A stretch of DNA of 64,000 bases from an uncultured Chloroflexia bacterium (GTDB taxonomy: Bacteria > Chloroflexota > Limnocylindria > Limnocylindrales > CSP1-4), in the NCBI GenBank assembly GCA_963777975.1, contig CAVZSO010000003.1, positions 9,111 through 73,110 on the forward strand, written 5' to 3'. Positions 1-64,000 of this stretch are shown piece by piece. Under the pieces are notes generated by a model. It did not search any database. It had not been told where the DNA came from and worked only from the letters and a program-made list of their open reading frames with translations. Numbering within the stretch: position 1 is the stretch's first letter; the number at the start of each line of letters is the position of its first letter. The position numbers were made by a program, and so were the translations under genes.

Positions 1-230
1 CCGCCTGGGGCGAGGTGTTCGACGCCTTGCCGGCCGCCTGGTCGGTCGGCAGGCCCAGCTACCACGACGAGCGGCACGAGTGGACGCAGTACGCCTTCGA
101 CTCGTTCGAGGTGGCAAAGGTCGGCGTCAGGTCGAAGGAGTGGACGGCGATCGGCGCGACCGAGGTCGAGTGCCTCGTCGAGACGGCGCGCTGTTTGCTG
201 GAGATCAGCGCCGGGCGGGTGCCGCGCTGA
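1..230 (+). CDS. Small hypothetical protein, 5'-truncated by the window; paralog of 3280-3532
   Basis: Frame reads AWGEVFDALPAAWSVGRPSYHDERHEW...SAGRVPR*; 57/75 aa identical to the second copy by manual alignment. Confidence 0.7.
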   Translation, partial: AWGEVFDALPAAWSVGRPSYHDERHEWTQYAFDSFEVAKVGVRSKEWTAIGATEVECLVETARCLLEISAGRVPR

Positions 231-237
231 CAGGTGT

Positions 238-411
238 CTAGATCGGCACGGTGACCACGGCGGCCGCGATCGTCGTCGCGAAGGCGGCGGCGATGACCTT
301 CTTGCGTTTGTCTTCGTCCTTCATCCACTCGGCGACGACTTCGGCTGCCGCCTTGGCCTGCTCGTCGGACAGCTCGGCTCGGTCCTTGAGTTCCTTGATC
401 AACTCGTCCAT
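238..411 (-). CDS. 57-aa hypothetical protein (helical N-terminus resembling DUF2267-like proteins, hydrophobic C-tail)
   Basis: MDELIKELKDRAELSDEQAKAAAEVV...; strong SD (GAAAGGAG) upstream of the ATG at 411. Confidence 0.65.
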   Translation of the reverse strand: MDELIKELKDRAELSDEQAKAAAEVVAEWMKDEDKRKKVIAAAFATTIAAAVVTVPI

Positions 412-587
412 GGATCTCTCCTTTCTTGGCACCCGCCGATGCTCAGACCACATGGATAGCGCAACCATGCCGGGCAGCGACAGAGCCAGATCGCCCGGTT
501 TGGCGTGAGGGCTGCCTCGCTGCGCAGGCATCGTCGGCTTCCGGATAACGGGATCGCAGGCCCCTTTGGACCCACCATCGGTCCCTA

Positions 588-1820
588 TTGGAAGAGGCTG
601 GGGCGACGATCTCGGCACCTCGGGCAGGCAGCGCGACGCCGCGGATTAAGGTCGTCGCCGGATTCGTCTGGCTCCTGACCCTTGGGATGGACGTCGCGAC
701 CGCATGGGTGCTCATTGCCGGGACCGCCGTGAGCCTCACGCCCGCCGCGGAAGATATCCCGATTGTCGTCGGTGGCCTCGCTGCCATTCTCATTGTGACA
801 ATGGGATACGTCAGCGTCGGGGCCCTGCTCGCTGGGCGTGCCGGAGCGGCGCGGATCGCGGCGCTGCTCCTGGCCGGCGGCGCACTCTTCGCGCTCGTTC
901 CGTTCGGCTTCGCCGTCGGCCTTACCTTAGTTGCTACGTACCCCGGTTCGGCGTTCGCGAGCCTGATCTTCATGCTGGGACCGCTGGCGCTGGGGCCGGC
1001 GTATGCCGCCATCCTGCCGGGCCTCGCCATCGCCTTTCCTGACGGTCATCTGCCCTCGTCTCGCTGGCAGTGGCCGGTCGCCCTCACGATCGCCATCCTC
1101 GGGCTCGCATCGATCGCGTTCCTGCTGTTGGCTGGACCCGTCGTCGGTGAGCCTGGCACGACGAACCCGCTCGGCATCCTGCCGGCGGACCTCGGGGGCG
1201 TCGTAAACCTCGCGATCCCCTTGAGCATCCTGGCCATCACGACACTCGGGGTTGCCGCGGTGATCGTGCGCTATCGGCGAGGAAGCGCCATCGAGCAGCA
1301 GCAGCAGCGCTGGTTCGTCGGTGCGATCTTGGTCGCAGCCGTCCCCTTCGTGCTGTCCGTCCTGCCGCTGACTAGTGGGCGGGACATCTTCCTTGTGTCC
1401 GGGTTCGGCCTCGTGCTCGTGCCGGTCTCGATCTGGATCGCGGTGACCCGCTATCGCCTGTATGAGATCGACCGCCTCATCAACCGCACGCTCGTGTACG
1501 TGCCGCTGACAGGCCTATTGGCGGGGCTGTATGCCGCATCCGTGGCGCTCTTCCAGCGGCTCTTCGAAGCGGTCACTGGAGACACGTCGGAAGCGGCGAT
1601 CGTCTTCTCGGCGCTGATCCTGGCGGCTGTCTTCACCCCGGTGCGGAAGTGGCTCGAAGGCATCGTCGATCGTCGTTTCAAGCCGCTCACTGAAGCTCAG
1701 GGGTCCAGTCACTCAGACCTGAGCGCCACTGCCGAAGACGATTGGGACGCTCGGGTGGCAGCCATCGCGACCAGGGTCGTGCGGGCCGAATTGGATGCCC
1801 GCGGTGATCGCTCGCCTTGA
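588..1820 (+). CDS. Polytopic membrane protein resembling the membrane input region of histidine kinases, with no kinase domain
   Basis: 410-aa ORF with many TM segments and the RYRLYEIDRLINRTLVY and P-x-R-x-W-x4-VDRRF motifs; start uncertain. Confidence 0.7.
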   Translation: MEEAGATISAPRAGSATPRIKVVAGFVWLLTLGMDVATAWVLIAGTAVSLTPAAEDIPIVVGGLAAILIVTMGYVSVGALLAGRAGAARIAALLLAGGALFALVPFGFAVGLTLVATYPGSAFASLIFMLGPLALGPAYAAILPGLAIAFPDGHLPSSRWQWPVALTIAILGLASIAFLLLAGPVVGEPGTTNPLGILPADLGGVVNLAIPLSILAITTLGVAAVIVRYRRGSAIEQQQQRWFVGAILVAAVPFVLSVLPLTSGRDIFLVSGFGLVLVPVSIWIAVTRYRLYEIDRLINRTLVYVPLTGLLAGLYAASVALFQRLFEAVTGDTSEAAIVFSALILAAVFTPVRKWLEGIVDRRFKPLTEAQGSSHSDLSATAEDDWDARVAAIATRVVRAELDARGDRSP

Positions 1821-1942
1821 CCTGCCGGACAGTTAGCTTCTGGCGTCTGCCTCGGACCTGGCACAACGCCGGGCTACGATGCCGCGATGCGGGTCGCGAG
1901 ATGGCGCTGGGTGCTGGTCCCGATGAATTGTCGTGGTCGGTG

Positions 1943-3143
1943 TCAGCCAGCCAGATGCGGCGGCAGGGGCAGAGGCCCTGCGTCGATCTCCTCCGCAGCC
2001 TCGAAGTCCTCGAAACCAGCCTGGTCGGTCGGGTGAGGCTCGAAGAACCGGGTGGCGATTAGCGTTGGGACGACGGCGCTCAGGATAACGACGGTGACCA
2101 GGATCGTGTACGTCGCCTGGTCGATGAAGCCGTGGGTCAGACCGAAGAGCGCCGCGATCGTGCCGAAGGTCAGCCCGGTCGACATGAGCAGGGTCGTGTA
2201 GTTCGCGTCACGCGGCGCCAAGCCCATGAGGCGGGCCGCCGGCCAGACGCCGATCGACCTTGGCGCCGACCTTGACCGCGAAGAAGAGTGCCGATCAGAC
2301 CGGCGCCGGCGATGACGGCTGGGATCGAGACAAAGAGGCCGGCCTTGATGAAGTAGAACGGGGTCAAGACCGAGAACGCGATCGCCCGCATCCGATGGAC
2401 CAAGATGCGGTCGGCGACGAAGACACCGGCAACCGCCAGGCCGATGACGTAGGCCGGCAGCACGGCTTCGCTGCCGGCGACCTGGGCCAGACCACCAAGA
2501 GCGAGCAAGACGAAGAAGAGGAACTTGATCTCAGGCTCCGAGACGCGGTTCGGGACGCGGCCGACGAGCCAGCGGGTCGCGCGTGGCACCGTGAGGATCG
2601 CGGCCACGGTCACCGCACCGAAGGCGAGCAGCAAGGGACTCAGGTCGGCGAAGAGGATGCCGAGGAAGAGCACGGTCCCGAGGTCCGTCACGAAGCAGGC
2701 GGCCAGAATGAGCTTGCCAATGTCCCGCTGCGCCAGACCGGACTCGATCATCACCGCGTAGACGACGGCGACCGATGTCGTCGAGAGCGCGAGGCCCGCG
2801 ATCTCGGACGCATGGAGCGTCCATCCGAGCGCGACATAGGCGACGAGGAAGGCTGCCACGAAGGGCAGCGCGAAGCTGATGACGCCGATGACAAGGCTCG
2901 CCGGAGGTGCCGGCGCAGGGCACCAGGGTCGATCTCGGCCCCGGCCAGGAAGGTCAGCAGGACCGCGCCGAAGGCGGCCAGGAAGTCGATCCACGGGGCG
3001 GTCTTCAGGCCGAGGACGTTGCCTCCGACGATGCCCAGCATGATCTCGATTAGAGCGACCGAGATGCCCAGCCGGACGGAGATCAGGCTTGCTACCAGAG
3101 CGAGGCCGACCCAGACTGCCGCCGTCAGGAACACGTTGTCCAT
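1943..3143 (-). CDS. Cation:proton antiporter (CPA/Kef-type Na+/H+ exchanger family), split by about 2 frameshifts
   Basis: Pieces 2751-3143, 2170-3150 and 1943-2227 join into one membrane protein (LTFLAGAEID, ALSTTSVAVVY, ACFVTDLGTV, PFYFIKAG); SD GGAGGT upstream. Confidence 0.85.
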
Positions 3144-3187
3144 CGCTCACCTCCGGGCCGACAAGGGTTGGCCCCTGCTGTCGAGCA

Positions 3188-3254
3188 GTCAGGAGCCATC
3201 AGCCCGGGCGGGCGGTTCAGACGCTGCACGAGCGTCTCGGCGGACACCATCGCC
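3188..3254 (-). ncRNA. Fluoride riboswitch (crcB motif)
   Basis: Minus strand GGCGATGGTGTCCGCC-[hairpin]-GAACC-GCCC-gccc-GGGC-TGATGGCTCCTGAC: P1 GGCG/CGCC, P2 GCCC/GGGC, pseudoknot GGTGTC/GGCTCC (one U-U), conserved GATG and CTGATG; about 45 nt upstream of the antiporter ATG. Confidence 0.85.
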
Positions 3255-3279
3255 GGAGGCCCGAGCCTACCATGCGCTT

Positions 3280-3532
3280 GTGAGCGACGACGACGTCGAG
3301 GCCGCCTGGGACGCGGTATTCGACGCCTTGCCGGCCGGCTGGGCGGGTTGGCAGGCCCTCCTACCACGACGAGCGCCACACGTGGACCATGTACGGCTGG
3401 GACCGGAAGGAGGTGGCGACGGTCGGCGTGAGGAGCCGTGAGTGGACGGCGATCGGCGCAACCGAGGTCGACTGCCTGCTGGAGATGGCCAGGTGCCTGC
3501 GGGAGTTGAGCGCGGGCCGGGTGCCGAAGTAG
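3280..3532 (+). CDS. Small hypothetical protein, paralog of 1-230 (one frameshift near 3345)
   Basis: GTG start 6 nt after TACCAT; corrected product VSDDDVEAAWDAVFDALPAGWAVGRPSYHDERHTW...SAGRVPK*. Confidence 0.7.
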
Positions 3533-3538
3533 ACAAGA

Positions 3539-3570
3539 CCCCCGCCGGAGATGGGGTTTCACGGCGGGGA
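3539..3570 (+). terminator. Stem-loop after the paralog gene
   Basis: CCCCGCCG...CGGCGGGG inverted repeat just after the stop codon. Confidence 0.45.
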
Positions 3571-3691
3571 TCTCTAGGTCGAGCCTACTTGGTCAGGCCA
3601 GCCCCGCAGCGGCGCCGCCGCAACCGGGGCGTACTCTGTACGTCTGGACCGCTGCGGCGTAGCCCGACCGGGGCAGATGGGGAGGCATCAC

Positions 3692-4081
3692 ATGGGGGAT
3701 GAGAAACCGAGCAAGCCAACGACCGCGCAGGTCCTCCAGGACTGGCGCGCCGCGGAGCAGGTGGCGGCCGTCGCGAGGCGAGGGACTGCGGCGGCGAAAG
3801 CCGCGGCGGTAGCCGCCGCACGGGCATCCGAGGCCGCCTTTTCGACCGCCGCTGCCGCGAAGGCCGGCGCCGCTGCCTCCCGAGCCGCAGCCGATGCCGC
3901 CGAACTCGCGGAGAAGTCCGCCACCGAGACGGCTGATGCAGCCCGTATCGTCCTCGAGGCGGCGAACATCGACGTCACGAACGCCGAGGCCGAGCAGGTC
4001 ACCGCGGACGGCAGCGAAACAGCCGCGCGGACCCTCTATCACGAACGGTCAGCCGAAGCCGGCGGGGACAAGATCTCCTAG
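3692..4081 (+). CDS. Ala-rich helical hypothetical protein
   Basis: SD GGAGG upstream; 129-aa ORF with high GC3. Confidence 0.65.
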   Translation: MGDEKPSKPTTAQVLQDWRAAEQVAAVARRGTAAAKAAAVAAARASEAAFSTAAAAKAGAAASRAAADAAELAEKSATETADAARIVLEAANIDVTNAEAEQVTADGSETAARTLYHERSAEAGGDKIS

Positions 4082-4124
4082 TTCCGCTGTAGCCGGGACT
4101 TGCGCCCGACGCCAGAATCAGAGA

Positions 4125-4337
4125 ATGGCGATGGCGCTCCACTACCTCGCCCTCGCGATGGCCCTCGTGGGGGTCCTCGACATCGTCGTGTCGAGCGCCC
4201 TCCTCCTGCATTACGTCGCCTCCTCGGCAGCCCATGACCGCCGCGTCGTGCGCAACTACCTCCTCCTCATCGGCGCTGGTGGGCTGCTGGTGGTCGGCGC
4301 CGTCATCGTCAAGTACCTCGGTCTGGCGGTTCTCTGA
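4125..4337 (+). CDS. Small two-TM membrane protein
   Basis: MAMALHYLALAMALVGVLDIVV...GGLLVVGAVIVKYLGLAVL; two hydrophobic segments. Confidence 0.55.
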   Translation: MAMALHYLALAMALVGVLDIVVSSALLLHYVASSAAHDRRVVRNYLLLIGAGGLLVVGAVIVKYLGLAVL

Positions 4338-4441
4338 CGACCAGGGTCGCCTTGCTCTGGACCAAGCCGCGGGCCGCGATTGGTAACGCGCCCATGGGCG
4401 ACACCCGGCCGGCGACAGACCACCGGGCCCACCGGATTGAT

Positions 4442-4699
4442 TCAGCCCGACGCTGGCAGCGTCCGCGCCCTGAGGTCGGCGAGATCGGCTTCCAGCAGCT
4501 CGGCTCGCCGCTTCCAGTCGGCTGCACCTGGCCAGAAGCCGTTGGCCTGCTTCTCACGAGCGGCGGCCAAGTCCGCCTCCAGGATCTCGACGTCGAGGCG
4601 ACGGCGGACCATGACCCGCTGGCAGGTATTGGAGCAGAAGAGGCGCGGCCGACCGATGCCTTTGGCTGGCAACGCCTGGCCACAGGTCGCGCAGCTCAT
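4442..4699 (-). CDS. 85-aa zinc-finger/coiled-coil protein of mobile-element type
   Basis: MSCATCG...GRPRLFCSNTCQR (CxxC...CxxxC); SD AAAGGAG upstream. Confidence 0.7.
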   Translation of the reverse strand: MSCATCGQALPAKGIGRPRLFCSNTCQRVMVRRRLDVEILEADLAAAREKQANGFWPGAADWKRRAELLEADLADLRARTLPASG

Positions 4700-4869
4700 C
4701 GGCCCAGTTTGCTCCTTTGAAAGTAGGTCTCCTGCTAGCACGGGATATGGGCGAGGAGAACGTGATTCTTCGCGAGGGGGATGCCCCCCTACCTCTGCGG
4801 TCACCATCGTGTCAGTCGTGGCAGCAGCTGACCAGGTGCATGCTCCTGCGCGTACCGCTGGTGCCTCCG

Positions 4870-5160
4870 GCATTCAGCTCGGACGTTGGATCGCTCGAGG
4901 GCCAGGTCGGGGCGGTGACGGAGCGGGACGGGCCAACCGTCACACGGACGTTCCAGGCAGCCGTCAGTGCTGCTGGCCTCCCCCACCAACGCTTCCATGA
5001 TCTCCGGCACGCAGCGGCCACGCTGCTGCTCGAAGCAGGCGAGGAACTCGGCGTCGTCTCGCGCATCCTCGGCCACGCGACCGTCAGCCTGACGATGGAC
5101 ACCTACAGCCACCTGACGGATCGGATGACGCGAGCGCGCAGCCGACCGGATGGACGCCAT
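4870..5160 (+). pseudogene. C-terminal remnant of a tyrosine recombinase (phage integrase family)
   Basis: RFHDLRHAAATLLLEAGEELGVVSRILGHATVSLTMDTYSH retains H-x-x-R, LGH and the catalytic Y; the N-terminal domains are absent. Confidence 0.85.
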
Positions 5161-5169
5161 TCTCGGAGC

Positions 5170-5195
5170 GGGGTAGGGGTACAGCGGGGGTACAG
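5170..5195 (+). repeat. Three direct GGGGTA(CAG) repeats, candidate integrase arm-type sites
   Basis: GGGGTA GGGGTACAG C GGGGGTACAG between the integrase end and the tRNA 3' end. Confidence 0.5.
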
Positions 5196-5205
5196 GCCAG
5201 AATTC

Positions 5206-5240
5206 GAAAGGCCCTCCGGGGGCGACCGGAGGGCCATTTC
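5206..5240 (-). terminator. Intrinsic terminator downstream of tRNA-Lys
   Basis: GGCCCTCCGG/CCGGAGGGCC stem followed by TTTC on the minus strand. Confidence 0.7.
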
Positions 5241-5253
5241 GTGAGTATTTCGC

Positions 5254-5328
5254 TGGTGAGCCGCGAAGGACTCGAACCTTCAACCAGCTGATTAAGAGTC
5301 AGCTGCTCTACCATTGAGCTAGCGGCCC
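5254..5328 (-). tRNA. tRNA-Lys(CTT)
   Basis: GGGCCGC...GCTGA-CTCTTAA-TCAGC...GGTTCGAGTCC...GCGGCTC-A-CCA; cloverleaf, encoded CCA. Confidence 0.97.
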
Positions 5329-5377
5329 ATCGTGCCGACGGACGGTCCACGAGAGGACCGACCTCGGAGGCCGCATT

Positions 5378-8300
5378 CTAACCCACGTCCCGCCGAGGAC
5401 GCCATCGGTCAGCCCGGATCAGGCGCGCGAGGGCGCTCCGGCGGTCGAGGCCGGAGCCGACGATGCCCAGGCGGAGGGCCATGGTGGCGGCTTCGACCCG
5501 ACCGTCGACGTCCAGCTTGGCCAGGATGTTCGAGACGTGCACGCTGGCCGTCTTGGGGCTGATGAACAACGCCGCGCCGATCTCGCGGTTCGAATGCCCG
5601 GCGACCACCAGCTCGAGGACCTCGAGCTCTCGCTCCGTGAGCCCATAGGGCGAGCCCGCGACCTCGGTCGCCTCCGCCACGCGTCACCAGCGAGATCCTC
5701 GCCCGGCGAGCCAGCGCCTCGACCATCGACGCCAGTGGTCGAGCGCCCAGCCCGACCGCCATCGTGTGCGCGTCCCGGATGGCGCTCGTTGCCTGCTCGC
5801 GATCCGCTTGCCCGGCGAGCAGTGCGGCGCCCAGGCGATAGCGTCCGTAGGCCACCAGCGGGAGCCGATCCTCGGCCTCTGCTGCCAGCACGAGCCGACG
5901 CCAGCTGGCCACGCTGCCACGCCCCGTCAAGCGCGACGCCTCTGCCTCGACCAGTGCGACCTTGGCGGTGGCAGGTCCGCTCCGCTCGCCCGGTCCGGCG
6001 CGTGGGCAGATCGGGCGGCGTCAGGAGGCCCGACCGCCGCAGACGTCGGATGCGCTGGTGGATCGCCTCACCGGCGGCCTGCGCCGCGACCGCGCGCGGC
6101 GACCCGGCCGGCTCGGACTCGAGGATGTCAGCCGCGGCGCCCAGCCCGAGCGCGGCCAGGCTCCCGATCGAGGCGTCGATCGACGGCAGCCGCGGGTCGC
6201 CGAACGAGGCCTGCACGATGTCCAGGGCGCCGCTCGGGTCGCCTTGCCAGGTGGCTGCCTCGGCCTTCGCCACGTGCCACCAGCCGACGTACGGCGAGAT
6301 GGCGGCCGGGTCGGCCGCTGCCTCCAGGGCACGCAGCTCGCCCTCAGCCGCTTCGAACTGCCCGCGCGCCACGTCGAGCCGGGCGCGCACGATGCGCAAC
6401 CAGGCGAGGGCGCCGCTGACGTGCCTCGGGCCATGGCGGCGTCTGTCAGCGCAGCGGCCTCGGCCCAGCGGCCAAGACGGAGCAGCGCGTGCGCGGCATT
6501 GCCCTGGAGCAACGCGCCGAACGACCTGGCGATGCCCAGGCGCTCGGCAACCACGATGCCCTCCTGCGCGATCTCCAGGCTCTCGCGGACACGCCCCGCG
6601 ATGTCCAGGACCGCCGCCAGGTGGTTGTAGGCGACCGCCAGGCCCGTCACGTGCGCCAGCTCGCGCGCGATCAACCACGCCTGGCGAACCAGCTCGATGC
6701 CCTGGTCGGCCTGTCCACGCACCACCGCGACCCATCCGAGCACGCCCAGCGCGACAGCCTCCTCGGCGCGGGCGCCGACCGTCCTGGCCGTGTCCAGGGC
6801 CTCGTTCGCCTGTGCCTCGGCCAAGGCCAGGCGGCCGGCGAAGAGGAGCAGTCCGGCGGCATGGGCGCGGACGTTGGCGAGCAGGATGGTCGGGGGCTCG
6901 GTCGGCATCAGCCGCACCGCCTCGAGCGCGTCCTTGAGTGCGGCTTCGTGATCGCCGGCGTCCCAGAGGTACCAACGCAGCGAGCTGTGGAAGAGCGCCG
7001 CCCGCTCGGGATCGAGCGCCGGATCGATCGCCACCAGCGCCTCCCGCGCCAGGGCGATGGCGCGCTGTGGCTCGCCCACCAGGGCCGCCATGGCGGCTGC
7101 CCGGTCGATGATCCCCAGGCGGTCGATGGGCAGCCGGTCGTCGGCGTAGGGCGCCAGCTCCCAGAGTCGGAGCGCGCGCTCGTAGTGCCCGCGAGCATCG
7201 GCGAAGGCGTAGACCGCCTCCGCCGCGGCGGCCGCCTCGACCGACGCCTCGAGGGCGCGTCCGGCATCGCCGGCCGCGTCCCAGTGGAAGGCGACTTCGG
7301 CGGCCGACGATGGACGCTCTCCATCCTCGGTCAGGGCCGCGGCGAACGCGCCATGCAGTCGTCGCGCCTCGATCGGCAGCAGTCGCCCGGCCACGACCTC
7401 GCGCAGCAGTGGATGTCGGAACCCGTAGCCGTCGACGCCGGGGCCCTTGACGTGCACCAGGATGCCCTGGTCGATCGCCTCATGCAGCCCCTGGACGAGG
7501 TCGCGCTCGGGAAGCTCGACGACCTTCGCCAGGAGGTCGTCATCGACCACGCGGCCCGCCGCCGAGGCGACGCGGACGACCTCCTGGGCCGCGTCGCCGA
7601 GCCCGGCGACCCGAGCCAGGAGGAGGTCCCGCAGGCCCGCAGGCAGCGGCTCATCAGGCGTGGCCGGGTCCGCCTTCGCTCGCGCCAGCTCCTCGACGAG
7701 GAATGGGTTGCCGCCGCTGCGTGCGACGACCGCGGCCACGTCGTCGGGGTCCGGCGGCCGGCCGTCGATCGCCTCCAGCATCGCGCTGACCTCGCGACGG
7801 TCGAAGGGGCCGAGCTCGAGCCGCTCGACGCGCGGGCTGCGATCGAGCTCCGCCAGCATCCGAGCCACGAATCCAGGTCCGGCCGGGCCATCGACGCGCA
7901 GGGTGAGGATCAACAGCACCGGCGCGGCGTTGACGCCGTGGACGAAGAACCGCAGCAGGTCGATGGTGCCGGTGTCAGCCCACTGGATGTCCTCGATGAC
8001 GACGAGCAGCGGCTGCGCACCGGCGAGTCGGCCGGCGACGATGAGCAGCGACTCGAAGAGGCGGGCACGGTCGAGGTCACCACCCTCCCCGCCGGCGGTG
8101 CCATCGCCGTCGGATGCGCTCGGGGCCGCCTCGATGGCCAGCTCGGGCAGCAGTCGGCCGATCAGCTCACGCGCCGGCCAGACGAGCGGCCGGACCCGAT
8201 CGGCGGGGACCTGCGCGACGAGCGATCGGAGGGCCTCGACGAACGGCAGGTAGGCGACCTGGCCGCCTTGCAGCTCGAGACACGAGCCGCCGATGCGCAG

Positions 8301-8481
8301 CCAGCCCTCGATCGCCGCCTGGCCGGCCAGCTCGTCGACGAGGCTCGACTTGCCGATGCCGGCTTCGCCCGAGACGATGACGACCCGTGGCTCGCCCGAG
8401 CCGTGCGACGTCGAGGGCCGCCCGAAGTCGCGCGACCTCGGATGAGCGCCCGATGAAGTGCCGCTTGGTGCTCCCCGCCAC
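5378..8481 (-). CDS. AAA ATPase (STAND) + TPR-like + LuxR HTH transcriptional regulator (MalT-like), several frameshifts
   Basis: Walker A GEAGIGKS, LLVVIEDIQWAD, SGGNPFLVEEL, FRHPLLREVV; C-terminal LTERELEVLELVVAGHSNREIG...SPKTASVHVSNILAKL; exact end uncertain. Confidence 0.9.
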
Positions 8482-8509
8482 GAGGCCATTATCAGCCTCG
8501 GATGGGGCC

Positions 8510-9001
8510 TTAGACGGGGCTTCCGGAGGGCTCCATGGCCAGGCGCAGCTTGTGGCGTGCGCGGCAGAGCAGCGTGCGCGTCGCCCCGTTCGAGCGACCG
8601 AGGCGCTCGCCGATCTCGGCTCCGCTCAGCCCCGAGGCCGCCATCAGCAGCGCCCGGCGATCCGTCGCGTGGAGCTGCCCGAGCGCCTCGAAGGTCGCTC
8701 GCGCATCCTCGTGGCGCAGCGCCATGACCTCGGCCGAGTCGCCGATCTCGTAGGAGACGAGCGCCGAGTGCTTGCGCTCGACGACCTGGTTGTGTCGACC
8801 GCGACTGATGGCCAGGTTGCTGGCCACGCGCCGCAGCCAGGCACGAGGGTTGTCCGGCGTCCGCCCCGCCCGGGCCTCCATGAGCAGCTTCGTGAAGGCT
8901 TCCTGGCAGATCTCCTCGGCGACCTCCTGGTCATGGGTGATGGTCCGGACGAACCCTTCCAGGGACGCACGATCCGCTTCGTAGATCGACGCTACGTACA
9001 T
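8510..9001 (-). CDS. ECF RNA polymerase sigma factor
   Basis: Region 2 (AEEICQEAFTKL, RAWLRRVASNLAIS) and region 4 (LSGAEIGERLG...TRTLLCRARHKL). Confidence 0.9.
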   Translation of the reverse strand: MYVASIYEADRASLEGFVRTITHDQEVAEEICQEAFTKLLMEARAGRTPDNPRAWLRRVASNLAISRGRHNQVVERKHSALVSYEIGDSAEVMALRHEDARATFEALGQLHATDRRALLMAASGLSGAEIGERLGRSNGATRTLLCRARHKLRLAMEPSGSPV

Positions 9002-9236
9002 GTCGGCCTGGCCCCCCCTTGCTTTGCTGGCCTCGACTGGCGTGCACGGTACACCGTGACCGACGAGCATGAAAGGTCGGTCGGTCCCGAATCCAACGGC
9101 TGCATCAGCCACCTGTCGTCCTCCGAGCCGGCCAGCTTCATCGCTGGCTCGACTCGGACGGTCGACCTAAGGTGGGGGGCGGCACATCGGGCAGCCGCCC
9201 TATCTTGGGCGGTCAGTCGGGCTGGTTCCGCGGCGG

Positions 9237-10775
9237 TCAGTCGGGCTGGTTGTCGATCTGCGCGCGCTGCAGATGGCCCGAGTAGTCCACGTAGATGGAC
9301 TTCCACTCGGTGAACGTGTCGAGGGCCGCATGACCGGCCTCGCGATGGCCGTTGCCGGTCCCCTTCCAGCCCCCGAAGGGCAGATGCGTCTCGGCGCCCG
9401 TGGTGCCGGCGTTGACGTAGACGATGCCCGTCTCCAGGTCGCGCATGGCCCGGAAGGCGGCGTTCACGTCGCGGGTGAAGATGCTCGCCGAGAGGCCGAA
9501 GCGCGTCTGGTTGGCGGCCATCAGCGCGGCGTCCATGTCCGGCACGCGGATGACCGACAGGACCGGCCCGAAGATCTCCTCCTGGGCCATGCGGTCCATA
9601 GGCGCGATGCCGTCGTAGATGGTCGGGGCGTAGAAGTGGCCGTGCTCGCAGCCTGGTCGGTCGGTGGCGAGTGCGCCGCCGATGAGCAGCCGGCCCTCTC
9701 GGGCACCGACCTCCGCATAGCGACCGACCTTGGCCAGTGCGCCTTCGTTGATGAGCGGGCCGACATCGGTCGTCGCTTCGAGGCCCGAGCCGAGGCGCAA
9801 GGTGCCGGCCCGATCGACCAGGCGCGTGGTCAGGTCGTCGGCGACCGACTCGTGGACGATGACCCGGCTGCAGGCCGTGCAGCGCTGACCGGTGGTGCCG
9901 AAGGCTGACCAGATGATGCCCTCGACGGCCAGGTCGAGGTCGGCGTCGGCCAGCACGATGACGCCGTTCTTGCCACCCAGCTCGAGGCTCAGCCGCTTCA
10001 GACGCCGCGCCGCGATGCCGGCGATGCGGGTGCCGGTCTCGCCGTTGCCGGTGAAGCTGATGACCGAGACGTCCGGACTCTCGACGATCGGCAGCCCGAC
10101 CTCTTCGCCTGTTCCGGTGACCAGGTTGACGGTGCCGGGCGGGAAACCCGCCTCATGCATCAACTCCACGAGGAGGACGACGCAGTGCGGGGTATCGGAG
10201 GCGGGCTTGATGACCACCGTGTTGCCGGTCACAAGGGCCGGCATCATCTTCCAGCAGGGGATGGCCATGGGGAAGTTCCAGGGCGTGATGATGCCGGCCA
10301 CGCCGATCGGCTGGCGGATGCTCATCGCCCACTTGTCGGGCAGCTCCGAGGGCACCGTGTCGCCGAACATCCGGCGGCCTTCGCCTGCCATGAGGAAGGC
10401 GATGTCGATGCCTTCCTGGACGTCGCCACGCGCTTCGGGCAGGACCTTGCCCATCTCGCGGGTCATGGCCCGGGCCAGTCGCTCCTTGTTGTCAGCCATC
10501 AGCGCACCGAAGCGGTAGAGGATCTCGCCACGCTTCGGCGCCGGCATCGCCCGCCAGGCCGGGAAGGCGGTCTCGGCCGCGCGGATGGCCATCGCCGCGT
10601 CGCGCGCGTCGGAGGCCGCGAAGGTGCCGATGAGGTCGCGCGTGTCGGCCGGGTTGCGGCTCTCGAACGTGCCGCCGGACTGGCTCGGGCGCCACTCCCC
10701 GCCGATGAAGTTGCCGAAGGTAGGCGTGGTGATCGCCGATACGGCGCCGGCGGCTCGGTCGAGGATGTCGCTCAT
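9237..10775 (-). CDS. NAD-dependent aldehyde dehydrogenase
   Basis: ITPWNFP, FTG, LELGGKN, GQRCTAC, EEIFGPV motifs; TAGAAT 7 nt upstream of the ATG. Confidence 0.95.
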   Translation of the reverse strand: MSDILDRAAGAVSAITTPTFGNFIGGEWRPSQSGGTFESRNPADTRDLIGTFAASDARDAAMAIRAAETAFPAWRAMPAPKRGEILYRFGALMADNKERLARAMTREMGKVLPEARGDVQEGIDIAFLMAGEGRRMFGDTVPSELPDKWAMSIRQPIGVAGIITPWNFPMAIPCWKMMPALVTGNTVVIKPASDTPHCVVLLVELMHEAGFPPGTVNLVTGTGEEVGLPIVESPDVSVISFTGNGETGTRIAGIAARRLKRLSLELGGKNGVIVLADADLDLAVEGIIWSAFGTTGQRCTACSRVIVHESVADDLTTRLVDRAGTLRLGSGLEATTDVGPLINEGALAKVGRYAEVGAREGRLLIGGALATDRPGCEHGHFYAPTIYDGIAPMDRMAQEEIFGPVLSVIRVPDMDAALMAANQTRFGLSASIFTRDVNAAFRAMRDLETGIVYVNAGTTGAETHLPFGGWKGTGNGHREAGHAALDTFTEWKSIYVDYSGHLQRAQIDNQPD

Positions 10776-10995
10776 GCCCGGCATTCTATGCGCGTCCGGC
10801 GCACGCAGCCGGAGGTCGGCCGCGCCCTGCGATCGATCTGACGAGCCCATGCCCCGGAGCGACAATGGCGACATGACCGAGGAGCGAGACTGCCGGCTCA
10901 TGACCGCGGTGCGAGCGGGCGACCGATGACCGACGCGCAGCCCAAGGCCGACACGCCGCGGTCGCGACAGCGCCATCGCCCGTCGGCTGCCTGGG

Positions 10996-12702
10996 TTGGC
11001 CACGGCTCGCTCATACGAGCGCGCATGGCTGGTCGGCGATCTGGTGGCCGGCCTCGTGCTGACGGCCGTGCTCGTGCCCGTCGGCATGGGCTATGCAGAG
11101 GCGTCCGGTCTGCCTGCCATCTACGGTCTCTACGCGACCATGATCCCGCTGGTCGCGTATGCCATCTTCGGCCCCAGCCGCATCCTCGTCCTCGGTCCCG
11201 ACTCATCGCTGGCCGCACTCATCGCGGCCACCATCCTGCCCCTCGCAGGCGGTGATACCGCCACCGCCGTCGCTCTGGCGGGCGGGCTGGCGGTGGTCGC
11301 CGGCCTCATGAGCCTGGGCGCGGGCCTGGCCAAGCTCGGCTTCATCACGGACCTGCTGTCGACGCCCATCCGGTACGGCTATCTGAACGGCATCGCGCTG
11401 ACGGTCCTCGTCGGGCAGCTGCCCAAGCTGTTCGGCTTCTCGACAGACGCCGACGGCCTGGTCGACGAGGTGCGGGCCTTCGTGCAGGGCGTGGCTGACG
11501 GCCTGACCAACCCCGTGGACCTGGCCATCGGGACGATCAGCATCGTCGTCATCCTGGGCTTCAAACGGTTCCTGCCGAAGGTACCCGGGGTCCTCATCGC
11601 GGTCGTGGCGACGACGGTCTTCGTGGCCGTCACCGGCGCGGTGTCGACGTGGAGCGTGGCGACGGTCGGTCCCCTGCCGCAGGGGCTGCCGCATCCAGCC
11701 CTGCCGGCGCTGCCGCTCGGCGACCTGGTGGTGATGATCACCGGTGGTGCCGCCATCGCGCTGGTCTCGATGGCCGACACGAGCGTCCTGTCGCGGATCC
11801 TGGCGGGACGCGCGGGCACGCGCCCTGATCCAAATCAGGAGCTGGTGGCGCTCGGCGCCGCCAACATCGCGACGGGATTCGTGCAGGGCTTTCCGATCAG
11901 CAGCAGCGGCTCGCGGACGCCCGTCGCCGAGCAGGCCGGGGCGCGGACCCAGCTGACCGGCATCGTTGGGGCAGCCGCCATCGCGGTCATGCTCGTCTTC
12001 GTCCCGGGCATCACCACGAACCTGCCGACCGCCGCCCTGGCGGCAGTGGTCATCACCGCCTGCCTGTCGCTGGTCGAGGTCCGCGGCCTCGTTCGGCTGT
12101 GGCGGATCCGGCCATCGGAGTTCCTGATCTCGATGATCTGCTTCCTGGGCGTGGCGGTCATCGGGGTCGTGCCCGGCATCTTCTTCTCGGTCGGGGTGGC
12201 CATCCTGGCTTTCCTCTGGCGGGCGTGGCGGCCGTACAGCGCGGTGCTCGGTCGCGTCGAGGGGATGAAGGGCTACCACGACACCGACCGGCATCCCGAA
12301 GCCCAACAGGTCCCGGGCCTCATCCTCTTCCGCTGGGACGCGCCGCTCTTCTTCGCCAATGCCGAGATGTTCAGGACGGCCGTCGAGGCGGCGATGGCCG
12401 AGTCGACGACGCCGGTCCGCTGGTTGGTGGTCGCTGCGGAGCCGGTGACCGACATCGACACGACGGCGGCCGACGTCGTCGACGCGCTCCAGGCCGAGCT
12501 CGAACGAGCCGGCGTCGAGTTCGCCTTCGCCGAGCTGAAAGGCCCGGTCAAGGACAGCCTGCGCCGTTACGGCCTCTTCGACCGCATCGACGAGCGGCGC
12601 TTCTACCCGACCGTGGGAGCCGCTGTCGACGCCTACCTCGAGGAGACTGGCGTCGAATTCGACGACTGGGAGGAACGCGCCTCAGTCGATGATCGTCGCT
12701 GA
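10996..12702 (+). CDS. SulP family anion transporter with STAS domain
   Basis: GDLVAGL...VPVGMGYA, GLYA, C-terminal STAS (FRWDAPLFFANAE, DIDTTAA); start uncertain. Confidence 0.93.
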   Translation: MATARSYERAWLVGDLVAGLVLTAVLVPVGMGYAEASGLPAIYGLYATMIPLVAYAIFGPSRILVLGPDSSLAALIAATILPLAGGDTATAVALAGGLAVVAGLMSLGAGLAKLGFITDLLSTPIRYGYLNGIALTVLVGQLPKLFGFSTDADGLVDEVRAFVQGVADGLTNPVDLAIGTISIVVILGFKRFLPKVPGVLIAVVATTVFVAVTGAVSTWSVATVGPLPQGLPHPALPALPLGDLVVMITGGAAIALVSMADTSVLSRILAGRAGTRPDPNQELVALGAANIATGFVQGFPISSSGSRTPVAEQAGARTQLTGIVGAAAIAVMLVFVPGITTNLPTAALAAVVITACLSLVEVRGLVRLWRIRPSEFLISMICFLGVAVIGVVPGIFFSVGVAILAFLWRAWRPYSAVLGRVEGMKGYHDTDRHPEAQQVPGLILFRWDAPLFFANAEMFRTAVEAAMAESTTPVRWLVVAAEPVTDIDTTAADVVDALQAELERAGVEFAFAELKGPVKDSLRRYGLFDRIDERRFYPTVGAAVDAYLEETGVEFDDWEERASVDDRR

Positions 12703-13981
12703 GGCCGGTCCGTCCAGGAAGTGCTCGCGTTGTCGCAGCGCTGAGAGCGGAACCAGCGCGACGCCCAGCAGCACGAAGCGTGGCGACGAACAGCCCGTCG
12801 ATACCACGCGCACTGGCGGCGAAACCACCGATCAACGAGCCGGTGATCTGGCCGATGGCCAGGAAGACGCTGTAGAGCCCCATGATCGCGCCGCGATCGG
12901 CAGGGAAGGCCTCGGAGATGTCCGCCAGCAGGCCGAGCGCGGCGGGCGTCGCTCCGGCCAGCACGAAGAGCCCGGCCGCTGCGCCGACGACGCACAGGAC
13001 CGCCAACCAGACGGCCACGCCGGCCAGGTGGTTGAGCGCCAGACCCGCGGCGACCATGCCGGCGCCGCCGAGGATGCCGTAGAGGATGATCGTCGTCCGG
13101 CGCATCGACTTGAAGCGATTGCCCCAGTAGATCAGGCCGGCGCCGAAGATGATGGCGATGACGATCGCGGCGACGGTGAATTCGAGCGTGTCGAAGCCAC
13201 GGTGCAGGAACTGGTCGGGAAACCTCGGATCGGTCCGCGCGAACTGGAAGATCGACTGGCTGAACCACAGCCCGATGGCGGCGTTGACCGCGATCCAGGT
13301 CGGAGCCAGGAGCATGACGTGGCTGCTGCGGACCAGGTCGCCGTAGCGTCGCCAGCCGGGGTGAGGCTCGGCCAGCAACTCCGGTTCGCCGCGCGGATCG
13401 GCGACCCCGTAACGGTAGATCAGGAACGACAAGCCGTAGATGCCGGCATTGACGAGGAACGCCACCACGCCGAGGGCGTCCCACATCGGTCGAGCGACGA
13501 TGATGCCGACGCCCAGGCCTGCCAGGGTCGCGGCCTCGAAGCGAGCCGACGACTTGCCTCGGAGGTCTTCGTCGCCGGCAGTGACGAGCGCGATGTAGCC
13601 GAGGATCGAGGGCACCGATGAGGCGGTCGAGGCGCCCTCGAGCGCGCGAGTGGCGGCGACCACGAGCAGGAAGACCAGGCTGGCCCCGACGAGGTTCGTG
13701 GCGTAGGCCGTGAGCACGACGGCGACGGCGCCGAAGATCGGGCCGTACTGCATCACCCGGTGATGGCCGATGCGATCGGAGAGCAACCCGAAGAGGGGCG
13801 ACAGGACCATCTCGGCGAGATAGAAGGTCGCCGCCAGGACGCCGATGGTGATGGGCCCGACTCCGGCCACCGAGCGATCCGCCAGGCTGGCCAGGTAGAC
13901 GCCCAGCAGCGCACCCGTCAGGCCGGTGCTGAAACGGAGCGTGAAGGTGCCGAGCAGCACTGCCCACAGGGAGCGATCCAC
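12689..13981 (-). CDS. MFS transporter (frameshift near 12780)
   Basis: GLLSDRIGHHRVM motif A, 12 TM pattern, DRGAIMGLYSVF; GTG start 6 nt after TACCCT. Confidence 0.88.
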
Positions 13982-14022
13982 CGATGCAGGGTACCGGGTC
14001 GACCGGCGGCTATGCTCCCCGG

Positions 14023-15022
14023 ATGCCCGACGACCCGACTCGACCGCCCGACGAGGTCAAGGACCTCGCGCATGCCCGCTCGGAGGCTCGCGCGGCCCGC
14101 GACTTCGCGACGGCGGACCGCCTCCGGGCAGCGATCGAGGCCGCCGGCTGGAAGGTGGTCGATCGGGGCGTCGACTCGAGCCTCGAGCCCGCGCATCCGC
14201 CAGATCGCACCGATGGTGCCCGCGTGCGCTATGGCTCCAGTGCCTCGGTGCCGTCACGGCTCGACGAGCCGCCCACGCGAGTCGCCAGCGTCATGCTGCT
14301 GGCCACGGACTGGCCCACCGACCTGGCTCGCGCGCTGGCCGGACTGCGGACGCACGTGCCGCCGGGGACCGAAGTCGTCATCGTGGCCGACGACCCGTCG
14401 AGGGAACAGGTCGAAGCCCTCGACGCGATGGAGCCGCTCGACGGGCAGGAGCCGGTCAGTGGATCGAGCGGAGGCCCGGAGATCGTCTGGACGAGTGCAC
14501 GCCTGGGCACTGCTGCAGCCCTCGACTGCGGCATCCGCCGCGCGCGTGGCGAGGTCGTCGTCCTGTTCGACACGAGCCTCGAGCCGACCGGCGACTTCGT
14601 CAGCCCCATGGTCGCGGTGCTCGAGGATCGCGAGCGTGGCCGTCGCCGGCGGCTGGGGCATCGTCTCCGATGACCTGCGCACGTTTCGCGATGCGCCGCC
14701 CGGTGAGGTGGATGCGATCGAGGGCTATTGCCTGGCATTCCGGCGAGCGGACTTCGTGGCTCGCGGCCCGCTCGACGAACGCTTCCGCTTCTACCGCAAC
14801 CTGGACATCTGGTGGAGCCTGGTCCTGCGCGATGAAGGCGAGGCGGCTGTCCCTCGCCGGGCAGTGCGGACGCAGCCGCTGCCGCTCGAGCGCCACGAGC
14901 ATCGCGGATACGCCAGCCTCCCGCCCGCCGAACGTGATCGGCTGAGCAAGCGCAACTTCTACCGCATCATCGACCGCTTCGGATCGCGACGCGACCTGCT
15001 GGTCGCGAACCGGGTCGTCTAG
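14023..15022 (+). CDS. GT2-family glycosyltransferase with an N-terminal CysRS C-terminal (anticodon-binding)-like domain; frameshift near 14630
   Basis: N-term ARSEARAARDFATADRLRAAIEAAGWKVVD matches the CysRS tail pattern; then VVIVADD, VVVLFDTS, IEGYCLAFRR, LDERFRFYRNLDIWWSL (GT-A fold). Confidence 0.8.
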
Positions 15023-16324
15023 CTCAGGTCCTCGCCGAAGCGCGCATCCGGCCGCGCGTCGGGTCCGCGGCCGCCGCATCTGCCGGGCACAGGCGTCGCC
15101 GACGCGGCCCCGGGCGAGGGCGATCGCCGTGCGGTGCCGACCAGGGTGCCGACGCCGATGACCGCCACCAGGGCGAAGATGGCGGCGACCTGGAGCAGGA
15201 TGCTGCGCGAGCTGGTCGTCGGCGGCGCTTGGCCAGGACGGGTGAATGAGCTGGCCAGGGTCGGCACGCGCGGCGGGATGGTCAGCCCGATCCACGCGCC
15301 CGCAAGCAGACCTCCGATGTGAGCGAAGTTGTCGATACCGACGCCGCCGCCGGCCAGGCCGAAGCCGATGACGAGGTTGATGACGATGAGCGCGCCGATC
15401 TGTGTCGCGATCGAGCGCGCCTGGCGATCCATGAGCGGATGGTGGATGCGCTGCGCGACGAAGAGGATGCCGAAGAGGCCGAAGATGGCCCCGCTGGCGC
15501 CGACGGCGTCGTTCGGCGTGATGACGTAGCTCAGCGTCGAGGCTGCCGCCGCGGTCAGCAGGTAGAAGAGGAGGAAGCGGACGGAGCCGTAGAGGCGCTC
15601 CACGATCGGCCCGACGAGGTAGAGCGCGTACATGTTGGAGAGCAGATGGATCGGGGACCCGCTGTCGTGCACGAGGACGACCGTCAGCGAGGCGATGGAG
15701 CTGGCCCTGCGCCACGAGGTCCTTCTGGAGCCCGAACAGCCCGAACCAGAGCGCCGCCGCCTGCTGATCGAGGAGCGCGCTGACGCCGATGCCCACCGTG
15801 ATGGCCAGGATGGTGTAGGTGACGTACGGGATGGGCGCCACACCGCTCCGCGAGCGACCGAAGGCGCGCGATGCCGCGCGCTGGTTGCCCTGCTCTTTCT
15901 GCAGCCAGCCGATGCGTGAGGCGATCTCTGCGCGTTCGGCCTGTGGCGCTCGTGAATCGGCCTGCTGATAGGCGCCCAGGGCACCCTTCAGGTCGTCGCG
16001 GCGAACCAGCTCGGCGGCCAGCCGCTTCCAGGCCAGCCAGGTGAGTGGCGTCTCGGGCGCCGCGACCGCCTGCCGCCAGGCATCGAGGGCCTGGTTCGCG
16101 TCGTCCAGCCGGTAGAAGCACTCGGCCAGGCCGAGCAGGCCGGCGACGTGGATCTCGGCGTCAGGATTGCCGACGCAACGGTAGTAGACGCCGAGCGCGG
16201 TCGAGTAGTCGCTCGCCTCCGCCAGCGCCTCGGCCTGTGCCAGCACGGCGAGCGCGGTCGGCCGATCGAGCGGGCCGGGTCGGTTGGGGTCGGCGCCGGA
16301 GCGCCCGGTGGTCGGGTCGGACAA
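15019..16324 (-). CDS. Rhomboid intramembrane serine protease with N-terminal TPR repeats (frameshift near 15690)
   Basis: TPR-like helices (GLLGLAECFYRLDD, GALGAYQQAD), then HLLSNMYALY, catalytic GASGAIFG and HIGGLLAG. Confidence 0.9.
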
Positions 16325-16468
16325 CGTGCGGGGATGCTAGCAGCCGACGGCCGAGGAGGATGCCGGACGGATGGGCCATCGGGGTGGTACCAGGGAGCTG
16401 TGGCGCGCCCGGCCGCGACATCGGCGTCATGATGCCCAGACATCAAGCCACCGCTGGAGGGGAACGAC

Positions 16469-17397
16469 ATGGACGGCACTGCGCAGATCATCCTCGACGC
16501 CATCGTGCTGGTGGCGCTGATCGGCGCCATCGTCAGCGTCGTTCGGAGTAACAACGCTGCCGTCCGCAAGATGGGCGCCGTGGCCAGCGTGCTCCTCATC
16601 CTCGGGCTGGCGGCCCTGCTCAGCGCCGTCATCGTCTCCGCCGGCTCGGTCGGGGTCGTCACGGCCTTCGGCCAGGTCCAGCCCGAGACCCTGCCACCGG
16701 GCCTGCATTTCCGCCTGCCCTTCGTGAACGTCGTCCACCAGATCACGACCCGGGTCCAACCCCACCCGTTCGATGAGATCGACGCCGCCAGCTCCGAGTA
16801 TCAGCAGGTCAAATTGACGGGCGTCATGAACTACCACATCGACGGGCAGTTCGCCTCGGACCTCTATCAGCGGGTCGGCGACGACTTCGCGCCGAAGATC
16901 CTCGACCCCGCCTTCAACGACTACATCAAGACGGTCGTGCCCAAGTATCGGTGACCGAGATCCTCGGCAAGCGAGACGAGATCCGGCAGCGGGCAAAAGA
17001 GGACCTGCAGGCCAACCTCGCTCAGTACCACATCATCATCGACGACATCTACCTGGCCAACATCGCCTTCAGCCCCGAATACACGGCGGCCATCGAAGCC
17101 AAGCAGGTCGCTCAGCAACAGGTCCAGACGGAGAACCAGGTCCTCGCTCAGAAGCAGGTCCAGGCTCAGCAGGCCGTCGCAGTGGCGCATGGCGCGGCCC
17201 AGGCGATCGTCGAGACGGCGCGAGGTCAGTCAGAGGCCAATGACCTGCTCACCAAGTCGCTGACACCCGACCTCATCCAATACACGCTCATCCAGAAGCT
17301 TTCCCCGAGCATCCAGACGATCATCCTGCCGTCCGGCCAGCAGTTCATCCTCGACCCGAAGAGCCTCGTGGGACCCCAGGCGTCACCGCAACCGTAG
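16469..17397 (+). CDS. SPFH/prohibitin (band 7) family protein, frameshift near 16950
   Basis: GSVGVVTAFGQV, PGLHFRLPF, FSPEYTAAIEAKQVAQQ, ARGQSEAN; SD GGAGG. Confidence 0.92.
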
Positions 17398-17398
17398 A

Positions 17399-17456
17399 GC
17401 GAGGCTGATCACAGTCGAGCCGCGGCGGCGAGGCTGATCACAGTCGAGCCGCGGCG
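17399..17456. repeat. Perfect 29-bp tandem duplication
   Basis: GCGAGGCTGATCACAGTCGAGCCGCGGCG x2 immediately after the SPFH stop codon. Confidence 0.9.
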
Positions 17457-17570
17457 GAGCGCGTGCGCGAGCGGTCGTAGGTGCTTCCCCCGATGGTGTC
17501 ACCCGCCCGCAAGGCGGAAACGGCGCAGCGTCACGCCGGTGGCACATCCAGGGGTGTCCCATGAACGCGC

Positions 17571-17850
17571 ATGACTCGCCTTCCGCCCGGCGACGTGCGG
17601 CCCGCGACATGGGTCACGTCGCTCGTCGAGCTCACCATCATGCTCGTGCTGTCGACGGCCGTGGCCGGCATCGCTGCCGAGTACGCCATCGCCACCGTCC
17701 GCCCACACGGATCGCCCCCGCGGCCCGAGGCAGCGGTAGCCTGCAATGGGACGTGCCCGCCCGCTGTCACGTGGGTCGCATCCGCGCACAGCGCTCCCCT
17801 CCCGGATAGCCGCGACGGCCCCGCGTCCGTTCGATGTGCCGTTCCAGCCC
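17571..17850 (+). CDS. Possible small single-TM protein; end uncertain
   Basis: High-GC3 codons and a TM stretch (SLVELTIMLVLSTAVAGIAAEYAIA) up to about 17830. Confidence 0.35.
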
Positions 17851-17856
17851 CGCGGC

Positions 17857-18240
17857 ATGAGCGACCGGAGACGCGTCGCGATCGCGTCCATGCTCGTGCC
17901 CGTGGCCCGGACACCGCTCGCCAACGAGGCTCGACCGGAGAGACAGTCCGCACCGACGACGAGACGCACGCACCACGTCCTCTCCGGCGTGGCCACCTGG
18001 CATGCGACCGGCCGCGACGGCGCCTATGCAGCGGCCGGACCGCTCCTGCGGGAGGCGCTCGGGCGCGGCTGGCGAGGGACGCAGGTCCGGGTCTGCTCGG
18101 GGGGACGCTGCATCCGCGTGACCCTGAACGATGTCTGCTGGTGCCCCAAGGGACGGCGGCTCATCGATCTCAGCGACGAGGCGTTCGCCCGGCTAGCGTC
18201 GTTGAGCCGCGGCGTCATCGTCATCGAGATTTGCCGCTAG
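17857..18240 (+). CDS. RlpA-like double-psi beta-barrel protein
   Basis: GVATWH...AAAGP...VRVC...CIRVTLNDVC...RLIDLSDEAFARLASLSRGVI pattern. Confidence 0.7.
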   Translation: MSDRRRVAIASMLVPVARTPLANEARPERQSAPTTRRTHHVLSGVATWHATGRDGAYAAAGPLLREALGRGWRGTQVRVCSGGRCIRVTLNDVCWCPKGRRLIDLSDEAFARLASLSRGVIVIEICR

Positions 18241-18286
18241 TGCGACCGACGACGGAGTCGGCGTGCCCGGCGGCGCCTGGCCGTCG

Positions 18287-18730
18287 TCAGGCCTTCGACG
18301 CTTCAGCCCCGAGTTCGGCGATCTGTGCCCGGGCTGCCGCCACGAGCTCCGCGTTCGTGCTGGCGTGCCCGCGCAGACCCCAGCCCCCTTCGGGCGCTTC
18401 GGTGAGGAGGACCCATGTCCGGTCGGCGAGCGATGGATCGCCCGCTGCGTCGGCCACGATCGAGGTGAGCTGGGCGACGACCGCGAGCTGCTTGTCGCGG
18501 TCGAGTGCGCCGGCGTTCGTGAGGATCTGGACCCGGACGTAGGAGCTGTCGCCGTTCACGTTCGAGATCGCAGTGGCGGGCAGTTCGTGGACGAACGCGG
18601 CGGTGTTGTCGCGGAACATCGGGATGTCGGGCACGCGCTCGACGGTCATGACGGCCGTGGCGAGGTCGCGGGCCAGGGTGTGCGTGTCGTCAAAGGTGCC
18701 CGCTGCGGCGTAGACGTCGATCATCGGCAT
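18287..18730 (-). CDS. Tautomerase (4-oxalocrotonate tautomerase superfamily)
   Basis: N-terminal Pro (MPMIDV), double beta-alpha-beta, RTWVLLTEAPEGGWG. Confidence 0.85.
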   Translation of the reverse strand: MPMIDVYAAAGTFDDTHTLARDLATAVMTVERVPDIPMFRDNTAAFVHELPATAISNVNGDSSYVRVQILTNAGALDRDKQLAVVAQLTSIVADAAGDPSLADRTWVLLTEAPEGGWGLRGHASTNAELVAAARAQIAELGAEASKA

Positions 18731-18802
18731 GTGTCAGGCTCCGTCCTCGATCGCCCAGCGAAGCTTCTTCGCCTCGCTGGATCGTGATGGATCGGGCGCC
18801 AC

Positions 18803-18845
18803 GATGACGCCCGTCATCCAGATATGCAGGATGACGACCATCATC
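18803..18845. promoter_or_regulatory. Two TetR-type operator palindromes
   Basis: GATGACG-cc-CGTCATC (18803-18818) and GATGA-cgacca-TCATC (18830-18845) between the divergent tautomerase and TetR genes. Confidence 0.7.
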
Positions 18846-18879
18846 TACCCTGTCAACACGCAGGTAGAAGGTAGGGCGC

Positions 18880-19452
18880 ATGGGCCATTCGCGAGCGAAC
18901 AAACGCGAGCACCACGACCAGATCGTCGGCGTCGCTGCGTCGCGCTTCCGCGAGGACGGGGTCGACAGGGTGGGCGTCGCCGAACTGATGCACGACGCCG
19001 GGCTGACGCATGGCGGCTTCTACCGGCACTTCGCGTCGCGGGACGAACTGGTGGCGGAGGCCGTCGAACGCGCGCTCCACGACGGCGGACAGGCGATGGC
19101 AGCCGTCGCCGAGTCGCCGCAGGATCCGCTTGCGGCCGTCATCGATGCGTACCTGAGCACGAGCCACCGCGACAACCTCGGGACCAGCTGCGCCGTCACG
19201 ACACTCGCGAGTGACGTTGCACGGAGCAGTCCGCGAGCCCGGGCCGCGTACACCAGGCAGGTCGGCATCTACATCGACATGCTGGTGGGGCTGCTCCCGC
19301 CAGAGTCCGACGTTCCACGCCGTGCATCGGCTATCGCCGCCCTGTCCACGCTCGTCGGCGCGGTGTCGATGGCGCGAGCCGTCGACGATGAGGTGCTCTC
19401 GCGGGAGATCCTGGCCGCGGCCGCGACGCAGCTGAAGGCGCAGCTTCGTTGA
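18880..19452 (+). CDS. TetR/AcrR family transcriptional regulator
   Basis: FREDGVDRVGVAELMHDAGLTHGGFYRHFASRDELV HTH. Confidence 0.95.
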   Translation: MGHSRANKREHHDQIVGVAASRFREDGVDRVGVAELMHDAGLTHGGFYRHFASRDELVAEAVERALHDGGQAMAAVAESPQDPLAAVIDAYLSTSHRDNLGTSCAVTTLASDVARSSPRARAAYTRQVGIYIDMLVGLLPPESDVPRRASAIAALSTLVGAVSMARAVDDEVLSREILAAAATQLKAQLR

Positions 19453-19688
19453 AGCTCGATCGATGCGCGCGACGGCAACCTACGGCATACCAGTAACCTG
19501 CGAAAGCGACCCACTGAGCAGGGTGCGCTGCCGGTACCACTACGATGGAGTGCGCATGACCGGGTCCGCTGCTCGCCGGCCAGCATCGGCTGGGCCGCGC
19601 AGCTCGCGTTACCGGAAACGGTTCAGGCGCCCGGCAGACCTCGGGCGCGCAGGGACGACAACCGTCGGCGCGAGGGAATGACAACCTG

Positions 19689-21029
19689 TCAACCAGGGGC
19701 GAGGGCGAACAGGTGCCACGTATCGGGGACACCCTTGAGCTGTCGCTCGCCGCGGTCCTCGAAGCGCATGCCCGAGCCGGCGACGAGATCCTTGACGGTG
19801 CTCGAGACGAGCACCTCGCCCGGCCCGGCGAGCGACGAGATGCGCGCGCCGATCGATACGCCTATCCCGACGATCTTGCCGTCGCTGATCTCGAACTCGC
19901 CGGTATGGAGGCCGGCCCGGATCTCGAGGCCGATCGCCCGCAACGGCACGCGGAGAGCGGCGGCAGCCTGGACGGCACGAGCCGGACCGTCGAAGGACGC
20001 GAAGAACCCATCACCGGCGGTATCGAGCTCCTGGCCGCGGAACCGCGCCAGCTCGCGACGCACGACGGCGTGGTGGCGTTCGAGCAGCTCGCGCCACGCC
20101 GTGTCTCCGAGGCGGGCGGCGAGCTCCGTGGAACCCACGATGTCGGTGAAGAGGATGGTCATCAGCACCCGTTCGCGGACCTGCCCGTCGGTCAGGCGTG
20201 AGACGAAGCGTTCCGTCTCGGCCATCGTCGCCTGGTGGGCCTCGTCGTCGACCCACGTGTAGACGCCCTCGAACGGCGGCAGGTCTACGACTTGCGCGCC
20301 CCGGATGCGCTCGGCCGCGTATTGCGCCGGCCCCGGGTTCGTCGGCCGGGGGAAGATCAGCGTCGGCACGCGGACGGCCCGGAGGATGTCGCTGACGTCG
20401 AGCTCCATCTCGGTCCGGAACGCCGTCAGGGCGGCCCCGGGGCTCAGGCTCCGACGCATGTGCCAGACGAACCAGTCGACGAACGCCGGATCGGATGAGA
20501 CCCCGGGGGCCCATTCGCGGGCCAGCTGCTCCAGGTAGGCTCGATCGCCCCAGCCGGCACGAACCTCGGCAAGGCGCTGCCGCCACGCCTCGGCCGTGCG
20601 AGCCCACGGGTAGTCGTCTGCCCGTGTTCCCCTGATCGTCGGGTCGAAGAAGACGAGGCCCATGCAGCGCTCGGGGTACGTTGCGGCGAAGAGAGCGTTC
20701 GTGCCCGTGCTCGAGCCGCCACCCCACAGCACGGCGCTCTTCGATCCCGCGGCGTCCATGACCGCGCGGATGTCGTCCATCGCCGTCTCGATGGACTGCA
20801 CCTCGCGGACGCGGTCGGAGAGACCCGTGCCGCGCTTGTCGAGCATCAGCAGGCGACCCATGGCGGCGAGACCCTCGACGTGCCGGACGAGCAGCGGCTG
20901 CTCCCACGTCGACAGCAGGTCGCCGGTGATCCCACGTACGAAGACGATGTCGGTCGGGCCGTCGCCGACGACCTGGTAGGCGATAGCGACGTCGCCACTT
21001 CGAGCGTACGAGACGTCAGGCGGTGTCAT
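19689..21029 (-). CDS. Alpha/beta-hydrolase fused to class III adenylate/guanylate cyclase (LipJ-like architecture)
   Basis: DKRGTGLSDR hydrolase part; TILFTDIVGST, DTAGDGFFA, RAGLHTGE, GARISS cyclase motifs. Confidence 0.92.
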   Translation of the reverse strand: MTPPDVSYARSGDVAIAYQVVGDGPTDIVFVRGITGDLLSTWEQPLLVRHVEGLAAMGRLLMLDKRGTGLSDRVREVQSIETAMDDIRAVMDAAGSKSAVLWGGGSSTGTNALFAATYPERCMGLVFFDPTIRGTRADDYPWARTAEAWRQRLAEVRAGWGDRAYLEQLAREWAPGVSSDPAFVDWFVWHMRRSLSPGAALTAFRTEMELDVSDILRAVRVPTLIFPRPTNPGPAQYAAERIRGAQVVDLPPFEGVYTWVDDEAHQATMAETERFVSRLTDGQVRERVLMTILFTDIVGSTELAARLGDTAWRELLERHHAVVRRELARFRGQELDTAGDGFFASFDGPARAVQAAAALRVPLRAIGLEIRAGLHTGEFEISDGKIVGIGVSIGARISSLAGPGEVLVSSTVKDLVAGSGMRFEDRGERQLKGVPDTWHLFALAPG

Positions 21030-21186
21030 GCGCGGAGTGTCGCGCATCAGCGCGCCGAGCGACGGGCGCGAGGCGCTCATCACGTACCTTCGGCGCTACG
21101 GGCGTGAGGTTCGACCGAAGCTAGAGAGCGTCAACCGAGAACGACTCACCGACACCTAGCGAACCGGCATCGAGATGTTGTTGTTC

Positions 21187-21262
21187 TGGCGCGCCCGGCA
21201 GGATTCGAACCCGCGACCTGATGGTCCGAAGCCATCCGCTCTATCCACTGAGCTACAGGCGC
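21187..21262 (-). tRNA. tRNA-Arg(TCG)
   Basis: GCGCCTG...GATGG-CTTCGGA-CCATC...GGTTCGAATCC...CGGGCGC-G-CCA; TACAAT upstream. Confidence 0.95.
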
Positions 21263-21316
21263 ACGCAGGACGATTGTACGGCGTGCCCGGCGCCGACCGA
21301 CTGAGGTCGCAGCGCC

Positions 21317-21638
21317 CTAGCGCGTCTCGGGCGGTGCGAAGACGACGATCAGCTCGAGATCCTCGACGATGTCGTGGAAGCGGTGCGGCACGTTGGCGCC
21401 GACGAAGATCGTGTCGCCCGGTGTGATCTTCGCGCTCGTCGCCGCCCACGGTCACCCGGGCGCGCCCACCGACGACGACATAGACCTCGTCCTCGAGATG
21501 CGGCGACTGCGGGTCGATGCCGCCGGCCGGCAGTCGGTAGTAGCCGACGCTCATGGTCGACACGCGCAGGAACTCGTGGTACAGGCGGTCGAGCGACTCG
21601 CGTGCCGTGCGCAGCTCGTCGAGGCTCCAGGCCTCCAT
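21317..21638 (-). CDS. Cupin domain protein (frameshift near 21430)
   Basis: DPQSPHLEDEVYVV and, after the shift, PGDTIFVGANVPHRFHDIVEDL. Confidence 0.85.
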
Positions 21639-21648
21639 GAGCGACCTC

Positions 21649-22467
21649 CTAGCTCGGCGCTGCGAGGTCGCGGCGCGGGAAGACGACGAGCGACCAGACG
21701 ACACCAGCCAGCACGGCCGCGCCGAGCACGACGAGGTCGCTCAGCCTGGCCTGGCCGAGGAGGACCGACTGCGGATCGAGGTAGTGGAAGAGCGACAGCG
21801 GCTGGAGCGGCTTGGCGGCATCCCAGAGCGACCCGAGCACCTCGAGGAAGTAGGACACGACGGTGAAGCCGAGGGCGATCCCGAGCGCCGGCGCCAGCCG
21901 GTCGAACGATACCGAGGCCGCCAGCGCGACCGAGCCGAAGGCGAGGTAGAGGAGCGTGGCGTTGAGCCACAGCAGCGGCATCATGCTGATGTCGAGCTGA
22001 TCGAGGACCCCGAAGACCGCCGACGAGACCACGGTCCCGACCAGCGCCGCTGCGGTCGCGATGCCGACGAAGACGATCGTCGCCACGAACAGCGTGCCGT
22101 AGGTGGCGCGCCGGGAGACGGGGCGGGCGAGCAGGACCTCGAGCGTGCCGCGCTGCCGTTCCCCGGCCACGGCAGCGGCCGCGAAGCCGACCGCGAAGAC
22201 GCATGACAGCGCGACCGCGATGGGATGGATGATGCCCAGCGCGATGGAGCCTGGCAGGGTGAAGATGTTGCCGCCGCCGAACTGGGTGAGCTGCTCCGGG
22301 ACCGCGCCTGACTCCACGATCTGCTTGAACTGCGCGCCGAGCGCCGTGTCGATGAGCTGGGCGTAGACGAGCGGCATCAGGACGCCCCAGATGGCCAGCC
22401 CGACGACGACCACGAGCAGCTTCGTGCGCTGAGCGACGAACGTCCGACCGAGCAGCACCCGGTCCAT
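21649..22467 (-). CDS. ABC-2 type transporter permease
   Basis: AGERQRGTLEVLLARPVSR motif; six TM segments. Confidence 0.9.
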   Translation of the reverse strand: MDRVLLGRTFVAQRTKLLVVVVGLAIWGVLMPLVYAQLIDTALGAQFKQIVESGAVPEQLTQFGGGNIFTLPGSIALGIIHPIAVALSCVFAVGFAAAAVAGERQRGTLEVLLARPVSRRATYGTLFVATIVFVGIATAAALVGTVVSSAVFGVLDQLDISMMPLLWLNATLLYLAFGSVALAASVSFDRLAPALGIALGFTVVSYFLEVLGSLWDAAKPLQPLSLFHYLDPQSVLLGQARLSDLVVLGAAVLAGVVWSLVVFPRRDLAAPS

Positions 22468-23408
22468 CAGCTCTGACCCTTCACGACGCCAGGTCCTCGG
22501 CGTAGAACTCCAGGAACGCCTCCTCGAGATGGGCCGGCTCGATGGTCAGGTCGGAGAGCTGGGTCGCCGGCGATGGCCCGCAGGAATGGGCTCGGGTCGC
22601 CCTGCAGCTGGCAGCTCAGCAAGCCGTCGGCGAGATGCACGTCGCTCACCCCGGGCACGCCGTCGAGCACCGGCGCTGGGCCGGTCAGGCGCATCTCGAC
22701 GTAGCGCTTGCGACTCGACAGCAGGACGCCGACGTCCTGGAGGGCGACCAGCCGACCCTGGCGGATGATGGCCACCCGGTCGCACACGCGTTCGACCTCG
22801 GACAGCACGTGGGAGGAGAGGAAGATCGTCCGTCCCTCTCGCTTGAGCTCGTCGAGCAGGTCGTAGAAGGCGCGCTGCATGAGCGGGTCGAGGCCCTCGG
22901 TCGGCTCGTCGAGGATGGCCAGCTCGGGGTCATGCTGGAGGGCCTGGATGACGCCGATCTTCTGGCGCATGCCGCGCGAGTAGTCGCGCACCGGCCGTCG
23001 GAGGGTGGCCGCCGACATCTCCAGCCGATCGGCGATGGCCTGTCGCCGGACCGCCGGCCGACGATAGAGGCGGCACAGGTAGTCGAGGATGTCCTCGCCG
23101 CTCATCGTGTCGTAGAGGGCGATGCCGCCGGGCAGGTAGCCGACTCGTCGGCGGATGGCCAGGTTGTCGCGGCCGGCATCGAGCCCGAGCACGCTGGCCG
23201 TGCCGGCCGTGGCATGGAGGTAGCCCAGCAGGAGCCGGATGGTCGTGCTCTTGCCCGCCCCGTTGGGACCGAGGAAGCCGAAGATCTCGCCCTGCTGGAC
23301 GTCGAGGTCGAGGTCGACCAGCGCATCCACGGGGGCCGAGCCTCGGCCGAGCCGGCGGCCGCCGCCAAAACGCTTGCTGAGCCCGTCCGTATGGATGACG
23401 GCGGTCAA
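22467..23408 (-). CDS. ABC transporter ATP-binding protein
   Basis: GPNGAGKST, YSRGMRQK, ILDEPT. Confidence 0.95.
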   Translation of the reverse strand: MTAVIHTDGLSKRFGGGRRLGRGSAPVDALVDLDLDVQQGEIFGFLGPNGAGKSTTIRLLLGYLHATAGTASVLGLDAGRDNLAIRRRVGYLPGGIALYDTMSGEDILDYLCRLYRRPAVRRQAIADRLEMSAATLRRPVRDYSRGMRQKIGVIQALQHDPELAILDEPTEGLDPLMQRAFYDLLDELKREGRTIFLSSHVLSEVERVCDRVAIIRQGRLVALQDVGVLLSSRKRYVEMRLTGPAPVLDGVPGVSDVHLADGLLSCQLQGDPSPFLRAIAGDPALRPDHRAGPSRGGVPGVLRRGPGVVKGQS

Positions 23409-23442
23409 GGAACGGACGATCTCGCGGCGGTCTGGGCGGCGA

Positions 23443-24132
23443 CTAACGGTCGCTTGGTCGCCGGTTGACGACCCACCAGCCGAACGGGAGCACGGCCGCC
23501 GCGAGCACGACCTTCAGCGCGTCACCGAGAAGGAAGGGCCAGAGGCCGTAGTCGAGGGCGGTCGCCACCGGGACGTCGATGGCGACCTTCAACCAGCTCA
23601 CGCCGAGCGTGAAGATGATCGTCTCGCCGATGACCATGGCCGCCAGCGCGCCGAAGAACCGGCGATCCCAGCCCAGCTCTGCCAGCCGTCCGACGACCGC
23701 CGCCGCGACCACGAAGCCGATCAGGTAGCCACCGGTCGCGCCGAGCACCCACTGACCCTCCGGTCGGGCGATGATCGTCGCCAGGCCCGAGCGGTAGACG
23801 CCAAGGTCGGCGTCGTAGGCGAAGACCGGCAGCCCGATGATGCCCAGGGCGAGGTACAGGATGGCCGCCGCCGACCCGCGCCGGAAGCCGAGCAGGGCGC
23901 CGGTGAAGATGACGCCGAAGGTCTGCAGCGTGACCGGCACGATCGGATTGCCCGGCAGGTAGAAGCTGATGCGGGCGCCCAGGATGATGAGCAGCGTCCC
24001 CATGCCGACCAGCATCAGGTTCCGGACACGGGCGCTGATGTGCTCGCTGACGCGGATGGGAACCAGGAAATCGCCGAGGGTCAGGCCGCGTTCGACCGGC
24101 GGAACGCGCAGGAGGCGGGCGGAGCTGACCAC
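23443..24132 (-). CDS. bioY: Biotin ECF transporter S-component BioY
   Basis: PVTLQTFGV, YLALGIIGLPVFA, TGGYLIGF, PFLLGDALK. Confidence 0.92.
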   Translation of the reverse strand: MVSSARLLRVPPVERGLTLGDFLVPIRVSEHISARVRNLMLVGMGTLLIILGARISFYLPGNPIVPVTLQTFGVIFTGALLGFRRGSAAAILYLALGIIGLPVFAYDADLGVYRSGLATIIARPEGQWVLGATGGYLIGFVVAAAVVGRLAELGWDRRFFGALAAMVIGETIIFTLGVSWLKVAIDVPVATALDYGLWPFLLGDALKVVLAAAVLPFGWWVVNRRPSDR

Positions 24133-24141
24133 GGCCGGATG

Positions 24142-25185
24142 CTACCAGACGAACCGGAGCGCGGCGGGCAGGACGCGGAAGGTGAACGGGTCCCGGCCGA
24201 GGAGCTCGCCATCGGCCTGCAGGTAGACCGGTCCCCGGCCGTCGGCGACCTCGACCGAGAGGCTCGCCGTGCGGCGCACGGTGACCTGTGGCGAGCGCAG
24301 GTGATCACCGCTCCGGATGCGCCAGGCGAAGGTCACCAGCTCCCAGCGGGACGTGGCGTCGATGAGCACGGCATCGAAGAGGCCGTCGGTCGGGTCGGCG
24401 TCTGGCGCCACGTGCATGCCACCACCCTCGTAGCCACCGAGTGCCAGCTCGATCGACTCCACCGATCGCGTCTCCTCCGCGCCGTCGGCGTCCCAGCGCA
24501 GGTGCAGGCTGCGGTCGCGCCAGTCGACGATGGTCAGCAGCGACGCCGCCGTGTAGAGGTAGGCGCCCAGGCGCGGCGGGAAGCGTGCCGTGCGCTGGGC
24601 GACGAAGGGTGAGAAGCCGACCCCCGCGCCGTTGATGAAGTAGCGGGCCTGGCGCTCGTGGTCCGGGACGCCGGGTTCGTCGGAGACCGCGGCATCGGCG
24701 ATCGGTGGCTCCGGGGTCGGCCGCCCGGCCACCAGGGCCGTGGTCCGGTAGGTCGTCTCGCCGATGTCCACGCCGCGCGCTGCCGTGGGGTCGCCCGCGA
24801 TCACCGTCGCGAAGCGATCCGCCAACACGGATGGGTCGCGCGGGATGTGCAGGCCGCGCGCGTAGTCGCTGCCTCGACCGGCTGGCACCAGGCCCAGCGC
24901 CGGCAGGTCGTCGGCCGGGCGTGGCGTGCCCGAGCCATCGTCATGGAGCAACCCGTTGACGACCTCGTGGAGTGTCCCGTCGCCACCCACCGCGAGCACC
25001 AGCGGCGCGCCGGCGTCCGCGGCCGCATGCGCGAAGTCGGCGGCCTCCATGGCCCGCGTGGTGAGCCGCACGTCGTAGCCGACCTGCCGGGCGTCGAGCT
25101 CCGCGGCCAGCGCCGGCCAGACGCGCGCGAAGGCGCCTCGACCGGCTCCCGGATGCGCGATGACCACGACGTCGGTCGATGCCAT
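24142..25185 (-). CDS. Diacylglycerol kinase family lipid kinase (YegS/BmrU-like)
   Basis: HPGAGRG, GGDGTLHEVVNG, PAGRGSDYAR, YFINGAGVGF, QADGE. Confidence 0.9.
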   Translation of the reverse strand: MASTDVVVIAHPGAGRGAFARVWPALAAELDARQVGYDVRLTTRAMEAADFAHAAADAGAPLVLAVGGDGTLHEVVNGLLHDDGSGTPRPADDLPALGLVPAGRGSDYARGLHIPRDPSVLADRFATVIAGDPTAARGVDIGETTYRTTALVAGRPTPEPPIADAAVSDEPGVPDHERQARYFINGAGVGFSPFVAQRTARFPPRLGAYLYTAASLLTIVDWRDRSLHLRWDADGAEETRSVESIELALGGYEGGGMHVAPDADPTDGLFDAVLIDATSRWELVTFAWRIRSGDHLRSPQVTVRRTASLSVEVADGRGPVYLQADGELLGRDPFTFRVLPAALRFVW

Positions 25186-25195
25186 CCGCGTGCGG

Positions 25196-25573
25196 TCAGC
25201 CGTCGGCGGCCAGGTCGTCGGTGATCGAGAAGCGCAGGCGACCCATGTTGACCTCGTACAGCTCGACCTCGAGGCGATGGCGCCCGGCCGCCAGGGGCTT
25301 GCCCTCGACGAAGAGCGTGATCCGATCGCCGACGGCGACCCGGATGGGATTGCGCGGCGACACGTCCTTGGCATGGAGCGGCGTCGCATCGCCGTCGCGC
25401 ACAGCCGAGACCGCCTCGACCGGGATGGCTCGTCCGTCCACGTCGAGGCGCCCGATGCCGACCAGGGTGCCCGCTCCCATCGGGTTCTGGGCCTGCAAAC
25501 GGAAGCCGGTTGGCGTGTTGCGCAGGCTGCCGGACACGTAGAAGCGGCGGGCTAGGAAGCCTGGCACATTCAT
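25196..25573 (-). CDS. Hypothetical beta-rich protein, first gene of the DAGK-family operon
   Basis: 125-aa ORF with coding-like codon use; TATGCT 6 nt upstream of the ATG. Confidence 0.75.
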   Translation of the reverse strand: MNVPGFLARRFYVSGSLRNTPTGFRLQAQNPMGAGTLVGIGRLDVDGRAIPVEAVSAVRDGDATPLHAKDVSPRNPIRVAVGDRITLFVEGKPLAAGRHRLEVELYEVNMGRLRFSITDDLAADG

Positions 25574-25615
25574 CCGGGCAGCATAGCCGTCGGGCCGCGC
25601 GCCGAAGGCGGGACG

Positions 25616-26347
25616 TCAGCGCATGCCGGGACGGGGCTCCAGATCGGTCGGCACGACGATGACCCAGTGACCGGCGAGCGGCCCCGACCAGGTGCTCTGT
25701 CGGGGCACGAAGGTGCGGGCCAGGGTCCGCACCGAGATCCGCTCGCCCGGTCGCGGGCTCCGGCCCCAGGTCAGGCTGGAGCGGGGGTAGAGCGGATCGA
25801 GGATGTCGACATCGGTCACGCGCGCGTCGTCCGTCGTGGCCGGGTCCCCGGTGGCACGGAAGCCGCTCATGACCCACGCGTGCCGGCCGCCCCAGACGAG
25901 CAACCCGACTGGTTTGCCGGTCCGTCGGATGGCCTTGGCCGCAGCGGTCAACGCCTCTTGCATGGTGGGGTAGCCGATGACGCTGTAGGTATCGACGTGC
26001 AGGCGGTTGAGGGCAGCGGCCCAGCCGTGGACGGAGGCACCGCGCCGCTTCGGCATCCAGCTCGGGCGAGGCGGACTCAGCTTGCGCGCCAGCGCCCAGT
26101 AGCGTCGCTGCGTGGCGGCCGAACGGTCGTTCCGGCCGGGACCGATGTTCTGCATCATCTGGATGCTGGCGCCGACGCACTGGACGAGGTTCGTCTGGGA
26201 GACGAAGTCGCCGGGGCGATAGAGATCGATCTCGAATGGCGCGCGAGCTTCGACGGAGGCGACGCCTGCCAGGCTGCTCGGAGCGCCGATGGTGATCGCA
26301 GCCAGGGTCGCCAGGGCGACCCGACGCGGCCAGGACAGCCGGGTCAT
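25616..26347 (-). CDS. Secreted protein, putative C39-like (papain-fold) cysteine peptidase
   Basis: Signal peptide with RR; QTNLVQCVGAS, GRHAWVMSG and ILDP give the Q/C-H-D order. Confidence 0.7.
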   Translation of the reverse strand: MTRLSWPRRVALATLAAITIGAPSSLAGVASVEARAPFEIDLYRPGDFVSQTNLVQCVGASIQMMQNIGPGRNDRSAATQRRYWALARKLSPPRPSWMPKRRGASVHGWAAALNRLHVDTYSVIGYPTMQEALTAAAKAIRRTGKPVGLLVWGGRHAWVMSGFRATGDPATTDDARVTDVDILDPLYPRSSLTWGRSPRPGERISVRTLARTFVPRQSTWSGPLAGHWVIVVPTDLEPRPGMR

Positions 26348-26488
26348 GAGCGGAACCTTACCATCGGGCACCGGATCGGCCCGCTCGATCGACTCCTGCT
26401 GGAGGTCCGAGGCGAGACGGCGATCGCCACGAACCGCTGCCGCGCATGCGATACTTCGCGCTCGCGGCGCGCCTGTGGCGAGCTCCTT

Positions 26489-26565
26489 GGTGGCCTTAGC
26501 TCAATCGGCAGAGCATCGGATTGTGGCTCCGAAGGTTACGGGTTCAATCCCCGTAGGCCACCCCA
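26489..26565 (+). tRNA. tRNA-His(GTG) with encoded G-1
   Basis: G-GTGGCCT...TCGGA-TTGTGGC-TCCGA...GGTTCAATCC...AGGCCAC-C-CCA. Confidence 0.96.
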
Positions 26566-26632
26566 CCACCCGGCTGCACGAGGCCCCGCCCGGCGAGGCG
26601 CCCTCGCGCGGTCGCGGCCTCGACATGCGAAC

Positions 26633-27484
26633 TCAAGGCGATGATCGCCAGGTTGCCGTCGTCATGTCCAGGTTGCCGATCACCGAGCGGTAGTACTTGC
26701 CGGGCTTGGGCGGGTCCATGATGGCCTTCATGCCCGCCGTCCTCGAGGAGTCGAAGCCGAACGCGTAGGTGTGCGTCGCACTGGGACTGCTCCAGAAGAG
26801 CTGCTGCATCGTCTGGTCGGCCGTGAACAGCCCCCGCACGATGTACGAGACCGAGCTCATCGGCGCCGCGAAGACCGCTTTCGCACCGGTGCGCAGGAAG
26901 CCCGCACCATAGTTGTCGACGCGCTTGATGGCCGTCGACTTCGAGGGATCCGCCCGACCAGGCTCCGAGCTGCCGGCCGTGTAGCAGGCATGGTTCAGGA
27001 TGACCACGGCGTTGGGAGCCAGATGGAGATAGTTCCGGATGTAGTACTCGCCCCAATGCTTGAGGTTCGAGTTGCCGTTGCCGGACGACTTGTTGAGTCC
27101 GAGGCCATCTTTGGTGTACGGCTGGTACGGCTTGTACGGGCTCGGCCAGCCGTTGCCATGGCCGAGGTAGATCAGCAGGTTCGCGCCCTGGGCCTTGGTC
27201 CTGACCTTGTACCAGCTGGCGTTAGGGCTGTAGATCTTGACGACCGACGCGCCATAGCCTGAGGCGATCGCTGCCAGCGCATTCGCCTGGTCGCGGTACT
27301 TGGCCGTCCGGGATTCATTGGGTCCGACGATGATCACGACCTTGTGCGGAACGGCCCCGAAGACCGCTGTGGGCGGGCTCGCCGCCAGTCCGCCGACCGC
27401 CAGCAAGGCCGCGAGGAAGACGACGGTGAGTCGTGCGAAGCGATGGCCAGACGCCCGCTGGGCGCCGTCGGTGGGTACAGACAA
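26633..27484 (-). CDS. Secreted protein, putative clan CD (caspase/gingipain-fold) peptidase
   Basis: Signal peptide; LIYLGHGNG and VILNHACYTAG His-Cys dyad pattern; SD AGGAGG. Confidence 0.7.
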   Translation of the reverse strand: MSVPTDGAQRASGHRFARLTVVFLAALLAVGGLAASPPTAVFGAVPHKVVIIVGPNESRTAKYRDQANALAAIASGYGASVVKIYSPNASWYKVRTKAQGANLLIYLGHGNGWPSPYKPYQPYTKDGLGLNKSSGNGNSNLKHWGEYYIRNYLHLAPNAVVILNHACYTAGSSEPGRADPSKSTAIKRVDNYGAGFLRTGAKAVFAAPMSSVSYIVRGLFTADQTMQQLFWSSPSATHTYAFGFDSSRTAGMKAIMDPPKPGKYYRSVIGNLDMTTATWRSSP

Positions 27485-27886
27485 CAGTCGTGCCTCCTAT
27501 CTACCAGAACGCCGCGCTCACGCGTGGCGACGATGGGTGGCCGCGGTTGGCAGGCTGGATGGATGGCCGAGCCGGGCGACGACGTGGATCGTGCCCGCGA
27601 GTCGGTGGCGACGCACCGCCGGATGGGCGACCGACCGATCGACCGGTGAACCGGATCCGAGAAGGTCGGGACGACACCCGACCTGGCGCGACGACAGGTT
27701 CCTGCCGTGGGGCGGCGGTCTTCGATTGTCCTGTCTGTCGGGGCTGCCCGTCGACGTCCAGTATCACAGGCTCGTGCGAAACCAGCCCCATGTGGCGCGA
27801 CGAGCCCGGTAACGGTGCGACCACGGGGCCCAAGGCGCAAGCCGTACCTTCGACTCGGACCCGTCGACGATGGATAGACTCCCGGC

Positions 27887-28636
27887 ATGCCTTGGCTGGA
27901 ACCGTTCGCAACGTTGATCGACCCCGGCGGGGGTCCGCTCGCGGCGGCCGACGTCGCCATCGAGGACCCGACCGCTGGCAGGATCGAGGGGTCGGCCGCC
28001 GTGGTCGCCTTCGTGGCCGACAGCGCGGCCTGGCTCGAGGCCCGCCAGGCGGTCACGCGCCACGTCGCGACGACGGTCGGCGGCGGACGCCGGGTCGGAG
28101 AGTTCGAGGTCGACCTGACCGTCGACGGGCGCCGGCTGACGCTGCCGGTCGCGGTCATGGTCGAGCCGCAGTCCTCGGGCCGCCCGACCGAGATCCGCAT
28201 CTACCACAGCCAATGGCCCCTCCTGGGGCACCACCGCGTCCGCCCTCCCCTGCTGGCGGCCGATCCGTCGGTGCGCGAATCGGATGTCGTCGGCACCTAC
28301 CAACGGGCGCTGGCGGCGGGCGATGCGGCCACGATCACCCAGACCTTCGAGCCCGACGGCTGCTTCCGGGAACCCGCCGGCCCCCAGTTCCGCGTCTGCG
28401 GCACGGTCGACCTCGCTGCCTTCTACGCGCGCTTCTTCAGCGCCGGCGGCGGCATCGTCCTGGAGCACTGCACGGTGACCGAGGACGGCGTCCGGACGGC
28501 ACTCGAGTTCAATGCCGTGCGCTGGGGCGGCGTGGCGCTGCCGCCGCAGGCCGGCATCGCCGTCTACGAACGCGGCGCGACCGGGCGCATCGCGCACGCT
28601 CGCGTCTACGACGACGTCGAGGGGCCTGTCGAGTAA
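27887..28636 (+). CDS. Tandem SnoaL/NTF2-like domain protein
   Basis: Two similar halves (TFEPDGCFREP, IAVYERGATGRIAHARVYDD); TAGACT 6 nt upstream. Confidence 0.8.
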   Translation: MPWLEPFATLIDPGGGPLAAADVAIEDPTAGRIEGSAAVVAFVADSAAWLEARQAVTRHVATTVGGGRRVGEFEVDLTVDGRRLTLPVAVMVEPQSSGRPTEIRIYHSQWPLLGHHRVRPPLLAADPSVRESDVVGTYQRALAAGDAATITQTFEPDGCFREPAGPQFRVCGTVDLAAFYARFFSAGGGIVLEHCTVTEDGVRTALEFNAVRWGGVALPPQAGIAVYERGATGRIAHARVYDDVEGPVE

Positions 28637-28775
28637 CGGTCGAGCATCGTCATCGAGCCCGCACATCGGGCTGCGCGATCGACCCTTGGCCTGGCTCGAC
28701 AGCGCTCCTACTATTCAGAGCGGCTCGTCGGCGACGTTTGGCGCCAGGAAGGGGCGAGTCGGAGGGAGGGATCCG

Positions 28776-30323
28776 GTGGCCTCGCAGTCAACCGGGCTGG
28801 AGCGCAACGCGATCGGGTTGACCGCGGTGACGTTCCAGTCGATCACCCACATGGCTCCGGCCGTGGCGACAGCCCTGTCGATCGGGGCGGCGACCATCTT
28901 CGCCGGTGGCAGTACGCCGCTGGCGGTAGTCCTCGCGCTCATCGCCGCCTTGTTCACGGCCTACGGCATCGGCCAGCTGGCCAAGCATCTGCCGTCGGCC
29001 GGTGGCATGTACACCTATGTCGCACGGGGGCTCGGGGGCTTCCTCGGCTGGCTCATGGCCTGGGCCTTCGCGCTGGCCGAGCCGATCATCGCGCCTGCGC
29101 TGTACGCCTCGTTCGGGTTGTTCGGAGCACTGCTGATCACGCAGCTGACGGGCTTCAGCAGCCCATACCTGTGGCTCGTGCTGGCCATCCTGTGTGGTCT
29201 GCTCGTCTGGTGGCTGCTCTATCGCGGCATCTCGTTCAGCACCGGCGTGGGCATCGCGCTGGGGACCATCGAGATCGTCATCTTCCTGGGCATCTCCGCG
29301 TTGCTGATCATCAACGCCGGCTCGAAGAACACGCTGTCGGTCTTCCTGCCCGGCGCGGATGGCCTGCGGCCGGCGTTCCAGGGCATGGTCTTCACCCTGC
29401 TCGCGTTCGTCGGCTTCGAGGCCGCCGCACCGCTGGGCGAAGAGGCCCGCGACCCCAAGAAGACGATCCCGCGCGCCGTGATGCTCTCCTGCATCCTGAT
29501 CGGCGTCTTCTACGCCTTCAACTACTACGCGGCGACCGTCTTCTTCGGCCCGGACCGGATGGCCTCCGAGTTCTACACCTTCAACAACGGCGACCCGTGG
29601 GGCTACATGGCCGACCAGGTCCTGCCCGGCATCGGCTCCCTGCTGATCGCCTTCGCGATCATCAACAGCTCGCTGGCGAATGCCAACTCCGGTGCTACGG
29701 CGGCCACGCGCTCGCTCTTCAACATGGGCCGGACCGGGCTCATCACGAAGTGGTTCGGGGCCATCCACGCGACCCATCGCACGCCCGTCAACTCCATCCA
29801 CTTCCAGGCCATCCTGGCGCTCGTGCTGGTCGTCGCGCTGGGCGTCTACCTCGGTAACGATCCGCTCAAGGTCTACGTCTTCATCGGCTACGGCCTGGGA
29901 TTGCTCTTCGCTGGCATGTACATCGCGGTCAACATCGCGGTCATCGGCTTCTACCTTCGCGAGCGGCGGGCTGAGTTCAACTGGTTCAAGCACCTGGTCG
30001 TGCCCATCCTGGGCATCATCTTCGTCATCCCCGCCTTCGCCACCGTGCTCGGCATCGCCAACGTCTCGATCCCCATCCTGGACATCCCGCTCTCGGCGAT
30101 CCCGGCGCCGTACGACATCGTGCCCGCCCTGGTCGCGATCTGGATGGTGCTTGGCATCGTGCTCTACTTCGTGCTCCGATCCCGGCGACCCGAAGCCTTC
30201 GCCCGAGTCGGCGAGGTCTACGGCGAAGGCCCTGCCGGGGGTGCCGCCGACGCTAGTGCCGCCGACGCTAGTGCCGCCGACGCAGGTCCTGCCGCTGGCG
30301 CGGGTCCTGCTGACGCGGCCTAG
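28776..30323 (+). CDS. APC family amino acid/amine permease
   Basis: HMAPAVA, SAGGMYTYVARGLG, FVGFEAAAPLGEEARDPKKTIP. Confidence 0.93.
   Translation: MASQSTGLERNAIGLTAVTFQSITHMAPAVATALSIGAATIFAGGSTPLAVVLALIAALFTAYGIGQLAKHLPSAGGMYTYVARGLGGFLGWLMAWAFALAEPIIAPALYASFGLFGALLITQLTGFSSPYLWLVLAILCGLLVWWLLYRGISFSTGVGIALGTIEIVIFLGISALLIINAGSKNTLSVFLPGADGLRPAFQGMVFTLLAFVGFEAAAPLGEEARDPKKTIPRAVMLSCILIGVFYAFNYYAATVFFGPDRMASEFYTFNNGDPWGYMADQVLPGIGSLLIAFAIINSSLANANSGATAATRSLFNMGRTGLITKWFGAIHATHRTPVNSIHFQAILALVLVVALGVYLGNDPLKVYVFIGYGLGLLFAGMYIAVNIAVIGFYLRERRAEFNWFKHLVVPILGIIFVIPAFATVLGIANVSIPILDIPLSAIPAPYDIVPALVAIWMVLGIVLYFVLRSRRPEAFARVGEVYGEGPAGGAADASAADASAADAGPAAGAGPADAA
30241..30283 (+). repeat. 15-bp tandem repeat x3 in the permease C-tail (AADAS)
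   Basis: GTGCCGCCGACGCTA repeated three times, the third copy partial. Confidence 0.85.
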
Positions 30324-30423
30324 GTCCTTCGCCCATACGCAGGTGACGGTCGGCGTCCACTCGCCGGCCGTCACGCATCCGTCGCGTCGACCTCGTCTCG
30401 GCGGTGTCTGAACCTGTCTCGAT

Positions 30424-31368
30424 CTAGCTGTCGAAGAGGCCCAACGGACAGTAGGCGGTGACGACGACGTTGGGCATGTCGACGATCTCGCTGATGCGCA
30501 GGTCGATGGCCACGCTGCACAACAGGTAGGCCTCGATGGCGCCGAGCCCATGCTCGCGCCCGAGCCAATCGATCATCCGACGCGTGGCATCACGAGCGGC
30601 CGCCATGGGATCGGGGCCGACGCCGTCGGTGGCGTAGCGAGCGCCATCGCGCAGCGTGGCGTTGGGATCGGGCGCGGCCAGGAACTCGGGACCGGTGACA
30701 TGCAGGTCCTTGCGCACCGTGAGGCGGACGAGCGCCCGCATCGGCGTCTCGATGGCCGTGCCGCAGACCTCGCCATCGCCCTGCGTGGCATGACCGTCGC
30801 CGATGCTGAAACGTGCGCCGGGCACGAAGACCGGCAGGAAGAGCGACGACCCGGCGACGATATGGCGGGTATCCATGTTGCCGCCGTGGAGGTCGGGCGG
30901 GATGGTCGAGCGCGGGCCGGATTCGGGCGCCACCCCCATCTCGCCGCAGAACGGCGCCAGCGGGACACGGACGCCGGGCCAGAACTCCGTCGTCCCGACG
31001 GGTCCCGGGACGTGGGTCACCTTGTAGGTCGGGTCGGGGAAGTCGTCGGCCAGGAGACCGAAACCCGGGATGGCAGCCGTCCAACCCCAATCGGCCGGCG
31101 TCAGCTCGAGGACGTCGACCTGGAGCGTGTCGCCGGGCTCGGCACCGGCGACCTCGATGGGGCCGTTGACCTGGTCGACCCGGTCGAAGTCGAGCGTCGC
31201 CAGATCGTCGACCGTCGACGTCGCCGTGAGCTGGCCACCGGATGCATCGAGGCAATCGAAGTCGACGATCTCGCCCGACGCGACCCTGGCGATGGGCGGG
31301 ATGGCCGGGTCCCAGGTCAGGTGGGTCTGATCCCGGGCGACATGGATGGTCGGGATGTGGAGCGCCAT
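30424..31368 (-). CDS. Acetamidase/formamidase family protein
   Basis: VNGPIEVAGAEPGD, PFCGEMGVAP, GGNMD, GDGHATQGDGEVCGTAIE. Confidence 0.93.
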   Translation of the reverse strand: MALHIPTIHVARDQTHLTWDPAIPPIARVASGEIVDFDCLDASGGQLTATSTVDDLATLDFDRVDQVNGPIEVAGAEPGDTLQVDVLELTPADWGWTAAIPGFGLLADDFPDPTYKVTHVPGPVGTTEFWPGVRVPLAPFCGEMGVAPESGPRSTIPPDLHGGNMDTRHIVAGSSLFLPVFVPGARFSIGDGHATQGDGEVCGTAIETPMRALVRLTVRKDLHVTGPEFLAAPDPNATLRDGARYATDGVGPDPMAAARDATRRMIDWLGREHGLGAIEAYLLCSVAIDLRISEIVDMPNVVVTAYCPLGLFDS

Positions 31369-31550
31369 GGCTCTGTCCTCCGCTCCGCCGGCCGCGTCCA
31401 CGACCGTCGCACCCGGTCGGTCCGCGATGGGATGTGGCCGCTATGATGCACTCACTTCGCGTCTGACCACGTACGGGACTCGTCCGGGTCCGCCTCGGCG
31501 GCAGGATGCATGGGTCCGCGATGGCCGGCGGAGCCGAACGGGAGCATCTG

Positions 31551-32666
31551 ATGGCGACCGTCACCTTCGACCACGTGTGGAAGAAATACGACAACTTCGT
31601 CGCGGTCAACGACCTGGTCCTCGACATCCAGGACGAGGAGTTCCTGGTCCTGGTCGGCCCGTCGGGCTGCGGCAAGACGACCTCCCTTCGGATGATCGCC
31701 GGGCTGGAGGACATCACCGAGGGCGAGCTCAAGATCGCGGACAGGGTCGTCAACGACATCCCGCCCAAGGACCGCGACGTGGCCATGGTCTTCCAGAGCT
31801 ACGCGCTCTACCCGCACATGACGGTCTACGACAACCTGGCATTCGGGCTGAAGCTGCGCAAGGTCCCCAAGGACGAGATCGACCGGCGCGTCAAGGACGC
31901 CGCCCAGACCATCGAGCTGACGAACCTCCTCGATCGCAAGCCGAAGCAGCTCTCCGGCGGCCAGCGGCAGCGCGTCGCGCTCGGTCGCGCCATCGTCCGA
32001 GAGCCGGCCGTCTTCCTGATGGACGAGCCGCTCTCCAACCTCGACGCCAAGCTCCGCGTCCAGACGCGGGCCGAGATCTCGCGTCTCCATCAGCGCCTCA
32101 AGACGACCATCGTCTACGTCACCCACGATCAGGTCGAGGCGATGACGATGGGCTCGCGGATCGCGGTCATGAACCTCGGCCTCCTGCAGCAGGTGGGTAC
32201 GCCCCAGCAGCTCTACCAACACCCCGCCAACCGATTCGTGGCCGGCTTCATCGGCAGCCCGGCCATGAACTTCGTGGAGGTCAAGGTCGAGGGCTCGGGC
32301 CCCGACGCACGCCTCAAGGGAGGCGCCTTCGATGCGCCGATCCCGGAGCGGCTTCGCGCCTCGATCGGGGAATCGACGGGCCGGCAGCTGATCCTTGGCG
32401 TCCGACCGGAGCACCTCGACGTCGCTGAAGCCACCGGTGGCACGGGCACCGTGCGGGCCAACGTCGACGTGGTCGAGTACCTCGGCAACGAGGAGCTGCT
32501 CCACATCCGGGCCGATGAGCAGTACCTGGTCGCCGTCGTCGACGCCGACCTGCGGGTGCACGTCGGCGACGTCCTCGACCTCGTCTTCTCGGCGGACCGC
32601 ATGTACCTCTTCGACAACGAAAGCGGTGAGACCCTCACCGAGTCGATGGTCGCGGCGACCGCCTGA
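31551..32666 (+). CDS. Sugar ABC transporter ATP-binding protein (MalK/MsmK family)
   Basis: GPSGCGKT, VFQSYALYPHMTV, LSGGQRQR, YVTHDQVEAMT, C-terminal TOBE. Confidence 0.96.
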   Translation: MATVTFDHVWKKYDNFVAVNDLVLDIQDEEFLVLVGPSGCGKTTSLRMIAGLEDITEGELKIADRVVNDIPPKDRDVAMVFQSYALYPHMTVYDNLAFGLKLRKVPKDEIDRRVKDAAQTIELTNLLDRKPKQLSGGQRQRVALGRAIVREPAVFLMDEPLSNLDAKLRVQTRAEISRLHQRLKTTIVYVTHDQVEAMTMGSRIAVMNLGLLQQVGTPQQLYQHPANRFVAGFIGSPAMNFVEVKVEGSGPDARLKGGAFDAPIPERLRASIGESTGRQLILGVRPEHLDVAEATGGTGTVRANVDVVEYLGNEELLHIRADEQYLVAVVDADLRVHVGDVLDLVFSADRMYLFDNESGETLTESMVAATA

Positions 32667-32680
32667 CTCGGTCGCCGGCC

Positions 32681-34357
32681 TTGGACCAGGACTGGTGGCA
32701 GCGGGGCGTCGTCTACCAGGTCTACCCGCGCAGCTTCGCCGACAGCGACGGTGACGGCGTCGGCGACCTGCCCGGCATCATCGACCATCTCGACCACCTG
32801 AACGACGGCACGCCCCAGTCGCTGGGGGTCGATGCGATCTGGCTCTCGCCGATCTACCCCTCGCCCGGGCTCGACCTCGGCTATGACGTCTCCGACCATG
32901 CGGCGGTCGACCCGCTCTTCGGGACGCTCGCCGACTTCGACCGCCTGGTGTCGGAGGCCCACGCTCGTCGCGTCAAGGTCGTGCTCGACCTGGTCATGAA
33001 CCACACCAGCGACCAGAGTCCCTGGTTCCGCGGCTCGCGGGCGTCGCGCAGCGGGCCGTACGCCGATTGGTACCTGTGGCGCGGGCCGAAGGGCGTCGAT
33101 CGACGGGGTCGCCCTCGACCTCCCAACAACTGGGTGAGCTGGTTCGGCGGGCCGGCCTGGACCTGGGAGCCGGCTCGTGACCAGTTCTACCTGCATACCT
33201 TCCTGCCCGAGCAGCCCGATCTCAACTGGCGCCATCCGGCGGTCCGCGCGGCGATGCTCGACGTCGTCCGTTTCTGGTTGGCGCGCGGCGTCGATGGCTT
33301 CAGACTGGACGTCTTCAACGTCTTCTTCAAGCACCCCGACCTGCCCGACAATCCAAAGCGGCGCGTCTCGCGCTGGCGTCGCGCGGGCTGGCGCGCCTGG
33401 GACCGCCAGGAGCACATCTATGACAAGGACCAGCCCGAGATGGCCGGCCTGCTGGCGGAGTTCCGGGCCATCCTGGACGCCGCGCCGGGGCGCATGAGCG
33501 TCGGCGAGCTGTTCACCGGCGACTCGGTCTGGGCGGCATCCTACGCCGCGCCGCGCCACCTGATCTTCGACTTCGGGCTCCTCCAGCAATCCTGGGCGGC
33601 CGATCGACTGGCCCGGGCCATCTCCGACGCAGAGGCGGCCTTCGGCCCCGATCGCTGGCCGGCTGTCGTGATGGGCAACCATGACCAGCCACGGCAGGCG
33701 ACGCGGCTGTCGCGTGGTCGAACGGGCGACCGTGAGGCGATCGCGCGCGCCGCCGCCGTCCTGCTGCTCGGCCTGCGAGGCACCCCGTTCCTCTATTACG
33801 GGGAGGAGATCGGGCTGGGCGACGTCGGCGTGCCTCGGTGGGAGATGCAGGACCCGCCGGCGCGACGCTACTGGCCGCTGCCGATCTGGTTCGACCGCGA
33901 CCGGTGTCGCGGCCCGATGCCCTGGACCGGAAGCCTCAACGGCGGCTTCACGAAGGGGCAGCCGTGGTTGCGGATGGCGTCGGACTACCCGACCCGGAAC
34001 GTGGCCAGCCAGGCGGCCGACCCGGAGTCGATCCTTGCCTGCTACCGGCGGCTCATCGCGCTCCGCCACCGGTCCGAAGCACTCTCGGTCGGTGACTTCG
34101 ACTGGCACGTTCGCGGAACCGACGACGTCCTGGCCTGGCTCCGGACGTCCGGCGACGAGCGGATGCTCGTCGCCTTGACCACGGCATCGGCGGAGCGGAC
34201 GGTCGAGCTGCGCGGCCTCGTCGGGCCAGCCCCGAGGCGTCTTCTCGAGCCTCGGGCCGGATGTGACGCCGCTTCTCGAGGGCGACCGGATCCGTCTTCG
34301 GCCGCTGGAGGCCGTCATCGTCGCCCTCGTGGGGGACTGACCTGGTCGGGCGGGTGA
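32681..34357 (+). CDS. GH13 alpha-glucosidase / oligo-1,6-glucosidase
   Basis: YQVYPRSFADSDGDGVGDL, DLVMNH, GVDGFRLDV, VGE, NHD; C-terminus may be frameshifted. Confidence 0.93.
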   Translation: MDQDWWQRGVVYQVYPRSFADSDGDGVGDLPGIIDHLDHLNDGTPQSLGVDAIWLSPIYPSPGLDLGYDVSDHAAVDPLFGTLADFDRLVSEAHARRVKVVLDLVMNHTSDQSPWFRGSRASRSGPYADWYLWRGPKGVDRRGRPRPPNNWVSWFGGPAWTWEPARDQFYLHTFLPEQPDLNWRHPAVRAAMLDVVRFWLARGVDGFRLDVFNVFFKHPDLPDNPKRRVSRWRRAGWRAWDRQEHIYDKDQPEMAGLLAEFRAILDAAPGRMSVGELFTGDSVWAASYAAPRHLIFDFGLLQQSWAADRLARAISDAEAAFGPDRWPAVVMGNHDQPRQATRLSRGRTGDREAIARAAAVLLLGLRGTPFLYYGEEIGLGDVGVPRWEMQDPPARRYWPLPIWFDRDRCRGPMPWTGSLNGGFTKGQPWLRMASDYPTRNVASQAADPESILACYRRLIALRHRSEALSVGDFDWHVRGTDDVLAWLRTSGDERMLVALTTASAERTVELRGLVGPAPRRLLEPRAGCDAASRGRPDPSSAAGGRHRRPRGGLTWSGG

Positions 34358-34417
34358 CCTTGGCCGGCGACTGCGGAACGGTCGCATGGCTCGACGCGTT
34401 GCGAATACCATCCGCGG

Positions 34418-35783
34418 GTGAGTCCATCGCCCTCGTTCGACACCGACCCAGCGAGGCTCGCGCAGCCCTTCCCGGCTGACTTCGCCTGGGGCTTCGCGAC
34501 CTCGGCCTACCAGATCGAGGGAGCAGCGGCCGAGGACGGCCGGGGTCCGTCGATCTGGGACACCTTCGCCCGCCAGCCGGGCGCCATCGCCGACGGCAGC
34601 ACGGGCGACGTCGCCTGCGACCACTACCACCGCTACCCAGAGGACGTCCGACTGATGGCCGATCTGGGGGCGCGGGCCTATCGCTTCAGCATCAGCTGGT
34701 CGCGCGTCCTGCCCGTTGGGACCGGCGCCATCAACCAGCGCGGCCTCGACTTCTACCAGCGCCTCGTCGACGCCCTGCTCGGAGCAGGCGTCCAACCGCT
34801 GATCAACCTCTTCCACTGGGACCTGCCGCAGGCGTTGCAGGACCGCGGCGGCTTCGCCAACCCGGAGGTCGTGGGCTGGTTCACCGACTACGCCACGCTG
34901 CTCGCGTCGAACCTGGGCGACCGTGTCAAGGACTGGATGACGTTCAACGAGCCGGCCGTCTTTGCCTTCCTCGGCCATGCCGACGGCATCCATGCGCCGG
35001 GGCTGCGTGACTGGCCGACGGCGATCCGGGTGGCCGACAACGAGCTCCACGCTCATGCCGCCGCCGCCAAGGCGATCCGCGCGCTGGTCGACGACGCGAA
35101 AGTCGGCGTGGCGATCGACGTCAATCAGGTCGCGCCGGCGACCGATTCGGAGCGGGATCGAGTCGCCGCCGACCAGTGGAGCTCCGCTCGCGACGCGTGG
35201 TTCCTCGATCCGCTCTTCGGCCGTGGCTACCCGGCGCTGGGACTCGCGGCTCACCGCGAGGCGGGTCACCTCGACGGCATCGACCTCGCCGAGCCGCCGG
35301 CCGGCGACCTCGATTACCTGGGCCTGAACTACTACCGGCGCGACTCGGTCAGCGCCACGTCGGACCGCGCATTCGACTGGGAGATCGGCGCCGTGCCGGG
35401 CTCGGAGCAGACGCAGATGGGCTGGCACGTCGCGTCCGACGGCCTGCGCGACGTCTTGCTCGAGCTCAACCGGACGTACGCACCGCCCGAGATCGTGGTC
35501 ACCGAGAACGGCGCCGCGTACCCCGATACCGTCGATCGAGGACGGCCGGGTGCGGGACGCGGGCCGGCTGGACTACCTGGCACGCCACGTCGCCGCGGCA
35601 GCTGAGGCGCTTGGCGCAGGCGTGCCGCTGACCGGCTACTACGTCTGGTCGCTGCTCGACAACTATGAATGGAGCCTTGGCTACAGCCGGCGGTTCGGCC
35701 TGGTCCACGTCGACTTCGACAGCCAGCGACGCACCCCCAAGGACAGCGCACGCTGGTATCAGCGGCTCATCGCCCGGGGCTAG
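34418..35783 (+). CDS. GH1 beta-glucosidase (frameshift near 35540)
   Basis: ATSAYQIEG, TFNEP, VTENG, WSLLDNYEW. Confidence 0.95.
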
Positions 35784-36819
35784 CGCGTCTCGGTGACCTT
35801 GCTGATCGTGCGCGGATGCTCGGGGTCGAGGCCGCGCGCGACGGTCAGGTGATAGGCATACAGCTGGGCGGGCACGATCTCGACGATCGGCGCCAGCCAG
35901 GGCGGGATGCCGTCTGGCAAGGCCAGCCCCTCGTCGATCTCACGGGCTGCCGGCGCGTCCGAGATCACCAGCAGGCGCGCACCGTGGTCCTCCTTCAGGC
36001 GGGTCAAGAGCGCGATCTGGGCCTCCAGCTCGGGGCCGCTCGGGGCCACCGCCAGGACCGGCAAGCCGGGTTCGGCCAGGGCCAGCGGTCCGTGCTCGAA
36101 GTCGGCCGCCGAATACGCCATGGCAGCGACCAGCGCCATCTCCTGCAGCTTGAGCGCCCACTCGCGAGCGCTCGCGTAGCTGTAGCCGCGGCCGAGCACG
36201 ACGGCACGCTGGCGCTTGGCGTGCGCGGCGGCCAGGTCGCGCGCCTGAGGCTCCGCCGTCAGCGCTGCCGACAATCAGGGCGGGCAGGCCCAGCCAGATC
36301 GACCGTTTCGCTCGACGAGGGCGGGTCGAGTGCCGTCGACAGCAGCGCCGCCGCGAGCAGCTCGGTGGTGTAGGTCTTGGTCGCGGCCGTGGCCCGCTCC
36401 GGTCCGGCGCGCAGGTCGACCACGTGGTCGGCCGTTTCGGCCAGCGGGGATGCCGCGTCGTTGGTCAGCGCGACGGTCAGCGCGCCCTGCCGCCGCGCTT
36501 CTTCGACGACCGCGACGATGTCCGGTGAGCGACCCGACTGCGAGATGCCGACGACCAGCGCGTCGGCCATGTTCGGGCGCGCTCCGTAGAGCGTGATCGT
36601 CGAGGGCGCCGCCAGGGCGACGATCAAGCCGTTCCGGATCGCCAGCAGGTACTGCGCGTAGATGCCGGCGTTGTCCGAGGTGCCGCGGGCGGCGATGACG
36701 GCGAACCGGGGCCGGCGCGACCGCAGCGCGGCGGAGATCGGGGCGAACGTCGCCGGCGCAGCGTCGAGAAGCCGCTGAGCGGCGGCCGGCTGCTCCAGGA
36801 TCTCGTCTCTCAGCCCCAT
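35780..36819 (-). CDS. Double-SIS protein (GlmS C-terminal-like; probable glucosamine-6-P deaminase), frameshift near 36270
   Basis: ARGTSDNA, GISQSGRSPD, AATKTYT, EWALKLQE, DFEHGP, RTISKVTET. Confidence 0.9.
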
Positions 36820-38390
36820 GCCATGAGCCCGTGACCGCGCGGATAGAGACCGGCGATGGCGACGGGCAACCGGCCGGCGAACGGCGCCTCGCCCAGCAGT
36901 GCGGCGGCCAGCGCCTCCATCGACGGCGGCAGGATGCCGTAGCTGCAGATATGGGTTCGGCTGGACGGGTAGGCGAGCAGGTCCCAGGGCGTGCGCAGGG
37001 CGACGGTGACCGTCGGCTTGCCGGACGCCAGGACCGCCGCGGCGAGCGCCGCCTGCGCCGGCTGGAGGTGCGCCGAGAACGTCCCGACGACGACGAGGTC
37101 GAAGGTCGCCAGCCGCTCGCCCAGACCTGCGATGTCAGCCTCGCCTGGCATCGCCGGCAGGAGGATCTCCTCGACACCCGCGAGCCGGCGACGAAGCGCC
37201 GAGGCCAGCGTCGGCGCCACCGTCGACGACGTGTCGGCCGGCGTCAGGTCGGCCGGCATCGACTGGACGACCGCGATCCGCGCGTCGGCGGCCGGCTTCA
37301 ACGGCAACAGCCGGTCGTCGTTGCGGACGAGCGTGATCGATCGTCGGGCCAGCTCGGCGGCGAGTGCCTGATGTTCCCCGCACCCGACGACGTCGAGCGG
37401 CGGCTGTTCGAAGCGTCCGACCCACCGGCGCAGCTCGCCCAGCCGACGGGTGGCGGCAGCATCGTCGTCGGCATCGATCAGGCCACGCCGCTGGGCCTGC
37501 GCGAGGCCTTCCTCCAGCCGCTCGAGCGCCACTTCGTCGGCCGTCCCGAGCAGCACGTCCTCGCCCGCGCGGAGGGCAGCGATGGCGTCGACGATCTGCG
37601 CCGAACCCTGGGCCAGGGCATGCATGTCGAGGGCGTCGGTGACGGTCACGCCGTCGAAGTGCAGCTGCCCGCGCAGCAGGTCGCGAAGGACCGCGGCGGA
37701 CAGGCTCGTCGGCAGGTCGTCGTGCTGGCCGGGGAGCGCGAAGTGGCCGGTCATGACCATCCGTGCGCCAGCTGCCAGTGCCGCTCGAAACGGGACCAGC
37801 TCCCGCTCGGCCAGCTCGGCACTCGTGCGCGCCACCAGCGGCAGCTCGTGGTGGGGATCCGCTGCCGTGTCGCCGGCGCCTGGGAAGTGCTTGGCCGTCG
37901 CGGCCACGCCCTCGTCCTGCAGGCCCCGGACGGTCGCCGCAGCGAGCCTTCCCACCGCCTCGGGATCGTCGCCAAAGCTGCGGATACCGAGCGCCGGATT
38001 GGCCGGGTTGTTGGCAACGTCGCACACCGGCGCGTAGTTCACGTTGACGCCGAGGGCCCGCAGCTCGCGCGCCGTGGCGCCAGCGACGCGCTCGGCCAGC
38101 GCTTCGTCGCCGGTGGCGCCAAGCGCCATCGCGCCAGCGAACTGCGTCGTCCCTTCGCCCAGGCCGACCAGCTGGCCGCCCTCCTGGTCGGCAGCGACCA
38201 GCAATGGTGGTGCTCCTGCCGGCCGCGCCGCCTGGATGGCGGCCGTCAGCGCGCGGACCTGGGGCGGATCGACGACGTTGTGGACGCGGAAGAGCGTCAC
38301 GCCGGAGACGCCACGATCGTTGATCCGCGTCGCCGCCGATGGCGGCAGCTCGGTGCCGGCGAAGGCGATCATGAGCCGCGCCAGCGTCAC
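36810..38390 (-). CDS. GH3 beta-N-acetylhexosaminidase (NagZ-like)
   Basis: DQEGG, KHFPGAGDTAADPH, VTDALDM; GTG start overlaps the permease stop. Confidence 0.92.
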   Translation of the reverse strand: MTLARLMIAFAGTELPPSAATRINDRGVSGVTLFRVHNVVDPPQVRALTAAIQAARPAGAPPLLVAADQEGGQLVGLGEGTTQFAGAMALGATGDEALAERVAGATARELRALGVNVNYAPVCDVANNPANPALGIRSFGDDPEAVGRLAAATVRGLQDEGVAATAKHFPGAGDTAADPHHELPLVARTSAELAERELVPFRAALAAGARMVMTGHFALPGQHDDLPTSLSAAVLRDLLRGQLHFDGVTVTDALDMHALAQGSAQIVDAIAALRAGEDVLLGTADEVALERLEEGLAQAQRRGLIDADDDAAATRRLGELRRWVGRFEQPPLDVVGCGEHQALAAELARRSITLVRNDDRLLPLKPAADARIAVVQSMPADLTPADTSSTVAPTLASALRRRLAGVEEILLPAMPGEADIAGLGERLATFDLVVVGTFSAHLQPAQAALAAAVLASGKPTVTVALRTPWDLLAYPSSRTHICSYGILPPSMEALAAALLGEAPFAGRLPVAIAGLYPRGHGLMAWG

Positions 38391-39296
38391 GACTTGACGG
38401 AGCCGGCCAGGATCCCTCTCACGAATGCACGCTGGAGAACGAGGAAGACGATCAGCGGCACGAGCATCGTGATGAACGCGCCGGCGGTGAGGAGATGCCA
38501 GGAGCCGCCACGGCTGCCGATCAGCTGGAAGAGGGCGGTCGGCAGGACGCGAACATCGGTGCCCGGTCCGAGGAAGACGAGCGCGACCAACAGGTCGTTC
38601 CAGACCCACAGGAACTGGAAGATCGCGAACGCGACGAGCGCCGGCAACGACAGCGGCAGGACGATCCGGATGAATGCCTGCAGGTGGGACGCGCCATCGA
38701 TGGCCGCGGACTCGAACAGGTCGCGCGGCAGCTGCGAGATGAAGTTGTAGAGCAGGAAGATCGCCAGCGGCAGGCCAAAGCCCGTGTGCGCCAGCCAGAT
38801 GCCAAGGAACGTGCCGTACAGGTTTCCCGCCGCGTAGACCTGCAGGATCGGGATCAGCGACACCTGGATGGGCACGACGAGCAACGCCACGACGATCGTG
38901 AACAGGATCCCCTTGCCGCGGAACGGGATCCACGCGAAGGCATAGGCGGCGAATGCGGCGATGGTGATCGGGATGACCGTCGACGGGACGGTCACGATCA
39001 GGCTGTTGATGAACGCGTCACCCATGCCGTCGCTCGAGATGACCGTCTGGTAGTTCGACAGCGTCCATTGGTTCGGGGGGTCGAAGGGGCTGAGGAGCGA
39101 CGTCCACCAGCCGGAGGTCGTGATCAGGATCGGGTCGCGGACGGACGTCACCAGCAGGCCGAGCGTCGGCAGCGTCCACAGGAAGCAGATGGCGATGACC
39201 GACAGGCGCAGCGGCAGGCTCTGCATGAACCACGGGCGCCAGGCGGCGACGCGGGCGACCCCTTTGCTGCTCGATCGGCTTGGCCGGCGCGGTCAT
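38387..39296 (-). CDS. Carbohydrate ABC transporter permease (frameshift near the N-terminus)
   Basis: EAA loop FESAAIDGASHLQAF, FLWVWNDLL. Confidence 0.92.
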
Positions 39297-40463
39297 CCTT
39301 CCGCCTCCTGTCGCCTGAAGTTGCGCAGGTTGATGTACATCACGGGCAGGATGGCGATGAAGAGCAGCGTCGCAAGCGCGGCGCCGCGACCGTCGTTGAA
39401 GAACTGGAAGATCTCGTGGAAGAGGCGGACGCCAACGACGTCGTCATTGAACCGTCCGCCGGTCGTCACGTAGACGATGTCGAAGATCTTCAGGGTGACG
39501 ATGGCGATGGTCGTCGCGACCGTGATGATCGAGCCGCGGATCATCGGCACGATGATCCGGAAGAAGAGCTGGCGCTCGTTGGCGCCGTCGAGTCGGGCCG
39601 CCTCGATGACCTCGGTCGACACGCCCTTGATCGCGGCCGACAGCACGACCATGGCGAAACCGGTCTGGAGCCAGACCAGGATCATGATCTCGGCAAAGAC
39701 GTTGATGGGGCTGGTCGTCAGCCACGGGATCGGCTGACCACCGAAGCTGGACCACGATCGCGTTCAGGAGTGCCGATCTGCGGCTGACCGGCGGGCTGCC
39801 AGGCGTAGACGAAGCCCCAGATGACCGATGCGCCGACGAGCGAGATCGCCAGCGGCAGGAAGACGAAGGTCTTGGCCAGCGCTTCACGTCGGACGCGATC
39901 GAAGAGCCAGGCGATGACGAGCCCGAGCCCCACGCTGGCAGCTGGTACCGACGATCAGCCAGAGGGCGTTGTTGCGCAGGATCTGGATGAAGTCGGGCTC
40001 GGCCAGCACGAGGTAGTTCTCGAGCGTGAAGTGGCCCTCGTTGTCCGTGAAGCTGCGCAGGACCGTGCCCGCCGCGGGGTAGACCAGGAAGAGCGCCAAC
40101 AGCGCCAGGGCGGGGCCGACGAAGACCCACGGCAGGATCCGGTCGCGCCACTTCGGCTGCAGCAGGCTGACCAGCGCGCCCACGCCGATGAACAGCAGCC
40201 AGATGCCGCCGACGCCCGACGGCCAGCGCGATCGCCGCCAGCAGGATCTTGGCGATCAACTTGATCGCCCGTGCCGTTGCGCAGGTCGGTCGCGCCCGAC
40301 GCGTTGCCGAGCAGCCTCGTAGATCGAGGCCAGGAGGTTCGGCGCGCCCTGCGGGTCGTACAGGACGAGGATGCCGGCGCCGCACAGGCCCAGGCCGATC
40401 AGCCCGGCGATCGGCAGGACGAAGCGCGATAGTCCGGGACGCTCAGGTTCGAGCTACGGCCAT
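39293..40463 (-). CDS. Carbohydrate ABC transporter permease (several frameshifts)
   Basis: WLQTGFAMVVLSAAIKG, IEAARLDGA. Confidence 0.88.
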
Positions 40464-40487
40464 CGACCCTCCTCGCGGACATAGTAA

Positions 40488-40519
40488 CGGGGCGCGCCAC
40501 CGTGAGGTGGCGCGCCCCG
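40488..40519. terminator. 14-bp perfect hairpin between the SBP and permease genes (attenuator or mRNA stabiliser)
   Basis: CGGGGCGCGCCACC-gtga-GGTGGCGCGCCCCG. Confidence 0.75.
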
Positions 40520-40549
40520 CAAGCGATCAGATCGCTACCGATCAGATCA

Positions 40550-42060
40550 CTACTTGGGCCAGCTGTCGTCGATGGCCTTCAGGACGGCATCGGTATTGGC
40601 GCCGTTGTTGTTGACCCACTGGTCCATCTGGGTCCAGAACGTCCCGGAGCCGACGGCGGCGGGCATGAGGTCGGACGCGTCGAAGCCGACGCCCGTGGCG
40701 TTGCTCGTCGACGTCGGAGGCGACCTTGAACTTATAGAAGCCCTCATACCAGTCGGCCGGGGTGGTCGTGTTGGCCGAGATGGCGCTGCCGTTCTCGGAT
40801 CCACTTCTGGATGCCTTCCGGCGTGGCCAGGAACTCGGCGACGGCGCGGACTTCGGGCCGGTCGGTGAGCACCATGAGCGTGTCGGCCGACCCTTCGGCG
40901 TTGTTCTGGGCCGGGTCGATGGTCGGGAACGGGAACATGCCGACGTCCTCGCCGATGCCGTACTTCGACGGCTGTCCGCTGGCCCGCTGATCCGGGAAGA
41001 AGTCGGGGCCGTACCAGGTCGGGATCTTCTGCATCCAGCACTTCGGGTTCGCCAGATCGTCGGTGAACATCGGATCCATGATCGTCTTCTGGTCGGTGGC
41101 CACGATCGCGGTGTTCGTGCCGAAGACGTAGTTGGGGGTGAAGAAGATCTTGCCGACGTACTTGTCGAAGGCATCCTTGATGCCCGGGTCCGGAACGGGA
41201 CCTTGTGGCTGATCCAGTCGTTGTAGTAGTCGAGGCCCTTGGTCTTCAGGACCACTTCCTCGACCCAGTCGGTGAGCTGCCAGCCGGTGCGTCACCGGGA
41301 CCGCCCGCGCTGACACACCACGGGTTGGAGCCGTCCTTGACGATCTGGTCGGACAGGGCGATCAGCTCGTCCCACGTCGTGGGCACCTTGTAGCCCTTGG
41401 CCTCGAAGGCCTTGATCGGGTACCAGATGGTCGACTTCACATCGGCCTTGTAGGGGATGCCCCAGATGTTGCTCGCCCGTTGAGACCAGGCCGATGATGC
41501 CCGCATGCTCGGCCTTGAGCTTCTCGGGATCCATGAACGTCGCGACGTCGTTGAGTCTTGCCAGCCTTCGCGTAGGCCAGGACGGGCGTCGGCTGGGCGA
41601 GCATCGCCAGGTCCGGCGGCTTGCCGCCATCGATGCGGGTCTTCAGCACCGTCTCGTGGCTGGTGCCGACACCCTCGACGTTGACGACGATGCCGGTCGC
41701 CTTCGTGAAGTCGGCCAGCGTCGACGCGAAGTTGATGCCCTCGCCGCCGATCCACTGCGTCTGGATGTCGACCTTCTTGCCGGCCATCGGCAGCTTGCCG
41801 TCGGCGCCCTTCGTCAATGCCAGGTCCAGCTCGGTGTAGCCGGTCGGGACCGCCGGCACAGCTGGCGCGACCGCGGCGGGCGATGCCGCCGGTGCTGACG
41901 CGGCCGGCGCAGATTCCGACGCAGCCGGCGCGGACGCAGCCGGCGCAGACGCGGCCGGCGCAGACGCGGCCGGTGTCGGCGACGCGTTGCTCGAGCAAGC
42001 GCCGACGAGGATCATGACGACGACCGCCAGAGCGGACGTTGTCCTGAGTCTCTTGACCAT
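40550..42060 (-). CDS. Sugar ABC substrate-binding lipoprotein (AglE-like), several frameshifts
   Basis: Lipobox LVGAC, (ASAPA)n linker, GIPYKADVKSTIWYP, FDASDLMPAAVGSGTFW; SD AGGAGGAGG. Confidence 0.9.
41881..41972 (-). repeat. 15-bp degenerate repeats encoding the (AASAP)n linker
   Basis: GCCGGCGCAGACGCG-type units repeated about 5-6 times. Confidence 0.8.
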
Positions 42061-42157
42061 GGATTCCTCCTCCTATGAACTACCACGACTGTGGGTGACG
42101 AGTGGCTCCGCTGGGTCCAAGCATGATTCCACACTCCAGCGATAGCCGCACTATGGG

Positions 42158-43227
42158 TTATCGCTCGCCCACCCCCTCTCGCTCAGGCAAGCCGATGCGG
42201 TGGCGAGCGATCGCTGCCGCCCCTCGCGCGCCGGGCGCCTCGGTCGGCGATAGCAGCTCGACCGTCGCATCGCCCAAGGCGGCCTCGACGAGTGGCGAGG
42301 CCGCGCGTTCGCGGGCGATGTGCGATCGGATGGGTTCGAGGAGGGCAGGTCCGGCGGCCGCCACGCCACCGCCGATGACGAATCGCTTGACGCCGAGGGT
42401 CAGGGCGAGCGAGCGGATCGCTCGCGCCAGGTGATCGGCCACGCGGTCGATGATCTCGACCGCGACCTCGTCGCCGGCAGAAGCGGCGCGGAAGACATCT
42501 GCGGCACTCGACTGGGGCGAGAGCACGGTGCTGCGACCGGCAGCCATCGCCTCGTCGGCCTGGCGACCGATCGCCGGACCGGCGGCGATCGTCTCGAGGC
42601 AGCCTCGCAGACCGCACGCGCAGACGGCTCCGTCCGGATCGGCGACCACGTGGCCCACCTCACCGGCAAAGCCGTTCTCGCCGCGGAGCAGCGCCCCGTC
42701 GAGCACGACGCCGGCGGAGATGCCGGTGCCGATCGCCAGGAAGGCGACGCTCGCCGGCGCCTGAGCCGACCCGTCCGCCGCGTGCTCGCTCAGCCAGAGC
42801 ACCGCCGCGCGGGCGTCGTGCTCGACGAAGATCGCGTATCTCCCAGCTCCGTCTGCAGCATCGGTCCCAGAGCCAGGTGGGTGATGCCCAGGTTGACGGC
42901 CATGCTGACCGAGCCATCCGCCGGGTCGACGTGGCCGGGGACGGCCACTCCGACCGCGACCAGGTCCCGCCCCAGCTGGCGCCGGGCGTCGTCGACGAGG
43001 CCGGCGATCTGGCCGACGAGCGACGACGGGTCCGTCGGCGCGACATGCTCGTAGAGGACGCGGTCCCGATCGTCGGTGACGACGATCGACGTCGTGGTAC
43101 CGCCGACGTCGACGCCGGCGACCAACGACCCGCTGCCGGTTCGATTGGCCATCTCGAGGTCGACGATCGTGGCGGCCGTCTTGGTGCCACCCACATCGAC
43201 CCCGACGAGCGACTCGGTTCCGCTCAT
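42158..43227 (-). CDS. ROK family sugar kinase (frameshift near 42830)
   Basis: GVDVGGT (twice), IGTGISAG, GEVGH, CACGLRGCLE. Confidence 0.9.
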
Positions 43228-44428
43228 CGGGCGATGCTCAGGCCGAGCTGGTCCGGTCAACAGCAGGGCGGCTGCGCCCTGGACCGTCTCGTTGCCGCGC
43301 GACGTCGTGAGCTCGATACGCGTGCGAGCGCCGATGGAAGGCAGGGAGCGCCGCATGGCCTCCTCGCGTACGGCTGCCAGCCATGGCTCGCCAAGCCTGG
43401 TCACGGTGCCGAGCAGGACGATCCGCTCGATGTCGAGGGCCGAGGCCAGCGCGGCGACCGTGCCGCCAAGGTAGCGTCCGGCCGAGACGGCGATGAGGCG
43501 GGCCGATTCATCGCCCGCCTGTACGGCCGCGACGACGTCATCGAGTTCGAGGTCGCCGTGCTCGGCCAGGCGCCGCCCCAGCCAGGAGCCCGGCGCTTCG
43601 CCGGCCGCCTCGAGCGCGCGGCGCACGATGGCGCGCGAGCTGGCGACCGTCTCGAGGCATCCGAACCGGCCGCAGCGACAGGCTGCGCCGTCGTCGACGA
43701 CGACCGTGTGGCCGATCTCCCCGGCACTGGATCCGTCGCCATGGAACAGCTCGCCGCCGATGACCACCCCGGCCCCGATGCCTCGGCCGACCTTGATGGC
43801 GACCAGGTTGTCAGCCATGCCACCGACCGGCGAAGAGCGCCTCGGCCATGGCCGCGGCCCGCGTGTCGTTGGCGATCGCCACCGGCACGCCATAGCGCTC
43901 CGACAGCAGGCGTCCCAGCGGGAGCTCCTGCCAGTCGAGGTTGACGGCCCTGCGGATGGTGCCGGAGGCCGTGTCGACGATGCCCGGCGTACCGACGCCG
44001 ATGCCGAGCAGGGCGCCGGGCACTTCGCGCATCAGGCCGTCGACGAGGTCGAAGACGAGCGCCACCGCGGCATCGCCGTCGGCATCGCCGACCTCCACCT
44101 CGACCGTCGCGCGGATATCGCCGCGGAGGTTGACGACGGCGCCGGTGAAGCTCTCGCCCAGGTCGAGGGCGACGATGGATCGCGCGTCGTCGACGACCTG
44201 GACGAGGATCGGAGCCTTCCCCCCGCTGGATGGTCCGCGGCCGACCTCCGCGGCGAGGCCATCCGTGATCAATCCCCCGACGATCTCGCCGACCGAGGTC
44301 CGGGTGAGACCGGTCTGGCGGGCGACGTCAGCCCGACTGATGGGTCCCAGGTCGTACAAGGTGCGCAGGACCAGGCCGGCGTTGTAGGCGCGCGTGTGCT
44401 GGTGCGTGGCTCGTGCGGGACGGTCCAT
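43224..44428 (-). CDS. ROK family transcriptional repressor (NagC/XylR-like), frameshifted
   Basis: N-terminal HTH (ISRADVARQTGLTRTSVGEIV), GRGPSSGGK, GEIGH, CRCGRFGCLE. Confidence 0.92.
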
Positions 44429-44440
44429 CGGACCTCATCG

Positions 44441-44467
44441 GACTTTGCCCAGGATATGGACAAAGTC
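44441..44467. promoter_or_regulatory. Putative ROK operator palindrome
   Basis: GACTTTGCCC-aggatat-GGACAAAGTC (9/10 arm match) directly upstream of the ROK regulator; TTGACA on the minus strand at 44482-44487. Confidence 0.7.
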
Positions 44468-44560
44468 ATCCTACCGGACCGTGTCAAGCGGCCGTGCGAG
44501 CGCCTAGTTTGTCAGGCTACCGAACATGAGTCCCGGAGCCGACTCGGACCCGGAAACGAA

Positions 44561-44586
44561 GATGGCGCGCCTCTCGGCGCGCCATC
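44561..44586 (-). terminator. Intrinsic terminator after the 30-aa ORF
   Basis: GATGGCGCGCC-gaga-GGCGCGCCATC then TTCGTTT on the minus strand. Confidence 0.75.
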
Positions 44587-44612
44587 GGGTCGTCTGGATG
44601 ACGTGTGCGGTG

Positions 44613-44705
44613 CTACCAGCGCCAGCTCTTCGGAGCCACCAGGACGGCGAAGACGAAGAGTGGCGCCAAGCGGTAGAGCAGCGCCTTGACCTGATCCCTG
44701 TTCAT
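44613..44705 (-). CDS. Unannotated 30-aa hydrophobic peptide MNRDQVKALLYRLAPLFVFAVLVAPKSWRW
   Basis: SD GAGG about 9 nt upstream of the ATG, GC-rich third positions, own terminator; below the ORF-track cutoff. Confidence 0.65.
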   Translation of the reverse strand: MNRDQVKALLYRLAPLFVFAVLVAPKSWRW

Positions 44706-44914
44706 GTTCTCGACCTCGCATGACACGACGTTGTCATCAGTTCCGCCGGCCCCGGAGACACTGCTCCGACACTGGGAGGTCATCATCGGAAGCCAGGGCG
44801 CCTGGCGAAATAGGAAGGAGGTCCCGGTCCGCCATGGGACCTTCGGCGCCGGCAGCAGCCCGTCACGGGCACTTCGGCAGGCCGCCTCGGACGTGCGGCC
44901 GGTATGCTCCGGCG

Positions 44915-45479
44915 ATGTCCGAAGAACGCCTCCACGAGACCATCGTCGAGTCGCGGGTCGTCCACCGCGGCAACTACGTGACCTTCCGCGTCGACACCGT
45001 CGAGGACCCCGATGGCGGCCGCCACGTGCGCGACATCGTCGAGCATCCCGGCGCCGTGGCCGTGGTCGCCTTCGTGGGCGAGGACCTGCTCCTCGTCCGC
45101 CAATACCGGCTGGCCGCGGGTCGGATCCTGCTCGAGATCCCCGCCGGGACGCTCGATCGCCAGGCCGATGGCACCATCGAGGATCCCGCCGATCGCTGGC
45201 CCGCGAGAGCTCGGCGAGGAGACCGGCTACCGCGCCGCGACGTGGCGCCGCCTGGGCATGTTCTGGACGGCGCCTGGCTTCGCCAGCGAGGCGATGACCC
45301 TCTACCTGGCGACGGACCTGTCGCCGATCGATGGCTACGCCGGACCGGAGCCTGATGAGCGGCTCGATCTCGTTCGCATGCCCTGGCAGGAGGCCATCGC
45401 GGCTGCCGAGCGGGGCGACTTCGCGGACGCCAAGACCGTGGCCGGCATCTTGTGGGTCGCCCGCATCCGAGGCGACTGA
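44915..45479 (+). CDS. NUDIX hydrolase (ADP-ribose pyrophosphatase-like), frameshift near 45190
   Basis: VEHPGAVAV, LVRQYR, EIPAG...RELGEETGY, DAKTVAG; TATGCT 6 nt upstream. Confidence 0.92.
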
Positions 45480-45495
45480 AATCAGCTGGGTCGGG

Positions 45496-45970
45496 TCAGG
45501 CAGCCTGGCTGGCGTCGGCGGACGGTGCCGTGTCGTCGGGCCGGTCGTAGGGCTCGAACGTCAGCCGGCCGTCGGCGTCTCCGCGCATGCGCATGAGCTC
45601 GAGGCGGTAGTCCTGATACATCTCGTGGCGCAAGGCGACCGCCAGCGTGTGATCCGGTCGGCCAGCCGCGGCCCTCGCCTCGGCGCGGCCGGTCCAGATG
45701 CAGAACGAGAGGCACGAGCCATCGGCCGCTGACGGGCCCTTGAAGTAGTGGATGAAGCCCGGCGCGCCGGCGGCTTCCAAATGGGCAGCCTCGTCGAAAG
45801 CTGTCAGTCGGCTCTCGTCGGCGCCGGCACGGCGCACGGATCGAAAGACCACGAGGTACCACTCCCCGACCCCGAGCTGACGACCGACGGCCGACCAGTC
45901 GAAGGCATCCTCGATGGGCAGCGATCGCGTAGCGATCCGAGATCGGCTGGAGCCGGTCGAGCGCGTCCAT
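45496..45970 (-). CDS. Hypothetical protein, probable dimeric alpha/beta-barrel (ABM-like); frameshift near the N-terminus
   Basis: WYLVVFRSVR, DEAAHLEA, GFIHYFKG, CLSFCIW, H...MY..YRLE pattern. Confidence 0.65.
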
Positions 45971-46112
45971 CGACCACCGAGCATAGGCAGTTCGTCCCGA
46001 TTGTCAACGGGTAAGAAGTACAGTCGCCACATCCTGGCATTGCCGACTCCGCCATGCTCAGCCTGCCGAGCATCGGCTCGGGCGGCCGCAGGATCGAGGT
46101 CGCCCGACTCGA

Positions 46113-46880
46113 CTACTCCGCTGCGTGGAGCGACCGGCTCAGCGTGGCGCCTGCGGCGACCACGAGCCCCGACGTCCGCCTCCGCCAGGCTGCCGACGCC
46201 CGGGCCAACGGAGCGATGACCCCGACCGCCGCCACGATGCCGTCGTCCCGCATGACCGGTACCGCGATGCTCACGCTACCCGGGATGAGCTCGCCTTCGG
46301 TCACCGCGATGCCGTCGGCGACGATGGTCGCCAGATCGCCGGCTGGACCCGGGCTCGCGACGTCGTCGGCCTCCGATGATCCTGCCGCCCGGACTTCGTC
46401 CTGGATGTCCGGTGGCGCGAAGGCCAGCAGGACACGCCCCAGGGCGCCGACACCGAGCGGCGCCGAGCTGCCCGTCTCGGGCACCACGCGGAGCGGATGT
46501 CGCGAGGGTTGTTGATGCAGGCAGACCGACGCCAGGCCGACACGCCGGCAGAGGACCGCGGTCTCGCCGGTCTCCGCCGCCAGCATGGCCAGGATCGGCT
46601 CCGCGCGACGGACGAGCTGTTCCGTGCTGACGATGGAGCCGCCACCGACGAGCAGCCGCGGCCCGAGCTGGTAGGCACCGTCGCGGCGATCGACGAAGCC
46701 GAACTCGGTCAGCGTGCGGAGGTATCGATAGACGGTCGAGAGCGGGGTGTCGAGCAGCGCGGCCAGCTCGTCGGCACGGACCAGGCCGCGGTCGGCGATG
46801 GTCAGGAAGACGCGCAGCCCGCGCGCGAACGAGGTGTCCTCGGGTGCTTCCTCTGGCGGGCGATCTCGGGCGGTGGTCAT
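46113..46880 (-). CDS. IclR family transcriptional regulator
   Basis: SFARGLRVF, STVYRYLRTL, TGETAVL, GALGRVLLAF, SIAVPV. Confidence 0.92.
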   Translation of the reverse strand: MTTARDRPPEEAPEDTSFARGLRVFLTIADRGLVRADELAALLDTPLSTVYRYLRTLTEFGFVDRRDGAYQLGPRLLVGGGSIVSTEQLVRRAEPILAMLAAETGETAVLCRRVGLASVCLHQQPSRHPLRVVPETGSSAPLGVGALGRVLLAFAPPDIQDEVRAAGSSEADDVASPGPAGDLATIVADGIAVTEGELIPGSVSIAVPVMRDDGIVAAVGVIAPLARASAAWRRRTSGLVVAAGATLSRSLHAAE

Positions 46881-46952
46881 GCGGCGTCCAGCGTGGCAGG
46901 CGGCGTCAAGGGTCGGAAGGCGCGGAGCGCGCGTCACGGATCGATGGCGTGA

Positions 46953-46982
46953 AGAGACCCGCCCGTCGCCGGGCGGGTCTCT
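46953..46982 (-). terminator. Intrinsic terminator after the osmoprotectant SBP
   Basis: 12-bp stem AGAGACCCGCCC/GGGCGGGTCTCT. Confidence 0.75.
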
Positions 46983-47007
46983 CCGTGATCGCGAGGACGC
47001 GGATGTC

Positions 47008-47952
47008 CTACTTGCTGAGCAGCCCGTTATCCGTCAGCCATTGCTTGGCCACATCGCCGACGTCCTGGTTGTCGACGGCGACCTTGACGCCGAGGGCGAG
47101 GAGCTCCTCGGTCGTCATCTTGGCCGAGACCGCGTCGAGCAGGGCGGCGAACGCGGTGGCGTCGACCTTGGACAGATAGTCCTGTCGGACGACCGGCGCG
47201 ATGTTGTCGGCCGGCTGCGTCTTCTTGTCATCCTCGAGCATCGTGAAGCCGTTGACGAGGATGGCGGGCTGGGTGGAGCAGAGCCAGGCGAAGTCGACGG
47301 CCTTGCCCTTGAGCGCCTCGGCGATCGGGGCGTCGCAGGCGGCGAGCGCCTCGCGCTGCTTGGGCGGATAGGTGATGCCGTACGCCTCGAGCGCGCCCTT
47401 GCACAGCGAGTTGTTGTCACAGTCCGGCGGCAGGCCCCACTTGAGCTGATCCTGGACGGCCGCCAGGTCGCTCATCTTGGCCAGGTTCAGGCTCGTCGCC
47501 GTGTCGGGTCGGACGACGCCCGCGTTCTGATCCTGGGCGGGCGTGATGGCGAGGACGGTGGCCAGCTTGCCGCCGTCGGCGCCCTTGGTGTCGAGGACGG
47601 CCTGCAGGGCCGCCTTGTTGGCCTCGCCGTCGCCCGTGGGCGTGGTCGCTGCCGTGGGGTTGGACTTGTTGTAGTAGCCGAGGCCGGAGCCGACGTACTC
47701 GGGCACCAGGTCGACCTGACCCTGCTCGAAGGCCGGTTGGCGCTCGAGGCGCGAGCCGAGGCCGAGATTCCGGGTCACCTTGTAGCCCGCGTTCTCGAGG
47801 ACCTGGGCGTACATCTCGGCCATCAGCTTCGACTCGTAGAAGTTGTCCGAGCCGATCTTGATGTCGGCCTTGCTGCTGCCGCCGATGCTTCCGCAGGCGG
47901 CCAGGAGGATCGCCATCGTGGACAGGACGGCGATCAGGCGGGTCTTCCGCAC
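47008..47952 (-). CDS. Osmoprotectant (betaine/choline/carnitine) ABC substrate-binding lipoprotein
   Basis: LLAAC lipobox, IKIGSDNFYESKLMAEMY, VPEYVG, ADNIAPVVR. Confidence 0.93.
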   Translation of the reverse strand: MRKTRLIAVLSTMAILLAACGSIGGSSKADIKIGSDNFYESKLMAEMYAQVLENAGYKVTRNLGLGSRLERQPAFEQGQVDLVPEYVGSGLGYYNKSNPTAATTPTGDGEANKAALQAVLDTKGADGGKLATVLAITPAQDQNAGVVRPDTATSLNLAKMSDLAAVQDQLKWGLPPDCDNNSLCKGALEAYGITYPPKQREALAACDAPIAEALKGKAVDFAWLCSTQPAILVNGFTMLEDDKKTQPADNIAPVVRQDYLSKVDATAFAALLDAVSAKMTTEELLALGVKVAVDNQDVGDVAKQWLTDNGLLSK

Positions 47953-48106
47953 GTTCGGGACTCCTTTCAGGATCGCCGTCGGCGATCGGTGGGCACCCGG
48001 TCCTCCTCCGCTGACCGGTCGGCGTACCTTACCTCAGGGCGGCGTCGCGCTCCCGCGGCAGGTCGGCCTACCTTATCGCAGACGCCTCGGCGGTCGAGCC
48101 AGGTGC

Positions 48107-48871
48107 TCAGGATCCGGCAGCACCGACCTCGAGCAACGGATCGATGGCCTCGGTCATCGATCGGCTGCCTTCGACCTTCTGGCGAAGCGCCTTGGGCGTC
48201 AGCGCGCGCTGGACGAGCGCGAGGATGGCATCGACGCCGAGGGCCAGCACGGCGACGAGGATGGCGCCGGCGAAGATCTGCGGCGGCTCGCCGCGGGCGA
48301 GGCCGTCGATGATGAACCGGCCCAGGCCACCGTACGAGAGGACGGCGCCGATGGTCGCCGTCGCGATGACCTGCAGCGTCGCGGTGCGGAAGCCACCGAC
48401 GATGACGGCGATCGAGAGCGGCAGCTCCAGGCGTCGGAGGATCTGCCGGCCGGTCATGCCCATGCCGCGACCGGCCTCGATCAGGTCGCGGTCCACGGCC
48501 CGCAGGCCCGCGTACGCGGCAACGAGGATGGGCGGGATGCCGAGCAGGAGCATGGCCAGGAAGATGGGGATCAAGCGCAGACCGACCTGGGGCGAGTAGC
48601 CGAAGAACGGCGCAAGGGCCAGCGAGACCGGCAGGATGGCGACCATCAGCGCGAAGGACGGCACGGCCCGACCGATGTTGGCGGTGTTGACAGCCAGGCC
48701 CACCAGGCGCCCGGTGTGGCCGATGTAGAGCCCGATGGGCAGGCCGATGAGCCCTGCGACGACCACCGCCAGGCCGGCGATGAAGAGGTGCTCCACGAGG
48801 CGGTTGGGCACCCCGGTCTCGCCCTGCCAGTTGGCCGGGTCGAGGAACCAGGCAGCGATCTGCCCGATCAC
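48107..48871 (-). CDS. Osmoprotectant ABC permease
   Basis: NIGRAVPSFAL, IEAGRGMGMT, VELP/LELP, GGLGRFI. Confidence 0.92.
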   Translation of the reverse strand: MIGQIAAWFLDPANWQGETGVPNRLVEHLFIAGLAVVVAGLIGLPIGLYIGHTGRLVGLAVNTANIGRAVPSFALMVAILPVSLALAPFFGYSPQVGLRLIPIFLAMLLLGIPPILVAAYAGLRAVDRDLIEAGRGMGMTGRQILRRLELPLSIAVIVGGFRTATLQVIATATIGAVLSYGGLGRFIIDGLARGEPPQIFAGAILVAVLALGVDAILALVQRALTPKALRQKVEGSRSMTEAIDPLLEVGAAGS

Positions 48872-49542
48872 TCGCGCGCCTCCCGGGCTCGGACCCAGGG
48901 GGTCAGTCGGCGCTCGAGGCGGACGATGAGGATGTCGAAGGTGAATGCGAGCGCGACCGAGAGCACGGCGCCGACGTAGATCTTGGTCGGGAAGAAGGTC
49001 TGCAGCCCCTCGGTCAGGAACTGGCCCAGGCCGCCGAACGACTCCCCGAGGATGGCCGCCACGGTCGCCAGGCCGACCGTCGTCACGGTCGCCAGCCGGA
49101 GCCCGGTCATCATCAACGGGATGGCCAGCGGCAGCTCGACCGCGCGCAGGCGCTGTCGGTCGGTGTAGCCCATGCCCGTCGCGGCCTCGATCGCGTCCGG
49201 CGGCACGGCCTGCAGGCCGGAGACGTTGTTGCGCACCAGGATGAGCAGGGTGTAGGTGGTCAGCGGGATGATCGCCGTCAGCAGCGAGAGCCCGAAGATC
49301 GGCCGCACGATGGCGAAGGCCGCGATGCTCGGGATCGTGTAGAGCAACCCGTTGACGGCGGTGATCGGCCCATAGACCGACGGCCGGCGGACGGACCAGA
49401 TGGCCAGCAGCGACCGCGATGACCATGCCCGACCGCGACCGGGATGACGGTCAGCTCGATGTGCTGGAGCAACCGCATCGGCGATGTCGTCGAGATGCGT
49501 GAAGATCCAGTCCCAGTCGATGAATTGCTCGCGCGGGTCCAT
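48868..49542 (-). CDS. Osmoprotectant ABC permease (short compensated frameshift near the N-terminus)
   Basis: YTIPSIAAF, IEAATGMGYT, VELPLAIP. Confidence 0.9.
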   Translation of the reverse strand: MDPREQFIDWDWIFTHLDDIADAVAPAHRADRHPGRGRAWSSRSLLAIWSVRRPSVYGPITAVNGLLYTIPSIAAFAIVRPIFGLSLLTAIIPLTTYTLLILVRNNVSGLQAVPPDAIEAATGMGYTDRQRLRAVELPLAIPLMMTGLRLATVTTVGLATVAAILGESFGGLGQFLTEGLQTFFPTKIYVGAVLSVALAFTFDILIVRLERRLTPWVRAREARE

Positions 49543-49549
49543 GGCCGTG

Positions 49550-50827
49550 CTCAGGCCCCGTGCGGCGGAGATCTCGGCAGGTTCAGCGTCGGACGCGACG
49601 GCCGCGTCGGCCGCCTCGGCCTCGTCGGCGAGCGTCGCCGAAGATGCCGAACGAGCGGCCGTGCTCGCCCTCGCGCATCAGGCGGGCCACCCGATCGACG
49701 GTCATGATGCCCTGCACGGCGCCGGTGCGATCGACGACGACGGCCGCCTGGACGTCGGCGTCGAGCATCATCGAGAGCGCGTCCTTGAGCGTCGTGCGCC
49801 GATTGACGAGCGGCGAGACAGGGTTGGCCATCGCGACGTCGAGGGTGCCGCTGGCCGGGATGTCGTCTCCGCTCACCCAGCCGATGGGCTGGTTCGCCTG
49901 ATCGACCAGGAGCAGGTAGCCGAAGGGATCGGCCTGCGCCCGGCGCCGGGCCTCGGCCGCGTCGTCGCCAGGGTGGCCGACGGTCGGCTGGACGAGCTCG
50001 AGGTCGCCGACGCGGTTGAGCGCCAGGCGCTTCAGGCCGCGATCCTCACCCACGAACCGGGCCACGAACTCGGAGGCCGGATTCGACAGGATGTCCGCCG
50101 GGGTGCCGAACTGCGCCAGGATGCCGCCGTCCTGGAAGACGGCCACCAGGTCGCCCATCTTGATGGCCTCATCGATGTCGTGGGTCACGAACAGGATGGT
50201 CTTGGCGAGCTCTTCCTGAAGGCGCAGGAACTCGTTCTGGAGCCGCTCGCGGACGATGGGATCGACGGCGCCGAACGGCTCGTCCATGAGCATGATCGGG
50301 GGGTCGACGGCCAGGGCCCGCGCGACACCGACACGCTGACGCTCGCCGCCCGAGAGCTGGCTCGGATAGCGATCGCGGTACTTGTCGGGCGCCAATCCGA
50401 CGAGGCCGAGCAGCTCGTCGGATCGCGCCGTCTGGCGCTCCTTGGTCCAGCCCAGCAGCCGCGGCACGGTGGCCACGTTCTCGCCGATCGTCTGGTGCGG
50501 GAAGAGCCCGACCTGCTGGATGACGTAGCCGATGCTGCGGCGCAGGTCGGTCACGTCGCGCGTGGCGGCGTCCACGCCGTCGATGAGGATGCGGCCGCTG
50601 GTCGGCTCGATGATCCGGTTGACCATCTTGAGCGAGGTCGTCTTGCCGCAGCCGGAGGGCCCGACGAAGACGCAGATCTTGCCGGCCGGCACGACCAGCG
50701 AGAGGTCGTTGACGGCGCCCGGCGTCGGGGCCGGCGGCTTGCCCTTGGTCGGCTTCGGCGCGTCGTAGTGCTTGGTGACGTGCTCGAACTCGACGACGGC
50801 GGCGCGGTGGGCGGGCTGGTCGGCCAT
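49550..50827 (-). CDS. Osmoprotectant ABC ATP-binding protein with CBS domains (OpuA/ProV-like); end approximate
   Basis: GPSGCGKTT, YVIQQVGLFPH, LSGGERQRVGVARALA, FVTHDIDEA, C-terminal CBS pair. Confidence 0.93.
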
Positions 50828-50902
50828 CGACAGCGGGCTCCTGCGGGATCGGGTCGGGCGAATGTACCGCACGCGACCTCGTCGGCGATACTGGCGCGGT
50901 CG

Positions 50903-52012
50903 ATGAAGATCAGCGCCATCCGACTGCAGCGCCTGCGGGTGCCCCTCGAGCCGCCCTTCCCAGCCGCCTGGGATCCCGTGCCGCGGACGAGCTTCGCCGT
51001 GACGCTCGTGCGGGTCGAGACCGACGAGGGCGTGGTCGGTGTCGGATCGGGCGACACGATGGATGGCTTCGAGGCCTTCGAGCACCTCTTCCTGGACCAG
51101 GATCCGCTGGCCATCGCGCGCCATGTGCGCGTCATCGAGACGATCGACTTCCATGCCGGCCGCTTCTGGCCGCTGGAGGTCGCGCTGTGGGACATCGCCG
51201 GCCAGGTCGCCGGCCTGCCGGTGGCCACGCTCTTCGGCGGCGCCATCGACGCTATCCCGGCCTATGCCTCGTGCGGCGTGCTGCGGCCGGCATCCGAGCG
51301 CGCCGAGGCCGCGCTGCGACTCCGTGAAGAGGGCTTCCGCGCGGTCAAGATCCGCATCGATCCGCGCCACCTCGAGGAGGGCCTGGCGGCCGTCGTGGCG
51401 ACCCGCGCGGCGGTCGGCGAGACGATGGCCATCATGGTCGACCTCAACCAGGGCTGGCGGATGGCCGGTGACACGAGCGCGTCGCTCGACCCGGTCGCCG
51501 CCAGACGGATCGCCACCCTGCTGGCCGAGCACGGCGTGCTGTGGGTCGAGGAGCCGCTGCTGGGCACGGACCTGCGCGGGCTGGCCGCCCTGCGCGCGAC
51601 CGCACCCTGGATCCGCGTCGCCGGCGGCGAGATGACGCGGACCTTCGCCGAGTCGCTGGCGGCGCTCGATGCGGACGCCTTCGACGTCTATCAGCCCGAT
51701 GCCGTCCTGGCGGCAGGCATGCTCCGCACGCGCACGGTGGGTGAGCTGGCCCTGGCCCGCAATCGCTGGTTCACGCCGCACACCTGGACGAACGGGATCG
51801 GGTTGCTGGCCAATCTCCACGTCGCGGCCGGCGTCGGCGGCGGCCCCTTCATCGAGTTCCCCTACGATCCGCCCGACTGGACGCCCGAGCGTCGGGACGC
51901 CTTCCTGGCCGAGCCCATCCGACCCGATAGCGAAGGGCTGCTCCACGTCCCGGCTCATCCTGGCATCGGCGCGGTCCTCGATGAGGCGGCCATCACGAGG
52001 TACGCAGCGTGA
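50903..52012 (+). CDS. Enolase-superfamily enzyme (mandelate racemase subgroup)
   Basis: VKIR, metal ligands DLNQ / WVEEP / GGE, QPD and PH(TW). Confidence 0.9.
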   Translation: MKISAIRLQRLRVPLEPPFPAAWDPVPRTSFAVTLVRVETDEGVVGVGSGDTMDGFEAFEHLFLDQDPLAIARHVRVIETIDFHAGRFWPLEVALWDIAGQVAGLPVATLFGGAIDAIPAYASCGVLRPASERAEAALRLREEGFRAVKIRIDPRHLEEGLAAVVATRAAVGETMAIMVDLNQGWRMAGDTSASLDPVAARRIATLLAEHGVLWVEEPLLGTDLRGLAALRATAPWIRVAGGEMTRTFAESLAALDADAFDVYQPDAVLAAGMLRTRTVGELALARNRWFTPHTWTNGIGLLANLHVAAGVGGGPFIEFPYDPPDWTPERRDAFLAEPIRPDSEGLLHVPAHPGIGAVLDEAAITRYAA

Positions 52013-53517
52013 CGACGCAGGCGCTCACGGCCAGCGACTGGATCGCGCGGGCGGCCGCCGTCAACCCGGCCGCCGACATGTTCATCGATGGTCGTCAGCA
52101 GCCGGCCGCCAGCGGCCAGACCTACGCAGACATCGCCGGTCGTGACGGCTCGGTCATCGGGCAGGTCGCCGAGGGCGGTCTCGAGGATGTCGATCGAGCG
52201 GTCCGTGCGGCACGAACGGCATTCGACGACGGCCGCTGGTCGGATCAGACGCCTGACGAGCGGAAGGTCGTCATGCTCCGCCTGGCCGACCTGATCCGCG
52301 AGCATCTCGACGAGCTGGCCCTGCTCGAGGCGCTCGACGGCGGCAAGCCGATCCGCGACACGCTCACCGTCGACGTGCCCTCGGCGGCGACGACCTTCCA
52401 GTGGTTCGCCGAGTGCATCGACAAGGTCTACGGCCAGGTCGGGCCGACCGGACCGGGCGCCCTGTCGCTGGTCACCCGCGAGCCGATCGGCGTGGTCGCC
52501 GCCATCGTGCCCTGGAACTACCCGCTCATCATCACCGCCTGGAAGGTCGGCGCAGCCCTGGCGACGGGCAACAGCGTCGTCTTGAAGCCCGCCTCGCAGA
52601 CGCCGCTGACGGCCCTCCGCCTGGCCGAGCTGGCCATCGAGGCCGGGCTGCCGGAAGGCGTCCTCAACGTCGTCACGGGACCCGGCGCGGTGGTCGGATC
52701 CGCCCTGGCGCGGCATCCAGGCGTCGACAAGGTCGCGTTCACCGGGTCGACGGAGGTCGCCCGCTCCCTGATGCGCGACATCGGCGAGACCGACATCAAG
52801 GTCATCACCCTCGAGCTCGGCGGCAAGAGCCCGCAGGTCGTGCTGGCCGACTGTGGCGACCTCGAGGTGGCGGCCTCGGCCATCGCGCTCGGCATCTTCT
52901 ACAACAGCGGCCAGACCTGCAACGCCGGCTCGCGACTGGTCGTCCATCGCAGCGTCCGCGAGGAGCTCGTCGAGCGCATCGCCGCGCTCGGCCGCGAGAT
53001 GGCACCCGGCGAGCCGCTCGATCCCGAGACCCGCCTGGGCGCCATGATCGATGCCCGGCAGCTCGACAAGGTCCTCGGCTACGTCGACCTCGGCGTGCGC
53101 GAGGGGGCGAGGATCGCCAGCGGCGGGCAACAGGTCCGGACCGAGACCGGTGGCTTCTACATCGAGCCGACGGTCCTCGACGGCGTCGACAACCGTTGGC
53201 GCGTGGCCCGCGAGGAGATCTTCGGGCCCGTGCTGACCGTGACCGAGTTCGAGGACGAGGCGGACGCACTGGCCATCGCCAATGACACGCCCTATGGACT
53301 GGCGGCCGGGATCTGGACGCGCGACCTCAACCGGGCGCATCGGCTCGCGCGCGCCATCCGGGCCGGGGTGGTCTGGGTCAACACCTTCGACACCAGCGAC
53401 ATCACGGTCCCCTTCGGCGGCTATAAGCAGTCGGGCTTCGGGCGCGACCAGTCGATCCACGCGCTCGATGGCTACACCCAGCTCAAGACGACCTGGTTCG
53501 ACCTCTCCGAGGGATGA
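52009..53517 (+). CDS. Aldehyde dehydrogenase (PuuC-like amino-aldehyde dehydrogenase)
   Basis: VPWNYP, FTGST, LELGGKSP, GQTCNAG, EEIFGPV; start overlaps the upstream stop. Confidence 0.95.
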   Translation: MTTQALTASDWIARAAAVNPAADMFIDGRQQPAASGQTYADIAGRDGSVIGQVAEGGLEDVDRAVRAARTAFDDGRWSDQTPDERKVVMLRLADLIREHLDELALLEALDGGKPIRDTLTVDVPSAATTFQWFAECIDKVYGQVGPTGPGALSLVTREPIGVVAAIVPWNYPLIITAWKVGAALATGNSVVLKPASQTPLTALRLAELAIEAGLPEGVLNVVTGPGAVVGSALARHPGVDKVAFTGSTEVARSLMRDIGETDIKVITLELGGKSPQVVLADCGDLEVAASAIALGIFYNSGQTCNAGSRLVVHRSVREELVERIAALGREMAPGEPLDPETRLGAMIDARQLDKVLGYVDLGVREGARIASGGQQVRTETGGFYIEPTVLDGVDNRWRVAREEIFGPVLTVTEFEDEADALAIANDTPYGLAAGIWTRDLNRAHRLARAIRAGVVWVNTFDTSDITVPFGGYKQSGFGRDQSIHALDGYTQLKTTWFDLSEG

Positions 53518-53524
53518 GCCGACG

Positions 53525-55090
53525 ATGACCGACGATCGGCCGCTGACAGAGGCGGAGCCGGCCCATCGCCGCCGGGGCGGCCGCGAGACCGGTCCCCGGA
53601 GCCGGCTGCCGGAGCAGCCCGCCTGGGCGCAGCTGCGCCTCCCATATCGCCCGACGGAGGTCCTCTCGGCCGACGAGCTGGAGTCGATCCACCTCGCCTC
53701 GCTCCAGGTGCTCGAAGAGATCGGCATGGACTTCCTGGAGCCGGAGTCGCGCGACCTGCTGGTCGCCGCCGGCGCGACGGTCGACCCGGGTACGCAGCGC
53801 GTCCACTTCGACCGTGCCTTCGTCCTCGAACGGATCACGACGGCGCCGGCGACGTTCACGCTGCATGCCACCAACCCGGACCACGACCTGTTCATCGGCG
53901 GTGACCGCGTGGCCTTCGGCTCGGTGGCCAGCGCGCCCAACGTCTTCTCGGCCGATGGCGGGCGACGGGTCGGCAACCGGGCCGACTACCAGGACCTCAT
54001 CCGGCTGCTCCAGATGCTCAACGTCGTCCACTTCTTCGCCGGCTATCCGGTCGAGCCGATCGATCTCCATCCGTCCGTCCGCCACCTGTACGCCGTTCAC
54101 GACCTGTTGACCCTGGCCGACAAGCCGATCCACGCCTACTCGCTCGGTCGACAGCGGAACATCGACGCCCTGGAGATGGTGCGCATCGCACGCGGCATCG
54201 ATGACGCAACGCTCGAGCGTGAGCCGTCGATCTTCACGGTCATCAACTCCAGCTCGCCGCTGCGCCTCGACACGCCGATGCTGCAGGGCATCCTCGAGTA
54301 CTCGCGGCGCAACCAGGTCATCGTCATGACGCCCTTCACGCTGGCCGGCGCGATGGCGCCCGTGACCCTGGCCGGGGCGCTCGTCGAGCAGAACGCCGAG
54401 GCGCTGGCGGGCATGGTCCTGACCCAGGTCGTGCGACCCGGCTCGCCGGTCGTCTACGGCGGCTTCACCAGCAACGTCGACATGCAGTCGGGGGCGCCGG
54501 CGTTCGGCACCCCGGAGTACATGCGCACGGCGATGGTCGGCGGCCAGCTGGCCCGCCGCTACAACGTGCCCTACCGCTCGTCGAACGTCTGCGCCGCCAA
54601 CGCCATCGACGCCCAGGCGGCCTACGAGAGCGTCTTCTCGCTGTGGGGCGCGATCATGGGTGGGGTCAACCTGCTGATGCACGGCGCGGGCTGGATGGAG
54701 GGTGGCCTCCACGCCGGCTTCGAGAAGGTCATCCTCGATGCCGAGCTGCTGGGCATGGTCGCCGCCTTCCTCGAGCCGCCGGTGGTGGACGAGGAGACCC
54801 TCGGCCTCGACGCCATGCGCGAGGTCGGCCCCGGCGGCCACTTCTTCGGTGCCGCCCACACGCAGGCCCGGTACCGCACGGCCTTCCACAAGCCGATGCT
54901 CAGCGACTGGCGCAACTGGGAATCCTGGGAGGAAGCCGGCAGCCCGCAGGCGTATGGCAAGGCCAACGGCATCTGGAAGGAGCTGCTGGCGGCATATCAG
55001 CCACCGGCCATGGATCCAGCCATCCGCGAGGAGCTGGATTCGTTCGTCGCACGGCGCGTGGCCGAGGGCGGCGTCCCGACCGACTACTAG
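53525..55090 (+). CDS. Non-pyrrolysine trimethylamine methyltransferase (MttB) superfamily protein
   Basis: SLQVLEEIG, NSSSPLRLD, AGAMAPVTLAGAL, PGSPVVYG, GAPAFGTPE, VPYRSS, HGAGWMEGGL; no in-frame amber codon. Confidence 0.93.
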   Translation: MTDDRPLTEAEPAHRRRGGRETGPRSRLPEQPAWAQLRLPYRPTEVLSADELESIHLASLQVLEEIGMDFLEPESRDLLVAAGATVDPGTQRVHFDRAFVLERITTAPATFTLHATNPDHDLFIGGDRVAFGSVASAPNVFSADGGRRVGNRADYQDLIRLLQMLNVVHFFAGYPVEPIDLHPSVRHLYAVHDLLTLADKPIHAYSLGRQRNIDALEMVRIARGIDDATLEREPSIFTVINSSSPLRLDTPMLQGILEYSRRNQVIVMTPFTLAGAMAPVTLAGALVEQNAEALAGMVLTQVVRPGSPVVYGGFTSNVDMQSGAPAFGTPEYMRTAMVGGQLARRYNVPYRSSNVCAANAIDAQAAYESVFSLWGAIMGGVNLLMHGAGWMEGGLHAGFEKVILDAELLGMVAAFLEPPVVDEETLGLDAMREVGPGGHFFGAAHTQARYRTAFHKPMLSDWRNWESWEEAGSPQAYGKANGIWKELLAAYQPPAMDPAIREELDSFVARRVAEGGVPTDY

Positions 55091-55178
55091 GCCGGTCCCA
55101 AGTCGACATCGTGTCGCTGGCCGAACTAGTCCGAACGGCGGTCTTGTTGGCCTGGACCAGTGGCACGAGAATGGGACC

Positions 55179-55406
55179 ATGAGCGACTTCGTCTACCCCT
55201 GCTACAGCTGCGGCGCCCTGCTGCGGCCAGCGGACATCGTCGTGCGAACCGTGAAGGTCGACCGCCGAGAGGATGTCTCCGGCGAGAAGGTCGAGCAGTG
55301 GTTGGTCGGCGAGTGGTTCCACGCGAAGTGCTGGGACCACTTCGGCGGGCCGCCGTTCGATGAAGTCGCGCGCGGCCCGCTGTCGGAGGTCCAGGACCAG
55401 GCCTGA
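55179..55406 (+). CDS. 75-aa putative zinc-binding protein
   Basis: MSDFVYPCYSC...WFHAKCW (CxxC...HxxC). Confidence 0.7.
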   Translation: MSDFVYPCYSCGALLRPADIVVRTVKVDRREDVSGEKVEQWLVGEWFHAKCWDHFGGPPFDEVARGPLSEVQDQA

Positions 55407-55638
55407 GCGGCCCGCGGGGCGTCGCCGTCGGGCAAACGAGGCCGGCAGATCTGAGCGGACGGCGTGGTCGGCGCGTGCTGAGATCCGATCGTCCAGCGGC
55501 CGACGTATGGGGAGTGTCAGCCGTCGTGGCCGCGAGCCGCGTGCTGGGGAACTTCGAGCACACGGTGGTGGCCGCGAGCCATTCGGCGTCGGGCGATGCC
55601 CCGGCCGGACCACCTCACCTGTTCACGGAGGTTCCCCG

Positions 55639-55923
55639 ATGACACGGAGACTGATCGCCATCACGAGCGGCCTGTTGCTCGCCGTCGCCCTGGTCGCAGG
55701 GCCAGTCGCTGCCGGCAACCCAAGCGGTACTGGCCAGCCGGGTGCCGAGTGCGGCGCTGAAGGCGCGACCATGGAGCCCAACGGATTCTCCTCGGGCGGT
55801 TTCGCGAACGCCGAAGCGCACTACGCGGGCAGCGACGGGACGGCCTCGCTGGCGCATGCAGCCAGCGCTCATGCCGTCTCGCAGTACGACGTGGCCTGCT
55901 TCCAGGTGACCCAGCACCACTAG
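55639..55923 (+). CDS. Small secreted protein with two cysteines
   Basis: SD GGAGG; signal peptide ending AGPVAA; GQPGAEC...VSQYDVACFQ. Confidence 0.75.
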   Translation: MTRRLIAITSGLLLAVALVAGPVAAGNPSGTGQPGAECGAEGATMEPNGFSSGGFANAEAHYAGSDGTASLAHAASAHAVSQYDVACFQVTQHH

Positions 55924-56000
55924 ATCGCTCGCCTGATCTGCCAGACAGGCGGCCTATCGACCCGCCGTCGGGCCTCGCCCGACGGCAAGGAGGTCCCAAG

Positions 56001-56442
56001 GTGAGCGACACGACCCTGTACGAGCGACTCGGCGGCGTCTTTGCCATCGCGGCGGTGGTCGACCACTTCAGCGACGCGATCGTCAAGAACCCGATCGTCG
56101 GTCAGGACTCGAAGAACGCCGGCCTGAGGGAGTGGCACACCCAGCAGCTGGGCAGATTGCCCGGGCCTCAAGTGGATGCGGACCCTGTGGGTCTGCAACG
56201 TCGCCGGCGGACCGTTCGAGTACGTGGGCACGAAACCAGGCAGCACACCCGTCGGACTGGAAGAGGCCCATCGCCGGTTTCACATCTCCCCGGAGGAGTT
56301 CGATGAGGTCGCGGCGGAACTCGGCCGGACGCTCGACCATTTCAAGGTGCCGCAAGCGGAGAAGGACGAGGTCATCGGTGCGTTCGCGGCGCACAAGAAG
56401 GAAGTGACCGAGGGGTTCTTTGCTCCGGCCGGGGCGCCATAG
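56001..56442 (+). CDS. Group 1 truncated haemoglobin (frameshift near 56160)
   Basis: TLYERLGG...IAAVVDHF, GGP..Y.G, LEEAH (proximal His), ISPEEFD; SD AAGGAGG. Confidence 0.88.
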
Positions 56443-56460
56443 TCGACGCCTCGCTCTCGG

Positions 56461-57042
56461 CTACCAGAAGCGTCCGTCAGCCTTGATCGTCAGCGGCCCG
56501 TCGACGTCGAGCGGTGGCGTGCGCGCCAGGCGAAGCACGAAGACGCCCTCCTCGTCGGGTGTCGACACCAGCCCGCCGTCCGTCTGCGCGGCCCGAGCGC
56601 CCCGCCAGCGCTCCCAGCCCAAGGGCTCGTAGAAGCCGCGCAGCTCGGATTCGAGAGCGCCGATCTCGTACCCGTCGACGTCGGCGGCCTGCGCGAGCCT
56701 GCGCATGACGGCGCCGCCGATCCCCTGGTGCTGGTGTGTCGGTGCCGTCGCAACGGCGTCCACGTAGGCGCAGCGGAGGAACGGCAGCCCGCCGGGTCGC
56801 AGCCAGCGGGTCGTGGTCACGGCGTGGCCGACCACCTCGTCGTCGACGGCCGCGATGACGTGAAGACCATCCGGCGGCAGCATGGAGAACAGCTCGCCGA
56901 AGTCGACACCATGCGCCTCCGAGCAAAGGTCGACGATGGCGCCTCGTTGCGCGGGGCTGAGGTCGGACGTCCGGACTGTGGCGATCCGCAGTCGGTCGGG
57001 GCCACCGACACCGGACGACACGGGCTCGCTCTGCCGCTCCAT
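56461..57042 (-). CDS. GNAT acetyltransferase resembling aminoglycoside 2'-N-acetyltransferases
   Basis: VVGHA...R, AYVDAVAT.P.HQHQGIG, FYEPLGWERWRG, PLDVDGPL. Confidence 0.8.
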   Translation of the reverse strand: MERQSEPVSSGVGGPDRLRIATVRTSDLSPAQRGAIVDLCSEAHGVDFGELFSMLPPDGLHVIAAVDDEVVGHAVTTTRWLRPGGLPFLRCAYVDAVATAPTHQHQGIGGAVMRRLAQAADVDGYEIGALESELRGFYEPLGWERWRGARAAQTDGGLVSTPDEEGVFVLRLARTPPLDVDGPLTIKADGRFW

Positions 57043-57160
57043 GCGCTGCCCTCCCCGTCGACCGACGCCCCGTTCTGACATCCTACGCGCAGGCGGTCGG
57101 CGCGATGGCATCGGGGCACGCGTGCCGGTCGGACCGCTTCGCCAGTGAGGATCGAGGCTG

Positions 57161-59629
57161 TTGAAGTCGGACACCCGGGTCGTCGTCATCGGCGGCGGCG
57201 TCGTCGGCGCCAGCGTCCTGTACCACCTGACCAAGCTGGGCTGGACGGACGTCGTGCTCCTCGAGCGTCGCGAGCTGACGGCCGGCTCCACCTGGCACGC
57301 CGCGGGCGGCATGCACACGCTCAACGGCGACCCGAACGTCGCCCGGCTCCAGCAATACACCATCCAGCTGTACGAGGAGATCGAGCGGGCCAGCGGCCAG
57401 GACTGCTCGATCCACCTGCCTGGCGGCCTGATGCTCGCCGACACCGAGGTGCGCATGGACTTCCTGCGCATGGCCCAGGCCCGGGGGCGTTACCTGGGCA
57501 TGGAGCTCGACCTCATCTCGGCGACCGAGGCGCGCGATCTCTTCCCGCTGCTCGATCCGAAGTTCTTCGTGGGCGCGCTGTACGACCCGGTCGAGGGCCA
57601 CGTCGACCCGACCGGCGTTACCCGCGCATACGTGAGATGCGCGCAACTAGCGGGCGCGGAGGTCCACCAACAGACGCCGGTCGTCGGGCTCGCCCAGCGC
57701 CCCGACGGCACCTGGGACGTACGACTCGAGAGCGGGGACTCGATCCACGCCGAGCACGTCGTCAACTGCGGCGGCCTGTGGGCCCGAGAGGTCGGTCGGA
57801 TGGTCGGGCTGGAGCTCCCGGTGCTGGCCATGGAGCACATGTACCTGCTGACCGAGCCGATGGCGGAGGTCGCCGACTACGTCGCCCGGACCGGTCACGA
57901 GATGCCCATGGCGCTCGACTTCTCGGGCGAGATCTACATCCGCCAGGAGGGCGGCGCGATGCTCCTTGGCACCTATGAGCAGGCGTGCGTGCCGTGGTCG
58001 CCGAAGCAGACGCCCTGGGACTTCGGCTCGCAGCTGCTGACGCCTGACCTGCAGCGCATCACACCCGAGCTGCAGGTCGCCTTCGCGCACTACCCGGCCA
58101 TGGGGACGATCGGCATCAAGAAGGTCGTCAACGGGCCCTTCACCTTCTCGCCCGATGGCAACCCGCTGGTCGGCCCGATCCGCGGCCTGCGCGGCTACTG
58201 GGTCGCCTGCGGCGTGATGGCCGGCCTCTCGCAGGGCGGTGGCGTCGGTCTCGCCCTGGCGACCTGGATGGCGGCCGGCGACGACGGCGACAGCGGCATG
58301 GACATCTGGGCCATGGATGTCGCTCGCTACGGCGACTACGCCACGCTCGGCTACACCAACGCCAAGGTCCAGGAGAACTACCGCCGCCGCTTCCGCATCA
58401 CCTTCCCCAACGAGGAGCTGCCCGCCGCCCGGCCGCTGCTCACGACGCCCATCCGCGACCGACTGACGGCCGCCAACGCGGTCTGGGGGGCGACCTTCGG
58501 GCTGGAGCATGCGCTCTGGTTCCAGGCGCCCGGCAAGGAGCCGCGCGAGGACGTCACCTTCCGCCGCTCGAACGCCTGGGACCAGGTCGCGGGCGAGGTG
58601 GCCGCGGTGCGCGAGGGCGCCGGCATGACCGAGATCTCCAACTACGCCAAGTACCGCGTCAGTGGGATGGGCGCGGAAGGGTGGCTGTCCTCGCTGTTGA
58701 CGGCGCGCATGCCGGCCGTCGGACGGATCACGCTGACGGCCATGCTCAACGACCAGGGGCGGATCGTCGGCGAGTTCACCGTCGCCCGCCCGACCGACGA
58801 CGAGACGTTCTACCTCTTCGGCTCCCTGCCCGCCGAGGTCCACCACTCGCGCTGGTTCCGCCACCACCTGCCGAGCGACGGCGGCGTCACGTTCGAGGTC
58901 CTTGGCCTTGGCCTGACCGGCCTGTCCGTGGCCGGCCCCCGGTCGCGCGACGTCCTGTCGGCGGTGGCACCCGACCTCGACCTCTCGACGGCGGCGTTCC
59001 CGTTCATGACGTTCCGCCAGGTGGACATGGGCATGATCCCGGTCCACCTGGGCCGTATCAACTACGCCGGCGATCTCGGCTACGAGCTGTGGGTCGCGCC
59101 GGAGTACCAGTCCGTCCTGTTCGACCGGATCGTGGCCGCCGGCGAGCCGCACGGGCTCCGACTCTTCGGCATGCGCGCGCTCATGTCGCTGCGGCTCGAG
59201 AAGAGCTACGGGACCTGGTTCCGCGAGTACCGCCCGATCTACACGCCGCTCGAGGCGGGCATCACTCGCTACCTCCGCCTCGATCACGAGTTCATCGGTC
59301 GCGCCGCCCATGAGGCCGAGCTGGCCGCCGGCGGCCCGAAGCGACGGCTGTGCGCGTTCGTGGTCGAGCCGGACCCCGACGATCCGGCCGATGTCATCGG
59401 CGACGAGCCGATCTGGCACGACGGCGCCGTCGTCGGCTGGGTCACCTCGGGCGGATACGGGCATCACGTCAAGCGGTCCATCGCCCTTGGCTATGTCCCG
59501 ACCGAGCTCTCGACGCCGGACGGGCCGGGCGGCCCGGGCTTCGAGATCGAGATCATCGGTCGGCGCCGGCCGGCGCGCCTCCAGCCCGAGCCGCTCTTCG
59601 ACCCGCAGGGCCTGCGGATGCGGCAGTGA
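57161..59629 (+). CDS. Dimethylglycine/sarcosine dehydrogenase family (FAD oxidoreductase + GcvT)
   Basis: GGGVVG, STWHAAG (covalent FAD His), NGPFTFSPDGNP, C-terminal GcvT, SLRLEK. Confidence 0.95.
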   Translation: MKSDTRVVVIGGGVVGASVLYHLTKLGWTDVVLLERRELTAGSTWHAAGGMHTLNGDPNVARLQQYTIQLYEEIERASGQDCSIHLPGGLMLADTEVRMDFLRMAQARGRYLGMELDLISATEARDLFPLLDPKFFVGALYDPVEGHVDPTGVTRAYVRCAQLAGAEVHQQTPVVGLAQRPDGTWDVRLESGDSIHAEHVVNCGGLWAREVGRMVGLELPVLAMEHMYLLTEPMAEVADYVARTGHEMPMALDFSGEIYIRQEGGAMLLGTYEQACVPWSPKQTPWDFGSQLLTPDLQRITPELQVAFAHYPAMGTIGIKKVVNGPFTFSPDGNPLVGPIRGLRGYWVACGVMAGLSQGGGVGLALATWMAAGDDGDSGMDIWAMDVARYGDYATLGYTNAKVQENYRRRFRITFPNEELPAARPLLTTPIRDRLTAANAVWGATFGLEHALWFQAPGKEPREDVTFRRSNAWDQVAGEVAAVREGAGMTEISNYAKYRVSGMGAEGWLSSLLTARMPAVGRITLTAMLNDQGRIVGEFTVARPTDDETFYLFGSLPAEVHHSRWFRHHLPSDGGVTFEVLGLGLTGLSVAGPRSRDVLSAVAPDLDLSTAAFPFMTFRQVDMGMIPVHLGRINYAGDLGYELWVAPEYQSVLFDRIVAAGEPHGLRLFGMRALMSLRLEKSYGTWFREYRPIYTPLEAGITRYLRLDHEFIGRAAHEAELAAGGPKRRLCAFVVEPDPDDPADVIGDEPIWHDGAVVGWVTSGGYGHHVKRSIALGYVPTELSTPDGPGGPGFEIEIIGRRRPARLQPEPLFDPQGLRMRQ

Positions 59630-61875
59630 CCGATCAGGCGACCGGCGGTCGGCTCGTCGTCGACGGGCGACCCATGGCGTTCGAGGCCGGCGACTCGGTC
59701 GCCATCGCGATCCTGCGGGGCGGCGACGTGCCCGGCCGTGGCGGCACGCTCTGCCTGGCCGGCGATTGCGGCAACTGCCTGGCGACCGTCGACGGCGTGG
59801 CATACGTCCGGACGTGCCAGGTCGCAGCGCGGCCGGGTCTGGCCGTCGTGCGCCACCCGGTCGACGGACTACCCGGGCTGCCGGTCGTCGACGGCACGGA
59901 TGCCACGCGGGCGCCGCTCGGCCCCGAGATCTCGGTCGAGCGCCACGCCGCGCAGGTCGTCGTCATCGGCGGCGGAGCGGCCGGTCAACAGGCCGTCGCC
60001 GAGGCGGAGGCGGCCGGGCGCGACGTCCTGCTCCTCGACGCCGAGGATGGCCGGGAGGTCGTGGCCATCTACCCCGGCCCAACGGTCGTGGCCCGCACGC
60101 CGGACGGCATGCTGCATGTCGACGCGGCAGAGATCATCGTCGCCACCGGCGCGGCCGAGATCCAGCCGGTCTGCCCCGGCAACGACCTGGCCGGCATCGT
60201 CACGGCCCGCGCCGCGGAACGCCTGCATGCAGCGGGCCTGGATCTGGGGCAGGCGGTCGGCCGTCGGGACGCCTCCGATCGGTGTGCCATGCGAATTCCG
60301 TCGATGGCGCCCTGGTTCGCTTCGAGGGCGACGGCGCCGGGCGGCTGATCGCCGTCGTGACCGCGGACTCCGAGACCGGGCTGGAGACGACGACGCCATG
60401 TCGGACGGCGATCGTCGGGCTGGGACTTGCGGCCCGAGACCTCCTCGCCCGCATGGCCGGCCCATCGGTGCCCGTGCGAGTGGTCGGGGCGGCCGCCGAG
60501 GAACACGCGCTGCCGCCTGCCGCCCAGCGACCCTGCCGTCACCGTCTGCCGCTGCATGGACGTGACGGTCGCCGACCTCGACGAGGCCTGGGCGAAGGGC
60601 TTCACCGAGCTGGAGCTGCTCAAGCGAGCGACGCTGGCGGCCATCGGGACCTGCCAGGGCGGTGCCTGCCTGCCGCACATCCGAGCCTGGATCGCGGCCC
60701 GGACGGGCGAGGTGCCGGCGCCATTCACGGCGCGCCCAGCCTCGCGCCAGATCACGCTCGCCGAGGCGGCCACCGACGTGACCGTCGACGCATTCCGCGA
60801 GACGCCGCTTCACGAGGTCCATCTGGCCGCCGGCGCGCGCATGGACCGCTTCGGCGGCTGGTGGCGGCCATGGCACTACGGCGACGCGGTGGCCGAGTAC
60901 TGGGCGGTGCGTCAAGGCGTCTCGCTGGGCGACGTGAGCACGCTCGGCAAGCTCGTCGTCTCCGGCCCAGACGTGGTCGAGGCGCTGGAGCGGCTGTACC
61001 CCTGCCACGTGGCCGACATCAAGCCCGGGCGGTCGCGCTACGCGCTGCTGCTCAACGAGCGTGGCCACGTCATGGACGACGGCATGATCCTGCGCGAGTC
61101 GGAGACCCGTTTCGTGCTCACCTTCACGTCCGGCGGTGCGGCCAACGCCGAGATGTGGATCCGCGACTGGGTCGAGACCTGGGGCCTGCGCGTCCACGTC
61201 CTCGACCGGACCATGTCGCTGGCGGCCATCAACGTCACCGGCCCGCTCGCCGGCGAGCTGCTGGCGCGCGCCGGTCTGACCGAACAGCCACGCTTCCTCG
61301 GTCACGCCCATGCCGATGTCGCCGGCGTGCCCTGCCACGTCATGCGGCTCTCGTTCACCGGCGAGGCCGCGTTCGAGCTGCACCACTCGGTGCATCGGTC
61401 GGTCGAGCTCTGGCGGGCGCTGATGGACCTTGGCGCCGACCTTGGCATCCGACCGCACGGGCTGCAGGCGCTCTTCGGGCTACGGCTGGAGAAGGGCCAC
61501 GTCATCGTGGGCATGGACACCGAGCTCGACACGACCCCACGGCGCCTGGACATGGACTGGGCCGTGCGCATGGAGAAGCCGCGCTTCATCGGCCGGGCCG
61601 CGCTCGAACGAACGGGCAAGCTGCCCGACGAGCGGCGCCTCTTCGGTTACACGATGTCAGGCCGGGCCCCGACCGAGGGCAGCCCCATCGTGGTCGGCGG
61701 CGACGTCGTCGGCCACGTCAGCGGCAGCTGGGCGTCGCCGCTCCTCGGGCATGCGGTCATGCTCGGCTGGCAGAAGCGAGCCCCGTTCGCGGACCGCGTC
61801 GAGATCGATGGCCGCGAGGCGATCGTCGCGCCGACGCCCTTCTACGACCCGGAGGGTCGTCGTGCCCGAGCTTAG
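59626..61875 (+). CDS. Heterotetrameric sarcosine-oxidase-like alpha subunit (compact, Fe-S motifs), about 2 frameshifts
   Basis: CLAGDCGNC...C, GGGAAG, CRC...CQGGAC, DVSTLGK, GcvT domain, LRLEKGH. Confidence 0.85.
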
Positions 61876-62254
61876 GGCCGTGCGCGGCATGCGGGTGGTC
61901 GCCGATCCGGCGGCCATCGACGGCGCGACGTGGACGACCGACCTCGACACGTCTGCGCCGGTGCATCGCCTCGCACCGGACGAGGCCTTCTCACCGGGCT
62001 CGACATCGGTCGTCATCGACGACGAGCACGCCATCGTCGTCGAGGAGCATGGCATCGTCGCCACGCGGTGCCGGATCGCCGACATCCTGCCGCACATCGA
62101 CTGGACGCTCCCGATCGAGCGACCGACCTTCACGCAGGGCGCCGTCGCCGGCGTTCCGGCCAAGCTCTGGCTCCTCGACGACACGTTCGCGGTGCTCTAC
62201 ACGAGCGAGGCCTACGCGCGGGAGCTTGCCGCTCGACTGGGCTGGTTGCGATGA
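61862..62254 (+). CDS. Probable gamma-like subunit of the sarcosine-oxidase-like complex
   Basis: RLAPDEA, QGAVAGVPAKLW; translationally coupled between the alpha and beta genes. Confidence 0.65.
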   Translation: MPELRAVRGMRVVADPAAIDGATWTTDLDTSAPVHRLAPDEAFSPGSTSVVIDDEHAIVVEEHGIVATRCRIADILPHIDWTLPIERPTFTQGAVAGVPAKLWLLDDTFAVLYTSEAYARELAARLGWLR

Positions 62255-63463
62255 GCGACTACACGAGCTCCCTGCTGCCCATCCGCTGGGCCTCGACCCC
62301 GAAGCCCAGCCTACGACGTCGTCATCATCGGCGGCGGCGGGCACGGCCTGTCGACCGCCTATCACCTCGCCGCGCGGCACGGGATCACGAACGTGGCCGT
62401 CCTCGAGGCCGACTACATCGCATCGGGCAACACGGGCCGCAACACGACCATCATCCGGGCCAATTACGGCCTGCCACAGGCGATCCGCTTCTACCAGCAC
62501 TCGCTCGAGCTCTACCAGCAGCTCGAGGCCGAGACCGGCGCCGCCATCCTCCACCAGACCAAGGGCATCCTGTGGATGGCCCACACCGAGATGGCCATGC
62601 GAACCGAGCGCGGCCGTTGCCTGATGAACCAGGCCTGCGGGGCCAAGACCGAGATGGTCACGCCGGCCCAGATCAAGGCGCTCGTGCCACAGCTCGACCT
62701 GACCGGCGGCGGCCGCTACCCGATCCTGGGCGCCTCCTACCACGTCGAGGCGGCCACGGCGCGCCACGATCGGGTCGCCTGGGCATACGCGTCCGGCGCC
62801 TCGCAACGCGGCGTCGACGTGCTCCAGCACACGACGGTCACCGGACTGCGCCTGGACGGCGCCGGGTCGTCGGCGTCGAGACGCCGTCCGGCCCCATCTC
62901 GGCCGGCATCGTCCTGTCCGCGGTCGGGGGTCGGATCACCGCCATCGCCGCCATGGCGGGCATCCGTCTGCCCATCCGGACCCATCCGCTGCACGCCTTC
63001 GTGACCAACGACTACGCCCAGGGCTTCGGGCCGATCGTGGCCAGCACCGAGCTGATGTGCTACGCATCGCAGACCGATCGCGGACAGATGCTCATCGGCG
63101 CCGAGTTCGACTCGCAGCCGTCCTACTCTCGGCTGTCCTCGTTCAGCGCCTTGCGCGGCTACAGCTGGAAGATCACGCCGACTCCTCCCCTTCCTGCGCC
63201 AGATGCGCATCCTGCGCACGTGGGCTGGCATCTGCGACATCTCGGCCGACTACAGCCCGATCATGGGCTTCACCCCGACCGACGGCTTCCTGGTCACGAC
63301 CGGCTGGGGGACATGGGGCTTCAAGGCCATCCCAGCCGGCGGCGAAGCGATGGCCGAGCTCATCGCGACCGGCCGGACGCCCGATCTGATCGCGCCGTTC
63401 GCGCTCGACCGCTTCCGCCGCGACCACGTGCTGGCCGACCAGGGCTCGGCGGGGACGCGCTGA
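62251..63463 (+). CDS. soxB: Sarcosine oxidase beta subunit-like, several frameshifts
   Basis: IIGGGGHGLSTAY, SGNTGRNTTIIRANY, RTWAGICD, GWGTWGFKA. Confidence 0.9.
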
Positions 63464-63705
63464 TGCACTGGCTCGACTGTCCCCGCTGTGGCCGCCGACC
63501 GCTCGAGGAATACGTCTTCGGCGGCGAGCGACGGTCCGTTCCGGAGACGATCGCCGATGCCGACGAACGCGACTTCGACGAGGTCTGGATCTTCGAGAAC
63601 CCGGATGGGCCGACGACCGAGCGCTGGTTCCACGCCTTCGGTTGTCGACGCTGGCTGACCGTGCGTCGCGACACGAGCCTCGACGTCGTGCTCGAGGTCC
63701 GCTGA
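63463..63705 (+). CDS. soxD: Sarcosine oxidase delta subunit-like
   Basis: CPRCG.R...EY, ERWFHAFGCRRW, RDT Zn-binding motif. Confidence 0.92.
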   Translation: MHWLDCPRCGRRPLEEYVFGGERRSVPETIADADERDFDEVWIFENPDGPTTERWFHAFGCRRWLTVRRDTSLDVVLEVR

Positions 63706-63740
63706 GGTGTCGCGCATCGACGTCGGGCGTGCTGGCTGAC

Positions 63741-64000
63741 ATGGCGACCCTTGCCGACCGCACCCTCGAGCTCGAGCTGCGGACTCGGGTGCGCTTCGGT
63801 GCGGGGGCCATCGAGTCCCTGCCGGAGCTCGTGCGGATGCTCGATGGTCGGCGCGCCTTCGTCGTCAGCGACCCGGGCGTGCTGCGCTCCGGCGTCGTCG
63901 ATCGCGTGCGCGAGGTGCTCGAGGACGCCGACCTGCCGGTCGGTCTGTTCACGGACGTCGAGGCCGACCCCGGCTCGACATCGATCCTCGCCGGCAGCCA
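63741..64000 (+). CDS. Iron-containing alcohol dehydrogenase, 3'-truncated by the window
   Basis: TRVRFGAGAIESL, AFVVSDPGV..SGVVDRV, FTDVEADP. Confidence 0.88.
   Translation, partial: MATLADRTLELELRTRVRFGAGAIESLPELVRMLDGRRAFVVSDPGVLRSGVVDRVREVLEDADLPVGLFTDVEADPGSTSILAGS

Follow-up and report, generated by a model that had tools for sequence, protein, structure and literature searches.

The Gene and Its Surroundings

The window, i.e., the whole stretch of 64,000 nucleotides that was analyzed, carries on its forward strand a gene (13984..15022) that combines a domain resembling the C-terminal domain of cysteinyl-tRNA synthetase (CysRS), named CysS_C, with a linker and a GT-A domain, and that extends over two frames owing to one surplus base. 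ATG codons at 13984 and at 14023 are the candidate starts, the second being the one used by the relatives P0002 and P0003, and the stop codon occupies 15020–15022. Both frames are spanned end to end by intact relatives (317–345 aa; 65–91% identity). The separate protein found at this locus has 332–345 aa.

The divergent neighbor, a gene for an MFS transporter (12548..13981, reverse strand), lies outside the system described here. The convergent neighbor encodes a TPR-rhomboid protease (15019..16324, reverse strand) and has a frameshift of its own at about 15688; most Limnocylindria have a paralog of cysS in its place. Genes for an AAA_16/TPR regulator, an ECF sigma factor, an aldehyde dehydrogenase, a SulP/STAS permease, an SPFH protein, a TetR regulator, a cyclase and an ABC transporter are also present in the neighborhood. 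No conserved neighbors were found around the window copy, and no polysaccharide genes were found within about 8 kb, as had been claimed from the sequence alone. The same reading had seen neither a synthetase catalytic domain nor a transmembrane segment. The Pfam search revealed no match to PF01406 (class I catalytic domain; HIGH/KMSKS, zinc ligands) inside the gene, and the model is that of a soluble protein with no predicted membrane segment. Many relatives are named cysteinyl-tRNA synthetase by JGI, yet the window gene lacks PF01406.

A frameshift had been suspected near 14630, and comparison with the two closest relatives located it as a single surplus C at 14629 (GAT[C]GCGAGC), which neither of them has. 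No further stops occur in either half, and both share about 91% identity with an intact relative. The broken frame of the assembly as given would also be expected of a real pseudogene inactivated by a one-base insertion at 14629, but these stop-free and well-conserved halves make such an origin improbable, as do single one-base breaks in three other genes (the rhomboid gene, the SPFH gene at about 16951, and the classical cysS on contig C11), which point to indel errors of the assembly. Because these genes are broken likewise, the frame break is most likely an assembly error, and the organism itself probably carries an uninterrupted copy. Programmed frameshifting was considered and rejected, since the relatives are single-frame and a slippery site is absent.

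The N-Terminal Anticodon-Binding Domain

Residues 22–62 of the protein that starts at 13984 (14047..14169, forward strand) match the family PF23493 (CysS_C) with 17.2 bits (E = 0.005), below the gathering score of 23 bits. We have taken this match as real because four lines of evidence agree. PF23493 is matched by 27 of 28 relatives at E < 0.01 (best E 9.6e-7). A profile of the domain, compared with PDB sequences, gave CysRS 3tqo and 1li5 (residues 415–452) as its top two matches. A Foldseek search with the AF2 model of the domain alone placed CysRS 1u0b_B and 3sp1_B ahead of all other PDB entries, and the modeled structure superposed on 1u0b_B with an rmsd of 1.3 Å over 46 columns (probability 1.00). 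Finally, the segment is 49–53% identical to the C-termini of the CysRS paralogs of its own genome. Judged by eye over 40 residues, it is about equally similar to the paralog and to the classical CysRS. Some relatives carry a precomputed PF23493 match.

The N-terminal segment, about 40 residues long, is homologous to CysS_C in both sequence and fold. This confirms the assignment made from the sequence alone, together with the structural match to the CysRS C-terminus on which that assignment had been made to depend. In the model of the domain, a helical hairpin (helices at 10–24 and 28–40) is followed by a beta hairpin (strands at 43–48 and 51–56). The fold, helical with a beta hairpin, is common to the C-terminal domain of CysRS (PF23493; 1U0B, the Escherichia coli CysRS–tRNA-Cys complex; Coxiella 3TQO; Borrelia 3SP1), as are the motif R..AR..(D/R)(W/F)..AD.LR...G..V.D and the residues in contact with G34. 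The difference is that here the domain is N-terminal, is accompanied by no synthetase catalytic domain, and is followed by a conserved linker specific to the family (14170..14277, forward strand), which comprises a second beta hairpin and the motif DGxRVRYGSSxSVPSRL.

Residues R32, R36, F41, D45, R48 and D60 of the window protein correspond to R423, R427, W432, D436, R439 and D451 of the Escherichia coli CysRS. In that enzyme, R427, D436 and W432 have been described as G34 contacts, R423 is part of the hydration network around G34, and joint mutation of R427, W432, D436 and R439 changed the anticodon specificity (PMC12684709; PMC13449415). Among 323 full-length family members (119 from Limnocylindria, 119 fused, and 85 other stand-alone cluster representatives), the equivalents of R423, R427, D436 and D451 are kept in at least 321, and the position of W432 is aromatic in 322. 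The equivalent of R439 is Arg or Lys without exception in the 238 members from Limnocylindria or with a fusion, and in 80 of the 85 other representatives. The mean pairwise identity of the N-terminal domain is 51%, vs. 37% for the glycosyltransferase (GT) domain. We infer that the domain would dock on the GCA anticodon of tRNA-Cys.

The GT-A Domain

The second domain (14278..15019, forward strand), within which the frame changes at 14629, matches PF00535 with 40.9 bits (cut-off 23.3). The AF2 model has the GT-A fold (pLDDT 73, pTM 0.73), and a Foldseek search with it gave 238 PDB matches at E ≤ 1e-3, of which the best 50 are all GT-A enzymes. The matches of the GT domain are GT2/GT27 enzymes, the nucleoside glycosyltransferase AvpGT among them, and the best NCBIfam match, far below its cut-off, is the small-molecule enzyme MftF. 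The core motifs AFRR and GxLDE and a Rossmann-like nucleotide-binding half are present, and the conserved motifs are rich in Arg and Lys.

The sequence-only reading had described this domain as GT-A/GT2 with DTS in place of DxD, and our data agree with this. The DTS (14569..14577, forward strand) aligns with the DAD of PcManGT (6yv7), and the DxD expected of GT2 is thus replaced. The D and S of this site are invariant in the 119 Limnocylindria and the 119 fused members, and T is found in 103/119 and 118/119 of them, respectively; in the 85 other stand-alone lineages the site is unconserved or degenerate. The first nucleotide-binding motif is the off-canonical VADxPS here, vs. the canonical DNGSTD in the fusions. 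Three further motifs follow on the forward strand: FYRNLD (14789..14806), at the position of the GT2 "ED" motif with the catalytic base; RHEHRGY (H.HR; 14891..14911), present in the fused forms too; and SKRNFYR (14945..14965), in a basic C-terminal helix, which appears as SKKNY/F in the fused forms.

The GT-A fold is common to the GT2 enzymes PcManGT (6YV7), SpsA (1QG8), the Leptospira protein 6P61 and WrtF (9OMK) and to the GT27 ppGalNAc-transferases. In contrast to these, the window protein has DTS for DxD and lacks both a membrane anchor and a polysaccharide context, and a predicted RNA-binding domain derived from an aminoacyl-tRNA synthetase (aaRS) has been added to it.

Association With a Second CysRS

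The module of the window gene also occurs fused to a complete synthetase. An 841-aa ORF (L027) comprises a complete CysRS, CysS_C and the GT domain, and 673 fused homologs of about 800–870 aa were found in Ktedonobacterales, Kouleothrix and others, including family f69 of the same class as the window genome. The window gene matches the full CysS_C–linker–GT-A module, with DTSxE, FYRN(L/A)D, H.HR and (K/R)(K/R)NFYR; the fusions of Ktedonobacteria, Kouleothrix and other Chloroflexota contain the same module, with DTSxE, FRFYR..D, H.HR and SK(K/R)N(F/Y), and the same tie to an extra HVGN/HIGN-type CysRS. However, in the fusions the module forms the C-terminal portion of an 800–870-aa CysRS, whereas the window protein is separate and has an anticodon-binding domain of its own. 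These fusions carry the database name "cysteine--tRNA ligase" and are uncharacterized. According to these sequence comparisons, the window gene is the stand-alone half of a synthetase–transferase system that is fused in other Chloroflexota.

As to the split form of the system, 68 of the 80 Limnocylindria species have the GT gene followed tail-to-tail by the cysS paralog. The genome of the window has three PF01406 genes (contigs C8, C9 and C11): the classical cysS is on C11, and the extra HVGN/HIGN-type CysRS is present in two copies, 95% identical, on C8 and C9, i.e., not adjacent to the GT gene, which is on C3. The fusion-bearing genomes also contain three PF01406 genes. Apart from the fusion, they carry a separate CysRS-family gene with an open frame of about 400–420 aa. 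The partner CysRS keeps the full CysS_C anticodon-binding domain. Of four fused loci inspected, three have Peptidase_S51 directly after the fusion gene, and no conserved neighbor other than cysS was found at the loci examined, split or fused. The module is present in hundreds of Chloroflexota species, abundant soil lineages included.

Profiling against cysS genes had been suggested together with the sequence-only reading. Within the family of the window genome (f1), 10 of the 12 paralog-bearing genomes retain all of FYRNLD, H.HR and SKRNFYR, as against none of the 19 paralog-less ones (Fisher p = 1.5e-6, uncorrected for phylogeny); four of these 19 gave zero matches to the CysRS query and are possibly incomplete genomes. 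For f1 and f3 together, the counts are 20/22 with the paralog vs. 0/19 without. Such contrasts are also seen within each of three genera (g3, g4, g7), and two degenerate members have the usual synteny with cysS deleted. The genome of the window has both the paralog and all three motifs. For this comparison, the presence of the paralog was scored by an identity-based search within the class; this replaced PF01406 counts over 301 Chloroflexota genomes, which were noisy, with candidates partly scored and MshC-like genes mixed in. In paralog-less Limnocylindria, the ORFs are intact and the GT motifs decayed, H.HR and SKRNFYR being lost together with the paralog, and the anticodon reader is intact in all f1 genomes compared, with or without the paralog. 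The new observation is, consequently, that in f1 the GT motifs are kept only alongside the CysRS paralog and the anticodon reader is intact throughout. As far as sequences can tell, this co-evolution shows the GT motifs to depend on the second CysRS, although the loss of the motifs could mean a lost protein–protein interface instead of lost catalysis. The earlier reading had correctly recognized a CysRS domain on a GT-A enzyme, but had overlooked the CysRS–GT fusions as well as the dependence on an additional CysRS.

The genome of the window has one ordinary tRNA-Cys(GCA), with G34 in a CUGCAAA loop, and no special second tRNA-Cys was found in it. Nor was any feature of tRNA-Cys seen to track the gene: its anticodon arm does not differ between genomes with the gene and those without, the CUGCAAA loop being present in 21/21 and 19/20 of them, respectively. 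At seven loci, neither a T-box nor any other Rfam family was found beside the GT or fusion gene. A role as a defense system was rejected, with zero PADLOC matches. The searchable literature contained nothing relevant on CysRS and a glycosyltransferase in Chloroflexi or Ktedonobacter, no glycosyltransferase partner of any aminoacyl-tRNA synthetase, no bacterial tRNA glycosyltransferase, and no description of a CysS_C–GT-A protein.

Possible Functions of the System

The interpretation we tentatively prefer, with its chances put somewhat below even, is that of a GT-A enzyme predicted to dock on tRNA-Cys and to work with the second CysRS. The proposed system would consist of two parts, a single polypeptide in other Chloroflexota and split in Limnocylindria. 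In the fused form, an extra HVGN/HIGN-type CysRS with its C-terminal anticodon-binding domain is followed by the GT-A domain, and in the split form both halves possess an anticodon-binding domain. Judging from homology and strict conservation, the N-terminal domain would dock on the GCA anticodon through the residues that read G34 in CysRS, and the conserved linker would keep the GT-A domain beside the anticodon arm. The lineage of the window retains a plausible donor site (VADxPS, DTSxE) and the three motifs common to the fusions. The GT-A domain would perform a group transfer requiring the second CysRS, most likely of a glycosyl from a nucleotide sugar, and its target, inferred like the chemistry, would be tRNA-Cys or Cys-tRNA-Cys handled by this synthetase.

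The candidate RNA-directed glycosyltransferase of the sequence-only reading is thereby strengthened as regards the binding of tRNA-Cys, by the invariant G34-reading residues (n = 323) and the fused or adjacent CysRS paralog, whereas RNA would be no more than a putative sugar acceptor. Its second proposal, in which RNA binding is coupled to the GT or regulates it, may also apply. Several observations speak against the preferred model. The whole family has DTS for DxD, and the window protein departs from the canonical form of the first nucleotide-binding motif; both halves read the same anticodon, which makes their simultaneous docking on one tRNA impossible; no feature of the tRNA-Cys loop tracks the gene, and the paralog is non-adjacent in the genome of the window.

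The conservation of the catalytic sites bears directly on whether the domain is an enzyme at all. Among the 85 other stand-alone representatives, an acidic residue is found at the DxD site in 45 and the Asp of the "ED" site in 44, and both have been lost in 26. Because many stand-alone relatives have lost the acidic sites and kept the anticodon reader, glycosyl transfer cannot, on this evidence, be the common function of the whole family. This would agree with a non-catalytic protein that binds tRNA-Cys. Its GT-A domain would be a pseudo-enzyme that serves to bind RNA or to sense a ligand, and the protein would sequester, protect or deliver tRNA-Cys or tune the second CysRS with no transfer. 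The intact ORFs with decayed GT motifs in paralog-less Limnocylindria, the DTS for DxD even in the best-conserved members, and the Arg/Lys-rich motifs are consistent with such a role. However, D179, S181 and E183 of the donor site and the Asp of the "ED" site reach 100% conservation or nearly so in the lineage of the window and in all 119 fused members, which is a pattern like that of an active site. In addition, the fusions have the canonical DNGSTD, and the losses of the acids at the two sites are correlated (odds ratio 3.7, p = 0.005), as if the acids had once acted jointly in catalysis. On balance, we regard a purely non-catalytic protein as unlikely.

The association with a cysteine-activating enzyme, whether by fusion or by adjacency, and the dependence of the GT motifs on the paralog are also compatible with an ordinary glycosyltransferase for a small molecule or protein, which could produce, e.g., a cysteine glycoside or perform a step of low-molecular-weight thiol synthesis with the CysRS paralog, the CysS_C domain merely docking the GT to its partner or being a relic of fusion. 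The MftF and AvpGT matches point in the same direction. Nevertheless, this explanation seems doubtful, to much the same degree as the previous one. The paralog retains the full anticodon-binding domain, unlike MshC; the genomes with fusions possess the separate CysRS-family gene as well; no deacetylase, acetyltransferase or pathway gene is conserved beside either form; and a relic or docking domain is unlikely to hold its G34 contacts invariant over 323 members or to be duplicated. In mycothiol synthesis, which involves MshA and MshC, the latter is a CysRS paralog that has no anticodon-binding domain. A thiol pathway of this MshA/MshC type was rejected as the main reading, since the GT is GT2 and not GT4, the partner CysRS keeps CysS_C, and no LmbE/GNAT partner is conserved nearby.

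For the preferred tRNA-docking enzyme, a nucleoside of the anticodon arm of tRNA-Cys is a possible acceptor, albeit one to which we assign only a minor share of likelihood, and the cysteinyl moiety, or some other ligand that is bound along with this tRNA, is considerably less probable. In its most far-reaching and rather speculative form, the hypothesis would describe the first bacterial tRNA-directed glycosyltransferase, which would place a sugar onto a nucleoside of the anticodon arm or onto the cysteine of Cys-tRNA-Cys, with the second CysRS charging the tRNA or handing it over; the paralog-less lineages would have kept tRNA binding only.

The vertebrate enzymes QTGAL (B3GNTL1) and QTMAN act on queuosine-34 of tRNA-Tyr and tRNA-Asp. 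The system proposed here would share with them the action on a nucleoside of the anticodon loop, but they have no aaRS-derived targeting domain, and tRNA-Cys has G34. No specific link to these enzymes in sequence or fold emerged from the searches. Because tRNA-Cys(GCA) carries no queuosine, the parallel with queuosine glycosylation drawn in the sequence-only reading is an analogy only. In Mycobacterium tuberculosis, LysX is a LysRS paralog fused to an MprF lysyl-transferase, and GCN2 bears a HisRS-like tRNA-binding domain on a kinase. By analogy, the common logic may be that a synthetase, or a domain of it, is combined with a second enzyme and a specific tRNA or aminoacyl-tRNA is channeled or sensed, whereas the partner folds and the chemistry are unrelated.

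Implications

Fusion, gene order and co-evolution all link the module to the second CysRS. If tRNA-Cys or Cys-tRNA-Cys is modified by it, this would be a new modification of RNA or of an aminoacyl group, and it would provide a reason for the presence of two or three CysRS genes in these bacteria. If the protein is non-catalytic, it would represent a new kind of tRNA-specific binding factor that arose from an enzyme fold. The series of orthologs from intact to decayed offers natural controls for experiments.

The Gene, Its Frame Break and Its Two Domains

According to our analysis, the gene belongs to a widespread CysRS-linked architecture that is undescribed in the literature searched, where no description of a link between CysRS and a glycosyltransferase (GT) was found. 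It lies on the forward strand from ATG 13984 (or ATG 14023) to the stop codon at 15020–15022 and encodes one protein read in two frames; the first ORF ends at 14673 and the second frame continues to the stop. Unbroken relatives of 317–345 aa, with 65–91% identity, span both frames. A frameshift near 14630 had been noted in the sequence-only reading, and DNA alignment with the two closest relatives traced it to one additional C, at position 14629 (GAT[C]GCGAGC). A programmed frameshift was ruled out, since the break is absent from the relatives.

Single one-base breaks were also found in three other genes checked in the assembly. In the adjoining TPR-rhomboid gene (15019–16324, reverse strand), a single indel at ~15688 leaves two frames, and the parts on either side of it are 98% and 94% identical to a relative's intact protein; in the SPFH/Band_7 gene (16469–17397, forward strand), one domain extends over two adjacent ORFs (model positions 2–106 and 109–166) split at ~16951; and the classical cysS, outside the window on contig C11 of the same genome, is broken by one base at ~187270 (CCC[T]GAC), between the catalytic part and the DALR/CysS_C part. 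Because of these like breaks, the one at 14629 is very probably an assembly indel error; a real pseudogene is one of the main rivals, and an improbable one. The SPFH/Band_7 break is the third frame break in 2.5 kb, and an indel-rich part of the assembly around the GT gene is suggested.

The N-terminus, previously read as the C-terminal tRNA-binding domain of CysRS, is indeed a CysRS anticodon-binding domain. Pfam CysS_C scored 17.2 bits against the window copy alone, under the threshold of 23, but this similarity is real, because CysS_C was matched by 27 of 28 relatives (best E-value 9.6e-7), the best two PDB sequences found with the N-domain profile were CysRS 3tqo and 1li5 (residues 415–452), the best two Foldseek matches of the domain's AF2 model in the PDB were CysRS 1u0b_B (rmsd 1.3 Å, prob 1.00) and 3sp1_B, and the domain is 49–53% identical to the C-termini of the CysRS paralogues in its own genome. 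The AF2 model of the domain alone comprises a helical hairpin and a beta hairpin. In E. coli CysRS, as PMC12684709 states, citing Hauenstein 2004, Arg427 and Asp436 read G34 of tRNA-Cys, Trp432 stacks and Arg423 shares a water network with G34; joint changes of Arg427, Trp432, Asp436 and Arg439 altered anticodon specificity (PMC13449415). The equivalents of Arg423, Arg427, Trp432, Asp436 and Arg439 in the window protein are R32, R36, F41, D45 and R48.

The GT-A/GT2 domain with DTS replacing DxD was likewise confirmed: it matched PF00535 above threshold, the AF2 model has a GT-A fold (pLDDT 73, pTM 0.73), the Foldseek matches listed for it were GT2 and GT27 enzymes, and the nearest solved sequence was PcManGT (6yv7, E = 7e-6), whose DAD aligns to DTS. 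As had also been claimed, the protein has no TM segment, and no polysaccharide genes were found near the gene.

CysRS Fusions and Gene Order

The gene's family in Chloroflexota is large, with 713 clusters (50% identity) at E ≤ 1e-10, and the gene is present in 81 of 301 Chloroflexota genomes sampled. In species-representative genomes, 448 candidate stretches, located with a pair of C-terminal peptide patterns of the Limnocylindria type, encode a relative according to tblastn. Many other lineages carry the entire module within frames of 800–900 aa; at locus L027, an 841-aa ORF encodes a complete CysRS with every motif, CysS_C, the linker and the GT domain. An architecture-restricted search revealed 673 such fused proteins (~800–870 aa) in Ktedonobacterales, Kouleothrix and others, all annotated solely as cysteine--tRNA ligase, and the fused form also occurs in another family (f69) of Limnocylindria, the window's own class. 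The CysRS part of the fusion is an extra copy, because fusion-bearing genomes hold three CysRS-family genes. One Ktedonobacteria genome with a fusion has a second, stand-alone CysS_C-GT-A gene (L032:3502–4449), in which EAN replaces DTS and which follows mannose-1-phosphate guanylyltransferase-like and gamma-glutamyltranspeptidase-like genes (named by eye from translations); thus, fused and free forms can share one genome.

The system is split in Limnocylindria, where 68 of 80 species have an HVGN-type cysS of 520–530 aa, with its own CysS_C, placed tail-to-tail after the GT gene, so that gene order as well as fusion ties the module to an extra CysRS. No conserved neighbors other than cysS were found. 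In the window and the closest relatives, the rhomboid gene occupies the usual place of cysS, and the genome carries, besides the classical cysS, two HVGN-type paralogues outside the window (C8:66059–67639 and C9:82222–83814), which are 95% identical and reflect either a duplication of recent date or the merging of two strains in a single bin. A different arrangement recurs in genomes of family f3, where 8–20 kb separate the GT gene from the classical cysS and the HVGN-type paralogue is far away (e.g., G009:C1:1411127–1419951). The second gene upstream of the GT gene (10996–12702, forward strand) encodes a STAS-domain sulfate permease of the SulP type, and a STAS gene occupies the same place at locus L002 of a relative; the system may thus be connected with the supply of sulfur or cysteine.

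Conservation of the Module and Dependence of Its GT Motifs on the Second CysRS

In total, 323 full-length modules were compared, of which 119 came from Limnocylindria, 119 were fusions and 85 represented clusters of other stand-alone forms. Residues equivalent to R423, R427, D436 and D451 were kept in at least 321 of the 323, position 432 was aromatic in 322, and position 439 was R or K in nearly all. Mean pairwise identity was 51% for the N-domain vs. 37% for the GT domain. The fusions carry canonical DNGSTD along with DTSIE, and their “ED” position is occupied by Asp; in Limnocylindria VADxPS, DTSxE and FYRNLD are each near 100%. The 85 other stand-alone representatives retained the DxD-site acid in 45 cases and the “ED”-site Asp in 44, with both gone in 26; the two losses were correlated (odds ratio 3.7, p = 0.005, a statistic that ignores kinship). 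Because the contact residues stay while these acids are lost in many stand-alone members, the anticodon reader, and not the GT active site, is the common denominator of the family.

In the window's own family (f1), GT genes were scored in 31 genomes (30 relatives and the own genome), each of which was also searched for an HVGN-type paralogue, counted as present when a gene shared 69% or more identity with the C9 copy. FYRN(L)D was present in 12/12 genomes with the paralogue (own included) vs. 1/19 without it, H.HR in 10/12 vs. 1/19, and (K/R)(K/R)NFYR in 12/12 vs. 3/19; all three occurred together in 10/12 vs. 0/19 (Fisher p = 1.5e-6) and, with f3 added, in 20/22 vs. 0/19. These motifs are also common to the fusions. 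The contrast recurs within three genera, g3 (G253 vs. G088), g4 (G369, G327 and G357 vs. G261 and G124) and g7 (G221, G277 and G363 vs. G339), which argues for repeated independent events. Two degenerate GT members lie in the gene order typical of Limnocylindria, except that cysS is cleanly missing. The anticodon-contact residues are intact in all 41 scored genes (31 from f1 and 10 from f3). Together with the paralogue-linked retention of the motifs, this indicates that the catalytic-looking part of the GT domain is needed only with the second CysRS and the tRNA-docking part regardless. This co-evolution of the GT motifs with the second CysRS is a new result of the present analysis.

tRNA-Cys and Possible Function

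The genome has one ordinary tRNA-Cys. The anticodon loop was CUGCAAA in 21/21 genomes with the gene and 19/20 without it, with no difference tracking the gene; no T-box or other Rfam element was found flanking the genes at seven loci, and PADLOC gave no matches. The last 45 nt at the 3′ end of tRNA-Cys recur, in exact or 96% identical form, at C3:3379–3423 (on the window's contig, 5.7 kb ahead of the window) and at C6:7100–7143, the latter 2 kb away from the tRNA-Cys gene itself (C6:9202–9278). These copies resemble the attachment-site repeats of elements that have integrated at tRNA-Cys, and half-copies of a similar kind were observed in several other Chloroflexota genomes. A tRNA-Sec(UCA) gene at C9:208094–208192 indicates that the organism probably uses selenocysteine.

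We propose that the window protein may dock on the tRNA-Cys anticodon and that the GT-A domain, kept near the anticodon arm by the conserved linker, would act jointly with the second CysRS to transfer a group to tRNA-Cys or Cys-tRNA-Cys. The GT domain of the fusions is attached at the end that binds the anticodon, well away from the aminoacylation site, and on geometric grounds alone this favors a target in the anticodon arm rather than the aminoacyl group. The earlier suggestion of an RNA-glycosylating or RNA-regulated GT is partly supported, by a CysRS-type anticodon domain with invariant G34-reading residues; sugar transfer to tRNA-Cys is a tentative and rather doubtful part of it. Another main rival, a small-molecule glycosyltransferase that would use the domain only for docking on its CysRS partner, has to be weighed against that invariance. 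The third main rival, a non-catalytic tRNA-Cys-binding protein, is plausible for the decayed lineages and less so for the window's lineage.

In conclusion, the gene combines known kinds, a GT2 enzyme and an aaRS-derived tRNA-binding domain. The naturally decayed orthologues can serve as controls, and the function is now testable.
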